DNA of 64,000 nucleotides from Bacteroidales bacterium (GTDB taxonomy: Bacteria; Bacteroidota; Bacteroidia; Bacteroidales; M50B96): positions 1,737-65,736 of the forward strand of contig JAIOYV010000003.1 in the NCBI GenBank assembly GCA_021740905.1, given 5' to 3'. Both the position numbers and the translations under genes were made by a program. Positions 1-64,000 of the stretch are shown piece by piece (the first letter of the stretch is position 1; each line of letters opens with the position of its first letter). The notes beneath the pieces are model-generated. The model was not told the DNA's origin. It did not search any database and saw only the letters and a list, made by a program, of their open reading frames with translations.

Positions 1-145
1 AAACCGGGTCGCCCAAACGGACAGGCATCCTGATGATAGAAGATTTTTTCAGGGTCGAAGCACCTCCGTCTTCCATCACATTCACAAACAAAAGGCGCAC
101 GGCATTGGACCCGATATCGATTGAGGCAAATTTCAATAATTTCAT
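1..145 (-). CDS. Ppx/GppA-family phosphatase, N-terminal fragment (gene runs off the window edge)
   Basis: Not in the ORF track because it is open at the edge. Minus-strand ATG at 145..143 translates MKLLKFASIDIGSNAVRLLFVNVMEDGGASTLKKSSIIRMPVRLGD. The DIGSNAVRL phosphate-binding motif is typical of Ppx/GppA N-termini. Confidence 0.55.
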   Translation of the reverse strand, partial: MKLLKFASIDIGSNAVRLLFVNVMEDGGASTLKKSSIIRMPVRLGDPV

Positions 146-202
146 AGTTTCTGGTTTTAATTTCTGATGAAAGATCTGTCATCTATTCCGGGATTAAAAA
201 TA

Positions 203-235
203 GTGAAAAAAAGAAAGGCTGCATATAGCAGCCTT
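203..235 (-). terminator. Rho-independent terminator after the AOR gene
   Basis: 8-bp stem aaggctgc/gcagcctt with loop atata (215..235). On the minus strand it is followed by a T-run (complement of 203..214). Confidence 0.6.
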
Positions 236-263
236 CTTTTCAATTATTTCGAACCCTCGATTC

Positions 264-2414
264 TTACATAAAAGGTTTCACCGTTTCGATCAATTCGGGC
301 AAATCCATACCAATGTTTTTTAGGTGGTCGATGGTTGGCACACCATTACTGTTCCATCCCCGGCGTTTGTACACGGCATCCAGCAATTTTTCGTACTGGC
401 TTTCGCGGTGCTTGCGCAGGGCAGCTTTTTTCTCGTCGGTCGATTTTCCTGCTGGGTCGATGCCAAGGATTTCTTTCAATTGCTTGTCGTAACGTTCGGC
501 GCGGCTTTCGTATTCTTCGTTGGTAACAGGCCCTGCGGCACGGTAAGGTTGGGCGTCGTACTGGCGGGTTCCGTATCCACGGCGAAGGTTGAAAATACGC
601 TGGAAGTTATACACCCTTTCCGACATACGGATTAGTTCTTCCTTGCTGAAATCGTTTCCGGTCACGGCTTTGTAAATAGTCACATAATTATCGACATGCT
701 CGGGCACTTTGGCCGGTTCGGAGGTTTCGGCATTGTTTACCGGCTCCACATCGTTCCAGGGCAATTTGCACAAACCTACCAGACCAAACCAGGTACGGAA
801 CATGGGGAAATAATGTAAGGCCTCAGCTTTTGCCTCGAAAGTTGGGATTTGGTTGTTCACCATGTCCATAAAGATCAACCAGGCTTCGTCGTGCTGAGGG
901 CCTTTGTTGGTCATGGCAAAACCGCCTTGCTGTGCCAAGGACTCTTTCGAAACATATTCAGAATATTCAAGGTTCTTGTTAACCATTCCTATGTCGTCGA
1001 GGAAAGCTTTGTCGGCTCCATGCTCTTCAACCAAAATTTTCTTTAATCCGGCAATGCCAAGTCCTACCTGCTTTCCGAATTTAGCTCCGGCAGCGAGTTG
1101 GTGCAATAGTTCGATAGCAGCTTCCTTGTTTCCGAAATTCAGTTCAAGACCACCCGACATTTCTTTGGTGATGATCCCGGCTTCGTAACACTCCATTACA
1201 AAGGCAAGCAAAGTACCCCAGGTAATGGTGCAAATTCCGTAGGTGTCGCAATAGAAATTGGCTTCAATGATATAGTCGGGGTCGAATATTCCGCAGTTTG
1301 ATCCCAGGCCACCGGCGTTTTCATACTCTGGCCCATCCACAATTACTTCGGCACCTTTGTAAGGCCCGGTTTGTACAATAAATGGGTTCACTGCCTTGGC
1401 GCACGACATGTTGCAGCCAATCCAACAACCATCGGGTGTGCCTTGCACAAAGCGACTTTTCCAAACCTCCGAGTCGATATTTTTAATATCCTTATGACTC
1501 CCATACTTATAATTGTTTGTAGGAAGAAGGTCGTAGTCGTTCATTATTTCCATCAGGTGGGCAGTCCCTTTGGTGCGCATTTCGCATTGCGAATCGTCCA
1601 GGTCGCGCATTTCTTTGTTGAAACGCTTTCCGCGTTCCATAATGGCAGGCATATCGACAACATTGTTTGCTGTTCCCTTAATGCCAGGAACTTTAATTAC
1701 GATGGCCTTGATTTTTTTATCGCGGAAAACACTTCCAATCCCACCGCGCCCGGCTTGTTTTAGGCGCACTCTTTCCTTTTTTTTGTCGTAGAAACTTACA
1801 TTCAACATTCCGATAAGGGAATTGTCGGCTGCTTCACCGGCAGATACCACCGAGATATTCATTTTTTCCTTGTCGTCGTTGGCATACATTTCAGTAAGGG
1901 TCTCGGCCAGTGCATGACTGTCTATTGGCTCAAGCGGAGCTTCGAAAATTTCAACTTTATGGTTTATCCCATCAATGTAAATAATGACATCATTTTCTGC
2001 TTTCCCTTGTAATTCGATGGCATCGAAACCATTGAATTTAAGGAAGGGGCCAAAGAATCCGCCTACGTTACTGTCCATAATAAAATCGGTGGGCGAAATG
2101 GTCACTACCAACGATTTTCCTGTTCCCGAATATTGGGTGATCCCACCGATGGGCCCAGATGAAAGGATGATCTCGTTTTCCGGGTCGTTCCATTTTGTGT
2201 CGGGCTTAGTGGCGTCCCACAACAGGCGCAACCCATAGCCTTTTCCTCCAATGAATTTCTCTTTCATCTCGGCAGGGACAGTCTTCTCTTTAATCTCTTT
2301 GCTGCCCACATTCACATAAAGGATTTTGTCGGTATATCCTTTATCGAGAGGGGTCCATTCGTATTTCCATTCAGTAATAAGCTTGTGTGCTTTGGTCATT
2401 TCATCAATCTGCAT
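264..2414 (-). CDS. Aldehyde:ferredoxin oxidoreductase family (tungsto/molybdopterin, 4Fe-4S), long YdhV-like form
   Basis: 716-aa ORF. The N-terminal domain (GGKGYGLRLLWD, SPTDFIMDSNVGG) and the large C-terminal domain are typical of the AOR family. A terminator lies downstream. Confidence 0.85.
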   Translation of the reverse strand: MQIDEMTKAHKLITEWKYEWTPLDKGYTDKILYVNVGSKEIKEKTVPAEMKEKFIGGKGYGLRLLWDATKPDTKWNDPENEIILSSGPIGGITQYSGTGKSLVVTISPTDFIMDSNVGGFFGPFLKFNGFDAIELQGKAENDVIIYIDGINHKVEIFEAPLEPIDSHALAETLTEMYANDDKEKMNISVVSAGEAADNSLIGMLNVSFYDKKKERVRLKQAGRGGIGSVFRDKKIKAIVIKVPGIKGTANNVVDMPAIMERGKRFNKEMRDLDDSQCEMRTKGTAHLMEIMNDYDLLPTNNYKYGSHKDIKNIDSEVWKSRFVQGTPDGCWIGCNMSCAKAVNPFIVQTGPYKGAEVIVDGPEYENAGGLGSNCGIFDPDYIIEANFYCDTYGICTITWGTLLAFVMECYEAGIITKEMSGGLELNFGNKEAAIELLHQLAAGAKFGKQVGLGIAGLKKILVEEHGADKAFLDDIGMVNKNLEYSEYVSKESLAQQGGFAMTNKGPQHDEAWLIFMDMVNNQIPTFEAKAEALHYFPMFRTWFGLVGLCKLPWNDVEPVNNAETSEPAKVPEHVDNYVTIYKAVTGNDFSKEELIRMSERVYNFQRIFNLRRGYGTRQYDAQPYRAAGPVTNEEYESRAERYDKQLKEILGIDPAGKSTDEKKAALRKHRESQYEKLLDAVYKRRGWNSNGVPTIDHLKNIGMDLPELIETVKPFM

Positions 2415-2734
2415 ATTCTATATCTTTAAGTTTCCTTCATAAGTGAGGCAAAATTAGAACATTAATAGTTTTCGTCTATGGATTTTCTGAATGATATTTG
2501 TCAATATGAAATTCTTTGCAACTCGATTAAGAAACTGGTTTCTAAAGAGATAAAATCAAACCTTTATTTGCTCTGCAATTTAGAATAAATCTGTTTAATA
2601 AAAAGATGAAATACATGAGTGAAATTGACTTTTTTTGATGAAAATTGAATTGTTTATTTGAAAGATTAAAACCTATTGGTGCAATTACTTGTTAAACATT
2701 TCAAAAGCATTATTAATCAAAATATAGAAGTACG

Positions 2735-3316
2735 ATGACTTTCGATGAAATAAGGGCGAAGCTTAAAACCAAAACAGTCGGGATAGCCGGTGCTGGCGGT
2801 TTGGGGTCGAATTGTGCCGTGGCCTTGGCACGGTCGGGGGTAGGAAAACTAATAGTGGCCGATTTCGATGTTATCGACTTGAGTAATCTAAACAGGCAAT
2901 ATTATTTTTATCATCAACTTGGGCGGAAAAAAGTTCTGGCTCTACAGGAGAATGTGAAGATGGTAAACCCTGAAGTTGTATTTGTGCCTTTGTCACTCAA
3001 GCTCGACTCGGTTTCTATTAAAAAGGTTTTTGCCAATTGTGATATCATTGTGGAGGCGTTCGACCGAAACGACATGAAACAGATGATTATCGAAACCGTG
3101 CAGGAATTTTTCCCCGACAAGCCTTTGGTGATAGGTTCGGGCATGGCCGGTTTTGGCGGCAACAACCTAATCCGCACCGAACAACATGGAATCCTTTATA
3201 TATGTGGTGATCAGCAAAGCGAGGTGTCGGATGTTCTGCCCCCGCTTGCCCCACGTGTCGGTGTGGTTTCGATGATGCAGGCCAACCAGGTGTTGGAAAT
3301 TCTATTAAAATCTTAA
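2735..3316 (+). CDS. thiF: ThiF-family (short form) sulfur-carrier adenylyltransferase
   Basis: 193 aa. Rossmann GxGxxG motif (GIAGAGGLGSNCAVALARSGVGKL) followed by DFDVIDLSNLNRQ, the ThiF/MoeB/E1 signature. Confidence 0.75.
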   Translation: MTFDEIRAKLKTKTVGIAGAGGLGSNCAVALARSGVGKLIVADFDVIDLSNLNRQYYFYHQLGRKKVLALQENVKMVNPEVVFVPLSLKLDSVSIKKVFANCDIIVEAFDRNDMKQMIIETVQEFFPDKPLVIGSGMAGFGGNNLIRTEQHGILYICGDQQSEVSDVLPPLAPRVGVVSMMQANQVLEILLKS

Positions 3317-3345
3317 TTTTGGCTTAAATTTCAAACTTTATAAAT

Positions 3346-3549
3346 ATGAAAATCATCCTCAACAACAAAATTGAATTTCTCGATGCCGAAGAAGTTTCAT
3401 TTACTGAATTATTGGCCTTGAAAAACTATACTTTTAAAATGCTTGTCACAAAACTTAACAACCAATTGGTCAAGAAAGAATACCGCGACACTACCTTCAT
3501 CAAAAATGGTGACGATGTTAGTGTTATGCACTTGGTGAGCGGGGGGTAG
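3346..3549 (+). CDS. thiS: ThiS/MoaD-family sulfur-carrier protein (C-terminal GG)
   Basis: 67 aa ending in ...HLVSGG. It lies 30 nt downstream of the ThiF-like gene on the same strand. Confidence 0.7.
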   Translation: MKIILNNKIEFLDAEEVSFTELLALKNYTFKMLVTKLNNQLVKKEYRDTTFIKNGDDVSVMHLVSGG

Positions 3550-3569
3550 GATAATGTCTTTACAAGAGC

Positions 3570-5201
3570 TTAATCAACCTTCACCAACTTTTCAGTTTTC
3601 ACAATTCCTCCAGATCTTACATTGACAAAATAAATTCCACAGGGGTATTTTGAAATATCAAATTGATTTTTCGTACCTTTTATGCTTTCCAAAAGAATAG
3701 CCTTTCCATACAAATTGGTTATCTGTACAGTCCCGGTTGTTGCCCTCTCAAATTGCAAAGTAAATTCCCCCGATGTTGGATTTGGGTAGATATTTATTTT
3801 GTTATGGACGATTGAATTGTCTGAAATACTATTCGTACAGGTAGTTGTGAAATATACATTGGAGCTATTTGCGGTATCCAGGTATGTAACACTTGCTGGA
3901 GGAAAAGGCATTGTCCAAACACAGACTTCTGTTAAAGAGGGCATCACGCTCAATTTAATATTCTCTAATAAAGTATTTTGTGAAATGTCCAAATAGCTTA
4001 ATTGATTTGAGTTACCGTATAAATTTTTTAAATTTTGATTATTGGAAACATCTACGTCGGTTAATTGGTTGATATTAAAAAACAAATTAACAAGGCTACT
4101 ACAACTCGAAATATTCAGGTTTGTCAATAAATTATTGTTGCATCTTAAATATTCTAAATTGATATTATTGGATAAATCCAGGCTGGTTAATTGATTAAAA
4201 TTGCAGTCTAGGGTGTGAAGCAAAAAATTAGTAGAAACATCCAAAGTGGTCAATTGATTCTTACCGCACCATATCATTGCTAAATTGCTATTAAGGGAAA
4301 AATCCAGTGCCGATATTTGATTGCCCTCACAATTGAGGGAAGTCAAATTTGGATTAGAGGAAATGTTGAGGCTGGACAACATATTATTAACGCATTCCAG
4401 CTCTGTTAAAATGGTATTGTTTGATACATCCAAAGTGGTCAATTGATTATCACCACAATGTAAATTTGTTAGATTTGTATTGTTTGATACATTTAACACT
4501 GTTAATTGATTCTCGTAACAACTCAGTGTTAATAGGGCGGTATTATTGGAAACATCAAGGATGGTAAGCGAATTAGTGCTACACCACAAATCTGTTAAGG
4601 AAGTATTCGGCGAAATATTTAAACTGGTCAATAGATTATTATAACAATAAAGCTCTGCCAAATTCAGATTACTGGCTACATTTAAACTAGTCAATTGATT
4701 GAAAGCACAAATTAATTCCTGTAAATTCAGATTATTTGAAATTGAAAGAGTACTTATCTGATTATTATGACAATATAATCTTGTTAACAATAAATTGCTT
4801 GAAACATCTAAGCTATTTAATTGATTATTTTGACAAAACAAATTTGTTAAATTCAGATTATTGGAAATATTTAAAGTGGTTAACTGATTGAAACTGCAAT
4901 TAAGTATACTCAAATTGGTGCAATTGGATATATCAAGGCTAGAAAATTGATTATTATAGCAATGCAAGGAGGTCAAATTTATAAAAGATTCTATGCCTGT
5001 CATGTCTGAAATACCTTTATTTTCTACATATAAAAAAGCTACAGCTTCGGCTTCCGCGACACTTATTAGCGAATCTGCATTAACATCAACTCCATCGTCG
5101 ATTAGGGCAGCTAAAAAATTTGCGTCCGGGATAATTACATTCTGGGCATACATCGAAGGAAAAAGAGAGAGAATGAGCAAAAGGGAAAGGAAAGTTTTCA
5201 T
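3570..5201 (-). CDS. Secreted leucine-rich-repeat protein with T9SS C-terminal sorting domain
   Basis: 543 aa with a signal peptide (…FPSMYAQ). It carries 16 consecutive 21-aa repeats of form LTxLxCxxNQLTxLDVSNNxx. The C-terminus (INIYPNPTSGEFTLQF…GIYFVNV…KLVKVD) matches the Por/T9SS CTD pattern. Confidence 0.85.
   Translation of the reverse strand: MKTFLSLLLILSLFPSMYAQNVIIPDANFLAALIDDGVDVNADSLISVAEAEAVAFLYVENKGISDMTGIESFINLTSLHCYNNQFSSLDISNCTNLSILNCSFNQLTTLNISNNLNLTNLFCQNNQLNSLDVSSNLLLTRLYCHNNQISTLSISNNLNLQELICAFNQLTSLNVASNLNLAELYCYNNLLTSLNISPNTSLTDLWCSTNSLTILDVSNNTALLTLSCYENQLTVLNVSNNTNLTNLHCGDNQLTTLDVSNNTILTELECVNNMLSSLNISSNPNLTSLNCEGNQISALDFSLNSNLAMIWCGKNQLTTLDVSTNFLLHTLDCNFNQLTSLDLSNNINLEYLRCNNNLLTNLNISSCSSLVNLFFNINQLTDVDVSNNQNLKNLYGNSNQLSYLDISQNTLLENIKLSVMPSLTEVCVWTMPFPPASVTYLDTANSSNVYFTTTCTNSISDNSIVHNKINIYPNPTSGEFTLQFERATTGTVQITNLYGKAILLESIKGTKNQFDISKYPCGIYFVNVRSGGIVKTEKLVKVD
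3969..4976 (-). repeat. Coding tandem array of 16 x 63-nt LRR units
   Basis: Residues ~76-411 of the LRR protein show strict 21-aa periodicity. Coordinates were derived from residue numbering. Confidence 0.7.
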
Positions 5202-5320
5202 TGTTTTTAGTATTTATGTGTAATTATTAAGGTTAACTCATGTCGGGAAATTGGTATTATTTTGATAACAAAGATAATTAATTCTTTTGTACATTCGTAG
5301 AAACTCAAAAATACAATACC

Positions 5321-7717
5321 ATGAAAAAGATTCTACTAATTTTATCTACCATCCTTCTTTCTCCCTGCTTTCTAAATGCCCAAACCGTTTTAGTCGATTT
5401 TGGTGCTGCAACATCTAATAATGTGTTCGGTATGCCGGGTTGGAACAACTTGTTGCTGAGTAACAACATGGTATATCTATCTCCTGGTGGGAGTGGGGTT
5501 TCCCCCCAGAGTAACCTGGACGAGTTCACCGATTATATGGGTGTTTCGGGGCCTAGTGCTTTTAATTTTCAGGTCAACCACCGGGTAGTGGTTACTTGGT
5601 ATAATAACTCGAACCAAACTTTCAATTTTTCGGCACGGATAAGTTTCTCTGATACCGATTATCCTGACTCGGGCACTGCAACCGGAAACTGGTTCACCAT
5701 GCGATCGTTCACTAATTACCAGCATACTTATTCGGAGGCATTGCCCTATTCTTTAATAAAAACTGTTTTCAATATTGTTGACCAGGGTGTTCATGCTTGT
5801 ACTGGGAACCATAATTCGGTAAATGTGAACCTGCACATCGAATGGTTCGACAGTTCGTTGAAGCCCAACCTTATTTGCGACAAAATTGAATTGTACGACG
5901 ATGCCGACACATCTGCCCCTGCGCAACCCACAAACCTTCAGGCAGTGGTTTTGTCTGATTCTAAAATTGCCCTAAGCTGGAATGTTCCAACCGACAATGT
6001 TGCCGTTACCGAATACTATGTGTACAAAAACGGGGAAATGGAATCGTACTCCCGCATCAATGCTGATACAATCTATTTTCTTGAACCGGCCACATCCTAC
6101 GCATTTCAGGTAACAGCCTTAGACAATGTGCTAAACGAAAGTGCACCGTCCCAATCAATAACTGTAAGCACAATGGCTTTTCAGGGCGACACATCGTTGA
6201 TAAACCCATCGGTGTTCGAATATGCCGGAGCATTCCGGTTTCCCGACAACACCAATTGGGGTGCCGATGCCCTGGCATACAATCCCAACGGTGACGGGGG
6301 CCTAACAGGGAGCGGCTCTTCCGACGGACATCCGGGATCGTTGTTTACATCGAACATAAATACACCTTCCGATGCATACATTGGTGAATTTAATATCCCA
6401 GGCCCGGTCATTCCAACACCTCTGGCTGTCGATTCTTTGCCTCAGGCAACCCAACTTCAGGGATTCTCCAACATCCGTCCTGCCAATATAAATAATTATC
6501 CTTATGTGGATGTTTGGGTAAACGATATAGCCTGGCTTCCTGCACAGGGAGCACAGACCAATGCGAAATTGTACAGTGCCTGGGGGTATTATTACCAACT
6601 AATGGGCGAGACTAAATATCCTGCCCTGAGTTGGTGCGATGCCCAAAACCTGGCAGGCTCTACAAAACAGGGTGGCTGGTATCTCGGCAGCCCCACCGGC
6701 TGGCCCGAACCCGCTTATTGCAACGACTACCTTTTTCCGGTACCTCAACTTTGGGCCGATGCAAACACCAATGGCAGGTCGCTTTTAAATGGCCGCTACC
6801 GCGAAGGGGGATTGAGTGGGCTGGGACCCACTTTGTATGCCATTGCACCCTGGCAATCGGGGAACCCACCAGCTGTTGGTGAAACACTTTCGTACACCAC
6901 ATTGCTGGAATACGGCCCGGTGCTAAATTCGGTTGATGATTATTATTACCCCAATGCTATTAATGACTACAACCATGCCGATTACTGGAAAGATGCTGTG
7001 TGGCTGAAGGATAATAGCAAAAATGCAGTTGCCATTGTCGGTTTAAAAGGGTTAGGGGTAAATTACTATGGTTACAAAGGGGAACAGATGCGTCACGAAT
7101 GGGTAATTGCCGATCTCCCATACCCGGAATTTTATGCTACCGATCCAAACGGAAAAGGATGGCAAGCCGGAAGGATGGCTCCGATAATGGTCCTTTACAA
7201 GCCACAGGATTTGGCCGATGTTGCAGCAGGCGTTCAAAATTCGTACGACATCCAACCTTATGCGGCCATGAGGTTCGACCCCGGTATTTTCTATTCCGAT
7301 CATCCTGAACTAAGGAGTGCAGCTTTCGACCGGGAGAATGAAATCCTTTACATCACTGAATTTTGCGAGGAGTACGATGGCCGTGCTGTGGTTCATGTGT
7401 GGACTACAAGTTCGGTTATTGTTGATATTGAGAATTACCATTCTCCTGAAAGGCGATTTATAGTCTATCCGAATCCATCAAATGGGTATTTTCAGATTGA
7501 AATTGCCACTGGTCTACCAGGTAAATTCAGAATAGAGATATATAACACCCTTGGGAAAAATGTTTGTTCAGGCTTTCGGGAAAAGGAAGCTTGTAGTCAA
7601 ATTTCATTGTATCCATCAGAGAAACTAATGGCTGGTGTTTATTACCTGCAGGTTTGGGGCTGCAATGGAAAACATAATGAATTAATAGGGAGTAGAAGGA
7701 TAGTTGTGGTGGATTGA
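5321..7717 (+). CDS. Secreted protein with one fibronectin-III domain and a T9SS C-terminal sorting domain; function unknown
   Basis: 798 aa with a signal peptide (…CFLNAQ). It has an Fn3-like segment (PTNLQAVVLSDSKIALSWNVPTDNVAVTEYYVYKNG…FQVTALD). The C-terminus is FIVYPNPSNGYFQIEI…GVYYLQV…RIVVVD. Confidence 0.8.
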   Translation: MKKILLILSTILLSPCFLNAQTVLVDFGAATSNNVFGMPGWNNLLLSNNMVYLSPGGSGVSPQSNLDEFTDYMGVSGPSAFNFQVNHRVVVTWYNNSNQTFNFSARISFSDTDYPDSGTATGNWFTMRSFTNYQHTYSEALPYSLIKTVFNIVDQGVHACTGNHNSVNVNLHIEWFDSSLKPNLICDKIELYDDADTSAPAQPTNLQAVVLSDSKIALSWNVPTDNVAVTEYYVYKNGEMESYSRINADTIYFLEPATSYAFQVTALDNVLNESAPSQSITVSTMAFQGDTSLINPSVFEYAGAFRFPDNTNWGADALAYNPNGDGGLTGSGSSDGHPGSLFTSNINTPSDAYIGEFNIPGPVIPTPLAVDSLPQATQLQGFSNIRPANINNYPYVDVWVNDIAWLPAQGAQTNAKLYSAWGYYYQLMGETKYPALSWCDAQNLAGSTKQGGWYLGSPTGWPEPAYCNDYLFPVPQLWADANTNGRSLLNGRYREGGLSGLGPTLYAIAPWQSGNPPAVGETLSYTTLLEYGPVLNSVDDYYYPNAINDYNHADYWKDAVWLKDNSKNAVAIVGLKGLGVNYYGYKGEQMRHEWVIADLPYPEFYATDPNGKGWQAGRMAPIMVLYKPQDLADVAAGVQNSYDIQPYAAMRFDPGIFYSDHPELRSAAFDRENEILYITEFCEEYDGRAVVHVWTTSSVIVDIENYHSPERRFIVYPNPSNGYFQIEIATGLPGKFRIEIYNTLGKNVCSGFREKEACSQISLYPSEKLMAGVYYLQVWGCNGKHNELIGSRRIVVVD

Positions 7718-7720
7718 AAA

Positions 7721-7750
7721 AAAGCCTGCCCTTGAATCAGGGCAGGCTTT
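7721..7750. terminator. Bidirectional hairpin terminator between convergent genes
   Basis: 11-bp perfect stem aaagcctgccc/gggcaggcttt with an 8-nt loop. It is flanked by A-run and T-run sequence. Confidence 0.6.
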
Positions 7751-7774
7751 CATTTATCATTCTGAATAATCCGT

Positions 7775-8650
7775 TTAAAAATTATATGACAAACCTATGC
7801 CCAGCACTTCTTTGAATTGAATTTCGGGAGACAGTTTTGTTGGGTCATCACCAAATAAAATATCATTGTCGTAGATAAGTGTGGTCGATAAATTAGCCGA
7901 CAAGTACTTGTTGATCTTCATCGTAATCAGCACTTCCCAGTTTACATCAAGGTTTTGAGGCTTGTCGAGATAGTTGGAGAATAAATCGATCTTTGTGCTG
8001 AAATTCACATTTTCCATGATATCTTTTTTGTAGGCTATTTTCATATAGGCCCCAAATTCTGTCCGTATCTTTTCACCAGCATCTAAGCCATAGGTAGTGG
8101 AAAATAGTGTATCATTGACAAAAGTTACCTTTCCGCTAAGGGGTGAAATGAACATCGAAAAGTTATCGTTTGGTTTATAGTCCATACCCAAAGCAAGGTT
8201 CAAGTAGGCCGGTACCATAAAGTTCGAAATTTCCTCATTGGGGACATCGGGATCGTTGGAATATTTGTAACCGGTAGTCATTTGGGTCTTAAAATTGGCC
8301 AGTGCGCTATAGTACCAATTTTTGCTGGCGTTGCGGCCATACTTCGAGGCAAGCTCGATTTTATCGTCAGTTTTTCGCCAGCCTTGATCACCTTGTTTCA
8401 TGGTGCCATAACCAAAACCCAGGGTATTGTCCCAGGTCGAATTGCCTTTTTTATAATTGGCAAAAAGGTTCAGCATCAAATTTCCTGATATTGAATTTTC
8501 TCCACCGGCTGCCCAATTACTGAGTGAAACCTGTGAGAAGGCAAGTGAGCCTGCTCCTCCTGTTTTCCAAGTTTTCGCTGGTTCTTCTTGAGCGTTCAGG
8601 CTTAAAGCCATTGTTGCAAGTATTGCTATTGCATAAATAGTTTTCTTCAT
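7775..8650 (-). CDS. DUF3078-like outer-membrane beta-barrel protein
   Basis: 291 aa with a signal peptide. SLSNWAAGGENS motif, alternating beta-strand pattern, and a C-terminal …GIGLSYNF aromatic end. Confidence 0.65.
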   Translation of the reverse strand: MKKTIYAIAILATMALSLNAQEEPAKTWKTGGAGSLAFSQVSLSNWAAGGENSISGNLMLNLFANYKKGNSTWDNTLGFGYGTMKQGDQGWRKTDDKIELASKYGRNASKNWYYSALANFKTQMTTGYKYSNDPDVPNEEISNFMVPAYLNLALGMDYKPNDNFSMFISPLSGKVTFVNDTLFSTTYGLDAGEKIRTEFGAYMKIAYKKDIMENVNFSTKIDLFSNYLDKPQNLDVNWEVLITMKINKYLSANLSTTLIYDNDILFGDDPTKLSPEIQFKEVLGIGLSYNF

Positions 8651-8686
8651 ATTTGAATTTATTAATTAATATTCTTTTTTAAGTTG

Positions 8687-9505
8687 TTATTTGACATTAT
8701 ACATGTGAACATCGGTTTGCGGGAATGGGATAGAAATATTTTCCTTGTCGAATTCTTTCTTCACAGCTTCGGTCATATCGAAGAAAATGCCCCAATAATC
8801 GCCGGAATTGGCCCACACACGAACCGCAAAATTCACAGAACTGTCGGCCAATTCTGAAACGGCAATAAAGGGTGCCGGGTCTTTGAGTATCCTGGAGTCT
8901 GCACCAATCAATCTTTGAAGTACTGTTTTGGCAGCATCAATATTATCACTATAGCCAATGCCAAAAGTAAAATCGACCCTCCGTGTAGGTTCGGTCGAAA
9001 AGTTTACCATGGAACCTGTTGCTAGGCTCCCATTGGGCTGGATAATGGTTTTGTTGTCGGGGGTTTTCAGGATAGTGTTGAAAATCTGGATTTCTTTTAC
9101 AGTGCCGGAATAGCCTTGTGCTTCAATGAAATCTCCAACCTTAAACGGTTTGAAAATCATGAGCATTACCCCTCCTGCAAAATTCTGCAAAGTTCCCGAC
9201 AGGGCCATTCCAACTGCAAACCCGGCAGCAGCAAGAATGGCAACAAAAGAAGTAGTTTGCACGCCAACAATTTCGATAACTGAAATCACAAGCAATACTT
9301 TTAATAATATACTGACAAAGCTGGATAGAAAAGATGTTAGAGCTTCATCCATTTTTCGTTTCTTCAATAACTTATTGAATAGCTTAGTAATTGATTTAAT
9401 AACCAATAAGCCAATAATCAATACAATAATAGCCAATGCGAGCTTGGGTGCATAAATTACAAAAAGATCGACAAATTTGTCAACATAAATCCCTGTTTTT
9501 TCCAT
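8687..9505 (-). CDS. mscS: MscS-family small-conductance mechanosensitive channel
   Basis: 272 aa. TM helices followed by the conserved pore/beta-domain segment GTLQNFAGGVMLMIFKPFKVGDFIE…GTVKEIQIFNT. Confidence 0.85.
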   Translation of the reverse strand: MEKTGIYVDKFVDLFVIYAPKLALAIIVLIIGLLVIKSITKLFNKLLKKRKMDEALTSFLSSFVSILLKVLLVISVIEIVGVQTTSFVAILAAAGFAVGMALSGTLQNFAGGVMLMIFKPFKVGDFIEAQGYSGTVKEIQIFNTILKTPDNKTIIQPNGSLATGSMVNFSTEPTRRVDFTFGIGYSDNIDAAKTVLQRLIGADSRILKDPAPFIAVSELADSSVNFAVRVWANSGDYWGIFFDMTEAVKKEFDKENISIPFPQTDVHMYNVK

Positions 9506-9554
9506 AAGTTTTTTTATTTGTGATACTGAATAGTCCTTTTTTCCAAAGGCAATT

Positions 9555-9980
9555 TTACTTTTTCAGGAGATCCCTGATTTCTGTCAATAAAACTTCTTCT
9601 TTCGAAGGGGCGGCGGGCGCGGCAGGGGCTTCTGCTTCTTTCTTTTCCATTCTTTCTTTCATCTTGTTATAGCCTTTTACAACCATGAAAATGGCAAATG
9701 CCACAATCAGAAAAGTTAGGACAGCGTTGATAAAAAGCCCATAAGAAATAGCCACTTCTGCTACTGCATCACCTGCGCCTTCCATAGTTTCGGCAATGGC
9801 TGGTTGAATAATCAGCTTTAATTCTGAAAAATCGACTCCCCCAAAAAGCAATCCAATGGGTGGCATTAGAATGTCGGCAACAAAAGATTTGATAATGGCT
9901 CCAAAATAAAGGGCCATAATTAGGCCAACAGCCATTTCCATGACATTCCCCTTTGCAATAAACTTCTTAAATTCTTTCAT
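9555..9980 (-). CDS. mscL: Large-conductance mechanosensitive channel MscL
   Basis: 141 aa. MKEFKKFIAKGNVMEMAVGLIMA…ADILMPPIG is the canonical MscL N-terminus. Confidence 0.9.
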   Translation of the reverse strand: MKEFKKFIAKGNVMEMAVGLIMALYFGAIIKSFVADILMPPIGLLFGGVDFSELKLIIQPAIAETMEGAGDAVAEVAISYGLFINAVLTFLIVAFAIFMVVKGYNKMKERMEKKEAEAPAAPAAPSKEEVLLTEIRDLLKK

Positions 9981-10132
9981 TTTTCTGTGTCTTTAATTAA
10001 TAATGATAAATAATACTTTCTCAATTTTTTGAAATACAGTACATTCAAACAAAACTATAAATATTTAGTTCAAAATAAAAAGCCTTTGAGCTTGTTCTTT
10101 TTAAAGTCATACTCTTTGTCCAATAATTATAA

Positions 10133-10160
10133 ATTGAAAAGAGCCGGAAAAACCGGCTCT
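10133..10160 (-). terminator. Rho-independent terminator after the 828-aa T9SS cargo gene
   Basis: 8-bp stem agagccgg/ccggctct with loop aaaaa (10140..10160). On the minus strand it is followed by TTTT. Confidence 0.6.
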
Positions 10161-10179
10161 ATCTCAAAATGTAAGGGCA

Positions 10180-12666
10180 TTATTTTATTACTTTGAAATT
10201 TTTCGAGAGTTTGTTGTTGTTAGTTTGCAGGGTGTAAAGATAGTTTCCCGCAGGGTAGGGACTGGTATTTAGATTGTATTTGTGTACTCCGGCATCAAAG
10301 TGGCCGGAAGCAATCTCTTCTATAAACTCGCCAAGAGCATTGAAAACTCGTAAGCTTATATCTGTTTCACCAGCAAGGAGAAATGAGATTTCGGTTCCCG
10401 ACTTGCAGGGATTGGGTGTATTTTGAAATAATTCTGTACTCATTGTTTGGGCCAATTGTCCCGCCACGGCAAGTCCGTCGTTTTTATAGTACTGATTGCC
10501 CTCGAACCAGGAACGTACCTGATAATTAGTTTCCTTTGCTTTTGCATGGTCAAATAGCCTGATCTCATATTCTTCGTTAGGCAGCATGCCTTCCTTTTGA
10601 TAAAATGTATAGGGGTCGTCGCCCCAAATAGCAATGGCCATATTGCCACCATTATATACAGCCGATCCAACCAGTTTTCCACCGGTCGTAAAAATACCGA
10701 TCTCGTCGCCAACAGAAGGAAGCGAGGGCCATGCAGATTCAGGGATCGCAAGAGTCATATTGCAACCTGTCGGGGTTATTTTTTCGTACTCAACAGGAGC
10801 ATATTCCGAATGGAAACCGAGTGATTTTTGACTTGGCGAGTTGGCTGGATACGTAATTATAATAGGACTGTTTGTATTTATCTGATACCCTTTGCCGGGT
10901 ATCATATTACCAATCCCGTTTACTCCCCAATAGGGCCAGTACACAGCGCCTTGGGAATCTTTTACAATAATTATGTTGGCGACAACCGGGCTTAACATGG
11001 TTATAATGCTTGCGGGCGATTGCCTCAAGTACCCAATAATACTCCAGCCCAGTGGTACGCTCACAGGAGTAAGTTCGGGGATAATAGCAATTCCTGTTAC
11101 ATCGAGGGTTGATGCGTTTGCCATATTGACTTGATAGCCTTCGCCAATGACCATATCGTTTATCATATCGACAAATGGGGGCCAATAAACCAGGCCTGCA
11201 CCGTTTTTTATTATTATGATATTGTTAAAAACAGGTAAAAAAACAGCTTCTATATCAGGATCGGACGGGATTACGTAGGTCGAAAAAATTCCCCATCCCT
11301 GATTAAGAGTCAAGGTTTGTGTTTCTTGGCTGTAAGCAACCAATGCAGAAATCCCACTTAATCCATTGGTAACATAGTATGCTGTATTTGAAAATCCGGT
11401 GGTCTCGTATGTTGCGGTAGCAAAATATTCCAGGCCATTAGATGCGTCCCAAACCATAAAAGTGAATTCTTCGCCTGATGCAAAACCATCTTTGTCACTG
11501 GTGCCGGAATCGTCGCCCCAGGCTGCAAGAAAACTGGTTAGCCCAGTGTAAACCATAAAGCCTCCACATTCATAAGTGCCGTTGTCGTCGTAAAAAACGC
11601 CTAAGTAATCGCCCACTTCAATAGGGGTGCCATTTATGGTGATGGCTGCAAAATTAGGGATAAGGATAGAATGGTTGATCCCGGTATTTGTAAATACCCA
11701 GCCGGGTGAGGAAGTTGGTGGTAAAACTTCAAAACCACTCCACTTAGAAACAATCCCATCCGTGGGGTTTTCAACCTTTACATCGTACATGCCGGTTGGC
11801 GCATTAAAAGGGACACTCAGATTGATGCTTAACTGGCTGGGACTTTGAACGGTAACATTTGTTCCGGTCATGATGGTTTGGCTAGCTTGCTCGAACCATA
11901 CCGTTTCGCTGCCCTGTGTAAAATGGGTATATTGTCCGCTAATGGCGACACTCAGCGATTCGCCTTGTTCTGCATTGTCGGGGTTTACAAGAATAATTTC
12001 GGGAGCATTGGAAGATGTCCCGTTAATCTCCACATCGTCTACCATCCAGGCATATTCCCACGAACCAACATAGTGAAAACGTATCCAAACAGCCGGTTCG
12101 TTATCGGCCAAGGCTGAGATATCGACAAGAACCGTGTTGCTTACAGTTGACAAATAGGGAACAGAAGCATTTACTTCTATGTCGGTCCAGGTTGTGCCAT
12201 TGGTACTTACTCCTATATAGCAATGTTCTGATTGATACCTGCGATACAATTGCTGAAAACTCAATTCGAGGTTACTGCCCAAAGAGAGGTTGATTGCGGA
12301 AGAAGTATAAATGCTTGCATCCTGACTACCTCCGGATGAACCTATATAATCGGAATCGTAAAGAGCAAATCCATTGGCAGCCGTAGTGGACGGAATTATA
12401 CCCATCGGAAATGAATAGGTGCCAGCCGGGCCAGTGGTTGTGATTACCCAGTTCTGCGCATTTCCCAGAGAGTTGCTTATGGTCCAATCGGCACCGACCG
12501 AAAAATCATTGCTCCAAAAAAGACTAGTGACAGCCTTGGTCGATTTTTGACTGGAAAAAACAATTTCATTATTAAAAATATAACTTGAGGGCACAGTAGA
12601 TTTAATCTGGGCTACCCCGACACTTAAAATAAATAAGAAAAGTAGAAACGAATAGATTTTTTTCAT
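10180..12666 (-). CDS. Large secreted T9SS cargo protein; N-terminal jelly-roll (MAM/choice-of-anchor-like, tentative) plus an unnamed duplicated module; paralog of 59387..61018
   Basis: 828 aa with a signal peptide. The C-terminus FQNTPNPCKSGTEISF…GNYLYTLQT…NFKVIK is a T9SS CTD. The internal part is colinear with the 570-aa protein at 59387..61018. Confidence 0.8.
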   Translation of the reverse strand: MKKIYSFLLFLFILSVGVAQIKSTVPSSYIFNNEIVFSSQKSTKAVTSLFWSNDFSVGADWTISNSLGNAQNWVITTTGPAGTYSFPMGIIPSTTAANGFALYDSDYIGSSGGSQDASIYTSSAINLSLGSNLELSFQQLYRRYQSEHCYIGVSTNGTTWTDIEVNASVPYLSTVSNTVLVDISALADNEPAVWIRFHYVGSWEYAWMVDDVEINGTSSNAPEIILVNPDNAEQGESLSVAISGQYTHFTQGSETVWFEQASQTIMTGTNVTVQSPSQLSINLSVPFNAPTGMYDVKVENPTDGIVSKWSGFEVLPPTSSPGWVFTNTGINHSILIPNFAAITINGTPIEVGDYLGVFYDDNGTYECGGFMVYTGLTSFLAAWGDDSGTSDKDGFASGEEFTFMVWDASNGLEYFATATYETTGFSNTAYYVTNGLSGISALVAYSQETQTLTLNQGWGIFSTYVIPSDPDIEAVFLPVFNNIIIIKNGAGLVYWPPFVDMINDMVIGEGYQVNMANASTLDVTGIAIIPELTPVSVPLGWSIIGYLRQSPASIITMLSPVVANIIIVKDSQGAVYWPYWGVNGIGNMIPGKGYQINTNSPIIITYPANSPSQKSLGFHSEYAPVEYEKITPTGCNMTLAIPESAWPSLPSVGDEIGIFTTGGKLVGSAVYNGGNMAIAIWGDDPYTFYQKEGMLPNEEYEIRLFDHAKAKETNYQVRSWFEGNQYYKNDGLAVAGQLAQTMSTELFQNTPNPCKSGTEISFLLAGETDISLRVFNALGEFIEEIASGHFDAGVHKYNLNTSPYPAGNYLYTLQTNNNKLSKNFKVIK

Positions 12667-12788
12667 GACAGCTCCTTTGAAATGTTATATAACTTACAAA
12701 AATAAGCAAAGCAATCGAAACTGAAAAGGAATTATTCTTTTCAAATGAAATTAATATTTTTACGACTGACTGCTGACTGAAGACTGAG

Positions 12789-13574
12789 TTAATCTTCCTC
12801 GTAATGAAAATCATGCTTCAATCCGGAGAATTCGATCAAATCGCATTTTAGAGAGCCTACTAACAAATTGAATCGGACCCGAACTGGCAACCTGTTTTGG
12901 TCGTCCGAAAACCAGATTTCCATATCATCTTCTGTCTTGAACACCCGTCCAACTTCTGTTACAGGCATAAATTTAATACAATCGACTGTTCCCAGTTTTG
13001 TAGATATAGTTTCCTTCCCTTTATATCGGAGGACCAGAGGAAATACTTCATCGCCAAAATAGGAGGTAATCCGTATTATGGTGTCGGGCACCAATTTCAT
13101 GTCATTCAGCATGTTTCTTAAACAGTAGAAAGAGGAAAGGATGTCGAAACAATTTTGCGGTACTGTCACCTTGCCCGACTTCTGGCTTACAACATAATTT
13201 TCTTCCTGATTATAAACCACCTCGTTGTAGTACCGGTATTTGCCTTCGCGGATATTACGGATGGCTTTTTCGGGCAACCCATTTTTCTTGTTGAAATAAC
13301 TTTCGTAAACATCGCTTACATGATAAAGCCTGTCGGTAAAACCAATCGATTTCGCGTGCATCTTAACATGGTAAACATCCTTTCCTTGAATAACCTCATT
13401 GTTGAGGACAAGGGATGCGTGACCGCCGTCGAACCAACCATAATACATTAGGTATTTGAGGTTTTCTCCAGCTTTATAGGTTGAATTTGTTGAAGCATTA
13501 GTATTCTGTCCAACCGTTTTCAGCATGCCACTTAGTAGGAAAACCGAAAATATAATCATGCAAATTTGTTTCAT
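12789..13574 (-). CDS. DUF3108-like secreted protein
   Basis: 261 aa with a signal peptide. The pattern GENLKYLMYYGWFDGGHASL…VYHVKMHAKS… recalls the DUF3108 family. Confidence 0.6.
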   Translation of the reverse strand: MKQICMIIFSVFLLSGMLKTVGQNTNASTNSTYKAGENLKYLMYYGWFDGGHASLVLNNEVIQGKDVYHVKMHAKSIGFTDRLYHVSDVYESYFNKKNGLPEKAIRNIREGKYRYYNEVVYNQEENYVVSQKSGKVTVPQNCFDILSSFYCLRNMLNDMKLVPDTIIRITSYFGDEVFPLVLRYKGKETISTKLGTVDCIKFMPVTEVGRVFKTEDDMEIWFSDDQNRLPVRVRFNLLVGSLKCDLIEFSGLKHDFHYEED

Positions 13575-13786
13575 TTTGAGTTTTATTTTGTTTCATTTTA
13601 ACCATTACAAAGGCCAAGCCAAGTATAGTTATTATTGCCCATTTTACAAAACTGCACGGTTTTAAAGCGGACAGCAGTTGAATGTAAACGAAGCCAGTTT
13701 TGTTGAACAATGAAACTGATCACTTGTTTCTAATTTGTTGGAACGATATTTGAGAAGCAGCATCCGACAAAAACAGGAGGAATAAC

Positions 13787-14536
13787 ATGAAAAAGATCAT
13801 TACCCTTTTTGCAATTTTAATCATAAGCCTTACTACGAGCCAGGCTCAGCTAGTAGTGCCAGATTTCACACTTACTGATATAAACGGAAATAGCTATAAT
13901 TTATATACCGAATTGGCGAATGGAAAAACTATCGTATTGGATTTTTTTGCCCTCCAGTGCGGAAGTTGCCAAACAGGGATAGCCTTTGCAGAGAATGTAT
14001 GGCAAACCTACGGGAACAATGGAAGCGACTTGTGGGTTTGGGCTATTGAAACAACATTGAGCAATCCTATCGACATACAAGACTTTGTGCAGGTAAACGG
14101 GGGGACATTCCCTGGTTTTTCTATTGCCGAAAACGACACCTTGTACAGTTTTTTCAATATTACATACACCCCACAATATTTTGTGATTTGCCCCAATGGC
14201 TACATAAAATCATGTGCCGTTGAACAAATTGTCAATTATGTCGAGTCGTGCCCCCAATTAAATAGTATTTCGGATAGTGGCTATAAGCAATCTGCAATAA
14301 ATTCAATATCGACACAAAATAGTTTAAAAATTAACTTCTCCAATTTTTCGACCAACCCCTTAGCATTTGAGTTATTCGATATTCTAGGAAATAAAATTTC
14401 GCAAACATCCGATTTTTATCCACAGGGCAACCATAGCATTACGATGAACAAATCAGGTTTGTCAAGGGGCTACTATTTTGTCAGGATGTCCGAGGCAGGT
14501 AAATATGTGAGTACAAAAAAGTTTGTAATCCAATAA
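13787..14536 (+). CDS. TlpA/redoxin-like thioredoxin-fold protein fused to a T9SS C-terminal sorting domain
   Basis: 249 aa with a signal peptide (…TSQAQ). CxxC motif in a thioredoxin context (VLDFFALQCGSCQ). The C-terminus …FELFDILGNKIS…GYYFVRM…KKFVIQ is a T9SS CTD. Confidence 0.7.
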   Translation: MKKIITLFAILIISLTTSQAQLVVPDFTLTDINGNSYNLYTELANGKTIVLDFFALQCGSCQTGIAFAENVWQTYGNNGSDLWVWAIETTLSNPIDIQDFVQVNGGTFPGFSIAENDTLYSFFNITYTPQYFVICPNGYIKSCAVEQIVNYVESCPQLNSISDSGYKQSAINSISTQNSLKINFSNFSTNPLAFELFDILGNKISQTSDFYPQGNHSITMNKSGLSRGYYFVRMSEAGKYVSTKKFVIQ

Positions 14537-14569
14537 ATATTTTGTGTTTTCTTGAATTAAAAAAAAGAA

Positions 14570-14577
14570 TATATTTG
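14570..14577 (+). promoter_or_regulatory. Bacteroidota-type -7 box (TAnnTTTG) for tRNA-Leu
   Basis: tatatttg lies 16 nt upstream of the tRNA 5' end. Confidence 0.4.
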
Positions 14578-14592
14578 CACACCCAAAAAATC

Positions 14593-14674
14593 GCGGATGT
14601 GGCGTAATTGGTAGCCGCGCTAGACTTAGGATCTAGTGTCGAGAGACGTGGGGGTTCGAGTCCCTTCATCCGCA
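14593..14674 (+). tRNA. tRNA-Leu (anticodon TAG)
   Basis: 82 nt, folded by hand. Acceptor gcggatg/catccgc; anticodon stem ctaga/tctag with loop cTTAGga; 13-nt variable arm (class II); T-loop ttcgagt; discriminator A. CCA is not encoded. Confidence 0.85.
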
Positions 14675-14687
14675 CAAAAAAGTGTTG

Positions 14688-14734
14688 AACCGCTTCAAGT
14701 TCTGGTGCTTCGTTCCGGAGTTGAGCGGTTTTTT
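14688..14734 (+). terminator. Hairpin plus T-run downstream of tRNA-Leu
   Basis: aaccgcttcaa … ttgagcggtt (one bulge) followed by tttt. Confidence 0.45.
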
Positions 14735-14767
14735 AATGAAAGCTTTAAACAGGAAAACGATTAAAAA

Positions 14768-16210
14768 ATGGAACTTACCACTGAAAACATTGGCCACTTA
14801 GAATCTATTATCAAGATTCAAATCACAGCAGCAGACTACCTCGAAAATGTAAACAATTCCTTGAAAGACTACAGGAAGAAAGTTGATCTTAAGGGATTCC
14901 GCAAGGGAATGGTACCCATGGGCGTTGTTAAAAAGATGGTTGGGAAAGCAATACTTGGCGAAGAGATAAATAAATTGGTCTCGAAAGGATTGACCGATTT
15001 TTTGCAAAAGGGAGAACTAAATATTTTAGGGGAACCCCTTCCCAGTTTGAAGGAACAAACCCCCATTGACTGGGATACACAATCCGATTTTGAATTTGTT
15101 TTCGACGTGGGCCTTGCACCCGAATTTGAAGTGAAATTATCGTTTGATGAAGACCATGTCCCCTATTATGTTATTCAAGTTACCAATGAAATGATCGACG
15201 ATCAAGTCGAAAAGTTCAAGCAGCAGTTTGGTGAGATGAACAATCAAGATGTGGTTGAAAAGGAATCCGGTATTATTGGAGATTTGGTTGAACTTGACGA
15301 TGAAGGTAATGTAAAAGAGGGTGGGATTGAAGCCAAAGATGCCAAGTTGTTGGTCCGCTTAGTAAAAGATGAAGAAATCCAAAATTCACTAATTGGTGCT
15401 AATCAACAACAGATTATTTCTTTTAATTTGCGCAATGCATTCCCGAACGATACTGAAATTTCTTCAATGCTTGGAATTGACAAAGAGGCGGCAGCAGATC
15501 TTAACTCCGATTTTCAACTTACCATTAAAGAAATATCCAAATACGTTCATGGTGAAGTCGATCAAAAGCTTTTCGACCAAGTTTATGGTGAGGGAACTGT
15601 AAATTCGGAAGAAGAATTTCGTGCGAAAATCAAAGAGAATATTGCCAATTCCCTGGTCAAGGAAAGCGACTTCAAATTCCAGATCGATATGAAGGAATAT
15701 TTGATGAATAAATTCCAGTTCGATTTGCCTGCCGAATTTCTTAAGCGTTGGCTTTTAGAAGTAAATGAAGACCTGAAGAGGGATGAATTAGAAAAAGATT
15801 GGCCACTGTTTGAGAAAGATTTCAAATGGCAAATGATATCCTCGAAAATAAGTGATGAGAAAGAGATCAAAGTATCGGAAGAAGATTTGAAAGAAGAAGC
15901 CAAACGGGTTGCCCGAAATCAATTTATGCAATATGGCATGGGCAATTTGCCTGACGAGAATCTTGAAGAATTCGCAAAATATATCCTTGACAAGGAAGAG
16001 GATCGTAAGAAAATGGCCACTCAGATATTTGAAACCAAAATTTTTGGGGAACTTAAAAATATGGTCCAACTCGACAAACAGGATATTAGCGACAAGGACT
16101 TTATGAAAATGTTTGAGCAGAAGCCTGAGATAGATGCAGGAACACTCCAGTTGGATGAAGAAGCCTTAGCCATTGAATCTTCGGATGAAATTGAAAAGGA
16201 AGAAAATTAA
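14768..16210 (+). CDS. tig: Trigger factor (ribosome-associated chaperone/PPIase)
   Basis: 480 aa. N-terminal ribosome-binding motif GFRKGMVP, and a position immediately upstream of clpP-clpX. Confidence 0.9.
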   Translation: MELTTENIGHLESIIKIQITAADYLENVNNSLKDYRKKVDLKGFRKGMVPMGVVKKMVGKAILGEEINKLVSKGLTDFLQKGELNILGEPLPSLKEQTPIDWDTQSDFEFVFDVGLAPEFEVKLSFDEDHVPYYVIQVTNEMIDDQVEKFKQQFGEMNNQDVVEKESGIIGDLVELDDEGNVKEGGIEAKDAKLLVRLVKDEEIQNSLIGANQQQIISFNLRNAFPNDTEISSMLGIDKEAAADLNSDFQLTIKEISKYVHGEVDQKLFDQVYGEGTVNSEEEFRAKIKENIANSLVKESDFKFQIDMKEYLMNKFQFDLPAEFLKRWLLEVNEDLKRDELEKDWPLFEKDFKWQMISSKISDEKEIKVSEEDLKEEAKRVARNQFMQYGMGNLPDENLEEFAKYILDKEEDRKKMATQIFETKIFGELKNMVQLDKQDISDKDFMKMFEQKPEIDAGTLQLDEEALAIESSDEIEKEEN

Positions 16211-16253
16211 ACATGCTTTCTTACCCTAATTTGAGGAACTATTCAAATTTTAT

Positions 16254-16261
16254 TAATTTTG
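16254..16261 (+). promoter_or_regulatory. TAnnTTTG -7 box upstream of clpP
   Basis: taattttg lies 26 nt upstream of the clpP ATG. Confidence 0.4.
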
Positions 16262-16286
16262 TGCAAAACACATTAATTATCAAGCA

Positions 16287-16970
16287 ATGAACAATCAGGA
16301 AGAATTTAGGAAATATGCAACGGGCCACCTGGGCTTGAGCAGTACGACCTACGACAAATATACCAGCTATTTCAACAGCTACATTACACCTAATATTATT
16401 GAAGAACGCCAATTGAACGTGGTGGCCATGGACGTTTTTTCGCGTTTGATGATGGACCGGATTATTTTCCTCGGCTTGCCCATTGATGATTATGTGGCCA
16501 ATGTGATCCAGGCCCAATTGCTTTTTCTCGATTCAAGCGATCCCTCAAAAGATATTCAAATTTACTTTAACACCCCAGGAGGGTCCGTTCATGCCGGTCT
16601 TGGTATTTATGACACCATGCAATACATTAGTTCCGATGTAGCCACAATTTGTACGGGCATGGCAGCTTCGATGGGTGCTATACTATTGGCCGCCGGCAGC
16701 AAAGATAAGCGTACGGCCCTTAAGCACTCTCGTATTATGATTCACCAACCCATGGGTGGTGCACAAGGTCAGGCTTCGGATATTGAAATTACGGCCCGCG
16801 AAATCCAGAAATTAAAGAAGGAATTGTACGAAATACTGGCCGATCATTCGGGTAATCCATACAAAAAGATTGTTAAGGATGCCGATCGGGATTATTGGAT
16901 GACATCCGAAGAGGCTAAAGAATACGGAATGATCGACAAAGTTCTCGACCGAAATCATAACAAAAAATAA
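16287..16970 (+). CDS. clpP: ATP-dependent Clp protease proteolytic subunit
   Basis: 227 aa. Catalytic-Ser context ([12 protein letters not shown]), catalytic-His context (IMIHQP), and [14 protein letters not shown]. Confidence 0.95.
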
Positions 16971-17017
16971 ACTACCTTCGTAGGCAGGCAAATTAACTAT
17001 TTACAAATTTAGCTATT

Positions 17018-18235
17018 ATGGATAAATGCTCATTTTGCGGACGCGATAAAAAAGACACCAACTTGCTTATAGCTGGCATAAATGGTCATATTTGTGATAG
17101 TTGTGTAGAGCAGGCCATCCAGATTGTTGAAGAGGAGCTGAAAAAGAAGAGCGATTTTGATGTCAAACATATCAAGCTGCAAAAACCAATCGAAATAAAA
17201 GCTTTCCTCGATCAGTATGTGATTGGTCAGGAGGAAGCTAAAAAATTCCTGTCAGTAGCTGTTTACAATCATTACAAGCGACTTCTTCAAAAGGTGGAGA
17301 CCGATGATGTAGAAATTGAAAAATCCAACATCATCATGGTTGGCGAAACGGGGACTGGAAAAACCTTACTGGCCAGGACCATTGCCAAAATGCTGCATGT
17401 GCCTTTTACCATTGTTGATGCAACCGTACTTACCGAAGCCGGTTATGTTGGCGAAGATATCGAAAGTCTTTTGACTCGACTTTTACAGGCTGCCGATTAC
17501 GATGTAAAAGCGGCCGAAAAGGGCATCGTTTTTATTGATGAGATCGACAAAATAGCCCGCAAAGGCGACAACCCATCCATTACCCGCGATGTGTCAGGCG
17601 AGGGTGTGCAACAGGGATTGTTGAAATTACTTGAAGGCGCTATTGTAAATGTACCACCTCAGGGTGGGCGAAAGCACCCCGACCAAAAAATGATCCCTGT
17701 AAACACAAAAAACATCCTGTTTATTTGTGGAGGGGCTTTTGATGGCATCGACAAAAAAATTGGACATCGGTTAAATACACAGGTAGTTGGCTATTCGATC
17801 GATAGGGAGGCCAATAAAATTGACAGGGACAACCTGTTGCAATATATTGCCCCACAAGATTTAAAAGCCTTTGGCCTGATACCTGAAATTATTGGCCGCT
17901 TGCCAGTGCTCACTTATCTGAAACCCTTAGACAGAATAGCACTACGGGCTATATTGACAGAACCCAAGAATTCCATTATAAAGCAATATGTCAAGCTATT
18001 TAAAATTGATAAGATTGATTTGACGTTCGAGGAAGAAACTTTCGAATATATTGTCGACAAGGCTATCGAGTTTAAGCTGGGTGCACGAGGTTTGCGCTCC
18101 TTATGCGAAGCCATTATGATGGATGCCATGTTCGAACTGCCTTCCAATAAAGTTAACGAAATTACCATTACCCGTCCCTACGCCAAAGACAAGATTGAAA
18201 AGTCGAATGTCCAGAAATTGAAGGTGGCTTCCTAG
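17018..18235 (+). CDS. clpX: ATP-dependent Clp protease ATP-binding subunit ClpX
   Basis: 405 aa. N-terminal zinc finger CSFCGR…CDSC, Walker A GETGTGKT, and Walker B VFIDEIDK. Confidence 0.95.
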
Positions 18236-18241
18236 GCAACA

Positions 18242-18931
18242 TCAAATAATAAGCTTAAACCCTTTGCCGTGCACATTGATTATTTCGATCGTTGGTTCGC
18301 TGCTTAGGAGTTTTCTTAGTTTGGTGATATACACATCCATGCTGCGGGCATTGAAATAGGTGTCGTCGCGCCATATTTTTTGTAGGGCATAGTTTCTTTC
18401 CAGCACCTCGTTCCGGTTTTCGCATAGCAGTTTTAACAGTTCCGATTCTTTGGTGGTAAGCTTGGTTACTGCATCGTTGTGCATGAGTGTACGTTTATTG
18501 GGATCGAACAGGAATTTTCCGAGGTGAAAAATTTCGGGTTGGTTTTCCTTATGTTTGTTTGACCGCCTGATTAGGGCATCGATCCTGAAAAGCAATTCTT
18601 CCATGCTGAACGGTTTTTTCATGTAATCGTCGCCACCAGCCCGGAAACCTTCAATAACATCTTCCTGCATCGACTTGGCCGATAGGAAAATGATTGGTAT
18701 TTCACTGTTGATAGACCGGATATCCTTTGCCAGCGAAAGACCATCTTTGTAAGGCATCATTATATCGAGAATACAAACATCATAGTTTTGATTCATAAAT
18801 GCTTTGTATCCCTTTTCACCATCCTTGGCCCAATCGGCATTGTAGTTTTTTGCTTTTAAATATTCCTGAAGTAGAGACCCCAGGTTTTCATCATCCTCAA
18901 CCAATAAAATCTTTGTCATAACTGCTTTCAT
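18242..18931 (-). CDS. OmpR/PhoB-type response regulator
   Basis: 229 aa. Receiver domain (ILLVEDD…ILDIMMP…K) plus a winged-helix C-terminus (…MDVYITKLRKLL…GKGFKL). The true start may be M5 (18919). Confidence 0.9.
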   Translation of the reverse strand: MKAVMTKILLVEDDENLGSLLQEYLKAKNYNADWAKDGEKGYKAFMNQNYDVCILDIMMPYKDGLSLAKDIRSINSEIPIIFLSAKSMQEDVIEGFRAGGDDYMKKPFSMEELLFRIDALIRRSNKHKENQPEIFHLGKFLFDPNKRTLMHNDAVTKLTTKESELLKLLCENRNEVLERNYALQKIWRDDTYFNARSMDVYITKLRKLLSSEPTIEIINVHGKGFKLII

Positions 18932-19078
18932 CTTTTCGTTTGGTGAATGGCAAAAATATCAATTTTAAAGTACTAGGTTTACAATTAAACCCAAATTATT
19001 TTAAAGAACTACTTTTTTGTTTGTGTAATACCAAACATCTTCCTAATATCACGACTCTACTGTTATTCTCAGAATTTG

Positions 19079-20683
19079 TCATACATCCAATGACTCTTGC
19101 ATTGGGTAGCTGAAAGGAAAATACATCTTGAACGTAGTCCCTCCTCCCATTTCGCTATCCACCGAAATAGTGCCACCGTGCTCTTCGACCACTTTTTTCA
19201 CATAGCTTAATCCAAGTCCAAAGCCTTTCACATTATGGATGTTCCCGGTAGGTACACGGAAAAAGTTTTCGAATATTTTTTGCTGATTTTCTTTTGCTAT
19301 TCCAATCCCATTGTCGATCACCTCTACATGGACACCTTGTTTTGTCGTCTTGGTCGCTATTTTAATGTGAGGGATATCGGTACAATATTTTATAGCATTG
19401 TCCAGCAGGTTAAAAAACACATTGGTCAAATGGATTTCATCGGCGTTTATCAGAGTGCTTCCCTCGTCCAGATCGAGGTAAATCGAACCACTTTTTTTCT
19501 GGACATGCAAATCGAAGCTATTCTTCACTTTCAGTAAAACACCATTCACTTCAAGTGGAACGAAATTGAATTTTAATTTGCCTTTTTCGAATAGGGCCAC
19601 TTGCAATGCTTTTTCAACTTGGTAGCCAAGTCTTTTGGTTTCATCCTCGATAATGTTTGAAATATGCGATACCATTTGTTCGTTATTGGCCATGCTATTG
19701 TCTTTCAGCATTTGGCCGGCAAGCGATAGGGTTGAAATCGGAGTTTTTAGCTCATGTGTCATGTTGTTGATGAAATCGTTTTTAATCTCCGACAATTTCT
19801 TTTGGCGAATGATGATAATCAAAGAAATGGCAAACAAACCAATAATGGCAAGTATCAGGATAAGCGACGAAATGCCCATCACTCCAATAGAATTAAGAAT
19901 AAATTTATCCTTTCTCGGGAAGTATAATTCCAAATAACTGGGTTGGGCAAAAAAGTCTCCAGGGGAGAGCTGGACACGGTAAATATCATTCTCGTTTTGC
20001 GGGTGATAATCGGCAGACGCCATTATGTATCCGGTTCGGGGTTTTAGTACAGCATATTCATATTCGAGCGAAATCCCGTTGTTGTCGAGGCTTTTGTGAA
20101 TAGTTTTTTCGAGATCTGCTTTGTCTATTTTATATTCAGCTTCCCGGTCGATCGAAAGTATCTGGCCCACCATATTCTCAAAATAATCGAATTGTTGCGA
20201 CAAAATATTACTATGAGGATTATTCATGGTGGGATATTTCTTATTGTCGCCAAAATGGTATGTTCGGGTTTGGGTTTCACCCAGCTCGTTTTCTACGGTA
20301 AAAACCATCGAATCATTAGAGAATACTGAGATCTTGGCATTTGAAGTGCAGAAAAAAGTGTCTTCGAGATACGTAACTCCTTCGTCGATCAGAAACTCAA
20401 AACCAAGAGTGTCTTCTTCCTGACTTTCACTTTCAATACCCGGTTGTTGATTAAACCCTTTTTGGTTGCCAGGCAGTTGCGAGTTGTAGTTCAGCATGGC
20501 TTTGGTTGCTTGGAGTTGCTGCACCGTTTCCGAAAGCGACTGGTTCACCAATTGGCTGAAATGATTCTCTTTCACTTCAACGGCATCGCGCAGATAAATG
20601 CTTTGCAGGAAAATTAAACCGACCAGGGCGGCCAGCATAACAAAAATCAATATGCGGATCAATGCTGTATTCATACCAAGCAA
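19079..20683 (-). CDS. Sensor histidine kinase (two TM segments, HisKA + HATPase_c)
   Basis: 534 aa. H-box FINNMTHELKTP, N-box LLDNAIKY, and G-boxes DNGIGI / GFGLGLS. It lies upstream of the response regulator. Confidence 0.85.
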   Translation of the reverse strand: MLGMNTALIRILIFVMLAALVGLIFLQSIYLRDAVEVKENHFSQLVNQSLSETVQQLQATKAMLNYNSQLPGNQKGFNQQPGIESESQEEDTLGFEFLIDEGVTYLEDTFFCTSNAKISVFSNDSMVFTVENELGETQTRTYHFGDNKKYPTMNNPHSNILSQQFDYFENMVGQILSIDREAEYKIDKADLEKTIHKSLDNNGISLEYEYAVLKPRTGYIMASADYHPQNENDIYRVQLSPGDFFAQPSYLELYFPRKDKFILNSIGVMGISSLILILAIIGLFAISLIIIIRQKKLSEIKNDFINNMTHELKTPISTLSLAGQMLKDNSMANNEQMVSHISNIIEDETKRLGYQVEKALQVALFEKGKLKFNFVPLEVNGVLLKVKNSFDLHVQKKSGSIYLDLDEGSTLINADEIHLTNVFFNLLDNAIKYCTDIPHIKIATKTTKQGVHVEVIDNGIGIAKENQQKIFENFFRVPTGNIHNVKGFGLGLSYVKKVVEEHGGTISVDSEMGGGTTFKMYFPFSYPMQESLDV

Positions 20684-20823
20684 AGATAATAGCTATTAGT
20701 TGGTTGCAGCGATTTATTTAACATACTTTAACCTAACTTAAGCCGACTTAACCTGCTTGAGCCATAGATTTGTTGGCAGAAAGAATTTTACAATATGAAC
20801 TAAAAAAAAAGGAGAACCTTATC

Positions 20824-21939
20824 ATGAGAAAAATTTTGATCTTAATCGGCTTGTTTTTGTTTTTCTATGCCCATACTCCCGGACTGGGCCAAACTGTCGA
20901 TACTTGTATGGTAAAAGTAAAACTGGAAGTGGGCGATGGCCATTGGGTTGCATTCGACACGAGTATCATTAACCATGATTGTGACTGGAATGAAGTTGAC
21001 AGGATATTGAAAAGCCTGGACCTTGATTCGATCATTAAAACAGCCGAAATCGATTTTGACAAACACGCTAATTCCCCCATCAGTTTTCTAAAAAACGTAT
21101 ATATGGTAAAATGCGATTCTACCTTGCCTGATGGTGAGCAATTGCGCACCGTAATCAAAGTTTTTGCTGATAGTACCGATGAAGTGATCCAATTTGAAAG
21201 CATGGACGATATGTTTGAGAAGATTGATCTCGACATGGATGTAATCAGGGAAAAACTTGGCGATAATGATTTTCAAATGTTTATGGATAAAGATATCGAC
21301 ATTGATTCGCTATTAAAAACAAAAGATGGTGAGCCTATTTTCTTATCCAAAGATGGAAATGTCCACGTAATTTGTGGTGATACGGATGGCGAAAAGAAAA
21401 TAATGGTGAAAACCATTGTGGAAGATAAGGATGGCGAAATGATTACCAAAGTAATTACAACCGATAAAAATGGCAATGAGATTATGATTGAAGATGATGA
21501 TATGGAAGTAATCACAGATGGTGATGAAAAAATCATCAAGCACAAAATCAATGTAAAAGAGGGAAAATGCGCCGAGGTCATTATTTTGAAGATGGGGGCA
21601 TGCAAAATTAAAATTGAAGACTTTAGCCGAAAAGAAAAAGCCAATATGCCCGATGTGCTAAACCTAAAATCGAAAGATAAGCTCAAACCCGATAATCTGA
21701 AATACTTCCCAAATCCCAACGAGGGAAGGTTTACCCTAAGTTTCGATTTGCCCGAGAACGGGGAAGCAAGCATAACCATTTTTGATATGGCAGGCAAGGA
21801 ACTCTTCCGTGATAGCACCACGGCCCAAAGTAAATCGTACGAAAGCCAGATCGACATTAGCGAGTATGGCAAAGGGACCTATATCCTGAAAATAGAAACT
21901 GGGGATAAAGCCTGTTCAAAGAAAATAATTGTTGAGTAA
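20824..21939 (+). CDS. Acidic (D/E-rich) secreted protein with T9SS C-terminal sorting domain; function unknown
   Basis: The track ORF begins at a TTG (20770). ATG at 20824 gives MRKILILIGLFLFF… as a signal peptide. The C-terminus LKYFPNPNEGRFTLSF…GTYILKI…KKIIVE is a T9SS CTD. Confidence 0.7.
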   Translation: MRKILILIGLFLFFYAHTPGLGQTVDTCMVKVKLEVGDGHWVAFDTSIINHDCDWNEVDRILKSLDLDSIIKTAEIDFDKHANSPISFLKNVYMVKCDSTLPDGEQLRTVIKVFADSTDEVIQFESMDDMFEKIDLDMDVIREKLGDNDFQMFMDKDIDIDSLLKTKDGEPIFLSKDGNVHVICGDTDGEKKIMVKTIVEDKDGEMITKVITTDKNGNEIMIEDDDMEVITDGDEKIIKHKINVKEGKCAEVIILKMGACKIKIEDFSRKEKANMPDVLNLKSKDKLKPDNLKYFPNPNEGRFTLSFDLPENGEASITIFDMAGKELFRDSTTAQSKSYESQIDISEYGKGTYILKIETGDKACSKKIIVE

Positions 21940-21961
21940 TATTTCGCTTGTAATCATGAAG

Positions 21962-21996
21962 AAGGAGGCACTTGACCCAGGCCTCCTTTTTTATTT
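21962..21996 (+). terminator. Rho-independent terminator
   Basis: 8-bp stem aaggaggc/gcctcctt with an 11-nt loop, followed by tttttatttt. Confidence 0.55.
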
Positions 21997-22212
21997 TAGA
22001 TTTTCAGCATCCCTAAAGTGGGCGAAATTATCAGCTCAGCCTATAAGGGCTGGGTAGAAATGATGTGCTAGGTTCGCCGGTGGAGTTAGTAAATATAAAT
22101 CTGCCCGTATGTTCCCGGCTAAACGTGGAAGGATTTGCATTGAATGTGATTGTCAACCAACTTATCGACCACCTATTAACCAACTCCCCCACTTACCTTC
22201 TCACCCTAACCA

Positions 22213-23049
22213 TCAATTCATTGAAAACGGATAACTCACCCCATTCATGGTTGCAACAGCCTGGGCATCGCATGTGCCATTGCCATAATCCACTGTAATG
22301 TCAGAATAGTTTTGACGCTCAATAGTAAGTTCTCCGGACATTATCCAGGGACAACCAACCTTTGCGTGCAAGGGTGTATTGATATTCACCGCAAAAGTAT
22401 CCCCCACCGAATTGATCCCATCGGTCGTGCCCGATATCAGGTATTCATCGTCGAGCAATATCCAAGTAGGTTCGCCTACCACCCATTCGCGGGTACGCGA
22501 TGCACTCCAGTGAACCTGGCTATTGTCAGGTTTGGTAATCACACCGTTTGTCACGGTGATAGTAAAGCTCAGGTTCGAGTTTGTGTTGAGGCCGTTGTTT
22601 TCAACTGTCTTTGTGCCTTCAATCTTGTTGTCGTTCACATAGTAATCGTCGAAAGTAACTGTGTAAACCGAACCCGACTGGCGGTACCAATTGGTTAGGT
22701 TGACTAATATTATTCCACGGCGTTCTTTTCCATCTGTGCCCAGGCAGTTGGTTGGGCCAAAGTCGATGGTGAGTGTTTTGGGCCAGGTAACCAAATCGAA
22801 AGGAGTTAAAGTGACCGTAGCACAACCTCCGGCAAGTGTCGATTTTGATCCTGCATTCAGGTCATCCTCGCTGGTTTTTGAAGCATCGGTCACTTGCTGG
22901 AACACATCGTCGAACAGGTTTTCCGACAAAGCATTTTCTTTTACCGATAATAGATCATCGTTGTTGGTAGTGGTTTTGTCTTTACCGCAGGCAGTGAAAA
23001 TCAGCAAGACAAAACAGATCAAGGCAATTCGTTTCATTTGTATTTTCAT
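22213..23049 (-). CDS. Hypothetical lipoprotein
   Basis: 278 aa. Lipobox LLIFTAC-GKDK. It is the distal gene of a pair, 4 nt downstream of the LamG/T9SS gene. Confidence 0.6.
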   Translation of the reverse strand: MKIQMKRIALICFVLLIFTACGKDKTTTNNDDLLSVKENALSENLFDDVFQQVTDASKTSEDDLNAGSKSTLAGGCATVTLTPFDLVTWPKTLTIDFGPTNCLGTDGKERRGIILVNLTNWYRQSGSVYTVTFDDYYVNDNKIEGTKTVENNGLNTNSNLSFTITVTNGVITKPDNSQVHWSASRTREWVVGEPTWILLDDEYLISGTTDGINSVGDTFAVNINTPLHAKVGCPWIMSGELTIERQNYSDITVDYGNGTCDAQAVATMNGVSYPFSMN

Positions 23050-23053
23050 TTTC

Positions 23054-24094
23054 TTATTCGATTTTATTTAATTTGAAAGTTTGCATTCCGCTATTGTCAG
23101 CCACCTGTAGGAAATAAACACCCTTTTTAATTCCCGAAAGGTCAAGTTTTCCATAGGGTTCAATGTCTATTTCTTCGATTATTAAATTTCCTAATACATC
23201 GTACAAGCTAATTTTTGCTGCAATTTTATTATTTACATTTAACTCATTCACAAACGGGTTTGGATATATGTGTGGTATATTATTTCCCATTTCGGCAATG
23301 CCTAACATAGGTAAAATTGGGTCAGGTTCATTAAACAGGCTGTCGATCTCGGCCTGGGTAAGTACCTTGTCGAACAACTTTACGTCATCAATTTTTCCAT
23401 CGAAAGCAAAATCGCCGCAAGCCTGTCCAAGCGAATCGAGAGGAATACCAATCCCCAAATGAGAAGGGCCGTCTTCCATCGTCTCAATAGTACCATCCAG
23501 CCAATTTATGCTTGTGCTTTCCTGTACGCCGTTCAAATAAATCTTAATCCTTTCCAAAAGATTTGAAGTTGGGATACTCGCATCGTAGGTAAAAACTACA
23601 TGGTACCACCCGGTATTCTGATAAATCACCGTGTTTCCAAGTACACTATGTTTTGTGGTAGTGGTGTTAAGATAGGCAAAATTGGCAAATTCAAGTTTTT
23701 GATCCGGGCTCATGCGGATAAAAAACTCCCGTCCGTTTTCGTTGCAATTCGAATTCCCATATTTTCCGAAGATGACTTTATTTGCCATATTCTCGTAAGG
23801 TTCAATCCAGAAGGAGAAACTGAATTTGGCCACTGGTTCTGTAAAAATCTCATCGAAACTATCGCCAAGATCGATAAAAGAAGGATAATCGGAAATAAAA
23901 TAGTAGGCCGAATCGTGATGACCAAACCGATCGGTGGTAAGGAATGCACCATTCACTAAGCCATCAATCCCGCTTCCCAATTCCTCAATGGCATTTCCGT
24001 TGAATGGATAAAAAGCCACAAGGCTATCGGCAGTTTGGGAGAAAGCAAGGTTGCTGGTAAAAAGAAAGAGAAAAGTAAATTGTATAAGTTTCAT
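23054..24094 (-). CDS. LamG/concanavalin-A-like lectin-fold protein with T9SS C-terminal sorting domain
   Basis: 346 aa with a signal peptide. LVAFYPFNGNA…DGLVNGA…TDRFG…SAYYF and …IDDVKLFDKVLTQAEI are LamG_3-like hallmarks. The C-terminus is IYPNPFVNEL…GVYFLQV…KLNKIE. Confidence 0.75.
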   Translation of the reverse strand: MKLIQFTFLFLFTSNLAFSQTADSLVAFYPFNGNAIEELGSGIDGLVNGAFLTTDRFGHHDSAYYFISDYPSFIDLGDSFDEIFTEPVAKFSFSFWIEPYENMANKVIFGKYGNSNCNENGREFFIRMSPDQKLEFANFAYLNTTTTKHSVLGNTVIYQNTGWYHVVFTYDASIPTSNLLERIKIYLNGVQESTSINWLDGTIETMEDGPSHLGIGIPLDSLGQACGDFAFDGKIDDVKLFDKVLTQAEIDSLFNEPDPILPMLGIAEMGNNIPHIYPNPFVNELNVNNKIAAKISLYDVLGNLIIEEIDIEPYGKLDLSGIKKGVYFLQVADNSGMQTFKLNKIE

Positions 24095-24388
24095 ATTGAT
24101 CGGGTTTAAAATTCAAATCAAAGGTACTAAAAACAAACGATTTTGATTGTGTCAAACTTCTAAGATTTTGATAGGAAAAAACCTCAAAATGCAAAGTGCA
24201 ACTTTGAACGAATACCAAAAAAGTTCATATTGGGGCAAATTACGTAACTGAACTTTTCACTGCTTCAGAAATTTTTCTCTTTTGGTACAACCAAAATTAT
24301 TGCTTAGTTTCGATGAGGATAAACTTCTCGTTTTGCAACGCAAAATGATTGGTATCCAGAAGAAAGGTACATCGTTCTTTTTAAAATT

Positions 24389-26248
24389 ATGTTTATGAAA
24401 AAGATTTTCTATGCTCTCCTGATTGCCGGTGTTTTCTTATTAAGTGGGTCTTCAAAAGCACAAACCCAGGATTATGTGGTTCTTACAACCATTATGGACA
24501 CCACAGATGCCTATTATGAAGTGGTCCATGCCGTTGAGTATTACCGCAATGCCCCGGTCATTCAGTTTAGTGCCAGCAACATTAACGGATTGCTGCCTGT
24601 CCTTAGCATCCTGCAGCCACGATATGCGGCTATTGTGGTGAAGCCTCTTGAACTGGACATAAATTTTGTACGAAAGTTCCTGATGATGAGTACCCAGTTG
24701 GACAGCGACCCCTTCAGTGATTTTTCGTATGGTTTTATAACGGGTGCTACCGGTCAGGATGCCCTTGATTTCTGCGACCAGATCATTTATGCCGAAACGC
24801 ATGGTATCCAAAACTTTCCGTTGAATGTAGGGGGATATGCCGCTTCATCTCTCAACCTTGTATACCACAGTCCGGGTGACTATTTGCAATATTTGAATTG
24901 CCCCAACTATTCATGTATTTATATGGAGACCAGCGACCTGGGTACAGGACTGGATTATTTTCTGGCCAATTCGGGAAATATGCTCAATAACAAAGTCCTG
25001 GACATTGGCCATAATGGCGACCCTCACATGTTGTGGCTTTTCGAGGGAGGAAATATGAGTCCCAATCCTCCAGTCTGGAATTATGACCCGGCCAAAATTG
25101 AAGACACGGCTTATGCCCGCGTTGGCTTGTCGAGTTACGAAATTGCTGAACTTAACCTGTATCCTGCCGTGGTATTCAACGGAGCCTGTCATTCGGGTGA
25201 ACCCAAGCGGGTGATGGTGGAAGGCGATATTGCCGCTACTTTTGGTGATACCCAGGGGCAGGTGGAATTTTATGAAATGTCGGACACTTTTAGTTTTGCA
25301 CTTTCTATATTGAAAACGGGGATTACCGGCTACTTTGCGCCCTGCGGTGCCAACAATGCCAACGACCAGAGTGAGGATATGTACAATGCCTTTCTTTACA
25401 ACGAACCCCTCGGCGACATTCACAAACGCAGCAACGATGGTGTGGTGATGGGGTTTTTGGGCAACCCGCCCAACCTGAAGATATTTACCCAGGGAGCATC
25501 CGCTTATGGCTGTGATGTGCTGGCCTCGGGCACTTTCGACCCGTCCGATTGGTCGGGGGCTTGCTACATGCTTGGCGGAAAAGCCAACCGTATCTATTTC
25601 GGCGACCCTCTGTTTAATCCACTTGCAAACCATCACAGCCCCCAACTCAATATTGTTACGGCCAGCCAGGATTCCATCAATGCCACAACGCTCGACATAA
25701 ACCTTCAAATGAATAAGCCTTCATCGCCTTATTTCCCGGTTTGGGAAAAATTCCATTTCAGCGATACACGTGTTTACCTGCCCATTGAACTTCCAGATTA
25801 TTGCGGTGAGATTACGGGCTTTACCGTTTTGTCTGCATCAGGATCCTATCATCAGGCTTTTTATGCACAGGAAGATTTCGACGGTAAGAATATCCTGCAT
25901 ATCGAAGCTGATATTCCGGATGATATGTATTCGGCCATTACTTTTTCCATGCTTATTAGGATAAACTTTGTGAACGTTTTAGATATTCCCCAAGTGAAGG
26001 AGGACCTATCACTTGAGCTATATCCCAACCCGGCCTCTGAGGAAGTTCTCGTGGCCCTTTCAAACCAATTTATTCCCGCACAGCAACTTGCAGTGTATGA
26101 TGCTTCAGGAAAGGAAATGGTCGCATATCAAAACCTTACATCGAACTTGCTTAAAATCAAATGTAAAGACTATGCGAAAGGGATGTATTTTGTTCGGGTT
26201 GTTGGAAAAAACGGAAGGCAGGTAAATAAAAAGTTTTTGGTTGAGTGA
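24389..26248 (+). CDS. Secreted T9SS cargo protein, possible clan-CD (gingipain/C25-like) cysteine peptidase
   Basis: 619 aa with a signal peptide (…SSKAQ). It has a candidate His/Cys dyad (see findings). The C-terminus LELYPNPASEEVLV…GMYFVRV…KKFLVE is a T9SS CTD. Confidence 0.65.
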   Translation: MFMKKIFYALLIAGVFLLSGSSKAQTQDYVVLTTIMDTTDAYYEVVHAVEYYRNAPVIQFSASNINGLLPVLSILQPRYAAIVVKPLELDINFVRKFLMMSTQLDSDPFSDFSYGFITGATGQDALDFCDQIIYAETHGIQNFPLNVGGYAASSLNLVYHSPGDYLQYLNCPNYSCIYMETSDLGTGLDYFLANSGNMLNNKVLDIGHNGDPHMLWLFEGGNMSPNPPVWNYDPAKIEDTAYARVGLSSYEIAELNLYPAVVFNGACHSGEPKRVMVEGDIAATFGDTQGQVEFYEMSDTFSFALSILKTGITGYFAPCGANNANDQSEDMYNAFLYNEPLGDIHKRSNDGVVMGFLGNPPNLKIFTQGASAYGCDVLASGTFDPSDWSGACYMLGGKANRIYFGDPLFNPLANHHSPQLNIVTASQDSINATTLDINLQMNKPSSPYFPVWEKFHFSDTRVYLPIELPDYCGEITGFTVLSASGSYHQAFYAQEDFDGKNILHIEADIPDDMYSAITFSMLIRINFVNVLDIPQVKEDLSLELYPNPASEEVLVALSNQFIPAQQLAVYDASGKEMVAYQNLTSNLLKIKCKDYAKGMYFVRVVGKNGRQVNKKFLVE

Positions 26249-26310
26249 TTTAGGATTATACCATATTATTCAATATCGAAAAAAACGGTATAGAAAGTGT
26301 TGTAAAAACC

Positions 26311-28785
26311 CTACAACGCAATATACAACATGGCCCGAACCCCAAAGGTTTCAATATTGGGATGGTCCAAATAACTAAAGCGCCACATAGCATCGATACG
26401 GAGGATCTTAAAAATATTCTCGATGCCAATGCCTGCCTCTACATAAGGTTTGCTGAGTTCGGTAAGGCCGAATGGAAATTTTACATCATATTCCATGTTG
26501 TCATCACGAAGCGAACCGACCAGTATTTTTGTGTTCACCACTTCGCGCCATTCGAGCTTTCGCAACAATGGGAGCCGGTTCAGGAACAAGCCCATAAAAT
26601 GATGTTCGGCGTACAAACTCATGTATTGGTCGCTGGCAAACTCATAGTAATTCATCATGTTGAAAGCCCATTCATCGAAGGCATACGTCTCGTTTCCTTC
26701 GTGCAGGCGAAGTAATGGATAAGGTAATTTTCCAAATATTTTACCGGCATCGAGGGTGTATTTAAACCAACCATAAGCCCCAATGTTAAAGAGATGCTGC
26801 ACGTTCACTCCCAATTTCAGGTAGTTGTAATCGGAGTACAAAAAATTCTTCACACCCAGGGTTGCATCCAAATTGATGATCGGGTAATCCGACCCTAAAC
26901 TTACCCGTTCAAATGAACCAAATACATATACCTCGTCCCAAGAAAGCCGGGTGTTCAGGCTAAATTCGGATGTTGTAATGCTGGAATATTCGGCTTTTGG
27001 AAACACATCGCTACTTAGGAAAAGGGGGATGCTATCGGTAGGGAACATGGTGGAATGCTTAAACCCCACTTTGTTTGAAAATCCCTGGAACCATTCTTTT
27101 TCATAAAAACTTTGAAACGTTTTGATCCGGGTAATTTTGGTGATAGGGTTACGCTGAAGCAGCGAAGAAAGAATATTGTCTTCGAGAAAAGCATTTTGAC
27201 TTTTGCCCAGTTGTTCCACATCGTCTTTATAGTACACCCTTAAAGACTCACGTGGGTTTACGTCAAACATATACGTAAGGCCAAGCCCGTATTTCAACCG
27301 TGTGTCTTTAGTGCCATAAGCAATGTGCCCATCGTACATAATTTTCTCGCTGAATTTATTGCTGGTGCGACCTCCCAACCGGAACCTGTTTCCTTCAATT
27401 TCGTTGAAACTAAAAAAAGTATAGTAGGGACCAAATTCAAATAAGCCCTTTACATAATACCCCGACACAAAAGTGGTAAGGATATCGACAAAGGTGCGGA
27501 AAACAGGGACATTCTTTATTGAATCGACCATCTCGTATATGCTTTCCTCTTTTGCCGTAAGGCTGTCGTGTCGTGCAGTACGCCAAAATTCCTTGTCTTT
27601 TTTAAAGGCATCCTCGGTAAAGCTGAGGTTCATTTTGGTATCGAAAATATTCGGGTTTGTAAGGCTGTCGATTAGTACATTACGATAGCTCGATGTTTTT
27701 CTGCCAAAAAAACCGGTACTGCGGTCGGTGAGATTAAAGTCGACCATAAGTTTAGTTTGTGAGCGAAACCAAAAAGTGTCAATTTTCTCAAAGTTGTTTT
27801 CAATCACAAAATCGTTCACAAAGTTGAAGTTGGCATCCTTGGCCATCCTTATTTTCGATCGCACCACAGCAAAGCTTGTATCGGCCACCCAAATATCGCC
27901 GGTAAAGGTAAATTCCTGTTTCCGTTTTGGTTGAAACGACATGTTGTAACACCAGTGATTATCGATCACCATGCTGTCGATGAGGTAATATTTGTAGTAC
28001 ATCCTACCGAAATTGGCAATTGGGCTAACAAAAGGCTGATCGAGGATTTCCAGATAGTTGTCGTACAAATTAACATCTAGATACATCTGTCCGGTAAACT
28101 GCGACACACTTTGGCTTTCGACACCAGACACTTTGCTGGCCTTTATGATTTCACGAGTACCCTTTGGTTTCTTCCGATAATAATAATCAGAGAGGGTTTC
28201 AGTGAAGAAAATGGGTAGGTAGGTTTTTCCACTTACCACTGAAGTATCGAGGTAGTCGAATATAAACTGGAATTGCTTTAAAGCCCTTTGTTGCTTAAAT
28301 TCCTCATCCACATTGTTCACATCAAACTCAATCTTGTTGTATACCTCGCATTGGTAGGTTTCAATCTTTTCTGGATTGTTTTTTTCTTTATTGGCAATTA
28401 TTTTCCGGAGCAAAATATGGGCAGGGTTTTCGCCTGGTAAAACAACTATCTCTGCTAATTCAACATTCGAAGGCTGCATTTCGATGTTGAAAGTCTGGAA
28501 TGCCTTTTTATTGACAGCATACTTTACGACCTTATAACCAACGCACGAAAAAGCCAAGGTGTCGCCCGGAGTTTTGGTTTCGAGAAAATAATCGCCGTTA
28601 AAATCGGTCACAGTTCCAATGCCGGTACCAATGTACGATACATTTACAAAAGGGATTGGCTCCAGGGTTTCGGCCTCGACTATCCGTCCACGTACCTTGG
28701 TGGCCTGTGCCATTACCCCGTTTATAATCAATAAAAAAACAATACTTAATAGTATCCTTTGGTATGGGAATTTTAATAAAACCAT
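26311..28785 (-). CDS. CarboxypepD_reg-like domain + DUF5686-like outer-membrane protein
   Basis: 824 aa. The N-terminal VRGRIVEAETLEPIPFVNVSYIGTGIGTVTDFNGDYFL is a carboxypeptidase-regulatory-like beta-sandwich. The long C-terminal region has a beta-barrel character. Confidence 0.7.
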   Translation of the reverse strand: MVLLKFPYQRILLSIVFLLIINGVMAQATKVRGRIVEAETLEPIPFVNVSYIGTGIGTVTDFNGDYFLETKTPGDTLAFSCVGYKVVKYAVNKKAFQTFNIEMQPSNVELAEIVVLPGENPAHILLRKIIANKEKNNPEKIETYQCEVYNKIEFDVNNVDEEFKQQRALKQFQFIFDYLDTSVVSGKTYLPIFFTETLSDYYYRKKPKGTREIIKASKVSGVESQSVSQFTGQMYLDVNLYDNYLEILDQPFVSPIANFGRMYYKYYLIDSMVIDNHWCYNMSFQPKRKQEFTFTGDIWVADTSFAVVRSKIRMAKDANFNFVNDFVIENNFEKIDTFWFRSQTKLMVDFNLTDRSTGFFGRKTSSYRNVLIDSLTNPNIFDTKMNLSFTEDAFKKDKEFWRTARHDSLTAKEESIYEMVDSIKNVPVFRTFVDILTTFVSGYYVKGLFEFGPYYTFFSFNEIEGNRFRLGGRTSNKFSEKIMYDGHIAYGTKDTRLKYGLGLTYMFDVNPRESLRVYYKDDVEQLGKSQNAFLEDNILSSLLQRNPITKITRIKTFQSFYEKEWFQGFSNKVGFKHSTMFPTDSIPLFLSSDVFPKAEYSSITTSEFSLNTRLSWDEVYVFGSFERVSLGSDYPIINLDATLGVKNFLYSDYNYLKLGVNVQHLFNIGAYGWFKYTLDAGKIFGKLPYPLLRLHEGNETYAFDEWAFNMMNYYEFASDQYMSLYAEHHFMGLFLNRLPLLRKLEWREVVNTKILVGSLRDDNMEYDVKFPFGLTELSKPYVEAGIGIENIFKILRIDAMWRFSYLDHPNIETFGVRAMLYIAL

Positions 28786-28849
28786 TTAATCAGTCATCCT
28801 TTTTATTCTAAACAATTGATAAACCTGATAAGTTGTAAAATATTTTAAG

Positions 28850-29665
28850 CTATGTTGACTTTGCCTCAATCCGTCGGGCAATTATAATCCCTACTTCGTA
28901 TAGCAATAGCAACGGGAGGCATACCAATATCTGGCTGAAAACATCGGGGGGTGTAATAATGGCCGACAGGGCTAGGATCACTACTACCGAATGTTTCCTG
29001 TACTTTCTTAAAAACGCAGCTGATACAAGCCCCGCCTTTGCAAGAAAATACACAAATATGGGCAGCTCGAAAATAATCCCGCTGGCAAGCACCACCGATG
29101 TTACTGTCGAGATATACGATTTTAAGTCGATGGTATTTTCAACTTGTGCGCTTACATTGTACGATCCCAGAAAATGAACCGAAAGAGGGACAATTAGAAA
29201 ATAGCCGAACAAAACCCCCAGCATGAAAAGCAGGGATGTGTAAAAAATAGCCCCTCTCGAACTTTGCTTTTCTTTGGTGTAAAGGGCTGGACTTACAAAT
29301 CGCCAGAATTCCCAAAAAATGTAGGGGAAGGCAACGATAATCCCCAACACCAGCGAAACCATAATATGGGTCGAAAACTGGCCCGCCATACTTATGTTGA
29401 TCACTTTGAACGGAACGGCATTTATGCACAACGATGAAACATTAAGCAGTTCGCCTAAAGCGCACAGTTGCTGATTGGTCCAAAATGCAGGTGTTTTTGG
29501 AGCCAGGATAATGACATCGAAAATAAATCGGTGAAACACGAAGGCCACAATGGCAAACACGACAATGGCCACAATCGACCTGACCAAATGCCAACGCAGC
29601 TCTTCGAGGTGGTCTAAAAATGTCATTTCTGTTTCCTGGTTCAAGTCTGATCTTCGCGTAGCCAT
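28850..29665 (-). CDS. tatC: Twin-arginine translocase subunit TatC
   Basis: 271 aa. MTFLDHLEELRWHL… followed by six predicted TM helices. No tatA is visible next to it. Confidence 0.9.
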   Translation of the reverse strand: MATRRSDLNQETEMTFLDHLEELRWHLVRSIVAIVVFAIVAFVFHRFIFDVIILAPKTPAFWTNQQLCALGELLNVSSLCINAVPFKVINISMAGQFSTHIMVSLVLGIIVAFPYIFWEFWRFVSPALYTKEKQSSRGAIFYTSLLFMLGVLFGYFLIVPLSVHFLGSYNVSAQVENTIDLKSYISTVTSVVLASGIIFELPIFVYFLAKAGLVSAAFLRKYRKHSVVVILALSAIITPPDVFSQILVCLPLLLLYEVGIIIARRIEAKST

Positions 29666-29787
29666 TCTTTTCTATTGTATTTTAAAAATCGTAAATCAAA
29701 AATCAGCTTGTCCTGCTTTTCTGCGGAATGAGTCGTCATTCTGAAATCAAAATTCTATTGTCCTTCGACTTTATGGATATAAACTGT

Positions 29788-30753
29788 TTAAACTATGCCT
29801 TCTCGCAATATATCATGTAGATGAACCATACCTTTATATACACCATCATCCAACACGGCAAGCTGGGTAATGTTGTTCTCTTCCATAATATGAAATGCTT
29901 TTATGGCAAGCTGATCGGGTTTGCAAGTCTTGGGGTTCACTGTCATAATATCACGAGCAGTCAATGTGTCGAAGTGCAGATTTTTTTCAAGCATCCGCCT
30001 GATATCGCCATCCGTAACAATTCCAAGCAAGCGCTGACCTTCATCTGCCACAGCAGTAGCCCCCAGTCTCTTGGCTGATATTTCGAGGATCACGTTCCGA
30101 ATGTTTTCATCGGGCGAAACCTGGGGTGCAGCATTGCTCTTGTACAAATCATCGATACGCATATACAGCTTTTTCCCAAGTGCTCCCCCCGGATGGATGC
30201 GGGCAAAATCCTGGGTCGAAAATCCCCGTAGGTTTAACAAGCAAACAGCCAGAGCATCGCCCATTACCAATTGGGCAGTGGTGCTGTTGGTCGGAGCAAG
30301 GTTGTTGGGACATGCCTCTTTATCGACCGTAGCCCGTAAAATGAAATCGGCCTCACGGGCCAAAAACGAATCGGTGTTCGAGACCATAGCAATGAGGATG
30401 TTTTTTCGGTATTTGATCAGGGGCACCAACACTTTTATTTCAGGTGTATTGCCACTTTTGCTGATGCAAATCACAATATCGTTTTCCTGTACCATGCCCA
30501 GATCGCCGTGAATAGCATCGGCAGCATGCATAAATAGGGCAGGAGTTCCGGTCGAATTTAGGGTGGCCACAATTTTATTGGCTATGTTGGCACTCTTGCC
30601 TATCCCGGTGATGACTACACGGCCCAAGCTCGAATAAATTTTTTTCACGGCACCCGCAAATCCCTCATCTACATACGATGCCAGTTTTGTTATGCTCTCG
30701 GCTTCGGTAAGTATGGTCGATTTTGCAATGCTAATTATTTCTGATGCTTCCAA
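29788..30753 (-). CDS. kdsD: Arabinose-5-phosphate isomerase (KpsF/GutQ/KdsD; SIS + tandem CBS)
   Basis: 321 aa. SIS motif VVITGIGKSANIANKIVATLNSTGTP… followed by two CBS repeats at the C-terminus. Confidence 0.9.
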   Translation of the reverse strand: MEASEIISIAKSTILTEAESITKLASYVDEGFAGAVKKIYSSLGRVVITGIGKSANIANKIVATLNSTGTPALFMHAADAIHGDLGMVQENDIVICISKSGNTPEIKVLVPLIKYRKNILIAMVSNTDSFLAREADFILRATVDKEACPNNLAPTNSTTAQLVMGDALAVCLLNLRGFSTQDFARIHPGGALGKKLYMRIDDLYKSNAAPQVSPDENIRNVILEISAKRLGATAVADEGQRLLGIVTDGDIRRMLEKNLHFDTLTARDIMTVNPKTCKPDQLAIKAFHIMEENNITQLAVLDDGVYKGMVHLHDILREGIV

Positions 30754-31157
30754 TACGATTATTTATAATTTGATAAATTTCAGTTTGTTAATAAACTGCT
30801 GGCAAAATTAATTGTTTTTGGCGAAAGAGCTATGGGACGATAGCTGCATTTCATAATAATGTGAAAAAGGAAGCCTTCAAATGAAGGTTTCAGGTACTGA
30901 AAGAGTGCAAACAATCAGGTGTAAACTGTAATATTGTCCTGTTTAGTCTCTTATGTGAATAATTAAACGGTCACATTATTAATAGGTTAAGTAAGATGTT
31001 CAATCTCTCATCTATTTTTTGGTAATTAGTGTTTTGTTTGTTATTTTTACTAACCTGTTTGATCAGCATGAAAAAAAAATAAGTGTAGAGACGATATTCA
31101 GAATATTTAAGTTTAACAAATTTCTGAATACAGAGGATTAATTAATTGAATCGATTG

Positions 31158-33365
31158 ATGACAGAAGTAATGAATGTAGAGACGGATTTTGAATATCCAA
31201 TTTTTGACTACTTGAAAAGATATTTTGGTTTCACAAATTTTAAAGGAAACCAGGAAAATGTGATAAAGAACATTTTAGCTGACAAAGACACATTTGTTTT
31301 AATGCCCACGGGCGGAGGTAAGTCATTGTGCTATCAATTGCCATCCATGATAAAGGAAGGTACGGCCATTGTGATCTCCCCCCTCATCGCCTTAATGAAA
31401 AACCAAGTGGATGCCATGCGCAGTTTTAGCTCGGAAGATGGAATTGCCCACTTTTTGAATTCATCCCTTACAAAATCGGCCATTCAAAAGGTAAAGGAAG
31501 ATGTAGTAAGTGGCAAAACAAAATTACTTTATGTAGCTCCTGAATCGCTTACCAAGGAAGACAATATTATCTTCCTAAAGCAAGTGCCCATTTCCTTTTA
31601 TGCGGTTGATGAAGCACACTGTATTTCGGAGTGGGGCCACGATTTTCGGCCAGAATACAGGCGAATCAGGCCTATTATCAACGAAATAGGACGGGCACCC
31701 ATTATTGCCCTCACCGCCACCGCCACCCCCAAAGTGCAACACGATATCCAGAAAAACCTGGGTATGTTGGATGCCAATGTGTTTAAGTCGTCGTTTAACC
31801 GGGCTAACCTTTACTACGAAGTAAGGCCAAAAATCGATACCTCGAAAGAGATCATTAAATATATAAAGAACGAAGGTGGAAAATCGGGCATTATTTATTG
31901 CCTTAGCAGGAAAAAAGTGGAAGAGCTGGCCGAAACCCTGCAAGTAAATGGCATAAAGGCCCTGGGCTATCATGCCGGGATGGATTCAGCCACACGATCG
32001 GGCAACCAGGATAAATTCCTGATGGAAGAAGCCGATGTGATTGTGGCCACCATTGCTTTCGGGATGGGTATCGACAAGCCCGATGTTCGCTTTGTGATCC
32101 ACTACGACATACCGAAAAGCCTGGAAGGGTATTACCAGGAAACCGGACGTTCGGGTCGCGATGGCGGTGAAGGCAAGTGCATCACTTTTTATAGTTATAA
32201 GGATATCCAGAAGCTCGAAAAATTCATGCAAGGAAAACCTGTGGCCGAACAGGAAATAGGTAAACAATTATTGCTCGAAACGGTGGCTTATGCGGAATCA
32301 TCGGTATGCCGTCGCAAATTGTTGTTGCATTATTTTGGTGAAGTGTATCAACAGGACAATTGTGGAAACTGCGACAATTGCCTTAACCCAAAAACCCAAT
32401 TCGAAGGGAAAGATTATATTGTTCAGGCATTGGAGGCAGTTTTGGCTGTAAAAGAAAAATTCAAGGCCGACCATATTTCAAATATCTTATCAGGAAATCT
32501 TACTTCAGCCGTAAAATCATACAGGCATCATAACCTGCCGGAGTTTGGTGGTGGCCGCGACAAGGATGTCCGTTTTTGGGGTGCTGTTTTCCGCCAGGCC
32601 ATGATTGCCCGCTTTGTCGAAAAGGACATCGAAAACTATGGACTATTGAAAATGACAGAAGGGGGTCATGCTTATCTGAACAACCCAAAATCGTTCATGC
32701 TGACCCAAGACCACGACTTTGAGGAAATGGAAGACAATGCAATTTCGGGAAGCGGAGGCACAGATGCCATGGACAGGACACTGTTTGCATTGCTAAAAGA
32801 TCAAAGGAAGAAAATTGCCAAACGGCTAAACTTGCCACCATTTGTCATTTTTCAGGATCCTTCGCTCGAAGATATGTCGATTCATTACCCGATTACCATG
32901 GATGAATTGACCCAGATTTCAGGTGTTGGCACCGGAAAAGCAGCTAGATATGGGAAAGAGTTTCTCGAACTCATCAAGATGCACGTTGAGGAAAACGATA
33001 TTGAACGGCCACAGGATATGGTTGTAAAATCGGTGGTCAATAAGTCGGGGCTTAAAGTGTACATCATCCAAAGCATCGACCGGCAAATGCCCCTCGATGA
33101 TATAGCCGATGCCAAGAATATCGATATGCTTGAATTGCTTACTGAGATTGAAGCTATTGTCAATTCCGGCACAAAACTACACCTGAACTATTATATCGAT
33201 CAGGTTATGGACGAAGATAAACAAGAGGAAATTTACGAATACTTTAAAGAGGAAGCCGAAACTGAATCAATACAGGATGCTCTTGCCGAGTTGGGCGAAG
33301 ATGATTATTCGGAAGAGGAAGTAAGGCTAATTCGGATCAAGTTTATTTCTGAAGTGGGAAACTAA
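31158..33365 (+). CDS. recQ: ATP-dependent DNA helicase RecQ
   Basis: The track ORF starts at TTG 31146; ATG 31158 is preferred. Motifs: FGFTNFKGNQ, PTGGGKS, DEAHCISEWGHDFRPEY, a Zn-binding CxxxxC…CGNCDNC, and a C-terminal HRDC. Confidence 0.9.
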   Translation: MTEVMNVETDFEYPIFDYLKRYFGFTNFKGNQENVIKNILADKDTFVLMPTGGGKSLCYQLPSMIKEGTAIVISPLIALMKNQVDAMRSFSSEDGIAHFLNSSLTKSAIQKVKEDVVSGKTKLLYVAPESLTKEDNIIFLKQVPISFYAVDEAHCISEWGHDFRPEYRRIRPIINEIGRAPIIALTATATPKVQHDIQKNLGMLDANVFKSSFNRANLYYEVRPKIDTSKEIIKYIKNEGGKSGIIYCLSRKKVEELAETLQVNGIKALGYHAGMDSATRSGNQDKFLMEEADVIVATIAFGMGIDKPDVRFVIHYDIPKSLEGYYQETGRSGRDGGEGKCITFYSYKDIQKLEKFMQGKPVAEQEIGKQLLLETVAYAESSVCRRKLLLHYFGEVYQQDNCGNCDNCLNPKTQFEGKDYIVQALEAVLAVKEKFKADHISNILSGNLTSAVKSYRHHNLPEFGGGRDKDVRFWGAVFRQAMIARFVEKDIENYGLLKMTEGGHAYLNNPKSFMLTQDHDFEEMEDNAISGSGGTDAMDRTLFALLKDQRKKIAKRLNLPPFVIFQDPSLEDMSIHYPITMDELTQISGVGTGKAARYGKEFLELIKMHVEENDIERPQDMVVKSVVNKSGLKVYIIQSIDRQMPLDDIADAKNIDMLELLTEIEAIVNSGTKLHLNYYIDQVMDEDKQEEIYEYFKEEAETESIQDALAELGEDDYSEEEVRLIRIKFISEVGN

Positions 33366-33417
33366 GTTGAATTAAAAATACAATCAAAATAACAGGCATC
33401 AAAAAAACAAAAGTTCC

Positions 33418-34956
33418 ATGCTTGTAAAAACTTATGGAAGTGCTGTTCACGGCATCAATGCAACTATCATTACCATTGAGGTAAATACTTCACGAGGCAT
33501 CAATTTTCATATTGTAGGCTTGCCCGACAGTGCCGTAAAAGAATCGCAACAACGGGTTACAGCGGCATTGATGGTGAACAAATATGAAATGCCCCGTAAA
33601 AAGATTGTCATCAACATGGCACCTGCCGATATCCGAAAAGAAGGGTCGGCTTACGATCTCCCAATTGCAGTTGGCATTCTGGCTGCCGATGGACAAATCC
33701 ACAACGACAAACTCGACAAGTACCTCATTATGGGCGAACTTTCTCTCGATGGTGGCCTACAGCCTATCCGGGGCGTTCTCCCTATTGCAATTCAAGCCAG
33801 GGAGGAAGGATTCGAAGGATTTATCCTCCCAAAACAAAATGCGCGTGAAGCTGGTGTTGTAAATAAGATGACAGTTTATGGAGTCGAAAATTTAACAGAA
33901 GTGGTCGATTTTCTGAATGGCAAAATAGAAATTGAACCAACTATTGTCGATACCCGGAAAGAATTCTATTCCAATATCAACAAAACTGATGTCGACTTTT
34001 CGGATGTAAAGGGACAGGAAAATGTAAAGCGTGCCTTAGAAATTGCTGCGGCGGGAGGACACAATATTATTATGATCGGCCCGCCGGGTGCAGGAAAAAC
34101 TATGTTGGCCAAGAGGCTTTCGACCATAATTCCTCCATTTACTTTGCAGGAAGCTCTTGAAACCACTAAAATCCATTCGGTGGCCGGAAAAATTTCACGC
34201 GAAACATCACTTATGACCCAGAGGCCCTTCCGCTCGCCACACCACACAATATCTGATGTAGCATTGGTTGGTGGTGGACAATACCCACAACCGGGCGAGA
34301 TTTCCCTTGCCCACAATGGTGTCTTATTCTTGGATGAATTGCCCGAATTTAAACGAACCGTGCTCGAAGTCATGCGCCAACCCCTCGAAGACAGGGTTAT
34401 CACCATCTCGCGTGCAAAGTTCTCGGTGGAATATCCGGCCAGTTTTATGCTGGTGGCCTCGATGAATCCTTGTCCCTGTGGTTTTTACAACCATCCGGAA
34501 AAAGCTTGTGTGTGTCCCCCAGGCGGTGTACAGAAATACCTCAACAAAATATCCGGGCCTCTCTTAGACCGGATCGACATCCATATTGAAGTGGTTCCTG
34601 TCTCGTTCAAAAAATTGTCTGATACACAATCATCGGAATCAAGTGAAAAGGTTCGACAAAGAGTTGAGAAAAGCCGCTTGCGCCAGGCCGAAAGATTAAA
34701 AGACTTGCCCGAGGTATATTGCAATGCACAGATGTCTTCGCGACAGATTCGTCAGTATTGCAAAATTGGACTGGAAGGTCAGGCATTGCTAAAAACCGCC
34801 ATGGAAAAACTGGGCTTATCTGCCAGGGCTTACGACCGCATCCTCAAAGTTTCGCGCACCATTGCCGACCTCGAAGGATGCGAAGATATCCAATCAGACC
34901 ATCTGGCCGAAGCCATCCAGTATCGGAGTTTGGACAGGGAGAATTGGGCGGGGTGA
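33418..34956 (+). CDS. comM: YifB/ComM-family Mg-chelatase-like AAA+ ATPase
   Basis: 512 aa. Lon-like N-domain, Walker A GPPGAGKT, Walker [11 protein letters not shown], and C-terminal …[19 protein letters not shown]. Confidence 0.9.
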
Positions 34957-35112
34957 CACCAGAAGGGCTAGGATAATGCTGACTCATTTTAGGTATGTCT
35001 GGATAGATTTAGGGGACACCGATTGTAAATCGGCATCAGCAAGGGCCGCAGGGGAATGAAACAGAAAAATGTAAACAGTATATGTGCCATGGCATGTATT
35101 AACTTTAATAAT

Positions 35113-35595
35113 ATGAAATCATTCTTAATATACGTCATGACAATATCTTCCCTAACTTGCTTTGCACAAAGTTATGAAGTTAATGATGCATGGTTACCGG
35201 AGAAATATGTTCATGCAATGATTTCAACTGACTCTAGTAATTGTAAGTTTTTAATTCCAATTGAAGGTTTTGAAAATCCTTTTACGAATTGTAAAATATT
35301 AACATTTAGAGGAGAATTAAGTCCAATTAATACAACAAAAGTAGATGTCAATGGCAAAGAAAAGCATCAATTATTCAACCTTCAATACTACATTAATCTA
35401 AAATATAACTCGGAAGAATTAGTTAAAAGGCTATCTGAGTCTCTTGTCTACATTTCTATGGATAATGATAAATTGCTTTTAGAAATAATAAATTCACAAG
35501 AAAAGGAGGATGTGTATTTTATCAATAAAATCAACAACCATGAATTTAAAAGTATTGACTGTGCAAAAGATTATTTGCAAATTTTGAATCAATAA
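35113..35595 (+). CDS. Orphan small secreted protein (hypothetical), AT-rich
   Basis: ATG at 35113 gives MKSFLIYVMTISSLTCFAQ as a signal peptide. I recognise no motif. The composition is markedly more AT-rich than its neighbours. Confidence 0.4.
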   Translation: MKSFLIYVMTISSLTCFAQSYEVNDAWLPEKYVHAMISTDSSNCKFLIPIEGFENPFTNCKILTFRGELSPINTTKVDVNGKEKHQLFNLQYYINLKYNSEELVKRLSESLVYISMDNDKLLLEIINSQEKEDVYFINKINNHEFKSIDCAKDYLQILNQ

Positions 35596-35858
35596 AATCC
35601 TTGTATTATCTTATTTCTCCCCATAGCTAGCATCGATTTGAAGTCGGCACCATTAATCGGATAATTACCCAATATCTGTGATCGGATTAAACAGAATTAA
35701 AAATTTACATTTTTACATGTAAATAATATAGAAAATGGTGACAAGAGGAAATATAGCGCAGTGCAATCCATCACCAATGTAAAGAACTTAAGATATTTCA
35801 ATTCTGCAACACTTCGGTGCTCCATTTTTTTTACACTTCCCATGCCTAATAAAATCAT

Positions 35859-35866
35859 TACTTTTG
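35859..35866 (+). promoter_or_regulatory. TAnnTTTG -7 box upstream of DAHP synthase/chorismate mutase
   Basis: tacttttg lies 35 nt upstream of the ATG at 35901. Confidence 0.4.
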
Positions 35867-35900
35867 CCGAACAAAACAAATTAGAATTTGTACCCTATTC

Positions 35901-37025
35901 ATGGCAGGACTTGAAAATATAATTGCCTGGAACAACTGGTTTCCTTTTGATTCTGATAAACCACTTATCATTGCCGGCCCATGCAGTGCCGAAAGCGAGG
36001 AGCAGGTAATGCAAACTGCACGTGAGTTGGCAAAAATCTCTCAAATAAAAGTTTTTCGTTCGGGGATATGGAAACCACGCACCCGTCCAGGAAATTTCGA
36101 GGGCGTTGGGGAAAAAGGTCTAAAATGGCTTCAAAAAGTGAAAGCTGAAACAGGATTATTGACAGCTGTTGAAGTGGCTTATCCCGACCACATCAAAGCC
36201 TGTCTCGATTATGGCATCGACATTCTTTGGATTGGAGCCCGAACTACGGCCAATCCTTTCTCGGTGCAGGAATTGGCCACTGCTTTAAAAGGAGTTGACA
36301 TTCCGGTGCTTGTCAAAAACCCAGTGAATCCCGACCTTTCGCTTTGGATTGGAGCCATCGAGCGCATGTACAAGGCTGGGATCAGAAAATTGGCCGCAGT
36401 GCACCGGGGCTTTTTTCCTTTCGAAAACACATCACTTCGGAATATTCCCAAATGGGAACTTGTGATTGAATTAAAGCGCACTTTCCCAAACCTGAATATT
36501 TTTACTGACCCGAGCCACATTGCCGGAAACCGTGAATTTATCCAGGAAATATCACAAAAAGCATTGGATCTGAACATGAATGGTCTAATGATAGAGAGCC
36601 ACATTTCGCCCGACACAGCCAAGAGCGATGCCCAACAACAGATAACCCCGGCCCGGCTTGCCGAAATGTTGGATGACCTGACATTCAGACAAGCCAACGG
36701 ACTTAGTGTGAAGGTTCAGAGTGTGCTGGAACAATACCGCGAACAGATAGACTCCATCGACAATCAAATGTTGGAATTGCTGGCCCAGCGTATGGACATA
36801 GTCTCAAAAATAGGGGAATACAAATGTGAAAACAATATCACCATTCTCCAGTTGCGACGGTGGGAATCAATAATCCAGACCCGGAGCAGGCTGGGCGAAA
36901 GCTTGGGGCTTGATGAAGATTTTGTGATTAAATTGCTGCAACTGGTACACAAGGAATCTATCCAAAAGCAAAGCCAAATAATGGAAAGCCTTCACAAGTG
37001 CAAGGGATTCAATTTGAAAAAGTAG
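35901..37025 (+). CDS. Bifunctional 3-deoxy-7-phosphoheptulonate (DAHP) synthase (type I-beta) / chorismate mutase type II
   Basis: 374 aa. N-terminal KDO8PS-like DAHPS (IIAGPCSAESEEQ…FRSGIWKPRTRP…DPSH). The C-terminal ~90 aa form a CM_2 helix bundle (IDSIDNQMLELLAQRMDIVSKIGEYK…). Confidence 0.9.
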   Translation: MAGLENIIAWNNWFPFDSDKPLIIAGPCSAESEEQVMQTARELAKISQIKVFRSGIWKPRTRPGNFEGVGEKGLKWLQKVKAETGLLTAVEVAYPDHIKACLDYGIDILWIGARTTANPFSVQELATALKGVDIPVLVKNPVNPDLSLWIGAIERMYKAGIRKLAAVHRGFFPFENTSLRNIPKWELVIELKRTFPNLNIFTDPSHIAGNREFIQEISQKALDLNMNGLMIESHISPDTAKSDAQQQITPARLAEMLDDLTFRQANGLSVKVQSVLEQYREQIDSIDNQMLELLAQRMDIVSKIGEYKCENNITILQLRRWESIIQTRSRLGESLGLDEDFVIKLLQLVHKESIQKQSQIMESLHKCKGFNLKK

Positions 37026-37156
37026 ATTGGAGAAAATTATTGAGATAGTGCGCTTATATACCTTGACCCCAGATTGGGAGACTAATTTCAATAGTGAAAA
37101 AATGCAAAGTACTCAAACTCCCAATTTCTCAAATCCTTAATTTCTCAAAATTTCAC

Positions 37157-37411
37157 CTACTTCAGCTGAACCAGATCGAATTCGTAAAACTCCATCACCG
37201 GGTTCGAGAGGATTTTCTTGCAGGCTTCCTCTACTTTATCCGATGCTTCCTGCCTGTCGCCAGCTTCAAGTTCCATGGTAATGTGTTTACCGATACGCAC
37301 ATTATCGATGGTTTTGTATCCCATGTTGTGCATACTCATCCGTACGGCTTTTCCCTGTGGATCGAGCAAGGCTTTCAGGGGCATTACATTTATTTCAGCG
37401 GTAAATTTCAT
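37157..37411 (-). CDS. purS: Phosphoribosylformylglycinamidine synthase subunit PurS
   Basis: 84 aa. The pattern MKFTAEINVMPLKALLDPQGKAV…NPVMEFYEFDL is characteristic of PurS. Confidence 0.9.
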   Translation of the reverse strand: MKFTAEINVMPLKALLDPQGKAVRMSMHNMGYKTIDNVRIGKHITMELEAGDRQEASDKVEEACKKILSNPVMEFYEFDLVQLK

Positions 37412-37422
37412 ACTATCACATT

Positions 37423-38172
37423 TTAGTTTTGTCGAGCTTCAAAAGTACGAATTATCCAATTACTTAAACTCGAAATCAACACATATATAAAAATGATTAT
37501 TGGAATTGCCATTGCTTGCAGGACTATCAACAATATCAGCGAAAGTCCAAGAAAAAGAAAACGGACTTTATTATCGCCCCATTTAAAGCTGCTGAATTTG
37601 AGCGAAAATATGGGGATGGGCGATACCAGCAAATAGGATTGGAGAAGGATCAGGCCAATGAGGAAATAAATATTCATCAGCAAATTATTCAAAAATGAAT
37701 AATCGTACAACCATAGCAAGAGTGGGAGGGAGGCAATCAAAATGGCATTGGCCGGTGTGGGCAATCCAATAAAACTGGTGGTTTGCCGTGTGTCGATGTT
37801 GAATAAGGCCAGGCGTAAAGCAGAAAAAATGGCAACCAGAAAAGGCAGGCTTAAAAGAATTATATTAATAAAAGACATGGCAGGGTAAAAACCATCGAGC
37901 TGCAAGGCATCGTTCATTAAACTGAAAAGGATGAACGCTGGGGCAGCACCAAAACTCACCATGTCGGCCAGGCTGTCTAATTGTTTTCCAATTTCGGAAT
38001 AGGCTTTTAACAGGCGGGCCGCAAAACCATCGAAAAAATCGAGGATGGCCGCAATGCCAATAAACATCGAGGCCAGGTGCAACTGTCCCTGAAAAACCAT
38101 GACAATGGCCAGGCATCCAGAAAACAGGTTCAGGGAAGTGATGGTGTTGGGTATGTGAGATTTGATATTCAT
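37423..38172 (-). CDS. pssA: CDP-diacylglycerol--serine O-phosphatidyltransferase
   Basis: 249 aa. CDP-alcohol phosphatidyltransferase motif DFFDGFAAR…GKQLDSLADMVSFG, with multiple TM helices. Confidence 0.85.
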   Translation of the reverse strand: MNIKSHIPNTITSLNLFSGCLAIVMVFQGQLHLASMFIGIAAILDFFDGFAARLLKAYSEIGKQLDSLADMVSFGAAPAFILFSLMNDALQLDGFYPAMSFINIILLSLPFLVAIFSALRLALFNIDTRQTTSFIGLPTPANAILIASLPLLLWLYDYSFLNNLLMNIYFLIGLILLQSYLLVSPIPIFSLKFSSFKWGDNKVRFLFLGLSLILLIVLQAMAIPIIIFIYVLISSLSNWIIRTFEARQN

Positions 38173-38192
38173 ACTTAAATCGGATATTGCAA

Positions 38193-38633
38193 TTATGAGA
38201 TTGGTCTAAAATGGATTAATCGACTGGTTTTAGCTTTCGGATGACTTTCTAATTGACTGACCCCCGAAGCAAATTCAAAGGCAATATCCTTATGGGCAAA
38301 GGTGCCACCGTATCTCCCCGATTTTGAAATAATACCGATAGAATTTGTCGATTCTATCCATTGTTTCGGGGTAAGGGTAAAGCTGTTTGACCCAGCTTCA
38401 TTTTTAAACCCATCGAATTCGATGGGTTTAAAATTTGGGTTGTGCAGTTGTTCCCATAGTCCAAGAAATTCAATTGTGCTCCTTGTCCTCATCCAATTCT
38501 GAATAATATAATCACTTCTTTCAGAATCGCGGAACTTAGCCATATCGGTCAGCGAAATAAATTCTTCCTCATTCTGTTTGTAAAGAACAATCTCAATATC
38601 ATTGACTTGGAGTTTCGTTTTTCGCATAATCAT
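38193..38633 (-). CDS. KilA-N domain protein, apparently C-terminally truncated
   Basis: 146 aa. LTDMAKF…IQNWMRTRSTIEFLGLWEQLHNPNF…GGTFAHKDIAFEFAS matches the Bacteroidota KilA-N family. Sequence after FEFAS diverges and stops, whereas family members I recall are much longer. Confidence 0.65.
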   Translation of the reverse strand: MIMRKTKLQVNDIEIVLYKQNEEEFISLTDMAKFRDSERSDYIIQNWMRTRSTIEFLGLWEQLHNPNFKPIEFDGFKNEAGSNSFTLTPKQWIESTNSIGIISKSGRYGGTFAHKDIAFEFASGVSQLESHPKAKTSRLIHFRPIS

Positions 38634-38649
38634 ATTAATTCAAAGAAAC

Positions 38650-39006
38650 TTAATAGTCCGCAATCAATGATTCATAAGGTATTTTTAATTTGTCATGAAG
38701 GTTTCGAATCATTCTAAGGCTAAGTTTTCTCTTTCGACTGAATATCTCAGAAACCCTACTTTTATAGCCAATTATTTGAGATAAATCTCCCTGTTTCATA
38801 TCCATTTGTTCCATCCTAAACTTAATAGCTTCAATGGGGTCAGGTGCTTCAATTGGATAGCATTCATCTTCATACTTTTCAATTAGTATTGAAATAACTT
38901 CAGCTTCATCTCCCTCTTTGGAATTAACCGGGGCATGAAAAATTTCTTCAAGCCGTTTTAATGCTTGATTATAATCTTCTTCAGTTTTTATTGCTTTAAT
39001 ATCCAT
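38650..39006 (-). CDS. higA: HigA-type antitoxin (XRE helix-turn-helix at the C-terminus)
   Basis: 118 aa. HTH segment QGDLSQIIGYKSRVSEIFSRKRKLSLRMIRNL. It lies 4 nt downstream of the HigB-like toxin gene. Confidence 0.75.
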   Translation of the reverse strand: MDIKAIKTEEDYNQALKRLEEIFHAPVNSKEGDEAEVISILIEKYEDECYPIEAPDPIEAIKFRMEQMDMKQGDLSQIIGYKSRVSEIFSRKRKLSLRMIRNLHDKLKIPYESLIADY

Positions 39007-39010
39007 AGCT

Positions 39011-39304
39011 TTATACTTTTTCTGAATTTATTTTATCATATTCTTCATGGGTGCCAATAAACCGAATAAACAACCATTGTCTAATAAAATTTATTTCTAC
39101 TATCAATCTGTACTTATTTCCACAAATATTGAAAACGATCCGGCCACTTTTCAGGATACTTGCCTTGGCATATTCCTTTTTAATATCAATAGGGTTATAC
39201 CATTTGGCTTTTGATGCTTCTTTATACCAGGTTTTCAATTGTTGTTCTGAGTCTGTATATTTCTCCCAGAATTCCCTTAGTATTTTTTTCGCAACTACTC
39301 TCAC
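39011..39304 (-). CDS. higB: HigB-type mRNA-interferase toxin
   Basis: 97 aa. MRVVAKKILREFWEKY…NICGNKYRLIVEINF…LFIRFIGTHEEYDKI is the HigB (RelE-superfamily) pattern. The toxin-first gene order fits. Confidence 0.8.
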   Translation of the reverse strand: MRVVAKKILREFWEKYTDSEQQLKTWYKEASKAKWYNPIDIKKEYAKASILKSGRIVFNICGNKYRLIVEINFIRQWLFIRFIGTHEEYDKINSEKV

Positions 39305-39421
39305 TGTTCAAAAAGATTTGCTTCAAAGATACAAAATAGTTACCAATACGGTAATGCTGTTTCCTGTTAAATCATTTTAGGTTTGAAGTATTTTGGCTTG
39401 AATATCAGGTTTGTTCTTAAT

Positions 39422-39895
39422 TCAATATCCAATCTTATTCTCCAACTTATCCCATTCCGTAAAGGCTGCCTGTGCCTCTTCCCGCATCATTGGCTCGAAG
39501 GGTATCATCCGTTTATCAATATCTTTTGATATTTCATCATAGATAAAAAAATCGTCGAAACCGGTGTCGCGGGCATCTTCGCGGGTGTTGGCATAATACA
39601 CCTTGTCGAGGTGTGCCCAGTAAATAGCACCAAGGCACATGGGGCAGGGTTCGCAGGAGGTGTATAATTCGCAACCCGACAAATCGAACGTGTCGAGCTT
39701 TTTACAGGCCGCCCGGATGGTACACACTTCGGCATGGGCAGTGGGGTCGTTGTGTTGGGTTACATGGTTGGCTTGGGCAGCTATAATTTCACCATCCCGT
39801 ACAATTACTGCCCCAAAAGGCCCGCCTCCTTGTTTTACACTTTCGAGGGACAGATCAATTGCTTTCTGCATGAACAACTTCTTCTTCATGTTCAT
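39422..39895 (-). CDS. Guanine deaminase, GuaD-type (cytidine-deaminase fold)
   Basis: 157 aa. GGPFGAVIV…DPTAHAEV…CEPCPMCLGAIYWA…GFDDFFIY closely parallels B. subtilis GuaD as I remember it. It overlaps the lspA 3' end by ~41 nt. Confidence 0.8.
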   Translation of the reverse strand: MNMKKKLFMQKAIDLSLESVKQGGGPFGAVIVRDGEIIAAQANHVTQHNDPTAHAEVCTIRAACKKLDTFDLSGCELYTSCEPCPMCLGAIYWAHLDKVYYANTREDARDTGFDDFFIYDEISKDIDKRMIPFEPMMREEAQAAFTEWDKLENKIGY

Positions 39896-40508
39896 CTGAT
39901 CGCTTTTCGTGTAAAAAAAATCGCTTTTGAAAAATAATAATCAGGGTCACACCCACAGTGATGGCCGAATCGGCAATATTGAAAACCGGCCGAAAAAAAA
40001 CGAATGACTCATTTTTCCAAAATGGTAACCAGCCCGGAAAATGCCCTTTCAGAATGGGGAAGTAAAACATATCGACTACCTTGCCATGGAGAAAGGACGC
40101 ATATCCACCACCCTCTGGAAACAAACGGGCCACATCGTGGTAACTTTCGCTGAAAATCAAACCATAGAAGGCACTGTCGATAATATTGCCAAAGGCCCCC
40201 GCAAAAATTAGGGAAACACTCAAGACCAATCCCAATGGGGCATTTTTCTTATCCAAATAAAAAATATAATAGCCAATGGCTAAACTGGCGATAATGCGGA
40301 AAATGCTCAGGGCAATTTTCCCATATTCGCCACCCAGTTCAACCCCGAAGGCCATGCCCGGATTTTCGGTAAAATGAATGATAAACCAATTCCCAGAAAC
40401 ATTGAATTCCTGGCCCAGGTACATCGTTGTTTTAATCCAGATTTTTAAGGCCTGGTCGATGAATAGGATCAGGAAAATAAGGATAAGAGATTTTTGGAGC
40501 TTTGACAT
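39855..40508 (-). CDS. lspA: Lipoprotein signal peptidase II
   Basis: 217 aa. Motifs include NPGMAFG, GAFGNIIDS and FNIADSAI, with four TM segments. Confidence 0.9.
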   Translation of the reverse strand: MSKLQKSLILIFLILFIDQALKIWIKTTMYLGQEFNVSGNWFIIHFTENPGMAFGVELGGEYGKIALSIFRIIASLAIGYYIFYLDKKNAPLGLVLSVSLIFAGAFGNIIDSAFYGLIFSESYHDVARLFPEGGGYASFLHGKVVDMFYFPILKGHFPGWLPFWKNESFVFFRPVFNIADSAITVGVTLIIIFQKRFFLHEKRSDEHEEEVVHAESN

Positions 40509-40579
40509 CTGTTAAAATTAAAGCAAAAATGATTGGAGACAAGTGTTCCAATCATTTGCTAATTTGATATTCTATTCTA

Positions 40580-40957
40580 TTAACGCTGATTTAGTTTCGC
40601 TTCCATGCTCAGGGTGGCATGTGGTACAGCCCTTAACCGTTCTTTGGAAATAAGTTTTCCGGTTTCGCGACAAATCCCATACGTCTTGTTCTCGATCCTG
40701 ATAAGCGCAGACTGCAAGTGCTGAACAAATTTCAACTGGCGCTGGGCCAAATTTCCGGCCTCTTCTTTCGATAAAACCGAGGCCCCTTCTTCCAACACTT
40801 TAAAAGTTGGCGAGGTGTCCTGGATATCGTTATCGTCGGAATGTGAGATGGTAGCACGCAACAATTCGTAGTCCTTCTGTGCTTTTTCTATCTTTTCAAG
40901 AATTAATTCCTTAAACTCCTGAAGTTCTTCGTCGGTATATCTTTTCTTCTCTGTCAT
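40580..40957 (-). CDS. DksA/TraR-family regulator lacking the 4-Cys zinc finger
   Basis: 125 aa. A coiled-coil N-terminus, then YGICRETGKLISKERLRAVPHATLSMEAK in place of the canonical CxxC…CxxC. Confidence 0.8.
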   Translation of the reverse strand: MTEKKRYTDEELQEFKELILEKIEKAQKDYELLRATISHSDDNDIQDTSPTFKVLEEGASVLSKEEAGNLAQRQLKFVQHLQSALIRIENKTYGICRETGKLISKERLRAVPHATLSMEAKLNQR

Positions 40958-41007
40958 AGCTTAAATTTTTTCTAAATATAACAATTTTTTATTACTTCTG
41001 GTATTTC

Positions 41008-44000
41008 CTAATTAACTTTCGTTACCAAAATAGTTGTCTTGATTTCAGTATCAATTTCAACGTCTTTGCGATCAGCCTCGGGTAGCTCATCGACAAGCAT
41101 GATTGAATTGGCAAGCGTTTGTGTGCTTATATATTCGCTGTGCTTTTCGATGGCAGAGTTGATGCTGTCATGCTTTTGGATCGAGATATTGATTTTGTCG
41201 GTCACATCGAAGCCACTATCTTTTCTGATATTCTGGATCCGGTTGATGAATTCGCGAGCAATCCCTTCGGCCCGTAGTTCCTCGCTTACGGTAATGTCAA
41301 GGGCAATGGTAATGCTGCCATCGTTGGCAACCAACCATCCGGGAATGTCCTGCGTGATGATTTCTACTTCGGCAAGGGTGATTTCGTGCTCTTCGTTTTC
41401 AATCTTCAAAATATATTTTCCGTGTTCCTCGATTTCGCGAATTTCATCTTGCCCAAAATGGTTGATCTGGGCTGCAGCCTGCTTCATCAGTTTGCCAAAA
41501 CGTTTTCCGAGCAAAGCAAAGTTGGGCTTAATCTTCTTCACAAAAACCCCGGTGGTATCGGTTATCAGTTCAAGCTCTTTTACATTAACTTCTGAAAGGA
41601 TGATGTTCTCAACAGCGCGGAATTGCTCAGCCTGATGTACGTCGGCCACAGGTACCATGATTTTCCCGAGTGGCTGCCTCACTTTCAGGTTTACCTTTCG
41701 GCGAAGGCCAAGCACCATGCTCGAAACCTTTTGTGCCAGGTCCATCCTTTCCTCTAAATCTTTAAAAATATGTTTTGGGTTGAAGGATGGGAATTGAGCC
41801 AAATGCACCGACCCAAAAGTATCTCTTCTAGTCACCTTGTTCAAGTCCAGATAAATCCGCTCCATGTAAAAAGGGGCAATAGGTGAGGCCAGCAAAGCCA
41901 CAGTTTCCAGACAGGTGTAAAGGGTTTGGTAGGCCGAAATCTTATCTGTAGAATATTCACCACCCCAGAAACGTTTCCGGCTCAGGCGAACATACCAGTT
42001 GCTCAGGTTTTCGGTAACAAAATTGGAAATGGCGCGCCCGGCACGGGTCGGGAAATAGGTTTCGTAATTATCGCCCACCTCCTCAACCAAGGAATTCAAT
42101 ACCGACAAAATCCAGCGATCTATTTCCGGCCTGTCTTCATAAGAGATTTCTTCTTCTGAATAAGTGAAACCATCGACATTGGCATAAAGCGCGAAAAACG
42201 AAAAGGTATTATACAAGGTGCCGAAGAATTTGCGGCGTACTTCGTCAATTCCGTCGATGTCGAATTTTAGGTTGTCCCAGGGCTGGGCATTGGTGATCAT
42301 ATACCAGCGCAAGGGGTCGGAGCCATACTTTTCGATGGTCGCGAAAGGATCGACAGCATTGCCCAAACGTTTGGACATTTTGTTGCCACTCTTGTCAAGG
42401 ACCAGACCATTCGAGATAATATTTTTGAATGATACCGAATCGGAAATCATGGTAGCAATGGCATGAAGCGTGAAGAACCAACCGCGGGTCTGGTCTACCC
42501 CTTCGGCAATAAAATCGGCAGGGAAAACTTTGTCGAAAGTTTCCTTATTCTCGAAAGGATAATGGAATTGCGCATACGGCATTGCGCCCGAATCGAACCA
42601 TACATCAATCAAGTCGGGTTCGCGGAACATCTTTTGGCCAGTTGCCGAAACTAACGTGATGCGGTCGGCATAAGGCCGGTGCAAGTCGAAGGTCCCGTAA
42701 TTTTCGGAAGTAAAATTGCCAGGCTTAAAGTCAGCTAATGGGTTTTTCTTCATAAAACCGGCAGCCATTGATTTATCAATTTCAGCTTTCAATTCTTCGG
42801 CAGAGCCTATACAGGCCATTTCGGTGCGGTCTTCAGTAACCCATATTGGCAAAGGTGTCCCCCAGAACCGCGAACGGCTAAGGTTCCAATCCACCAGGTT
42901 TTCGAGCCACTTCCCAAATCGCCCGGTTCCGGTCGATGGCGGGTTCCAGTTGATGGTTTCGTTCAATTCCATCATCCGATCCTTAAAAGCGGTGGTCTTC
43001 ACAAACCACGAATCGAGGGGGTAATACAAAACCGGCTTATCAGTACGCCAACAATGTGGATAGTTGTGTACGTGTTTTTCAACCTTGAAAGCTTTGTTCT
43101 CTTCTTTCAGTTGGATCGAAATTTTTATGTCAATTGTGGGGTCGTTTTCCGTGAGGTTCGGGTCGTATTCGTTTTTCACAAACATCCCGGCATATTCGGA
43201 GTACAGCTCTTTGTTGACAAATCCCTTCACAAAACCCGGATCCAAATCTTCGATGGGGTACATGCGTCCCTGTTTGTCAACCATTGGTTGTAATTTCCCA
43301 GAGTTATCGATCACCATCAATGGAACAATCCCACTTTGTTTGGCCACTCTATCATCGTCTGCACCGAAGGTGGGAGCTATGTGAACGATCCCGGTACCAT
43401 CTTCGGTAGTCACAAAATCGCCGGTTATTACCCGGAAAGCATCACCATCAGGTTTTACCCAGGGAATCAGTTGCTCGTAAGTAACACCAGTCAAATGGGT
43501 GCCTGTATATTCGCCAAATACATGGTGAGGGATATGTTTATCACCTTCGTGGTATTCTTCCAATTTTAGCTCATCATTTTTTTCAGGAAAATAATTTCTG
43601 AAAAGATCCTTTGCCAAAATTACAGTTATGGGCCGATATGTATAGGGATTGAAGGTCTTTACTTTTACATACTTGATATTTGCCCCAACAGCCAATGCGG
43701 TATTCGACGGGAGTGTCCAGGGCGTAGTTGTCCAGGCCAGGAAAAAAAGTTCGGAATCGACACCTTCAAACAAAAACTCCGACTTTTCGTTCCTGATCAC
43801 CTTGAACTGGCCAATGGCCGTGGTGTCTTTTACATCGCGGTAGGAGCCTGGCTGGTTCAGTTCGTGTGAGCTTAAACCGGTTCCGGCAGCTGGCGAATAA
43901 GGTTGAATGGTGTAGCCCTTGTACAACAATCCTTTTTCGAAAAGTTGTTTGAGCAACCACCAAAGGGTTTCGATGTAGCGGTTGTCGTACGTAATGTAAG

Positions 44001-44442
44001 GGTGTTCCATGTCGACCCAGTAGCCCATTTTGTGGGTCAGGTCTTCCCACAGGTCGGTGTATTTCATCACATCGGTGCGGCAAGCCTGGTTATACTCTTC
44101 AACAGTAATCTTTTTTCCAATATCTTCTTTGGTGATTCCCAGGGATTTTTCTACACCCAGCTCCACAGGGAGGCCATGGGTATCCCATCCGGCTTTCCGT
44201 TCAACTTTAAATCCTTTTAGTGTTTTATAGCGGCAGAAAATATCCTTAATAGTTCGGGCCATGACATGGTGGATGCCTGGTTTTCCATTAGCTGATGGAG
44301 GTCCTTCGTAAAAAATGTAGTTGGGCCCACCCTCCCGGGTGTCGATACTCTTCGCGAAAGTATTGTTTTCGGCCCAAACTTTTAATATATCTTTGTTTAT
44401 TGCTGATAAATCTAATCCTTGATATTCAGGAAATTTACTCAT
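41008..44442 (-). CDS. ileS: Isoleucine--tRNA ligase (long, type-2 form)
   Basis: 1144 aa. HIGH-type motif PSANGKPGIHH, KMSKR motif, and a CP1 editing insertion. Confidence 0.95.
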   Translation of the reverse strand: MSKFPEYQGLDLSAINKDILKVWAENNTFAKSIDTREGGPNYIFYEGPPSANGKPGIHHVMARTIKDIFCRYKTLKGFKVERKAGWDTHGLPVELGVEKSLGITKEDIGKKITVEEYNQACRTDVMKYTDLWEDLTHKMGYWVDMEHPYITYDNRYIETLWWLLKQLFEKGLLYKGYTIQPYSPAAGTGLSSHELNQPGSYRDVKDTTAIGQFKVIRNEKSEFLFEGVDSELFFLAWTTTPWTLPSNTALAVGANIKYVKVKTFNPYTYRPITVILAKDLFRNYFPEKNDELKLEEYHEGDKHIPHHVFGEYTGTHLTGVTYEQLIPWVKPDGDAFRVITGDFVTTEDGTGIVHIAPTFGADDDRVAKQSGIVPLMVIDNSGKLQPMVDKQGRMYPIEDLDPGFVKGFVNKELYSEYAGMFVKNEYDPNLTENDPTIDIKISIQLKEENKAFKVEKHVHNYPHCWRTDKPVLYYPLDSWFVKTTAFKDRMMELNETINWNPPSTGTGRFGKWLENLVDWNLSRSRFWGTPLPIWVTEDRTEMACIGSAEELKAEIDKSMAAGFMKKNPLADFKPGNFTSENYGTFDLHRPYADRITLVSATGQKMFREPDLIDVWFDSGAMPYAQFHYPFENKETFDKVFPADFIAEGVDQTRGWFFTLHAIATMISDSVSFKNIISNGLVLDKSGNKMSKRLGNAVDPFATIEKYGSDPLRWYMITNAQPWDNLKFDIDGIDEVRRKFFGTLYNTFSFFALYANVDGFTYSEEEISYEDRPEIDRWILSVLNSLVEEVGDNYETYFPTRAGRAISNFVTENLSNWYVRLSRKRFWGGEYSTDKISAYQTLYTCLETVALLASPIAPFYMERIYLDLNKVTRRDTFGSVHLAQFPSFNPKHIFKDLEERMDLAQKVSSMVLGLRRKVNLKVRQPLGKIMVPVADVHQAEQFRAVENIILSEVNVKELELITDTTGVFVKKIKPNFALLGKRFGKLMKQAAAQINHFGQDEIREIEEHGKYILKIENEEHEITLAEVEIITQDIPGWLVANDGSITIALDITVSEELRAEGIAREFINRIQNIRKDSGFDVTDKINISIQKHDSINSAIEKHSEYISTQTLANSIMLVDELPEADRKDVEIDTEIKTTILVTKVN

Positions 44443-44822
44443 TCTATTCTCTATTTGTACTGATTTTCAAAAAATTTCACAAATATAGTCCATCGCATAA
44501 GAAATACAATCGCTAAAGAGTAAATATGAATAATCGCCACTGATTATTCGCAGAATCAATTTATTGTGTTCAAGGGAATGTTCACAGATTAGGTTAATTC
44601 CCTCAGATGGATTTAATTTATCTTCCATAATTATTCAATTTTAATTCTGGGTAAGTGCGGGGAAAACAATCCTAATATAGTAGAAACCCTGAAATGGGTT
44701 CCGTGTTAGTTTCTTTGTGGAGTTGCATATCTAGCTATTAACCTGTCGCTTACAAAACACTGTCATTGGTTAAAAAACAGTTTTGTCGATTTTGCCTTCC
44801 ATCAGCCAACGATTTTTCTATT

Positions 44823-45857
44823 TTATTTTACGATCGAATCGCGAAGTTTGAGAAAGGGCCTCTCAATGATATAGGAGCACGCTACCCCAATTACGATGGC
44901 CAATGAAATGGAGAGGGCCGAGGATTGCATAGGGTTCAACTCGAACTTTTCGGCTATGTCGACCGCCATTAAATGCCACAGGTAAATGGAGTAGGAATGG
45001 ACCCCGATGAAACACAATAAGCGCACAGCCTGTTTGGGTAGTTTTATCACTAAATAGTTTGAGGCATGGGTGTATTTCAATGAAAGCAAGGTGAAAATCC
45101 CAAAGCCCAGATTTACGGTCGTCAAGCCGATGGTATTCATAAAATAGCCACCGCCCCTGAAAATGAACCCGGGGAGGATCAAGATTATGGCGATCGCAAA
45201 AAGTGATTTCTTCCATTTTAGAAAGGAATCGTAAAACCCGGTGAAGTGATATAAATAGGAGATGAGCACACCAATAATGATCCCATCGGAGCGGAGGTGG
45301 GTTTGGACAAAACTGAAACTTTCCTCGTGCCGGTGGGGGTACGACACATACAACCTCATTAGAAAGGTGCTTGTCAACAGGACTACCAAGAAAGAAATGA
45401 TCAACTTTCGGTTCGTTAAAACCTTGCTTTTTATGGCGATGAAAACAAGAAGTGCCAATCCCAAATAAAAATGCTCTTCGACGGCCAACGACCAGGTGTG
45501 GTTCCAAATTCGCGGCAGGTAACTTTGAACATAAAAAGCTTCCGACAGAATATGCCTAAGCTGAGGAAAAGAATCTGTCTTGAAGAAATGGACAAATATG
45601 CCCACCACCATGAAAATATAAAAAGGGGGGTATATTTTGAACCCGCGCCGGATGAGAAACCGTTTTAAGTTTACTTCGCCCACCCGTTTGTATTCCCTGA
45701 AAATAAGACCCGAGACCAGAAAGCCGCTAAGCACAAAAAACAAATCGACACCCAGCCAGCCAAAGTCTTTTATAATATTGTTTTCGAGGTTGCTGTGCCG
45801 AAACAACACTAAAATAATTGCCAAACCGCGTAAAAGATCTAATCCTGGTATTCGCAT
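44823..45857 (-). CDS. Acyltransferase family 3 membrane protein
   Basis: 344 aa. The N-terminus GLDLLRGLAIILVLFRH is followed by ~10 TM helices. Confidence 0.8.
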   Translation of the reverse strand: MRIPGLDLLRGLAIILVLFRHSNLENNIIKDFGWLGVDLFFVLSGFLVSGLIFREYKRVGEVNLKRFLIRRGFKIYPPFYIFMVVGIFVHFFKTDSFPQLRHILSEAFYVQSYLPRIWNHTWSLAVEEHFYLGLALLVFIAIKSKVLTNRKLIISFLVVLLTSTFLMRLYVSYPHRHEESFSFVQTHLRSDGIIIGVLISYLYHFTGFYDSFLKWKKSLFAIAIILILPGFIFRGGGYFMNTIGLTTVNLGFGIFTLLSLKYTHASNYLVIKLPKQAVRLLCFIGVHSYSIYLWHLMAVDIAEKFELNPMQSSALSISLAIVIGVACSYIIERPFLKLRDSIVK

Positions 45858-46057
45858 CCGATGTTGAAATGTCCTGTTGCAAAATAGCCGGTAAAGGTAA
45901 AAGATTTATGGAATGGGAGGATGTTGAATGTTAGACAAGTTACACTACAAACTTCTTATTTCAACCATCCAAAATACTTTTTTCATCGAGTTGATCGAAT
46001 TTCTCCTGCCAAGGCAGCTAGGAATTCGATTAATTCGTAAATTTTTTTTATTAATAT

Positions 46058-47959
46058 TTAGCCAATCCTCCCTTTAATGATTTCATCCACTAAATCAGGA
46101 TCGAGCATCGTGGAAATATCACCTAAGTCGGAATAATTATTTTCGGCGATTTTTCGTAAGATCCGGCGCATGATTTTCCCTGACCGGGTTTTTGGCAAGC
46201 CGCTTACAATTTGCACCCTGTCGGGCTTGGCAATGGGGCTGATGATTTTGGAAACCCCTTTGATCACACTGTTTCGGATACCTTCCTCGCCTCCCGTGGA
46301 CAGTTCGCTACACACCACAAAAGCATAAATGCCCTGGCCTTTTATTTCGTGGGGATAGCCCACTACTGCCGATTCGTGCACCAGTGGATGCTCATTAATC
46401 GCATTTTCGATTTCGGCGGTCCCCAGGTTGTGGCCCGAAACCACAATCACATCGTCGACCCTTCCGAGCAAGCGGTAATAGCCATCTTCGTCGCGCTTCA
46501 CGCCATCGCCGGTAAAGTAGTAGCCTTTGAATTTTGAGAAATACACGTTTTTGCACCTTTCATGATCGCCATAAATGGTACGCAACATGCCCGGCCAGGG
46601 GAATTTTATGCACAGGTTGCCCTCTACATTTCTTCCACTTAATTCCTTTCCTTCATTGTCGAGGACAACGGGTTGAATTCCTGGAATCGGGAGTGTGGCA
46701 AACGATGGCTTTGTGGGGATGATCCCTGCCAGCGGGCTGATTGAAATACCTCCTGTTTCGGTTTGCCACCAGGTGTCAACAATGGGGCAGTTGCCTTTGC
46801 CAATGTGGTCGTGGTACCAGTGCCAGGCCTCTTCGTTAATTGGTTCGCCTACCGTACCCAGTACTTTGAGTGAACGGAGCGATTTGTTATCCAGAGGCTC
46901 CTCGCCATAGGTCATCAGCGAGCGGAGTGCTGTGGGTGCTGTATATAGTTGGTTTACCTGGTATTTGTCGACTATTTCCCAAAGGCGGCCTTCGTCAGGG
47001 AAAGTGGGGATGCCCTCGAACATGAGAGTTTTTGCACCGCAAAGCAAGGGGCCATAAATAATGTACGAATGTCCTGTAATCCAGCCAATGTCAGCCGTGC
47101 AAAAGAACATATCATTGTCGCTATATTGAAACACATTTTTAAAGGTGTAGGCCGAATAAACCATATAGCCCCCTGTGGTATGGACAATCCCTTTGGGCTT
47201 GCCTGTCGAACCTGATGTATAAAGAATGAAAAGCATGTCTTCGGAATCCATTTCCGCAGCTTCGTTTTCTTCCGGCATATCTTGTATGGCATCGTGCCAC
47301 CAGATATCCCTTCCGGCTTTCATGTCAACGGCGCCGCCAGTCCTTTCAACCACAACCACATTTTCAACACTTGGGCAATCCGTAAGGGATTCGTCCACGA
47401 TGGCTTTTATCTGGATGGTTTTATTTCCCCGATAGCCTTCATCGGAAGTGATCACCATTTTGGCCTGGGCATCGTTTATCCGTTCTACCAGCGACTTGGC
47501 CGAAAAGCCTGCAAACACGATGGAATGGATGGCCCCGATCCGAGCACAGGCAAGCATGGCAATGGCCAGCTCGGGGATCATGGGCATATAGATAACCACC
47601 CGGTCGCCTTTTTCGATGCCCATTTTTTGCAAGGCATTCGCAAATTGGTTTACCTTTTTGAAAAGTTCTTCGTACGTTAGGGTGATTCCTTCCTCTTCAG
47701 GATTGTTTGGTTCCCAGATAATGGCGGGTTGATCTTTTCGCAGGAACATATTCCGCTCAAAAATATTCTCGGTAATATTCAGCTTTCCGTTGAGAAACCA
47801 TTTAACGGAAGGCTCCTCAAAATTCCAGTCCAGTACTTTATCCCATTTTTTTCGCCAATAAAATGCTTCAGCCTGATGGGTCCAAAATAATTTGGGGTTT
47901 TCTACACTTTCCTGGTATTCCCGGATATAGCCACCTAAGGTTGTAATCTTTCGTATCAT
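46058..47959 (-). CDS. acs: Acetyl-CoA synthetase (AMP-forming)
   Basis: The track ORF extends to 48013; ATG at 47959 (MIRKITTLGGYIREYQES…) is preferred. Motifs: YTSGSTGKPKG, WWQTETGG, YFTGDG, and SGKIMRRILRKI. Confidence 0.9.
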   Translation of the reverse strand: MIRKITTLGGYIREYQESVENPKLFWTHQAEAFYWRKKWDKVLDWNFEEPSVKWFLNGKLNITENIFERNMFLRKDQPAIIWEPNNPEEEGITLTYEELFKKVNQFANALQKMGIEKGDRVVIYMPMIPELAIAMLACARIGAIHSIVFAGFSAKSLVERINDAQAKMVITSDEGYRGNKTIQIKAIVDESLTDCPSVENVVVVERTGGAVDMKAGRDIWWHDAIQDMPEENEAAEMDSEDMLFILYTSGSTGKPKGIVHTTGGYMVYSAYTFKNVFQYSDNDMFFCTADIGWITGHSYIIYGPLLCGAKTLMFEGIPTFPDEGRLWEIVDKYQVNQLYTAPTALRSLMTYGEEPLDNKSLRSLKVLGTVGEPINEEAWHWYHDHIGKGNCPIVDTWWQTETGGISISPLAGIIPTKPSFATLPIPGIQPVVLDNEGKELSGRNVEGNLCIKFPWPGMLRTIYGDHERCKNVYFSKFKGYYFTGDGVKRDEDGYYRLLGRVDDVIVVSGHNLGTAEIENAINEHPLVHESAVVGYPHEIKGQGIYAFVVCSELSTGGEEGIRNSVIKGVSKIISPIAKPDRVQIVSGLPKTRSGKIMRRILRKIAENNYSDLGDISTMLDPDLVDEIIKGRIG

Positions 47960-48436
47960 AGCCTGAATTTTTGTTTGTATCCTGATCAATAAAAATGAAT
48001 AATACAAAGACAAAAAAGGCTGGGTGAATGTTCATTTAGACTGGGAACTTGACAAAAGAGAAAGATGAATAACAGACGAGGGGGCACCCACAACGGCGCA
48101 AAAAGTTGGTGAATATATGCAATTCGCAAAAGGTTGTTTTTTAGGAATGGTATGGATTGCAAATCCTAATTAACCAAGTTCGAGAGAAGACTGCAATCTC
48201 TTTATTGTGAGGTTTAATCGCTTTACCATTGCTAGAATATTTTTAATCGTCTTATCGCGAATTCTGTTGATATAAAATGTTTCGTCCATTCGTCAACAGA
48301 AGCTAATTTTTTCATTACAAAAAACTTAGTATAATATCATTCTAAAAAAGAACCTTTTAGTTGAAAATGACTATCTTTAAGACCTTTTAATTTGAAATGA
48401 ACAACTACATATTAAACACATTTAATTCGTAAAACT

Positions 48437-49888
48437 ATGAAAGTAAATCTTTTTTCTATTACAAATGCTGTATTGGTCTTAACTTTGTTCTTTGCAGTAA
48501 GTTGCAAAAAAGATGATAGGAACAAAAACCCAACCTGTGAAATTGCCTCACCCGCAGCCAACCAAGTGTTTGCCAAAGGAATTGTGATTCCCATTATAGT
48601 TAATGCCACTGATGATGATGGAACCATAGAGGAAGTTCAGTACCAGGTAGATAATGTGGGGGTTGGCTCGGCTACCAGTTTCCCCTACGAATTCAATTGG
48701 AACTCAGGAGAAGGAACATTAGGTAGCCATACCATCATAGCCACCAGCAAGGACAACAACGGAGGTTCTGCATCTGATGAGGTGACCATAACCCTTATTG
48801 AAGGAAGTGCCCCGTTAGCCGGATTTTCTGCCACACCCCAAACCGGGATCATCCCAATAAATGTGAAGTTTACCGATGAGTCGCAGAATAATCCGGTAAG
48901 TTGGCTATGGGATTTTGGTGATGGCTCAGCTTCAACCGAACAGAATCCTGTTCATACATATTCAAATGCGGGTAAATACACTGTTGTTCTTACCGTAGTA
49001 AATTCTTATGGGACCGATTCTGAAACGAAAACGGAATTTATTGAAGCCACTACAGGCATCCCTGTGGTAAACTTTTCTGCCAGCGATAGTATTATTATTG
49101 TTGGGGAAAGTGTATCTTTTACTGATTTGTCAACCGATTCTCCCATCACTTGGGACTGGGATTTTGGCGATGGAAACTCTAGCTTTGAGCAGAATCCAAC
49201 CCATGTTTATGATACAGTTGGAATTTATACCGTAATGTTAACAGCCAACAATTCCTATGGTAGTGGCACAGAAACCAAAACCAATTTCATTACTGTAGAA
49301 AGTACGGATGGTCATCCCTGCCCGGAAATCCCAACATTTGAATACGAAGGGCAAACCTACAACACTGTAAAAATTGGCGACCAGTGTTGGATGAAAGAAA
49401 ACCTGAATTACGAAACTAGTAGTGGCAGCTATTGTTATGATGATGATCCTGTTAATTGTGAAACCTACGGGAGGCTCTATATCTGGAATGCAATTATGAA
49501 TGGAGAAAGTGGTAGTAATGATGTACCCAGTGGTGTACTCGGTATCTGTCCGTCTGGTTGGCATATTCCAAGTGATGCAGAATGGGATGTAATTGTCAAT
49601 TATCTGGGAGGAAATAATGTTGCAGGAGGGAAAATGAAAGAAGTCGGATATGAGCATTGGGAGAATCCGAATGAGGATGCAGACAATTCAAGTGGGTTTA
49701 CAGCACTGCCAGGGGGCGAGAAATATGGCACATTCAACGGGTTGGGCAGCTACGGCCGTTGGTGGTCGTCTACACAGTTTTCCCCCACACAAGCCTGGTA
49801 TCGAACCATGTCTGGCATTTGGGGGGGCGTGTACCAGGATTACACCAACAAGTTGAAAGGGTTCTCATTGCGTTGTCTCAAAGACTAG
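48437..49888 (+). CDS. Lipoprotein with an Ig-like domain, two PKD domains and a C-terminal Fibrobacter-succinogenes-major-paralogous (FISUMP, TIGR02145-like) domain
   Basis: 483 aa. Lipobox FFAVSC-KKDD. Two PKD repeats (WLWDFGDGSAS…NPVHTY; WDWDFGDGNSS…NPTHVY). The C-terminus reads YNTVKIGDQCWMKENL…GRLY…CPSGWHIPSDAEW…GFSLRCLKD. Confidence 0.85.
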   Translation: MKVNLFSITNAVLVLTLFFAVSCKKDDRNKNPTCEIASPAANQVFAKGIVIPIIVNATDDDGTIEEVQYQVDNVGVGSATSFPYEFNWNSGEGTLGSHTIIATSKDNNGGSASDEVTITLIEGSAPLAGFSATPQTGIIPINVKFTDESQNNPVSWLWDFGDGSASTEQNPVHTYSNAGKYTVVLTVVNSYGTDSETKTEFIEATTGIPVVNFSASDSIIIVGESVSFTDLSTDSPITWDWDFGDGNSSFEQNPTHVYDTVGIYTVMLTANNSYGSGTETKTNFITVESTDGHPCPEIPTFEYEGQTYNTVKIGDQCWMKENLNYETSSGSYCYDDDPVNCETYGRLYIWNAIMNGESGSNDVPSGVLGICPSGWHIPSDAEWDVIVNYLGGNNVAGGKMKEVGYEHWENPNEDADNSSGFTALPGGEKYGTFNGLGSYGRWWSSTQFSPTQAWYRTMSGIWGGVYQDYTNKLKGFSLRCLKD

Positions 49889-50148
49889 TCTATTATGATT
49901 GAAGAAAGTCCAACAAAATCCAAAATGCTATGCAATTATACTTTCGTCAGATGATGGGAAAAAACCGGAATCACTAAACACCATTAGAATCCATCAAGCA
50001 TTGCCACTAACGGTGATGGTAAGGTATCGTGCGGGAGTACGAGGCGATTTCCTATCAGTTTACACCGACTTTTATAGGAGCTGCAAACGATCGAAAACCA
50101 CTGAAACCCGTTCGCACTATACCATGTATTGTGCCTTGTTGTATATTT

Positions 50149-50222
50149 TTCTGTTCGTGCGGTTGGACAGACACACTCTTTGACAAGCTTTGGTTTAAGC
50201 GTTGGCTGGTAGGGCTTGGCAA
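50149..50222. repeat. Left copy of the imperfect direct repeat flanking the XRE/PHP-ATPase/AlbA_2 cassette
   Basis: It shares ttctgtt, gacaagct, ttggttt, agcgttggct and ggcaa, in the same order with small gaps, with 54315..54383. Confidence 0.5.
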
Positions 50223-50257
50223 TGAGTGAGGCTGAGAAGGGCTGGCATAGTGACTCG

Positions 50258-51430
50258 TTATTTCTTTTCTGGTCTTGGAATTATGACTTTGAATTGTTCG
50301 CCTTCAACATCGTTGATAAGTTCGATATTTGGTTGAGCTTCCAATGCTCGGTTAATACCAGAACCAAACCCACGATAAATCATCAACTTTGAACAATAGG
50401 ACACCAAAAGGTTGTTACGTACAACTGCATGACCCATTTTTATATTTTCTATGGTAAGGTTATTTGGTAGAGAACCAGGACTCACAATTTCAATTCGATT
50501 ATCAAATATCATTATCCTTATGGGTGAATTTTTGGAATAGTCTCTATGTACCAAAGCATTCTGCACAAATTCTTCTAATGCGATTTGTGAAATTTCCAAT
50601 TTGCCCACAGAATTAAAATTCTGACCTGCCTGAATATGAAGTAAATTTGAGGTGAAAAACCTCATAGTTTCCTCAAAGATTTCAGGAATGCATCCCTCTA
50701 TATCTTGACTGCTTCTGTATTCCGTTCCTCCAATACTGTTACCAAAAAATGAAATTGCCTTTACGCAAAACGCAGGTCTATACTTCTGTGGATTATTTGC
50801 AAAAAATAAAAGACCACCTAAAGTAAGACGACCCTCTTTAATAATATTCAAATTATGTAGAAGATTTTCGGTAATATCAATACTTTCATCTGATTCTCTT
50901 TTTTGAACGGCTTTTACATATTTTTCGACTTTGGAAACTTCAACATCATTAACAGTTGTTTGTGGAATAATCATTTCATCCAAATACAAGATTCCACTTT
51001 GTTGAAACAATCGTATCTGCTCATTATTGTCTGTTAGCCGTCTCTTATCAGAACCTTGCTTTATCCAGATGGCACCATTCTTATCTTTGTAAGGCTTAGC
51101 GGTCCCTTCAGAAATTTCAACTATCAGTACTTTTTTATCATCTTCGGAAGAAGAAACACCAACAACTTCTGTATAAATAAAAATCTGTGGTTTTACCATA
51201 TCATTGGCAATGTTTGCTAACAATTGATTGTAGTCTTGAATCTGTTTTATACTAAGTCCTGTAATCTTTCCGGTTTTATCTTCAACACCAAAAAATAGTT
51301 TACCTCCTCTGGAATTAGAAAAGGCTATCATTTCGGCAGCAATAGAATCGTTGCTGTCAATCTCTCTTTTAAACTGTACCTTACTTGTTTCGCCAGTGCT
51401 AATTATATCCAGTAATTCTAATGCGTTCAT
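50258..51430 (-). CDS. AlbA_2 (Schlafen-like, divergent-AAA) + HATPase_c_4 domain protein
   Basis: 390 aa. N-terminus: GETSKVQFKREI…IAFSNSRGGKLFFGVEDKTGKITGL. C-terminus: VQNALVHRDYS…RIEIVSPGSLP…YRGFGSGINR. Its start overlaps the upstream stop (ATGA). Confidence 0.85.
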   Translation of the reverse strand: MNALELLDIISTGETSKVQFKREIDSNDSIAAEMIAFSNSRGGKLFFGVEDKTGKITGLSIKQIQDYNQLLANIANDMVKPQIFIYTEVVGVSSSEDDKKVLIVEISEGTAKPYKDKNGAIWIKQGSDKRRLTDNNEQIRLFQQSGILYLDEMIIPQTTVNDVEVSKVEKYVKAVQKRESDESIDITENLLHNLNIIKEGRLTLGGLLFFANNPQKYRPAFCVKAISFFGNSIGGTEYRSSQDIEGCIPEIFEETMRFFTSNLLHIQAGQNFNSVGKLEISQIALEEFVQNALVHRDYSKNSPIRIMIFDNRIEIVSPGSLPNNLTIENIKMGHAVVRNNLLVSYCSKLMIYRGFGSGINRALEAQPNIELINDVEGEQFKVIIPRPEKK

Positions 51431-54042
51431 ATTGATTTTATTTTTTCAATGTTCCAAATGCTGTAAATATTTTTCCTGCGATTAAATGCCTCGTCTCCAC
51501 CTTCCATTATGTCAACAATAAACCGTTGTGTCTGGTGATTATCAATAGTGCCTGAATGTACGGTGATTTTCTTGTCATCAAAGCTGCACGAAACAACTTT
51601 TTCACTATCACCAAGCACAGGGATATTGGCATTATGGGTAGCAAAGACAAATTGCATAGTACCCTTTATTTCCTTTAGCTCTTTTATTACTTCATCATAA
51701 ATGGTTTGATTATCTAAATCATCTTCGGGTTGGTCAATAATCAATACATCATTTTCCCTTTGAGCCAATAAGAAAAGAATTAATGCTGATGCTCGTTGCC
51801 CTAGAGAATGTTTGTCTAATGATTTTCCATTGTATTGAATGACTATTTTATTTTCTACTTTAAAAGTGAGCAAGTCTTCCAGACTTTCAGAAAACCTTCG
51901 TTTAAAATCAACTACATGATTTTCATTCAATATGTCATCCAATTTACTGCTGTCTCTGTATATCTGAATGAAGTCTTTGTAGTTAGCTTCAATCTCCTGA
52001 TAAGCTGTTTCCCGAATGTTTGTACCCCTAAAAATTTGCTTCATCTTGTCAGTAAGTTTATCCCTCCTGCCTTTGAATTCAACATCAATTGAAATTTTAC
52101 TTTCTGCTTCATTAATCCTTTTTACCTCTTTATTGAGAACATTATATTCTTCAAGCCAAAGGTTATCAAGTTCAGTAAGACGTTCTAGTAAATTGGTTTG
52201 CAAATCGCTTCTTCTCTTTTCAGATTTTTCTATTTCCTTTAATTTTAAAAGGGCAGTTTCAATTAGCCTGTTAAGATTCAGAAAATTATCGGGATTAATG
52301 GTGTCTGTGTTTATTTCCCGTTTAATCTTTGCAAAATCTTCCTTTAAACCTTCTTTTTTGGTATTTATTTTTGCAATTACCTCTTTTAATTTCTGTTGAC
52401 TGAGTATAGAATTCTTTTGGATCGTTTTTAGTTTTTCAAACTCAATTTTTAGTTCTTGAATGATTGTTTTTGCTTCTTCAAATAATTCTTTATTAATTTC
52501 TGAACCAGTAATTTCTTGTTGAAAAAAATAATCATGATTAGAAATTACAGATGCCAATTCGTTTAAATAACCTCTGACAGTTGATTCATTTTGAGCCAGT
52601 TTTGAAATATCAGAATCAAAAAGTGTTTGTTGTTTCAATTTATCTTCAATACCTTTTTCTTTAAAGTAATTAAGTTGATGCTTCGAGTTTTGTATTTGAG
52701 CATCTGTTTCTTTTTTTAAGTCCTTTAAATTTTGGAGTTTTTTTAGTTCTGATATTATGTTTTCAACCTCTCTTTTCTTTTGCTCAATTTTAACTTGAAC
52801 TGCTTTTAATCTTGTTCCAATTAATCGTTTAATCAAATCACCTTCAAAATCTTTTCCCTTATTCGACAGGTCTTTTTGTCCAAAGTAAATTGGGGAATTA
52901 AAGCCTGTAGCATCAATAGAAATTCCAGGTTGAAGTAGGTTGTTTTTATAAATATCTTCTTTTTGACCATACAGTTTTTCTATCCTATATTCTTCATTTT
53001 GCTTGTTGACTATGGTAACTATAGCTTTTCCTCCGCTACCCATTGAACGGGTTACTAATGAATTTTTATAATCCGGGTCAGCGGCATTAATAGGCAGCGA
53101 GATTCCAAGAACATAGCGTAAAACTTCCAATAACGATGATTTTCCACTTCCCCTGATTCCGATTAAATTGTTGAGTTCAGGTGAAAAATCAATTCTTGTT
53201 CCTTCTAATAAACCACCTTCAAATGCAATTGATTTGATGTAAGCATTTTTTATGTCAGGTTTGTCTTTCGGTGAAACTCTGTATTCACTATCCGTCAATG
53301 CAAAAGTTAGTGCTTCAAAATTAAAATCCCCTATTTTTATATAAGTAACCTTGCCTTTTCCTATAGCATCAATGCCTCCATGAGCATTATCTGAACCTTC
53401 AATACAAGCGATTTTACTCTTTCTATTCAGCCACAAACAAAGTTTGTTGTAATTTTCAAGATTTGCACTTTTCTGAACAGCCAAGACCTTATTGAATGAT
53501 TCTTGCTTCACAAAAACCTCTTGAGTTCTACCTCTCAACTCCGTAAATAATCCATTGCTGTCGTCAATGTGAGCCAAGACAATAAAGTAATCGTATCCGA
53601 TTTTGTCTAATGCTTCTACAGTTTCTTTTAGATTGAAGTTTGAATTTGGGTAATTAGGCTTGTCATAGCTAGAAATGCCATAAAAAGCATTCTCCAAAAA
53701 TTTATTGATATTGTCTGTTTCACCCTGATACCATTTATCATCGAAAACAACTAAAATGTGAATTCCTTCTTTTAATGAGAATTCAACTCCTGCAAATAAT
53801 CCAATACCTTCTTTTATTGCTTTCTTTCTTAGGGCAACAAATTCATTTTTATCAAATTTATTATGATTGGTAATGACTCCAGCATTGATATTTTGTTCTT
53901 TAAGTTTTTCGATATAAAGTCGGCAGAAATCATTCTCGTTACCTGTATACGAAAATTCTTTATCTGCCTTTGTATGCAAATGGAAATCAGCCCGAAGCCA
54001 AGTCGCACCATTTTTAAAAATATTTATAGTTTCGCTTTCCAT
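51427..54042 (-). CDS. PHP-domain phosphoesterase fused to an SMC/Rad50-like ABC ATPase with a long coiled coil (Ppl-like)
   Basis: 871 aa. PHP motifs ADFHLHT, ITNHN, VLAHIDD and GSDNAHG. Walker A GIRGSGKSS, then ~300 aa of coiled coil. Signature-like SLGQRAS, Walker B VLIIDQPEDDLD, and H-loop FATHN. Confidence 0.85.
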   Translation of the reverse strand: MESETINIFKNGATWLRADFHLHTKADKEFSYTGNENDFCRLYIEKLKEQNINAGVITNHNKFDKNEFVALRKKAIKEGIGLFAGVEFSLKEGIHILVVFDDKWYQGETDNINKFLENAFYGISSYDKPNYPNSNFNLKETVEALDKIGYDYFIVLAHIDDSNGLFTELRGRTQEVFVKQESFNKVLAVQKSANLENYNKLCLWLNRKSKIACIEGSDNAHGGIDAIGKGKVTYIKIGDFNFEALTFALTDSEYRVSPKDKPDIKNAYIKSIAFEGGLLEGTRIDFSPELNNLIGIRGSGKSSLLEVLRYVLGISLPINAADPDYKNSLVTRSMGSGGKAIVTIVNKQNEEYRIEKLYGQKEDIYKNNLLQPGISIDATGFNSPIYFGQKDLSNKGKDFEGDLIKRLIGTRLKAVQVKIEQKKREVENIISELKKLQNLKDLKKETDAQIQNSKHQLNYFKEKGIEDKLKQQTLFDSDISKLAQNESTVRGYLNELASVISNHDYFFQQEITGSEINKELFEEAKTIIQELKIEFEKLKTIQKNSILSQQKLKEVIAKINTKKEGLKEDFAKIKREINTDTINPDNFLNLNRLIETALLKLKEIEKSEKRRSDLQTNLLERLTELDNLWLEEYNVLNKEVKRINEAESKISIDVEFKGRRDKLTDKMKQIFRGTNIRETAYQEIEANYKDFIQIYRDSSKLDDILNENHVVDFKRRFSESLEDLLTFKVENKIVIQYNGKSLDKHSLGQRASALILFLLAQRENDVLIIDQPEDDLDNQTIYDEVIKELKEIKGTMQFVFATHNANIPVLGDSEKVVSCSFDDKKITVHSGTIDNHQTQRFIVDIMEGGDEAFNRRKNIYSIWNIEKIKSI

Positions 54043-54239
54043 TATTTCGCTTTTCTATCAGTTAATAATTCTTTGACTTCAACATCAAGGATTTCAGCAA
54101 TCTTGTACAAATCTTCTAAACTTGGTTGCCGTCTGTTTTGGGCATACGAATTTACCATATTGTAACTCTTGCCTAATTGCTCAGCCAACCATTTTTGTTT
54201 AATTCCCTTCTGTTCTAAAACGTCTTTTATCCGGTTCAT
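54042..54239 (-). CDS. XRE-family helix-turn-helix transcriptional regulator
   Basis: 65 aa. IKQKWLAEQLGKSYNMVNSYAQNRRQPSLEDLYKIAEIL is a Cro/C1-type HTH. Its stop overlaps the next start (TAATG). Confidence 0.8.
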   Translation of the reverse strand: MNRIKDVLEQKGIKQKWLAEQLGKSYNMVNSYAQNRRQPSLEDLYKIAEILDVEVKELLTDRKAK

Positions 54240-54262
54240 TCTTGAACTTTTTTATATTTTAC

Positions 54263-54270
54263 AAAAGTAA
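54263..54270 (-). promoter_or_regulatory. TAnnTTTG -7 box for the cassette operon
   Basis: The minus strand reads tacttttg, 24-31 nt upstream of the XRE ATG at 54239. Confidence 0.4.
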
Positions 54271-54314
54271 GAATAAATATTTTATATCTCACATAATGAG
54301 TATTTAAATCATCA

Positions 54315-54383
54315 TTCTGTTTGGGTGCAGTAGGAAAGGACAAGCTCTTTTGGTTTTTCAGCGTTGGCTTTGCGTGTCGGCAA
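54315..54383. repeat. Right copy of the imperfect direct repeat flanking the cassette
   Basis: See 50149..50222. The same ordered blocks occur here: ttctgtt … gacaagct … ttggttt … agcgttggct … ggcaa. Confidence 0.5.
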
Positions 54384-54547
54384 AAACCTAATGTTATTGA
54401 TGGAATAAACTAAGTAAATAGTAAGCACATTTACAACAAACGAATTTGAAGTTTAAATTGGGTTTATTAAGAAAAGGGAATTAAAATTCCGCAAGATTGG
54501 AATACTCACCCTCATTTTTCCGCCTTATTTTTACATCGAATTTAAAA

Positions 54548-55174
54548 ATGACTAGCATGGAAAAAATAGATTTTAAAAAGGAATTGAAGCAAGTATACAA
54601 AGCTTCTGACAAGAAAATTGAAGTGGTCGAAATCCCGGAATTGAAATACCTGGTGGTAAGTGGCACAGGATATCCTGGCGACAATCCTTTGTTTATGGAG
54701 GCTATTGAGATTTTGTATGGGGTGGCTTACACCCTCAAATTTATGCTGAAGGAGGAAAGCCTCCAGCCCAAAGGCTACTGTGATTTTGTGATCCCACCCC
54801 TCGAAGCCACCTGGTGCATGGGCGACGAAAAGTTCGATGCGAACCAACCCGAAAAATGGCAGTGGGACATGATGATCATGCAGCCCGGATGGATAAGTGA
54901 GGAGTTGATCGAAAAAGCCAAACAGGAAATCCGGAAAAAGAAAATGCAACCCATATTGGACAAGTTGCAGATGAAAGCCATTAAGGCACACAAGGCTGTG
55001 AAGACTTTACACATTGGCCCCTACGACGAGGTGAGCAAGGTGTACGAAAAACTCGAAGCTTACATCAACGAAAACGATTTGACTTGTTCTGGTCCATCAC
55101 GTGAAATTTACCTGAGTGATCCGCGACGCACTGCTCCCGAAAAATTGAAGACGGTGGTGATGTTACCAGGATAG
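54548..55174 (+). CDS. GyrI-like small-molecule-binding domain protein
   Basis: The track ORF starts at TTG 54497; ATG 54548 (or 54557, MEKIDFKKELKQVYKA) is preferred. …PELKYLVVSGTGYP… and …KTLHIGPYDEV…EIYLSDPRRT are GyrI-like/SOUL-type hallmarks. Confidence 0.8.
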   Translation: MTSMEKIDFKKELKQVYKASDKKIEVVEIPELKYLVVSGTGYPGDNPLFMEAIEILYGVAYTLKFMLKEESLQPKGYCDFVIPPLEATWCMGDEKFDANQPEKWQWDMMIMQPGWISEELIEKAKQEIRKKKMQPILDKLQMKAIKAHKAVKTLHIGPYDEVSKVYEKLEAYINENDLTCSGPSREIYLSDPRRTAPEKLKTVVMLPG

Positions 55175-55217
55175 TTAAAACTGTCTCATCTTCTCCCTCC
55201 CCATATATCCAAGGCCT

Positions 55218-55285
55218 TGTCATTTCGAGCCACAACCCAAAAATTTTGGGCACAAAAAGAAATGACAGTAAAGAGATTCCTTGGA
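55218..55285. repeat. Imperfect direct repeat, copy A (itself a hairpin tgtcatttc…gaaatgaca)
   Basis: It aligns with 55557..55623 through the blocks tgtcatt, cacaac, ccaaaaa, gggcacaaa and atgaca. Confidence 0.5.
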
Positions 55286-55311
55286 TCGGCTAAGGGATAT
55301 ACCCACATGTA

Positions 55312-55499
55312 GTTAAACCCCTTCAGGGTTTATACATAATACGACTTCCGGTCCATAGGTTTCACCTATGGCTATTCACATTTAACCACTCCGTGGTTAT
55401 TTGCTCCGACCAATCCCCAAAGGGATTAAACATGAATAGCCATGCACAAAGTGCATGGTAGCCGGACACTTTGATGAAAGAACCCTGAAAGGGTTCAAC
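55312..55499. repeat. 188-bp hairpin-packed element bounded by inverted repeats (MITE-like or structured RNA)
   Basis: The termini gttaaaccccttcagggttt and gaaccctgaaagggttcaac are 17/20 reverse-complementary. At least five further perfect 6-9-bp stems lie inside. Confidence 0.5.
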
Positions 55500-55556
55500 T
55501 TTCGTTTTTCTTTTGTGATTCCCGATTTTGTTATCAACCAGCCCCATACAAAACAC

Positions 55557-55623
55557 TGTCATTAGTCACAACTCCAAAAAAAAATTGGGCACAAAGAGAG
55601 ATGACAAAAGAAAGGATTTAGGA
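55557..55623. repeat. Imperfect direct repeat, copy B
   Basis: See 55218..55285. Confidence 0.5.
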
Positions 55624-56014
55624 TTGATGATTAACGATTTTAGATATAAGATGTGTGGCACGAACCACCAGATCAAAAATCAAAAATCGGAGATCTTCAT
55701 TCTGAAATCAAATTTGCATACTTCTTAATTAACAGTATTTACGATAAGATGTCATTTGTAGTTGAGCATTGAATCAAGCAATAATTATTTCGATAACTTG
55801 CCGGGAAACTCATATTGCGCCCCGAAGTCACCCCCATTGTCCACTTTCGCACAAACCTTTTCCGAAGCCGGACAAACCCGTCTAAAGACGGGAATTCAGA
55901 ATTAGCTTCAAAGAACAAAACAACAGCTACTTAAACCACCTGGCATAATACTGGATAATCGGGAACTGATTTAGCATCGACCAGTGGATAAACCTAAAAC
56001 ATAGACATAATCCC

Positions 56015-56022
56015 TATCTTTG
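56015..56022 (+). promoter_or_regulatory. TAnnTTTG -7 box upstream of the ABC exporter genes
   Basis: tatctttg lies 28 nt upstream of the ATG at 56050. Confidence 0.4.
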
Positions 56023-56049
56023 CATCCAATTTATTTTGAAGTTGAAAGT

Positions 56050-56742
56050 ATGGAGACGCTTCTACAAACACGCGAATTGTCAAAAATCTTCCGCACCGAT
56101 GAGGTGGAAACAGTCGCCCTGAACAAAGTTTCACTGGATATTCAAAAAGGGGAGTTTGTGGCCGTGATGGGGCCATCGGGTTGTGGTAAGTCCACTTTGC
56201 TCAATATCCTAGGTATGTTGGACAACCCCAGCAATGGCAAATATTTTTTTCAAAATGAAGAAGTTTCGACTTACAAAGAACGGAAACGGTCCTTGTTGCG
56301 CAAGGCAAACATTGGTTTTGTTTTTCAGAATTTCAACCTGATTGATGAACTAAACGTCTACGAAAATGTGGAGCTTCCGTTGATATACCTTGGCATTGGC
56401 AGCCACGACCGCAAAGCGAAGGTGGAAGAAGCCCTCGAAAAGATGAACATGACCCACCGTCAGAGGTCTTTTCCCTTGCAGCTTTCGGGAGGGCAACAAC
56501 AAAGGGTGGCTGTTGCCCGTGCAGTGGTGGCCAACCCCAGCCTGATTTTGGCCGACGAACCCACCGGAAACCTCGACTCGACACATGGCGAAGAAGTGAT
56601 GAACCTGTTGGAATCGCTCAACCGAAATGGCACCACCATCGTAATTGTGACCCACTCGGAGCGCGATGCCGATTACAGCCAGCGCATTATCCGCTTGTTC
56701 GATGGAAAGATCATCCACGAAAACTTTTTCAAACAAAAATAA
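56050..56742 (+). CDS. ABC transporter ATP-binding protein (MacB/LolD-type)
   Basis: The track ORF starts at TTG 56020; ATG 56050 (METLLQTRELSKIF) is preferred. Walker A GPSGCGKST, signature LSGGQQQR, and Walker B LILADEPTGNLD. Confidence 0.9.
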   Translation: METLLQTRELSKIFRTDEVETVALNKVSLDIQKGEFVAVMGPSGCGKSTLLNILGMLDNPSNGKYFFQNEEVSTYKERKRSLLRKANIGFVFQNFNLIDELNVYENVELPLIYLGIGSHDRKAKVEEALEKMNMTHRQRSFPLQLSGGQQQRVAVARAVVANPSLILADEPTGNLDSTHGEEVMNLLESLNRNGTTIVIVTHSERDADYSQRIIRLFDGKIIHENFFKQK

Positions 56743-56753
56743 GCGGACGCGCC

Positions 56754-59177
56754 ATGTTTAAAAACTATCTGAAAGTCGCGCTACGTAACTTGTCGAGGCA
56801 CAAAGCCTTTTCCATTATCAATATTGTTGGGCTTGCCCTGGGCATTGCCATAAGCCTTACCATTTTCCTTTGGATACAGGATGAACTAAGCTACGATGAT
56901 TTCCACGAAAAAGGAGATCGGATTTACCGGTTAACGGTATCAGGGTCACTTGGTAAGGAGCAATTCAATACCATTAATACTGCAGCCCCAACAGCCCGTG
57001 TTATCGCAAATACATTGCCCGATGTGCGGCTTTCAACCCGAATATTAAAGGGCTGGCAAAAACAGGTAAGTTACAAGGATCGGATTTTCAGTGAGGATTA
57101 TTTTCAGTATGCCGACAGCAATTTTTTTCAACTTTTCTCCTTCCCTTTATTGGAAGGCGACCCCGAAAAAGTACTTAGGAAGCCTAATTCTGTTGTCATC
57201 ACCCAGACAACCGCCAGCCGTTATTTCGATCAGGAAAACCCGATCGGGAAAGAACTTATATCGGATGAAGGCCGAAATTATATTGTCACAGGTGTATGTA
57301 AGGACGTGCCCAATAATTCACATTTTCATTTCGACCTAATTGCTTCACTCAATACTTTTGATTGGATCAGCGACAACAATTGGCTACAGCAATATTTTGC
57401 GACCTACTTTGTGGTAAAGCCCGGTTGTAACATTAACAACTTAAAAGAAAAAATCCAGACGCTTGCCATGCAATACATTGGTCCGCAATTGGAAGAATTC
57501 CTGGGATTTACCGTTGATGAATTCGACTCGGCCGGGAACAAGTATGAATTCAGCTTGCAAGCATTACGCGACATTCACCTGCACTCGAATCTCGAAGCCG
57601 AGTTCGAACAGAATGGGAATTTTAGCTTTGTGTTGGTTTTTTCAATCATTGCCATTTTTATCCTGTTCATGGCCTGCATCAATTTTATGAACCTCACCAC
57701 CTCCCGCTCGGCAGCCCGGACAAGGGAAATTGGCATCCGAAAAGCCCTTGGCTCATCAAGGAAGCAACTCATCGTGCAATTTCTCACCGAATCGATTGGG
57801 ATGACTTTGTTGGCCCTTATACTTGCTTTTGCCATTATGGAAATCATCCTCCCACACTTTAACGAGCTGGCCGAAAAAAACCTGGTGTTTCAACCTTTCA
57901 GCAAGTGGTTGCATGCTCCTGTTTTCTTTTTGTTGATTTTGATTATTGGGTTGTTATCGGGAAGTTACCCGGCTTATTTTCTTTCTTCTTTCAGTCCACT
58001 TTCCGTATTATCAGGAAAAATCAGGCAACGAATTAAAAAATCATATATGCGTAGCGGACTGGTGTTGTTTCAATTTGCCATTTCCATAACTTTGATAATT
58101 AGCACCATCAACATTTTTAATCAGCTTCGATTTATCGACCAAAAAGATATTGGGATAAGCAAAAACCACATCATGGTAATCGAACATGCCTATTCGCTGA
58201 GGGGAAAAAAGGAGGAATTCAAAAATAGGATCAAGCAACACAAATCCATTCTCGATGCAACTACCAGTTTTACGCTTCCTGGCGACCGCTTTAGTTCTTC
58301 CTCGCATCACCTGGAAGGAACCCCGGAAGATGAACTGCACCTTATGCACTGGATCCATGTGGACTATGATTTTATTTCTACGATGGATGTAAGGCTGAAG
58401 CGGGGCCGGTTTTTTTCGAAAAATGTGCCAGGTGATACCCTGTCGATTTTGCTGAACGAAGCAGCCGTAAAAGATTTTGGCCTCGATAACCCAATAGGGA
58501 AGAAAGTGAACAGGCCCTCGGGAGATGAAGGGATGACCCAAAAATTCACGGTCATTGGCGTGGTTGAGGATTTTAATTACGAATCGTTGCACCGCGATGT
58601 TCGGCCTTTGGTCATCAACCTCTTGAACGAAGATGATTATGCCCGGTTTATTGCGGTAAAGATAAAAGCAAAAGACAAAGCTGAATGTATAAAACATATT
58701 GAAAAGGAATGGGTCGACATGGCACATGGGCAGGCATTTCTTTACTTCTTCCTCGACTCTTATTTAGACCGGCTTTACAAAGAAGACAAACAAACCGGAC
58801 AGTTGTTTTTTATTTTTTCGATGCTGGCCATTTTCATTGCCTTGCTTGGCCTGTACGGTTTGTCCACCTTTATTACCGGGCAGAGAACCAAAGAAATTGG
58901 TATCCGCAAAGTGTTGGGTGCTTCAGAAATTAGTATTGTGCTGATGTTGTGGAAAGATTTTTCGCGTTGGGTACTGTTGGCCAATCTTATCGCATGGCCA
59001 TTGGCCTGGGTCTTTCTCGATCATTGGCTGAAGAATTTTGCTTTTAATGTTGAAATCAGTTTGGTCAGTTTTCCTTTGGTTGCGATTGCCACACTGGTTA
59101 TCGCCCTACTTACTATTAGTGTACAATCGGTGCAATCGGCCCTGTCGAACCCGGTGGAAGCCTTGAAGTATGAGTAG
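56754..59177 (+). CDS. ABC transporter permease, FtsX/MacB-type (duplicated MacB_PCD + FtsX modules)
   Basis: 807 aa. N-terminal MFKNYLKVALRNLSRHKAFSIINI…, and two FtsX 4-TM blocks each preceded by REIGIRKxLGAS. Confidence 0.9.
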   Translation: MFKNYLKVALRNLSRHKAFSIINIVGLALGIAISLTIFLWIQDELSYDDFHEKGDRIYRLTVSGSLGKEQFNTINTAAPTARVIANTLPDVRLSTRILKGWQKQVSYKDRIFSEDYFQYADSNFFQLFSFPLLEGDPEKVLRKPNSVVITQTTASRYFDQENPIGKELISDEGRNYIVTGVCKDVPNNSHFHFDLIASLNTFDWISDNNWLQQYFATYFVVKPGCNINNLKEKIQTLAMQYIGPQLEEFLGFTVDEFDSAGNKYEFSLQALRDIHLHSNLEAEFEQNGNFSFVLVFSIIAIFILFMACINFMNLTTSRSAARTREIGIRKALGSSRKQLIVQFLTESIGMTLLALILAFAIMEIILPHFNELAEKNLVFQPFSKWLHAPVFFLLILIIGLLSGSYPAYFLSSFSPLSVLSGKIRQRIKKSYMRSGLVLFQFAISITLIISTINIFNQLRFIDQKDIGISKNHIMVIEHAYSLRGKKEEFKNRIKQHKSILDATTSFTLPGDRFSSSSHHLEGTPEDELHLMHWIHVDYDFISTMDVRLKRGRFFSKNVPGDTLSILLNEAAVKDFGLDNPIGKKVNRPSGDEGMTQKFTVIGVVEDFNYESLHRDVRPLVINLLNEDDYARFIAVKIKAKDKAECIKHIEKEWVDMAHGQAFLYFFLDSYLDRLYKEDKQTGQLFFIFSMLAIFIALLGLYGLSTFITGQRTKEIGIRKVLGASEISIVLMLWKDFSRWVLLANLIAWPLAWVFLDHWLKNFAFNVEISLVSFPLVAIATLVIALLTISVQSVQSALSNPVEALKYE

Positions 59178-59187
59178 AGAGTCGGGC

Positions 59188-59262
59188 AGTTCTGAGTTGA
59201 AGAGTTCTGAGTTGAAGAGTTCTGAGTTGAAAAGTTCTGAGTTGAAAAGTTCTGAGTTGATA
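59188..59262. repeat. Tandem repeat, 15-nt unit x5 (agttctgagttgaag/aaa/ata), with a further copy plus a degenerate copy at 59328..59358
   Basis: Read directly from the sequence. It starts 11 nt after the permease stop, in a convergent intergenic gap. Confidence 0.9.
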
Positions 59263-59386
59263 TTCCCCTGTATTTTATAGGATGGTGAATGTAGAGACAC
59301 ATGGCTTGCGTCTGTGTAAAACTACCCAGTTCTGAGTTGAAAGAGTTCAGCGTTAAAAAAGGTCTGTATTTATATTTCCATGATTT

Positions 59387-61018
59387 CTAATCAAACCGAA
59401 AAAAGGGGACCTTTTGTTCTTCACTTCTGGTTTTGCTTTGAAGGCTGAAAATATAGACCCCGCTTGAAGTATCGTAAAGAAAGAACTTGAAAGGATGTTT
59501 CCCAATGGGGAGATTTTCAGAAACCAAAACTCTTACTTGCTGCCCTTGCAGATTATATATATACAGATTGACATAGTCTGCTTCTTCCATCGAAATGGCC
59601 ACCGTAAAGCTGTGGTTGGCAAAATCACTGATCACCTCAAAACCAAAGGCACGATCTTCAGGATTCTGCTTAATTTCCAAGGCAGAAATTACTGCAACAC
59701 GGTCGTGAAAGTACACATTGTCGCCCTGCTGCCATTGGGTCACTTTAATATCATCCTCGAAGCCATCTATTTTATTCCAAAGCTTTAGTTTGAAAACCTC
59801 GCCGGCAAGCAACCCATCTGTAGATGATGTGGTAAGATCATCGCCCCAAAGGGTAAGCCCCATATTTTTGCCTTCAAAAACACCGCTGCCCACAAGCTTT
59901 CCGTTCGACGTAAACACACCGACTTCATCACCTAACAAGGGTAGATTGTCCCAAGCCGAAAACTCAATGCCGAGGCTCATGTTTTCGCCGGTCGACATGT
60001 CGGCGATGTAATAAACAGTGGAGTTGGTTTCCTGCGGGCTTGAGATTGGAAGTACGGTATCGTTATCAGGATAAGAAAAATAGAAATCAGCATTGCAAAT
60101 AATTTTGTATGCCTGCCCAGGATAAAGATTGTTGAGCGAAATTTGATCCATCTCAGGCCAATATAATCTTCCATTTTCGTCCTTTATCAACTCAATATGG
60201 TCAATGTTTTGGTCGAACAAAGCCTCCACCGAAGCGGCTTCTTCGCGCATATAGGGCAGAACAGAAGGGCTTCCCGAAAGAAAATAAAGACTATCCTCTG
60301 CTTTGGGCTGAAAACCATACATATTTAAAGTACCAGGATCATTCATCTTTATTTTATAGCAATTGCCAGCCTTGTAATAAACCGGGGCAGTAAAATCGAT
60401 ACCCGGGCCATACACTACACCATTGAAGTCGGTGATCTTTATCAATAATGAATCGACTTGGGTCAACATTAATTCAAGATCGGCATTAAGCGGAGTGATA
60501 TAACTGCTAAAATAGTTCCACCCTTCATGTAGTTCGATATTTTGATCTGGGTAGGCATATAAGGAAATCAAGCCCGACATACCATTAGAAGCGTAGGTGT
60601 CATAGCTCCAGAAGTTGTCACCGTATTTTGCAAGTGCCTTATATTCTTTCCCCTTTGATGAATCCCATATCTTCCATTTGAAAACTTCGCCGGTCGCAAA
60701 CCCATCCAGGCCTACATCTTCGCCCCAGGCTGTCACTGCGGTGGCAACAGTATCGATGTGCCACTCGATATAACCGCCACAAGCCAGTTGTCCAAGCGAA
60801 TCGTAAAATACGCCAATATAGTCACCTTCGGCAAGCGAATCATTATTTAACAATACGGGGTCGTTATTGGGTATTAAGATAGAGTGGTTATTGCCTGTGT
60901 TTATATACTTCCAGGGGGGTGGGATTTGGGCATACGAATTCAATACAAATACACCTTGCAGAATAAAAGCAAGCATAATACTATATATAGTTTCGGATCC
61001 TTTGTGACGATTATTCAT
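59387..61018 (-). CDS. Secreted T9SS cargo protein, paralog of the C-terminal two thirds of 10180..12666
   Basis: The track ORF extends to 61099; ATG at 61018 (MNNRHKGSETIYSIMLAFILQGVFVLNSYAQ) gives a signal peptide. It is colinear with the 828-aa protein. Its C-terminal beta-rich tail (…YVNLYIYNLQGQQV…GVYIFSLQS…FFRFD) is T9SS-CTD-like. Confidence 0.8.
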   Translation of the reverse strand: MNNRHKGSETIYSIMLAFILQGVFVLNSYAQIPPPWKYINTGNNHSILIPNNDPVLLNNDSLAEGDYIGVFYDSLGQLACGGYIEWHIDTVATAVTAWGEDVGLDGFATGEVFKWKIWDSSKGKEYKALAKYGDNFWSYDTYASNGMSGLISLYAYPDQNIELHEGWNYFSSYITPLNADLELMLTQVDSLLIKITDFNGVVYGPGIDFTAPVYYKAGNCYKIKMNDPGTLNMYGFQPKAEDSLYFLSGSPSVLPYMREEAASVEALFDQNIDHIELIKDENGRLYWPEMDQISLNNLYPGQAYKIICNADFYFSYPDNDTVLPISSPQETNSTVYYIADMSTGENMSLGIEFSAWDNLPLLGDEVGVFTSNGKLVGSGVFEGKNMGLTLWGDDLTTSSTDGLLAGEVFKLKLWNKIDGFEDDIKVTQWQQGDNVYFHDRVAVISALEIKQNPEDRAFGFEVISDFANHSFTVAISMEEADYVNLYIYNLQGQQVRVLVSENLPIGKHPFKFFLYDTSSGVYIFSLQSKTRSEEQKVPFFRFD

Positions 61019-61111
61019 ATTCGGGACAAAGATAATATTTAGAAATTGTATGTGATTCATTAAATTATTTTGGGGAATTTGTGTCCTTGTAATACCCACC
61101 CTTTTAATTCC

Positions 61112-62431
61112 CTATAGTAGGTCGCTGGCCAACTCAGCCAGATAGCTCCTTTCACCCTTTTCGAGATGAACGTGGGCGAAAATATTTTGGTCCTTCATTT
61201 TATCGGTGAGGTAGGTAAGCCCGTTCGATTTGGTATCGAGGTATGGGGTGTCGATTTGCTGTACATCGCCGGTAAAAATCATTTTTGTCCCTTCCCCTGC
61301 CCTGGTGATAATAGTTTTCACTTCGTGAGGTGTAAGGTTTTGGGCCTCGTCCACAATGAAAAACACATCGGAAAGGCTACGCCCACGGATATAAGCCAAT
61401 GGGGTGATCACCAGTTTTTCGAGGCGCAACATTTCCTCGATATTTTGAAACTCGCGGCTTTGCGGGTTAAATTGATGCTTTATGACCGATAGGTTGTCGA
61501 ACAAGGGTTGCATGTAAGGCCCAATCTTTTCGCTTACATCGCCAGGCAGGAAACCCAAATCGCGGTTCGATAACGGCACAATGGGACGTGCCAGGAATAT
61601 TTGCTTGAAGTGCCTGCGCTGGTCGAGGGCTGCAGCCAATGCCAAAAGCGTTTTCCCTGTTCCTGCCTTCCCCGTCAGGGCAACCAGTTGTACATCGTTG
61701 TTGATAAGTGCATTGATGGCGAAAGCCTGCTCGGCATTACGAGGTTTTATACCATAAGCAGTATATTTCTCCACCCTGTTTATAGTATTGTCCAATGGGT
61801 TGAACCGGGCCAGGGCACTGGTGTTCTGGCCTTTCAGGATATAATATGCCTGTCCTTTAGGCTCGGGTTCCAGCTTTAATTCTTCCATAGGGACGGTTCG
61901 CTGTCCGTTGTACATGCCGTTGATAATCTCATCGTTTACATTTTCGATGGTAGGCACTTTGCGGTACAGGCTTTCGATATCCTGCACTTTGCCTGTTTCG
62001 TAATCGGATGCCTGGATGCCAAGCGATTTGGCTTTCATCCGGAGGTTTATGTCCTTGCTTACCAGGATAACCTGCTTGCGTTTATTGCTTTTGCTCAGAA
62101 AATCGGCGATGGCCAATATCCTATGATCGGGTGTTTTCTCGGGGAAAGAGGCAACGAATTCTTCGGAAAAGGCTTTTCCAGTTTCGATAAACAATTTCCC
62201 AAGGCCTTTTCCGAGGGGAAGGCCATCTTTGAAGAGTTTGTCACCGGCAATTTTATCCAGCTCGCGTGTAAATTCGCGGGCATGGAAATTAATCAGGTCA
62301 TTTCCTTTTTTAAACTTGTCGAGTTCTTCGAGAACTACGATAGGCAGGACAATATCATTGTCTTCGAAATGGTAGATACTCCGGTAATCGTGGAGGATTA
62401 CATTGGTGTCGACTACAAATATTTTTTTCAT
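61112..62431 (-). CDS. PIN-domain + PhoH-like ATPase (YlaK-type)
   Basis: 439 aa. N-terminal PIN (FVVDTNVILHD…VLEELD). C-terminal PhoH P-loop (GKAGTGKT), FIVDEAQN and GDVQQID. Confidence 0.9.
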   Translation of the reverse strand: MKKIFVVDTNVILHDYRSIYHFEDNDIVLPIVVLEELDKFKKGNDLINFHAREFTRELDKIAGDKLFKDGLPLGKGLGKLFIETGKAFSEEFVASFPEKTPDHRILAIADFLSKSNKRKQVILVSKDINLRMKAKSLGIQASDYETGKVQDIESLYRKVPTIENVNDEIINGMYNGQRTVPMEELKLEPEPKGQAYYILKGQNTSALARFNPLDNTINRVEKYTAYGIKPRNAEQAFAINALINNDVQLVALTGKAGTGKTLLALAAALDQRRHFKQIFLARPIVPLSNRDLGFLPGDVSEKIGPYMQPLFDNLSVIKHQFNPQSREFQNIEEMLRLEKLVITPLAYIRGRSLSDVFFIVDEAQNLTPHEVKTIITRAGEGTKMIFTGDVQQIDTPYLDTKSNGLTYLTDKMKDQNIFAHVHLEKGERSYLAELASDLL

Positions 62432-62874
62432 ACGATAGGTTTTTCAATATTTTTCAAAACGATTTTTTTGTGGGATTGTTTCAGTGATACTAAAGGTAGT
62501 GAAGAAAAAGATAGAATGTATTCTTTGCCATCGGCGGTGTTGTAAATGAGTGTGTTTTTTTTGTCGTTGCTCATGGTTTAAATTGATTTTAATCTGTTAA
62601 AGATAATACAGAATTGGATTATTCCGCTCAGAAAGGGGGGATTTTCACACCCGGTCATTTTGCTATTTGAATTAGTCAGTCGGCGACTGATGAATTTAAA
62701 ACCCCTTACCACTTGAAAGATGCCTAAGCAGTCGGAGTTTAGCTTTAACAGATGTTTTTACCCCAAACCAAAAACCCGAAACCCGAAAAAACCATCCCGT
62801 TAACATCTTTTAACCACAGCACCACAATTTATCCTTGCAATTGCAGTATTCAATCAAACAAAATTAGCTTTTAC

Positions 62875-62882
62875 TATCTTTG
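62875..62882 (+). promoter_or_regulatory. TAnnTTTG -7 box upstream of dxs
   Basis: tatctttg lies 24 nt upstream of the ATG at 62906. Confidence 0.4.
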
Positions 62883-62905
62883 CACAATTAGGTAGCAAAA
62901 CAACT

Positions 62906-64000
62906 ATGCAAGAGAAGCCCTACGCCTTATTAAATACGATTGATTCGCCCAAAGACTTGCGGCGGTTGAAAGATACCGAATTACTGCAGTTGGCAGCCGA
63001 ACTCCGACAGTTTATTATCGACGAGGTAAGTTGTAATCCCGGGCATTTTGGAGCAAGCTTGGGTGTTGTAGAGCTTACCATCGCATTGCATTATGTATTT
63101 GAAACCCCTTACGATTTGCTGGTTTGGGATGTAGGCCATCAGGCTTATGGGCATAAGATACTGACAGGCCGGCGCGATATATTCCATAGCAACAGAAAAT
63201 ACAAGGGCATAAGCGGTTTTCCGAAACGTTCGGAAAGCGAATACGATGCTTTTGGTGTCGGACATGCCTCTACCTCCATTTCGGCTGCACTGGGAATGGC
63301 AGTTGCTGCCCGGCAAAAAAACGAAAAGAGCCGACATGTGGTTGCAATTATTGGCGACGGATCCATGACCGGTGGCCTTGCTTTCGAGGGATTGAACAAC
63401 ACGGGCATCACCAAATCGGATTTGCTTGTGGTGTTGAACGACAACAACATGGCCATCGACCCAAGTGTAGGTGCCTTTAACGACTACCTTTTAGACATTA
63501 CCACATCGCAAACCTACAACAAAGTAAAAGACGAGGTTTGGAGGTTGCTGGGGCGGTTGAGCAAATTTGGACCAGATACCAGGGGCTTGGTACAAAAAAT
63601 TGAAAATGGCCTCAAGGCCGTTCTTCTTCGACAAAGCAATTTGTTCGAGTCGATGAAGTTCAGGTACTTTGGCCCGGTGGATGGGCACGATGTGATCTAT
63701 CTGACCAAAATAATGCAGGACTTAAAAAACATACCCGGCCCTAAATTACTGCATGTGGTCACGAAAAAAGGAAAGGGTTTTAAGTCGGCAGAACTAAATC
63801 AAACGGCCTACCATGCCCCGGGGAAATTCGACAAAAACACCGGCGAAATCCTTTCCGTCAAAGAAGATGGCACAAAGCCACCAAGATATCAGGATGTGTT
63901 TGGCCATACCCTGGTAGAACTGGCCGAAATGAACCCTGACATTGTGGGCATCACCCCGGCCATGCCCAGTGGTTCGTCGTTGAATATAATGATGGAAAAA
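62906..64000 (+). CDS. dxs: 1-deoxy-D-xylulose-5-phosphate synthase, N-terminal 365 codons (open at the window edge)
   Basis: Not in the ORF track because there is no stop in the window. My translation reads MQEKPYALLNTIDSPKDLRRLKDTELLQLAAELRQFIIDEVSCNPGHFGASLGVVELTIALHYVFETPYDLLVWDVGHQAYGHKILTGRRD, followed by the TPP motif GDGSMTGG. The frame stays open to 64000. Confidence 0.9.
   Translation, partial: MQEKPYALLNTIDSPKDLRRLKDTELLQLAAELRQFIIDEVSCNPGHFGASLGVVELTIALHYVFETPYDLLVWDVGHQAYGHKILTGRRDIFHSNRKYKGISGFPKRSESEYDAFGVGHASTSISAALGMAVAARQKNEKSRHVVAIIGDGSMTGGLAFEGLNNTGITKSDLLVVLNDNNMAIDPSVGAFNDYLLDITTSQTYNKVKDEVWRLLGRLSKFGPDTRGLVQKIENGLKAVLLRQSNLFESMKFRYFGPVDGHDVIYLTKIMQDLKNIPGPKLLHVVTKKGKGFKSAELNQTAYHAPGKFDKNTGEILSVKEDGTKPPRYQDVFGHTLVELAEMNPDIVGITPAMPSGSSLNIMMEK

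Follow-up and report, generated by a model that had tools for sequence, protein, structure and literature searches.

The three overlapping genes on the minus strand at positions 50,258 to 54,239 of the window (the whole 64-kb stretch of DNA that was analyzed) form a cassette that belongs to the already named TRL ("temperature restriction locus") family and is not a new kind of system. We put a probability of about 0.6 on the TRL module being a mobile, restriction-modification (R-M)-linked, growth-arresting (abortive-infection-type) defense against phages or plasmids, and the window locus is a stand-alone TRL module, comprising a trlF-trlG core with a putative HTH autoregulator in front. The features discussed are as follows.

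50150..50257, minus strand: conserved 3' terminal element, from homology to other cassettes
50258..51430, minus strand: trlG, 390 aa (ORF listing); Schlafen-fold domain plus GHKL-type ATPase, a stand-alone "Schlatpase"
51368..51391, minus strand: Schlafen-active-site equivalent E14-TSKV-Q19-F-K21, Gln replacing the second catalytic acid
51427..54042, minus strand: trlF, 871 aa (ORF listing); PHP phosphoesterase plus Rad50/SMC-like ABC ATPase split by a long coiled coil
51631..51807, minus strand: TrlF ABC signature SLGQR, Walker B IIDQPEDDLD, and H-loop ATHN (aa 746-804), invariant
52105..52848, minus strand: TrlF antiparallel coiled coil (aa 399-646) in the AlphaFold model, apex at aa ~502-513
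53134..53163, minus strand: TrlF Walker A IGIRGSGKSS (aa 294-303, K301), invariant in 46 sequences
53248..54042, minus strand: TrlF PHP domain (aa 1-265), from PF02811 and residue conservation
54042..54239, minus strand: HTH regulator gene, 65 aa (ORF listing)
54240..54400, minus strand: 5' non-coding region (promoter and probable operator), conserved in other cassettes
54262..54269, minus strand: candidate -7 promoter box TACTTTTG, matching TAnnTTTG, 22 nt upstream of the HTH gene ATG
54295..54316, minus strand: imperfect palindrome AATGAtgATTTAAATacTCATT, conserved in all aligned cassettes with this HTH type

The ORF listing and direct reading of the sequence bore out the tight packing of three minus-strand genes described in an earlier note on this DNA: the HTH gene and trlF overlap by 1 nt at a TAATG (54044-54040), and trlF and trlG by 4 nt at an ATGA (51430-51427). 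The same three genes resulted from an independent gene call on the public contig. The low GC content that the note had estimated was computed as 0.28-0.36 across 50500-54500 versus 0.40-0.50 in the flanks, and the neighbors that it had named, a FISUMP (PKD/Fib_succ_major) lipoprotein and a GyrI-like protein, were confirmed; acetyl-CoA synthetase and MacB-type ABC transporter genes are also present. No R-M or other defense genes were found beside the cassette in the window, which places it outside any defense island. The low-GC cassette is inserted among housekeeping genes and was acquired horizontally.

The 871-aa protein scored 538 bits against the NCBIfam TrlF model (NF045780, cut-off 350), aligning to model positions 1-943 of 944, and its NCBI name is "TrlF family AAA-like ATPase"; 112 residues are invariant across 46 homologues. 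The earlier note had taken it for the core of a Ppl-like system, Ppl being reportedly a single-gene anti-phage protein of PHP plus ATPase, in work credited to Gao and colleagues in 2020. That assignment fell: the protein matched the Ppl models in part (PADLOC, 7.8e-36; NCBIfam, 1.8e-52) but reached only 178 bits against the NCBIfam cut-off of 1000 while passing that for TrlF; the Spaf_1101 family model gave 198 bits (cut-off 475). Ppl (NCBIfam NF042955, PADLOC PDLC02208) likewise joins PHP, in one protein, to a coiled-coil-bearing ATPase of the ABC/SMC type, and homology is detectable over most of its length (model positions 1-617), but Ppl acts alone whereas TrlF of the window clade is always accompanied by TrlG. 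Judged by these profile scores, TrlF is a sister family of Ppl, as is Spaf_1101. Almost no credence can be given to a Ppl orthologue merely adjoining unrelated genes or to a housekeeping SbcCD-like repair operon: the partial Ppl-model matches and the SMC/Rad50-like ATPase head speak for such a locus, but it is already refuted by the family-model scores together with retention of the trlG neighbor in 47/47 loci, and the insert is low in GC, mobile, and patchy in distribution rather than a core gene.

The combination of genes, which the note treated as possibly undescribed, is known as the trlR-trlF-trlG TRL of Photorhabdus (10.1101/2020.06.02.129163 = PMC7554251). In Photorhabdus laumondii DJC, the TRL operon confers growth arrest at 36 °C (Hapeshi et al. 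2020, 10.1101/2020.06.02.129163 = PMC7554251), and its transcription rises on temperature up-shift; all of ~30 independent suppressors hit trlG, whereas trlF, 2.2-fold larger, yielded none, and deletion of the whole operon was viable and without cost (PMC7554251). Both loci have the order small regulator, large protein annotated as "histidinol phosphatase," and AlbA_2 plus HATPase_c_4 protein misnamed RecG, with these two domains at aa 14-128 and 298-365 of Photorhabdus TrlG versus 14-132 and 302-366 of window TrlG, and both show a sporadic, horizontally transferred distribution. The window host, by contrast, is a Bacteroidales MAG, and its TrlF is ~40% identical to proteobacterial copies. The literature search turned up no TRL operon that had been challenged with phages or plasmids; temperature restriction is the sole recorded phenotype. 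The R-M link, the mosaicism, and the Schlafen-site Gln described below are absent from the Photorhabdus TRL paper and are new here, as are the 47/47 pairing, the unrelated HTH proteins in the regulator slot, the solo plasmid TrlF genes, and the common ends of the two cassette versions.

Inspection of TrlF revealed every motif quoted in the earlier note at the positions read in the translation, and the note's domain assignments for the three proteins proved correct. When only the N-terminal 270 aa were scanned, PF02811 (PHP) reached 30.2 bits (E 6.9e-7; gathering cut-off 26.4); in the scan of the full-length 871-aa protein it was not reported. The PHP motifs are ADFHLHT (aa 18-24), ITNHN (57-61), VLAHIDD (155-161), and GSDNAHG (216-222); the metal ligands D19, H21, H23, H60, E87, H158, and D218 are invariant, H95 is nearly so, and H221 is retained in the close clade only. 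The P-loop motif GIRGSGKSS was read at aa 294-302. A profile search of the PDB matched SMC and Rad50 heads at the Walker A region, and the C-terminal part contains SLGQRAS (aa 746-752), VLIIDQPEDDLD (766-777), and FATHN (800-804), with Pfam matches to AAA_21 (1.9e-8, C-terminal) and, more weakly, SMC_N, AAA_23, and AAA_15, as well as weak PADLOC matches to LmuB (1.2e-7), AriA (3.4e-6), and mad3 (5.4e-12). On sequence grounds, the PHP and ABC-ATPase catalytic motifs are intact. The AlphaFold model of TrlF (pLDDT 57) was too poor for use, the coiled coil alone being confidently modeled; the coiled coil has no Cys zinc hook and is the most divergent part of TrlF, at 24-31% identity in the most distant loci.

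TrlG matched SLFN_AlbA_2 (3e-23, aa 14-132) and HATPase_c_4 (1.7e-14, aa 302-366) in Pfam, the PADLOC SLFN-pAgo model over aa 27-346, and, as top Foldseek matches, 3lmm (1e-14), SLFN14/11/13/5/12, and the SAMD9 tRNase domain; its GHKL N-box E287/N291/H295-R-D-Y is invariant. Among prokaryotic Schlafens, no architecture is commoner than this one, a Schlafen C-lobe fold with a PF13749 GHKL ATPase behind it. Known systems close to TrlG are the prokaryotic Schlafen effectors, among them SLFN-pAgo RzAgo (10.64898/2026.05.29.728809), the pSlfn-HisKinase class (PMC13056530), and Cash (PMC13462974). In the SLFN plus GHKL "Schlatpase," tRNA cleavage is switched on by ATP-driven tetramerization (10.64898/2026.05.29.728809). 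In one published panel, by contrast, Schlafen-HisKinase proteins did not protect when tested by themselves (PMC13056530), which counts against the defense reading. Whereas those tRNA-cleaving effectors carry E-x4-(D/E)-x-K, every TrlG copy, including all 46 aligned and 3 proteobacterial plasmid proteins, carries E-x4-Q-x-K, and TrlG is unfused to a sensor and genetically locked to TrlF. Q19 aligned with E211 of human SLFN14, and the third acid is not invariant, being N or T-P in three loci (L021, L025, and L052). With the second catalytic acid of Schlafen RNases missing from TrlG, a Schlafen-type nuclease role is not to be assumed, and Q19 together with the variable third acid argues against TrlG acting as an effector RNase of the conventional Schlafen kind.

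In all 47 related loci with downstream DNA, trlF and trlG were intact and either adjacent or, more often, overlapping; these loci range from Bacteroidota to an archaeon, and their TrlF identity is 35-95%. Pairing is obligate in the window clade, and the tight coupling of the two genes that the earlier note had observed is thus general there; its further suggestion, that the large protein may depend on its Schlafen-like partner, accords with these loci but not with plasmids, where TrlF-family genes occur on 233 replicons (168 of them conjugative) and ~180 of the 233 copies are solo. These solo copies show that inhibiting TrlG cannot be the whole role of TrlF.

The cassette is a mosaic in which the PHP domain, the coiled coil, and trlG have been exchanged independently. 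Locus L022 has 58% identity in PHP but 95% in the ATPase, L001 has 94% in TrlF but 55% in TrlG, and a stretch that matches L001-type cassettes at 93% of nucleotides stops at a recombination edge at 51368; no TrlF segment was found to co-vary specifically with TrlG. Independent module swapping and decayed copies (L045 and L051) are an arms-race signature. Cassettes at 82-95% amino acid identity were present in Bacteroidales, Ignavibacteria, Verrucomicrobia, Chitinophagales, Paceibacterota, and Atribacterota MAGs. This spread, along with plasmids of many genera and R-M operons, a sporadic distribution, and some decayed copies, fits poorly with a host-specific circuit and makes it distinctly unlikely that TRL is a physiological growth regulator, that is, the adaptive thermosensor proposed for Photorhabdus, which would stop replication in the heat or in stationary phase, even though temperature restriction is the only experimental phenotype and transcription responds to the up-shift.

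Selfish addiction, in which TrlFG would be toxin-antitoxin-like and stabilize its carrier element or R-M operon by post-segregational arrest with no direct anti-phage role, is fairly unlikely. Arrest is TrlG-dependent and trlF mutants were never recovered; copies are carried on conjugative plasmids and on Tn7-like and Tn3/IS91-flanked segments beside VapBC, MazEF, and RelE loci, and the immediate upstream neighbors in L030 and L038 are toxin genes (ParE and HicA). The proteins are, however, large, enzyme-rich, and mosaic, unlike simple toxin-antitoxin pairs; chromosomal stand-alone copies sit in housekeeping contexts, solo TrlF is widespread, and deletion of the whole Photorhabdus operon costs nothing. 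Addiction and defense can both hold at once.

With respect to R-M systems, trlF-trlG lay between mod and res of a type III operon in 17 of 56 loci, remnants included, with the order Mod-TrlF-TrlG-Res in 14 and mod or res remnants in 3 more. An IncC plasmid carries the type I operon HTH-HsdR-TrlF-TrlG-HsdS-AAA_13-HsdM, and other loci have HsdS and RadC upstream (L052), an m5C methyltransferase (L049), or an MmeI-like enzyme (L027). Approximately two-thirds of loci, the window and Photorhabdus included, have no R-M genes and both genes intact; R-M genes aside, neighbors in the other loci are mostly housekeeping. The recurrence of the same pair inside R-M operons of other genomes indicates that it is probably an anti-phage or anti-plasmid module, so that the defense role proposed in the note gained in plausibility. 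It is unlikely that TrlF and TrlG are instead R-M accessory subunits that process or degrade Res- or HsdR-cut DNA, with stand-alone copies as remnants. The pair does sit inside R-M operons, either between mod and res or between hsdR and hsdS, and its reading frames overlap there; the stand-alone copies L005, L018, and L051 do carry mod or res remnants, and the PHP plus Rad50-like ATPase layout, with its SMC/Rad50 matches, resembles Mre11-Rad50/SbcCD, which processes DNA ends. Nevertheless, the two-thirds of loci without R-M keep both genes, invariant catalytic motifs, and their own regulator, combination with three R-M types argues for a self-contained module, and the Photorhabdus module is toxic on its own.

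The three-gene and five-gene versions amount to one mobile unit: the same conserved elements bound both at the 5' and 3' ends, and mod and res have been removed exactly at gene boundaries. On the 5' side, homology to other cassettes begins at ~54394-54400, with 81-90% identity to L001, L004, L006, L008, L022, L034, and L045 (blastn, MAFFT); the outermost ~45 bp of other copies is absent from the window copy. In L003 and L015, which are R-M-embedded, this 5' region again lies ahead of the HTH gene. The Bacteroidota/Bacteroides -7 promoter box has the consensus TAnnTTTG, and the box read in the earlier note is present, kept as TACTTTTG/TACTTTTA in most aligned loci, although at 54269-54262 rather than 54263-54270, one base off. 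The 3' element includes a ~70-nt imperfect hairpin (50168-50234), and weaker homology to L002, L004, and L008 extends to ~50000. Because only 2 of the 17 pairs of the hairpin show compensatory change (RNAalifold), the element is conserved mostly as sequence. In the R-M-embedded L014, L015, L019, and L051, it comes after res, not after trlG. Lacking mod and res and decayed at its ends, the window copy is a derivative, and the bounded cassette is likely to be the form in which its TRL module arrived by horizontal transfer.

The 65-aa regulator matched HTH_3 at 2.7e-12 (Pfam) and, in PADLOC, the R-M "Control_protein" (weakly, 1.8e-4), capH, and the RmrA N-terminal model. This XRE HTH sits in the position of TrlR (79 aa) and is probably not orthologous to it, and it showed no similarity to the 79-aa counterpart upstream of Yersinia ruckeri trlF, an unrelated HTH_73 protein. 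Across related loci the slot is taken by at least five unrelated HTH families or is empty, which refutes the idea of the XRE gene as a conserved partner. Like the controller (C) proteins of R-M systems, the gene is a small XRE HTH gene heading a mobile operon, lies behind a conserved palindrome-bearing promoter, and precedes mod in the five-gene version; unlike them, it is replaced by unrelated families elsewhere, and its operator and autoregulation are only putative, the palindrome AATGAtgATTTAAATacTCATT being inferred as the candidate operator for an HTH dimer.

The closest analogy for how the TRL module might work is offered by PrrC, which a genetically linked R-M enzyme keeps silent and a phage anti-restriction factor turns on, and RloC, a Rad50-like ATPase with a coiled coil that is activated by DNA breaks (PMC2610378, PMC3458546, PMC3874168). 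These too join an ABC-type ATPase to a nucleic-acid-targeting module encoded inside an R-M operon, and guarding of R-M by TrlFG is putative. By contrast, their HEPN-type nuclease domains have no sequence relationship to TrlF or TrlG, TrlFG is two proteins, TrlF lacks the zinc hook, and there is often no R-M nearby. Lamassu (LmuB/LmuA), PARIS (AriA/AriB, PMC11464382), and Gabija likewise pair a coiled-coil ABC ATPase with a separately encoded effector dependent on oligomeric state, but the scores are at superfamily level only, and these systems have no counterpart to the Schlafen/GHKL effector or the fused PHP domain.

As a defense module, TRL could operate as follows. TrlF, dimeric in the manner of Rad50, would use its ATPase heads and coiled coil to detect DNA, such as DNA ends or an R-M complex that is failing, and would keep TrlG inactive; its PHP domain may cut nucleic acid. 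Upon a trigger, TrlG would be released, assemble via its GHKL ATPase, and halt growth by RNA/tRNA binding or by cleavage through an atypical active site; heat might mimic the trigger by destabilizing the TrlF-TrlG complex. The HTH protein would keep expression low and self-limited, like the controller proteins of mobile R-M operons.

The cassette consists of three minus-strand ORFs, whose coordinates and sizes are exactly those given in the earlier note:

54042-54239, minus strand, 65-aa HTH gene (ORF call)
51427-54042, minus strand, trlF, 871 aa (ORF call)
50258-51430, minus strand, trlG, 390 aa (ORF call)

The sequence reads TAATG at the HTH/trlF junction (54044-54040) and ATGA at the trlF/trlG junction (51430-51427, a 4-nt overlap), and both gene junctions are therefore stop/start overlaps. 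The same three genes were called on an independent public contig. All of the peptide motifs quoted previously were found at their assigned residues, and the low GC content was borne out (0.28-0.36 over the operon compared with 0.40-0.50 outside). The proposed -7 box, TACTTTTG, is present but lies at 54269-54262, one base from the position first reported; scans of the locus for sigma-70 promoters and intrinsic terminators gave nothing above expectation. An Rfam scan of 49700-54700 returned one sub-threshold match only, inside trlF, to a plastid group II intron domain (51623-51793, minus strand, 29.6 bits against a gathering score of 140, E 0.016), which was treated as a chance match. The flanking genes (acs, a PKD/Fib_succ_major lipoprotein, a GyrI-like protein and a MacB-type ABC transporter) are housekeeping genes, as had been stated; no known defence genes were found within a few genes of the locus, which is not a defence island. 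In an empty-site comparison, the closest metagenome relative of the GyrI-like flanking gene had just 53% identity, which left the insertion point undefined.

The 871-aa protein scored 538 bits (E 6.9e-161) against NCBIfam NF045780, 'TrlF family AAA-like ATPase', for which the curated cut-off is 350 bits, and the alignment was full-length, matching residues 11-860 to positions 1-943 of the 944 in the model. By contrast, the suggestion of a Ppl-like core failed at the cut-off of the NCBIfam Ppl model (NF042955), with 178 bits against 1000. The score against NCBIfam Spaf_1101 was 198 bits (cut-off 475), and the PADLOC Ppl model gave a partial match of 121 bits, the best-scoring stretch of which is C-terminal. 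Orthology with Ppl, a single-gene anti-phage protein, is refuted by the NF042955 score together with the obligate partner gene, and a housekeeping repair operon was rejected along with it. Identity with PARIS AriA, Lamassu LmuB or MADS mad3 was also rejected; PADLOC matches to these were weak and partial (E 1e-7 to 5e-12), and no AriB, LmuA or LmuC-type neighbour of the window trlF was found among the called ORFs.

The combination of genes, for which the earlier note named no previous description, corresponds to the three-gene TRL ('temperature restriction locus') operon, trlR-trlF-trlG, which halts growth of Photorhabdus laumondii at 36 °C (PMC7554251). In that operon, trlR encodes a 79-aa putative regulator, trlF is annotated 'histidinol phosphatase' and trlG, misannotated recG, encodes AlbA_2 (aa 14-128) and HATPase_c_4 (aa 298-365) domains (PMC7554251). 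The window likewise has a trlG of ~390 aa directly downstream of trlF, with AlbA_2 at aa 14-132 and HATPase_c_4 at aa 302-366. The trlF-trlG arrangement is the same, and the combination had therefore already been described and named. Approximately 30 independent heat-tolerant Photorhabdus mutants were all changed in trlG and none in trlF, deletion of the operon was harmless, and its transcription went up on temperature up-shift (PMC7554251). The same paper reported patchy presence of the operon in Vibrio, Pseudomonas and others and proposed a physiological role, not phage defence; TrlG-dependent growth arrest on heating is on record for P. laumondii only (PMC7554251). A literature search found no later TRL-operon paper and linked a PHP-ATPase with a Schlafen protein in the TRL paper alone, the 2020 ABC-ATPase classification (PMC7544218), which may mention the pairing, lying outside that search. 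For the window itself, the result is modest: the cassette adds one more stand-alone copy, somewhat decayed, to a family already known and named. What had been observed is confirmed, and its interpretation was right in part only. The assignment also corrects the annotation of proteins labelled 'histidinol-phosphatase', 'RecG', 'RNA-binding protein' or Ppl-like.

Pfam searches supported HTH_3 in the regulator, SLFN_AlbA_2 and HATPase_c_4 in TrlG and an ABC/SMC-type ATPase in TrlF. The PHP domain was unreported when full-length TrlF was scanned, but PF02811 passed its gathering score (30.2 bits against 26.4) when the N-terminal 270 aa were submitted alone. Close homologues carry a precomputed PF02811 match only sometimes, an annotation pitfall for coiled-coil-rich proteins. 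Alignment of 46 TrlF sequences revealed invariant PHP ligands (D19, H21, H23, H60, E87, H158 and D218) and invariant ATPase residues, namely K301 (Walker A), Q389 (Q-loop), S746-R750 (SLGQR), D770/E773 (Walker B) and H803. The last canonical PHP histidine, H221 of 'SDNAH', is variable and is replaced in other clades, which have 'SDC--K' or 'SDNAQ'. Given the invariance of metal ligands and ATPase motifs, TrlF has probably kept both activities. When TrlF was searched as a profile against solved structures, only SMC and Rad50 heads were returned. The AlphaFold model (pLDDT 57, from 38 input sequences of 82-95% identity) is confident in the coiled coil alone, which is predicted to be antiparallel, ~250 residues long and without a zinc hook. 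The degree to which TrlF segments co-vary with TrlG hardly changed from one end of the protein to the other (r 0.5-0.7), and no docking region could therefore be inferred.

TrlG has the Schlafen C-lobe fold (PF04326 at 3e-23), and a Foldseek search with its model returned SLFN14, SLFN11 and SLFN13 at E 2e-6 to 5e-5; with an overall pLDDT of 66.8, the N-terminal domain at ~80-89 and the GHKL part poor, matches of the N-terminal fold alone were used. TrlG has the 'Schlatpase' supradomain (SLFN + GHKL ATPase), with PF04326 followed by PF13749 and a GHKL N-box in which E287, N291 and H295-R-D-Y are invariant. Prokaryotic and human Schlafen RNases need the motif E-x4-(D/E)-x-K and a third acid (PMC13056530; 10.64898/2026.05.29.728809). 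TrlG thus shares the fold of the Schlafen-type RNases (pSlfn, SLFN11/13/14) but not this catalytic motif: all 46 aligned copies and three proteobacterial plasmid copies have E14-x4-Q19-x-K21, where Q19 aligns with SLFN14 E211, the residue mutated in PDB 9jr9 ('schlafen14-E211A'). The third acid, D51, is nearly but not strictly invariant. With glutamine at the second catalytic position and D51 not strict, nuclease activity of TrlG cannot be assumed. TrlG may be either a nuclease-dead binder or sensor, or a nuclease with a rearranged site, for which the invariant E33 is a candidate replacement acid. Active PD-(D/E)xK nucleases with Q-x-K, such as TnsA, provide a precedent for such a rearrangement.

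A locus scan using one genome per species yielded 56 loci whose TrlF relatives show 35-95% identity; they are spread over Bacteroidota, Ignavibacteria, Verrucomicrobiota, Chloroflexota, Desulfobacterota, Spirochaetota, Thermotogota, Atribacterota and one Methanoperedenaceae archaeon. A full-length TrlG homologue directly follows trlF, usually overlapping it, in all 47 of the loci with downstream DNA, the other 9 of the 56 stopping at a contig edge after trlF and lying outside this count. That the operon acts as a physiological thermosensor, as proposed for Photorhabdus, is hard to reconcile with its transfer across phyla at 82-95% identity. The regulator of the cassette, by comparison, is inconstant: a homologue of the window HTH protein fills the slot in 24 loci, other XRE or HTH_26 proteins do so in six more, and the slot holds a 79-aa HTH_73 protein on a Yersinia ruckeri plasmid and an HTH_17 protein on an IncC plasmid. 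The window regulator, an XRE HTH_3 protein, showed no similarity to the Y. ruckeri protein, which was the one compared and is not Photorhabdus TrlR itself.

Fourteen of the 56 loci have the pair between the genes of a type III restriction-modification (R-M) system, mod (methyltransferase, N6_N4_Mtase, ~650-690 aa) and res (ResIII + RE_endonuc, ~880 aa). These genes are normally adjacent; here trlF-trlG is inserted between them with reading frames overlapping or near-abutting (gaps of -4 to +11 nt), and the HTH gene, where present, precedes mod. Complete HTH-Mod-TrlF-TrlG-Res operons were found in L003 (4716-13433, for example), L009, L014-L017, L019, L025, L030, L031, L038 and L039, and fragments only of mod and/or res in L005, L018 and L051. 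Directly upstream of mod-trlF-trlG-res, in the place of the HTH gene, L030 has a ParE-family toxin gene (4239-4532) and L038 a HicA-family toxin gene (4656-4877).

A type I counterpart is present on the Klebsiella pneumoniae AR_0143 IncC plasmid (L141, NZ_CP021709.1, 1749-12619), where the overlapping genes HTH-HsdR-TrlF-TrlG-HsdS-AAA_13-HsdM place the pair between hsdR and hsdS, and AAA_13 between hsdS and hsdM. This operon adjoins a Tn7-like TnsD gene, and near-identical copies of it occur on plasmids of E. coli, Klebsiella and Proteus. PrrC and RloC belong to the AAA_13 family of ATPases. Among distant chromosomal copies, L052 is beside HsdS and RadC, L049 beside an m5C methyltransferase, L047 and L048 by a DUF1016 nuclease, L029 by a TOTE primase-helicase and L027 by an MmeI-like enzyme; other neighbours of the pair are heterogeneous and mostly housekeeping genes, those of the window included. 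Such repeated embedding could mean that TrlF and TrlG are accessory subunits of the R-M enzyme, an explanation weakened by the many R-M-free copies that are fully conserved. No similarity to Mod or Res was found anywhere in the window (tblastn best E 1.7), which retains, of the R-M-embedded variant, only the end elements shared by both forms.

These elements, a non-coding region upstream of the HTH gene and an element after the last gene, are common to the three-gene (HTH-trlF-trlG) and five-gene (with mod and res) versions. The 3' element comes after res, not trlG, in L014, L015, L019 and L051, and the presence or absence of mod and res falls exactly at ORF boundaries in the junction sequences. 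The motif ACACAC-N(1-5)-GCCAA, expected at ~0.08 matches per 64 kb, has a single copy in the 5' element, ~130 nt before the HTH start; in several loci, two inverted copies in the 3' element make a conserved hairpin of ~70 nt. This hairpin (window 50168-50234) is conserved mainly in sequence, just 2 of its 17 pairs being compensatory. The end-motif sites are as follows:

Window, 50168-50234 (hairpin) and 54343-54394, degenerate copies
L008, 6665-6679 and 10814-10827
L014, 8627-8686
L022, 301-312 and 4490-4548
L045, 6666-6679 and 10852-10910

The window has no exact match to the motif, and the 5' element of its copy is ~45 bp short at the outer end; the ends of the window cassette are therefore decayed. 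The motif may serve in recombination, as a terminator or as a binding site for a regulator. Terminal inverted repeats were rejected, the pair TTGTGCCTCATTGT / ACAAC(G)AAGGCACAA being no better than shuffled controls, and the only repeat that stood out was a ~40-bp imperfect direct repeat in the window and L008.

Within the cassette, the 93% nucleotide identity of the window to L001-type cassettes ends at 51368, approximately codon 20 of trlG. Window TrlG is 76-80% identical to that of L009, L010, L013, L017, L024, L027, L032, L033 and L051, although the TrlF proteins of these nine loci are merely 54-80% identical to window TrlF. The most variable parts are the TrlF coiled coil and the middle of TrlG (aa 136-280). 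In addition, the TrlF PHP domain (window 53248-54042) comes in two or more exchangeable versions (57-59% versus ~90% identity) on near-identical ATPase cores (L022, L014, L023, L024 and L027), as in these comparisons with window TrlF:

L022, PHP domain 58% identical, ATPase core (aa 271-400) 95% identical
L014, PHP domain 59% identical, ATPase core (aa 271-400) 97% identical

Fragmented, decaying copies, with trlF and trlG split into several ORFs, are present in L045 (7001-10977, Algoriphagus halophilus complete genome) and L051 (7412-10669). Modular exchange and decay are the usual signature of accessory conflict genes. The trlF-trlG pair travels as a bounded, mosaic cassette, repeatedly between type III and type I R-M subunit genes. 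The R-M embedding, the bounded mosaic cassette, the invariant glutamine of TrlG and the comparison of solo with paired TrlF are all absent from the literature found.

The TRL operon provides a clear growth-arrest phenotype in search of a molecular function, and no prokaryotic Schlafens are more abundant than the Schlafen-GHKL proteins. In the simplest model, TrlF would be a Rad50-like sensor-nuclease that also keeps TrlG inactive. A trigger, for which DNA ends, a blocked R-M enzyme or a phage protein are candidates, would free TrlG, which would then oligomerise and arrest growth; loss of TrlF would likewise free TrlG and be lethal, and heat would act in the same way by weakening the complex. 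The model has these facts to account for: TrlG is needed for toxicity, and trlF mutants were never recovered even though trlF is 2.2x larger and deletion of the operon is viable; TrlF alone is tolerated on many plasmids; trlF and trlG are genetically locked, often inside R-M operons; and GHKL switches Schlafen on in SLFN-pAgo, where ATP-driven tetramerisation via the GHKL domain activates the Schlafen domain (10.64898/2026.05.29.728809).

Two known proteins bear comparison with this arrangement: PrrC, which a linked type I enzyme keeps silent and a phage anti-restriction peptide activates, and RloC, a Rad50-like ATPase-nuclease that DNA breaks switch on (PMC2610378, PMC3458546, PMC3874168). 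TrlFG is positioned inside R-M operons as PrrC is, and its place there also recalls RloC, given the Rad50-like ATPase-nuclease character of the latter. TRL may be an R-M-guarding abortive infection system built on the PrrC principle from other parts, in which TrlF, as a Rad50-like PHP nuclease, would monitor DNA or the R-M complex and sequester TrlG, a Schlafen-derived GHKL protein with glutamine for the catalytic glutamate in all copies; we put the probability of this tentative reading at roughly 0.3. If true, TrlF would be the first natural partner for stand-alone Schlafen-HisKinase ('Schlatpase') proteins, the lack of protection by such proteins tested alone could be explained, and Photorhabdus 'temperature restriction' would amount to autoimmunity caused by a phage-defence system. 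Whether TrlFG backs up or guards restriction, and whether TrlG acts as an effector, through an atypical active site, or as a sensor that is nuclease-dead, can now be tested.

TrlF-family genes were found on 233 plasmids, of which 168 are conjugative and only 51 also carry TrlG; approximately 180 of the 233, many of them conjugative, have TrlF without TrlG. Much of the evidence would also fit an addiction module that stabilises mobile elements, a reading that leaves room for a role in defence. On E. coli IncF and Listeria plasmids, TrlF stands alone in a space where a second gene would not fit:

L140, E. coli IncF plasmid NZ_MK291500.1, 4992-7613, solo TrlF
L138, Listeria plasmid pLM6179, 6001-8589, solo TrlF

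Solo and paired TrlF proteins are collinear, and their comparison revealed no pairing-specific insertion or extension. The family comprises 615 clusters (50% identity) at E<=1e-30, and the solo lineages are not each other's nearest relatives; TrlG was probably lost more than once. The Listeria solo TrlF gene lies ~2 kb upstream of the heat-resistance gene clpL, which is probably a coincidence but a curious one given the temperature phenotype.

Follow-up and report, generated by a model that had tools for sequence, protein, structure and literature searches.

The (-) strand of the window, the 64,000-nucleotide stretch of Bacteroidales DNA analyzed here, carries at positions 50258-54239 a horizontally acquired three-gene operon that encodes, in order, a small helix-turn-helix (HTH) protein, a TrlF-family ATPase in which a PHP phosphoesterase domain is fused to an ABC head, and a Schlafen-like partner protein. 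From its domain layout, its conserved motifs, the family to which TrlF belongs, its gene linkage, transfer between phyla and nesting in restriction-modification (R-M) loci, we infer, with a probability of roughly 0.6, that the cassette is a defence module directed against phage or mobile DNA, in which TrlF would act as a Ppl-like nuclease-sensor and the partner would be regulatory. The features of the cassette are collected in Table 1.

Table 1. Position in the window and supporting evidence for the genes, protein domains and DNA elements of the cassette.
Feature	Position	Strand	Evidence
Cro/C1-type HTH protein, 65 aa, first cassette gene	54042..54239	(-)	Pfam HTH_3, E=2.7e-12
TrlF-family PHP-ABC ATPase, 871 aa	51427..54042	(-)	ATG start; NF045780 match
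PHP phosphoesterase domain, ~aa 14-255	53278..54003	(-)	PF02811; homologue conservation; Ppl motif match
ABC head, N-terminal half, ~aa 266-398	52849..53247	(-)	SMC_N and AAA_23 Pfam matches; profile match to Smc6, Smc3 and Rad50 heads
Predicted helical hairpin / coiled-coil arm, aa 399-645	52108..52848	(-)	DSSP of AF2 model
ABC head, C-terminal half, aa 646-871	51427..52107	(-)	AAA_21 match at aa 723-807; 31% identity to Ppl C-terminus
Partner, 390 aa: Schlafen/AlbA_2, HATPase_c_4 (GHKL-like) and C-terminal DNA-binding part	50258..51430	(-)	Pfam
Upstream control region	54262..54320	(-)	Inverted repeat I10; conserved in L001 and L011
Imperfect palindrome, possible HTH operator	54291-54320		Inverted repeat I10
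Candidate promoter element TACTTTTG	54269-54262	(-)	Fits TAnnTTTG
Short direct repeat, downstream copy	50182..50207	(-)	Local alignment
Short direct repeat, upstream copy	54339-54369		Local alignment

The TrlF protein, its family and its relation to Ppl

A profile search of the 871-aa protein against the NCBIfam model NF045780, "TrlF family AAA-like ATPase", gave 538 bits over a cut-off of 350, and the alignment is full-length, pairing residues 11-860 of the protein with positions 1-943 of the 944 in the model. Length, domain order and motifs are the same as in the family, and no family-level difference was found. An identical protein (P0001) comes from a Bacteroidales MAG, near-identical relatives such as P0037 are already annotated as TrlF, and PGAP gives this name to the homologues of E. 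coli, Yersinia and Listeria, labelling their neighbour "RNA-binding domain-containing protein"; some other homologues, e.g. P0086, are annotated as TrpH-like phosphoesterases. Homologues number in the thousands, with 7041 clusters at 50% identity (E<=0.001), and 1187 plasmid records contain TrlF matches. The 538-bit match to a curated model and the thousands of homologues establish, far beyond chance, that the fusion at 51427..54042 is real. The open reading frame lies on the (-) strand, which is absent from the earlier note on this DNA.

The same architecture is already catalogued as TrlF and is not a new fusion, so the earlier finding, as written, is no discovery. That it is not novel follows from NF045780, the annotation of P0037 and the like layout of Ppl, and the coupling to the Schlafen-like partner, the HTH gene ahead and the R-M nesting of relatives show that the protein is no stand-alone unit. 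No experimental study or published function for any TrlF was found in the literature searched. TrlF is a very common branch of the Ppl-like PHP-ABC proteins, and it is its context that could matter.

Ppl, reportedly first described by Gao et al. in 2020, is collinear with TrlF, in that a PHP domain is followed by the Walker A half of the head, a long helical insert and a second half with the signature, Walker B and H-loop (895 aa in Ppl against 871 aa in the window protein). BLASTP alignment with an annotated Ppl gives 23% identity over aa 12-354 and 31% over aa 721-856 of TrlF. Both proteins contain the PHP motifs DFHxHT, xxHN, GVEx, xxHIL, LAHID and GSDxxH, and the Walker B/D-loop sequence DQPEDDLD is the same in the two. 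Assignment to Ppl proper (NF042955) was rejected, as the window protein reaches 178 bits, below the model's cut-off of 1000, and is 23-31% identical in the conserved blocks. The mechanism of Ppl is attributed to Xu et al. (2026, Mol Cell) in PMC13434339 and PMC12904381; according to PMC12904381, Ppl is an anti-phage ssDNA 3'-5' exonuclease that acts via its PHP domain and is inhibited by NTPs bound to the PHP and NTPase domains. Because the similarity is remote and Ppl works alone, this mechanism may not transfer to TrlF.

PHP domain, ABC head and coiled-coil arm

When the N-terminal 263 aa are scanned alone, PF02811 scores 30.3 bits, above its gathering score of 26.4 (E=6.5e-7); the Pfam PHP model is not listed at E<=0.01 when the whole protein is scanned. 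The candidate metal ligands are D19/H21/H23, of which residues 21-23 form the HxH motif, together with D27, H60, E87, H95, H158, D218 and H221. Conservation was assessed in 82 diverse TrlF homologues of 24-67% identity. At least 81 of them share the seven ligands D19, H21, H23, E87, H95, H158 and D218, and 72 share H60, as expected of the PHP domain of the TrlF family. The last His of the D-x-H motif is absent in most members of the family, where S-D-P-K is the norm; the window lineage has S-D-N-A-H. Since RNA and phosphomonoesters are also substrates of PHP enzymes, the TrlF domain may act on something other than DNA. The earlier interpretation is partly supported, and its proposal that this domain is the effector nuclease agrees with the account of the related Ppl in PMC12904381.

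The N-terminal half of the head contains the Walker A motif GIRGSGKS (aa 295-302, K301) and the Q-loop G388-Q389. The C-terminal half contains a signature-like HSLGQRA (aa 745-751; S746/G748/Q749), the Walker B motif VLIIDQPE (aa 766-773), with D770 followed by Q771-P772-E773, the D-loop (aa 774-777) and the H-loop ATH (aa 801-803, H803). All ABC motifs are conserved in the 82 homologues, D770-Q771-P772-E773 being invariant. These readings agree with the positions given in the earlier note for the Walker A, signature, Walker B and H-loop, and the motifs, NF045780 and PF02811 concur with its description of one 871-aa chain with an N-terminal PHP domain and a split ABC head. The residue following the Walker B Asp is the catalytic Glu of ABC ATPases; it is Gln in 82/82 TrlF members and in Ppl. 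Because this Glu is naturally Gln (D-Q-P-E), the nucleotide is probably a regulatory ligand and not a fuel. The idea that the nuclease is "gated by ATP-driven head engagement" is unsupported as stated, in view of the Gln and of the NTP inhibition reported for Ppl.

The AF2 model of the TrlF monomer (pLDDT 92.1, pTM 0.82) predicts two long helices, aa 399-508 and 518-645, with a turn at aa 509-517 between them, and a helical/beta insert at aa 650-737 ahead of the signature motif. A coiled-coil segment is thus predicted as had been proposed, with a length of ~247 aa rather than ~300 aa; the region measures 240-259 aa in 81/82 homologues. As judged by secondary structure and confidence in the monomer model, the two strands of the hairpin are predicted to pack in antiparallel fashion. 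Cys residues occur only at positions 40, 202, 213 and 819, so that the whole segment from one head half to the other is free of Cys, and CxxC is found in the coiled-coil region of 0/82 homologues, in keeping with the previously noted lack of a Cys hook. The best Foldseek matches in the PDB are an Smc head with coiled coil (5xei), MukB, JetC, Rad50, RecF, RecN and LmuB, and the proposed check by structure prediction and fold comparison came out in favor of a composite head with an arm.

A split ABC head with an intervening helical arm, predicted to be antiparallel in TrlF, is common to TrlF, Rad50/SbcC and the SMC-like defence ATPases JetC (Wadjet), LmuB (Lamassu), RecN and RecF. TrlF differs from the Rad50/SMC-like group by a nuclease domain in cis that has a PHP fold and is not calcineurin-like, TOPRIM or Cap4, by a short arm of ~110-128 residues per strand that has neither zinc hook nor hinge, and by the replacement of the catalytic Glu. 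Membership of Rad50/SbcC was rejected (Rad50 model at 18 bits, below its cut-off of 700; no zinc hook), as was that of SMC proper (TIGR02168 at 23.8 bits against 567; a 9-residue turn at the hinge position in the AF2 model). The neighbours of TrlF are the HTH and Schlafen-like genes only, with no Mre11/SbcD, calcineurin-like phosphoesterase or kleisin gene among them. The SMC/Rad50-like head and coiled coil, and the proofreading exonuclease function that PHP domains have in PolX and PolC, could fit a housekeeping role in the processing of DNA double-strand breaks or hairpins, with TrlF as a single-chain counterpart of SbcCD/Mre11-Rad50 that has PHP for the Mre11-type nuclease. This role is nevertheless very improbable given the Rad50 score, the missing hook, the Glu-to-Gln change, the patchy horizontal spread, the low-GC island, the carriage on plasmids and transposons, and the R-M nesting.

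The OLD/Gabija/PARIS class was also rejected, as TOPRIM has no match in TrlF or its neighbours; weak matches of TrlF are to AAA_21, AAA_15 and AriA. OLD, Gabija GajA and PARIS AriA have in common with TrlF the logic of an ABC sensor plus a nuclease, but TrlF has PHP in place of TOPRIM and a much longer coiled-coil insert. Sensing of NTP levels is reported for Gabija and Ppl.

The Schlafen-like partner and the proposed mechanism

The partner gene adjoins TrlF in ~63/76 informative loci from many phyla. Its ATG overlaps the TrlF stop codon by 4 bp, an overlap kept in 47 of the ~63 adjacent loci. Pfam identifies SLFN_AlbA_2 (PF04326, E=3e-23) and HATPase_c_4 (E=1.7e-14), and a model with a mean pLDDT of only 65 retrieves 3lmm, SLFN14, SLFN11, SLFN13, SLFN5 and SAMD9 in Foldseek. 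The three-part architecture is common to prokaryotic Schlafen (pSlfn) HisKinase-HTH / COG2865-type AlbA_2 proteins. The catalytic motif of Schlafens is E-x4-(E/D)-x-K (10.1101/2025.07.24.666596), whereas every TrlF-linked partner examined reads E-x4-Q-x-K, which in the window is E14-TSKV-Q19-F-K21. Q19 and the whole motif E-x4-Q-F-K are invariant in 45/45 linked partners, and E14, K21 and D51 are conserved in 40-45 of the 45; an unlinked AlbA_2 protein in locus L082 keeps ESKNVEFK. The motif aligns with E206/E211 of SLFN14, PDB Schlafen entries use E211A or E209A as dead mutants, and mutation of the second acid or its neighbour abolishes activity in the Schlafens studied (10.1101/2025.07.24.666596). 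We infer that the partner, a Schlafen RNase fold with Gln for the second acid, is a nucleic-acid-binding sensor or regulator subunit and not a second nuclease; the Gln is no proof of inactivity. Unlike Ppl, a single-gene system with no Schlafen-like neighbour at its locus, TrlF is mostly paired with a Schlafen-like protein of systematically altered catalytic motif and often nested in R-M loci. Study of the pair could reveal how the Schlafen fold has been put to new use in a non-catalytic subunit.

The roles may also be reversed in a PARIS-like manner, with TrlF mainly a sensor and the partner an effector tRNA or RNA nuclease whose activity leads to abortive infection; the PHP domain would then serve in the processing of RNA ends or of a nucleotide signal. 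Bacterial Schlafens, including Slfn-HisKinase-HTH proteins, are reported to be anti-phage tRNase effectors (10.1101/2025.07.24.666596; PMC12839542), and the partner has the fold and a highly conserved site (E14, K21 and D51); ABC ATPases are the sensors in PARIS and Gabija, and the TrpH-like annotation of certain homologues points the same way. We consider this arrangement unlikely, however, as the second acid, at or next to which mutation abolishes activity in the studied Schlafens, is Gln in all 45 partners, TrlF lacks a partner in 9/76 loci and on plasmids, and Ppl, alike in its PHP-ABC layout, defends alone.

In the favored reading of the cassette as a defence module built around a single-chain nuclease-sensor, the PHP domain would hydrolyze phosphodiester bonds in a metal-dependent manner, most likely as a 3'-5' exonuclease acting at DNA ends, and the SMC-like head with its ~16-nm coiled-coil arm would dimerize and bind nucleotide and DNA. 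For control by nucleotide there is a precedent in Ppl, whose nuclease is reportedly kept inactive by bound NTP as long as phage infection has not depleted the NTP pool. Transcription of the cassette would be controlled by the HTH protein. A more tentative version envisages a distinct and widespread two-component immune module, in which a catalytically disabled Schlafen domain, as nucleic-acid sensor, may license a PHP exonuclease restrained by a hydrolysis-impaired (D-Q) ATPase, as a second layer in type I, type III and BREX operons and also stand-alone as in the window.

Spread, restriction-modification context and control of the cassette

TrlF proteins 82-95% identical to that of the window are labelled Bacteroidales, Paceibacterota, Ignavibacteria, Verrucomicrobia and Chitinophagales, and the GC content of the cassette is 0.29-0.34 against 0.41-0.49 in the housekeeping flanks. 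This high identity across phyla and the low GC show that the cassette has been transferred horizontally. For pSlfn proteins, PMC12839542 describes an association with R-M and BREX loci. In type III five-gene cassettes the TrlF-partner pair sits between Mod and Res, with TrlF 83-95% identical, and in E. coli JJ2434 it lies between hsdR and hsdS of a type I hsd operon within a Tn7-like element. An N6_N4_Mtase gene is found upstream in 15/71 loci and ResIII downstream in 10/60; other neighbours are HsdR/HsdS, PglZ and BrxL. The window itself holds the minimal form (HTH, TrlF, partner), without Mod and Res, flanked by ileS, acs and an ABC exporter, and Pfam, family-model and PADLOC scans of the window revealed no R-M partner or other defence gene near it. 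Its sequence matches that of the five-gene locus L011 to either side of Mod, the Mod gene itself being exactly missing. The HTH-headed low-GC island and the R-M nesting, like the partner gene, its Gln motif and the Walker B Gln, are absent from the earlier note.

These positions, and the clean absence of Mod, would also suit an R-M accessory or guard, in which the pair handles DNA cut by type I/III enzymes or fires when these enzymes are blocked by phage anti-restriction proteins, the window copy being an orphan that has lost Mod and Res. Such a guard would resemble PARIS and also PrrC, which belongs to the prr hsd locus. This is doubtful, though, since 70/80 genome loci have no type III-like Mod/Res beside the pair, and many are stand-alone or plasmid-borne. 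Several unrelated genomes (L001, L005/L006, L097/L098) have the three-gene form in full, which is therefore a stable configuration and not debris. Study of the pair could also reveal how restriction systems and "second-layer" modules work together.

The stop codon TAA of the HTH gene and the ATG of TrlF have one base in common. The HTH protein is 92-98% identical at the same position in three other loci (L001, L005 and L011), matches R-M control proteins of PADLOC weakly, and is probably a transcriptional controller. A mobile, compact and translationally coupled cassette with a small HTH gene first, and the presence of TrlF beside toxin-antitoxin genes on plasmids, could also indicate a selfish addiction module, whose nuclease would kill cells that lose the cassette and whose antidote would be the HTH protein or the partner. 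Such a module is quite improbable, because no match to antitoxin-like families reaches its cut-off, the protein has the size and layout usual for ATPase-nucleases of defence systems, and Ppl, its relative, reportedly gives protection against phage.

The candidate promoter element lies 23 nt before the ATG of the HTH gene and corresponds to the Bacteroidota -7 promoter pattern, TAnnTTTG. The cassette is bracketed by a short direct repeat, the two copies of which align with a score of 31, compared with 16.1 +/- 2.4 for shuffled sequences (maximum 29), and related elements of ~75 nt flank the five-gene cassette in L011.

Architecture and conservation of TrlF

TrlF is encoded by a single intact ORF of 871 codons, and direct reading of the sequence bore out the motif positions proposed in the earlier note. 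The PHP HxH motif is present as HLH (aa 21–23), the Walker A placed at ~295–303 reads GIRGSGKS (aa 295–302), and the segment at ~745–805 contains a signature-like HSLGQRA (aa 745–751), the Walker B VLIIDQPE (aa 766–773) and the ATH of the H-loop (aa 801–803). Cysteines are found solely at positions 40, 202, 213 and 819, and the coiled coil is free of them, as had been claimed. The Pfam PHP domain was absent from the matches listed at E≤0.01 when the entire protein was scanned; scanned alone, the first 263 residues exceeded its gathering score of 26.4 with 30.3 bits. The CehA/McbA metallohydrolase family gave a weak NCBIfam match. Rfam, searched with the cassette, yielded a single weak match, at 29.6 bits (gathering score 140, E=0.015), to a plastid group II intron domain within the ORF; it was attributed to chance.

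Coordinates of features in and around the TrlF cassette
Feature	Window position	Strand	Remark	Basis
HTH gene	54042..54239	(-)	65-aa Cro/C1 protein	
TrlF gene	51427..54042	(-)	PHP-ABC ATPase	
Partner gene	50258..51430	(-)	390-aa Schlafen/AlbA_2 + HATPase_c_4 protein	
S-D-N-A-H-G-G	53374-53391		TrlF aa 218-223	
D-Q-P-E	51724-51735		TrlF aa 770-773	
Plastid group II intron domain match	51623-51793	(-)	rejected	Rfam
Mod-less junction	54042-54047		~6 bp align to both sides (L011 4027/5997)	
Short direct repeat AGCCAACGCT..AAACCAA..AGCTTGTC	54339-54369 and 50182-50207		brackets three-gene cassette	alignment
Imperfect palindrome	54291-54320	(-)	84% complementary; upstream of HTH gene	

Conservation was assessed in an alignment of 82 full-length relatives with 24–67% identity. 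The PHP ligand set is complete in the window protein; the candidates D19, H21, H23, E87, H95, H158 and D218 are kept in at least 81 of the 82 sequences, and H60 in 72. The ABC motifs are invariant or nearly so, including G295/G298/K301, the Q-loop G388-Q389, S746/G748/Q749, D770, D774-D777 and H803. At the S-D-N-A-H-G-G stretch of the window lineage, a two-residue insertion supplies a His, and Ppl, an anti-phage PHP-ABC relative, likewise has one there (S-D-A-H-H). The position is a gap in 73/82 relatives, which mostly read S-D-P-K. Because of this split, the PHP metal site may differ within the family.

An AlphaFold2 model computed with the 82-relative alignment (pLDDT 92.1, pTM 0.82) shows an α/β PHP domain ending at about residue 255, followed by a head half at residues 266–398. 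Two long helices (residues 399–508 and 518–645) joined by a 9-residue turn form the arm; both are briefly interrupted, a feature shared with SMC coiled coils. After the arm, a helical insert leads into the half that carries the signature and Walker B, completing a composite ABC head. The top Foldseek ranks against the PDB comprised the Smc head with coiled coil (5xei), MukB, JetC, condensin and cohesin heads, Rad50, RecF, RecN and Lamassu LmuB, and the match to the PHP-type enzyme 7rty was restricted to the N-terminal 240 residues. None of the PDB structures returned was a PHP-ABC fusion. Searched against the PDB, the single sequence had no match at E≤0.01, and the family profile retrieved generic SMC, Rad50 and AriA heads only, with no structure of Ppl. 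The arm measures 240–259 residues in 81 of the 82 family members and contains a CxxC in none (0/82). Since the model, the fold matches and the family arm data agree, the combination of a PHP domain, a split head and a hookless arm is confirmed. Of the findings that the earlier note named as refuting it, a missing coiled coil, a missing composite head and an incomplete PHP ligand set, none applies.

Family membership, Ppl and the Walker B glutamine

The fusion of PHP to a Rad50-like ATPase described in the earlier note belongs to a family that already has a name and a characterised relative, and the window protein is a further member. It scores 538 bits (cut-off 350) against NCBIfam NF045780, "TrlF family AAA-like ATPase", and falls below the cut-offs of the sister model Spaf_1101 (198 against 475 bits) and of the anti-phage Ppl model (178 against 1000 bits); the PADLOC Ppl model also matches. 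The PADLOC matches to mad3, LmuB and AriA were rejected as identities because they reflect the general resemblance among ABC heads; mad3 is matched more strongly by an unrelated ATPase of the window, that of an ABC transporter. An identical protein is present in a Bacteroidales MAG, and a 93%-identical one already carries the label TrlF at NCBI. The family is large, with 7041 clusters (50% identity, E≤0.001), matches in 580 of 600 screened reference-genome stretches and matches in 1187 plasmid records. Of 5426 complete E. coli genomes, 161 match to some extent a 3.8-kb Enterobacter query spanning TrlF and its partner, and 38 of these carry most of it. No paper on TrlF itself was found in the literature searched.

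A protein annotated as Ppl on a Klebsiella plasmid is collinear with the window TrlF (23% identity over aa 12–354, 31% over aa 721–856) and shares its PHP motifs and the sequence DQPEDDLD. PMC11482910 describes Ppl as an anti-phage system consisting of one gene, whose product has ATPase and PHP domains. According to PMC12904381, which cites Xu et al. 2026, it is an ssDNA 3'-5' exonuclease with two triggers, namely the loss of inhibitory NTPs from both the PHP and NTPase domains and the emergence of 3'-OH ends.

The Walker B Asp is followed by Gln in 82/82 relatives and in Ppl (locus L101). In ABC ATPases this position is occupied by the catalytic Glu, and E-to-Q mutants of ABC and SMC proteins still bind ATP and bring their heads together but are poor at hydrolysis. 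By its motif, TrlF is a natural 'EQ' ABC ATPase and, given the known behaviour of the mutants, nucleotide sensing would suit it better than an ATP-driven power stroke.

The operon and its Schlafen-like partner

TrlF is the middle gene of a three-gene operon, in which the HTH gene ends one base inside the TrlF ATG and the partner gene starts 4 bp ahead of the TrlF stop. Linkage was examined in 80 reference-genome loci from many phyla with 37–73% identical TrlF, 76 of them informative. A full-length partner homologue lies directly downstream of TrlF in about 63 of these (62–63), with the identical 4-bp overlap in 47; the adjacent copy is partial or contig-truncated in 4 more. TrlF stands without a partner in 9 loci, mostly from Firmicutes. 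An addiction module is a very improbable reading of the operon.

The Schlafen RNase motif is E-x4-(E/D)-x-K (10.1101/2025.07.24.666596). The partner reads E14-TSKV-Q19-F-K21; all 45 diverse partners compared have the Gln of Q19, and HMMER aligns E14 and Q19 with E206 and E211 of SLFN14. SLFN14 E211A and SLFN11 E209A are represented in the PDB as inactive mutants. An AlbA_2 protein without TrlF linkage retains ESKNVEFK. The partner model, built from a shallow alignment, reached a pLDDT of 65, and its N-terminal domain matches alone were used. A PARIS-like arrangement, in which the partner would act as a tRNase effector, accords with the Schlafen fold and is unlikely beside the invariant Gln. 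The pair may tentatively be regarded as a separate system of two components, with an inactivated Schlafen domain as its sensor, a proposal that is less likely than not.

The partner gene is a mosaic when compared with loci L001, L002, L005, L007 and L011. At the two ends of its product (first 20 and last 16 residues) the sequence is identical or almost identical to its counterparts in cassettes with 92–95%-identical TrlF, and the middle is just 27–57% identical. The window allele (92–93% to the homologues P0271 and P0274) is found in five-gene cassettes too. The conserved ends, divergent middle and constant TrlF point to a swapping of partner alleles against TrlF.

Cassette forms, mobility and proposed function

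The cassette has been transferred horizontally, since close relatives of the window TrlF (82–95% identity) carry labels from five phyla. The three-gene form HTH-TrlF-partner occurs in the window, L001, L005/L006 and L097/L098; a five-gene form, HTH - N6_N4 methylase - TrlF - partner - ResIII/DEAD/RE_endonuc, amounts to a type III R-M-like operon. Window DNA aligns with the five-gene locus L011 at 90% (54400-54042) and 92% (54047-51368) on either side of the methylase gene position, with the methylase gene (Mod) precisely absent from the junction of the HTH stop with the TrlF start; the Res gene that would follow the partner is absent too. Either deletion or an ancestral state would account for the absence. 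The five-gene cassette of L011/L012 has two defence-gene neighbours (positions 1-3299), a methylase-S fusion of type IIG/Eco57I-like kind and an ABC-TOPRIM gene resembling OLD, which place it in a defence island.

Nesting in R-M loci extends to other settings. Upstream neighbours include N6_N4_Mtase in 15/71 loci, HsdR, HsdS and BrxL, and downstream neighbours include ResIII in 10/60 loci, HsdR, HsdS and PglZ; type III-like Mod plus Res were found in 10/80. Homologues with 39% identity occur in E. coli JJ2434 and on a Yersinia plasmid. In the former, a Tn7-like element carries a type I system in the order hsdR-trlF-slfn-hsdS-hsdM, with the pair inserted between hsdR and hsdS. The TrlF-partner pair stands alone on the Yersinia plasmid, and for some F-type plasmids of E. 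coli the records show TrlF without an adjacent partner gene, in an incomplete gene table. An R-M accessory or guard, orphaned in the window, would be in line with this nesting and is an improbable reading beside such stand-alone occurrences. The GC content of the window cassette is 0.29–0.34 vs 0.41–0.49 in the flanks, and its neighbours are only housekeeping genes (ileS, acetyl-CoA synthetase, FISUMP/PKD protein, MacB-like exporter). A housekeeping SbcCD-like repair enzyme is a reading of minimal probability beside the transfer across phyla.

The preferred reading, to which we assign a probability of roughly 0.6, is a mobile defence module. Its PHP domain would be a metal-dependent exonuclease under the control, as in Ppl, of an SMC-like head that binds nucleotide and DNA; the partner would serve as a non-catalytic or attenuated nucleic-acid-binding subunit, and the HTH protein as transcriptional controller. 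The data show the architecture, the conservation, the gene linkage, the transfer and the R-M nesting directly; from them we infer which activity and substrate the protein has, in which direction nucleotide regulates it and what the partner does. Interest beyond the named family lies in a putatively obligate partner of pseudo-Schlafen type, in the D-Q that occurs naturally at Walker B and in the nesting in type I, type III and BREX loci.

The direct repeat that brackets the window cassette scores 31 in alignment, where 500 shuffles reached at most 29, with no further copy of its core elsewhere in the window, and could be a recombination or insertion-site remnant. Related elements of ~75 nt border the L011 cassette (3320-3391 and 12472-12548). 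RNA folding of the conserved flanking element was not better than that of shuffles (z=-1.4). Scans for sigma-70 promoters and terminators, ill-suited to Bacteroidota promoters, gave nothing above background. TACTTTTG, in which we see the -7 promoter pattern of Bacteroidota, is found 23 nt ahead of the HTH gene, in the same minus-strand control region (54262-54320) as the palindrome. Both it and the palindrome are conserved in L001 and L011, and the two are likely the promoter and operator of an autoregulated operon.
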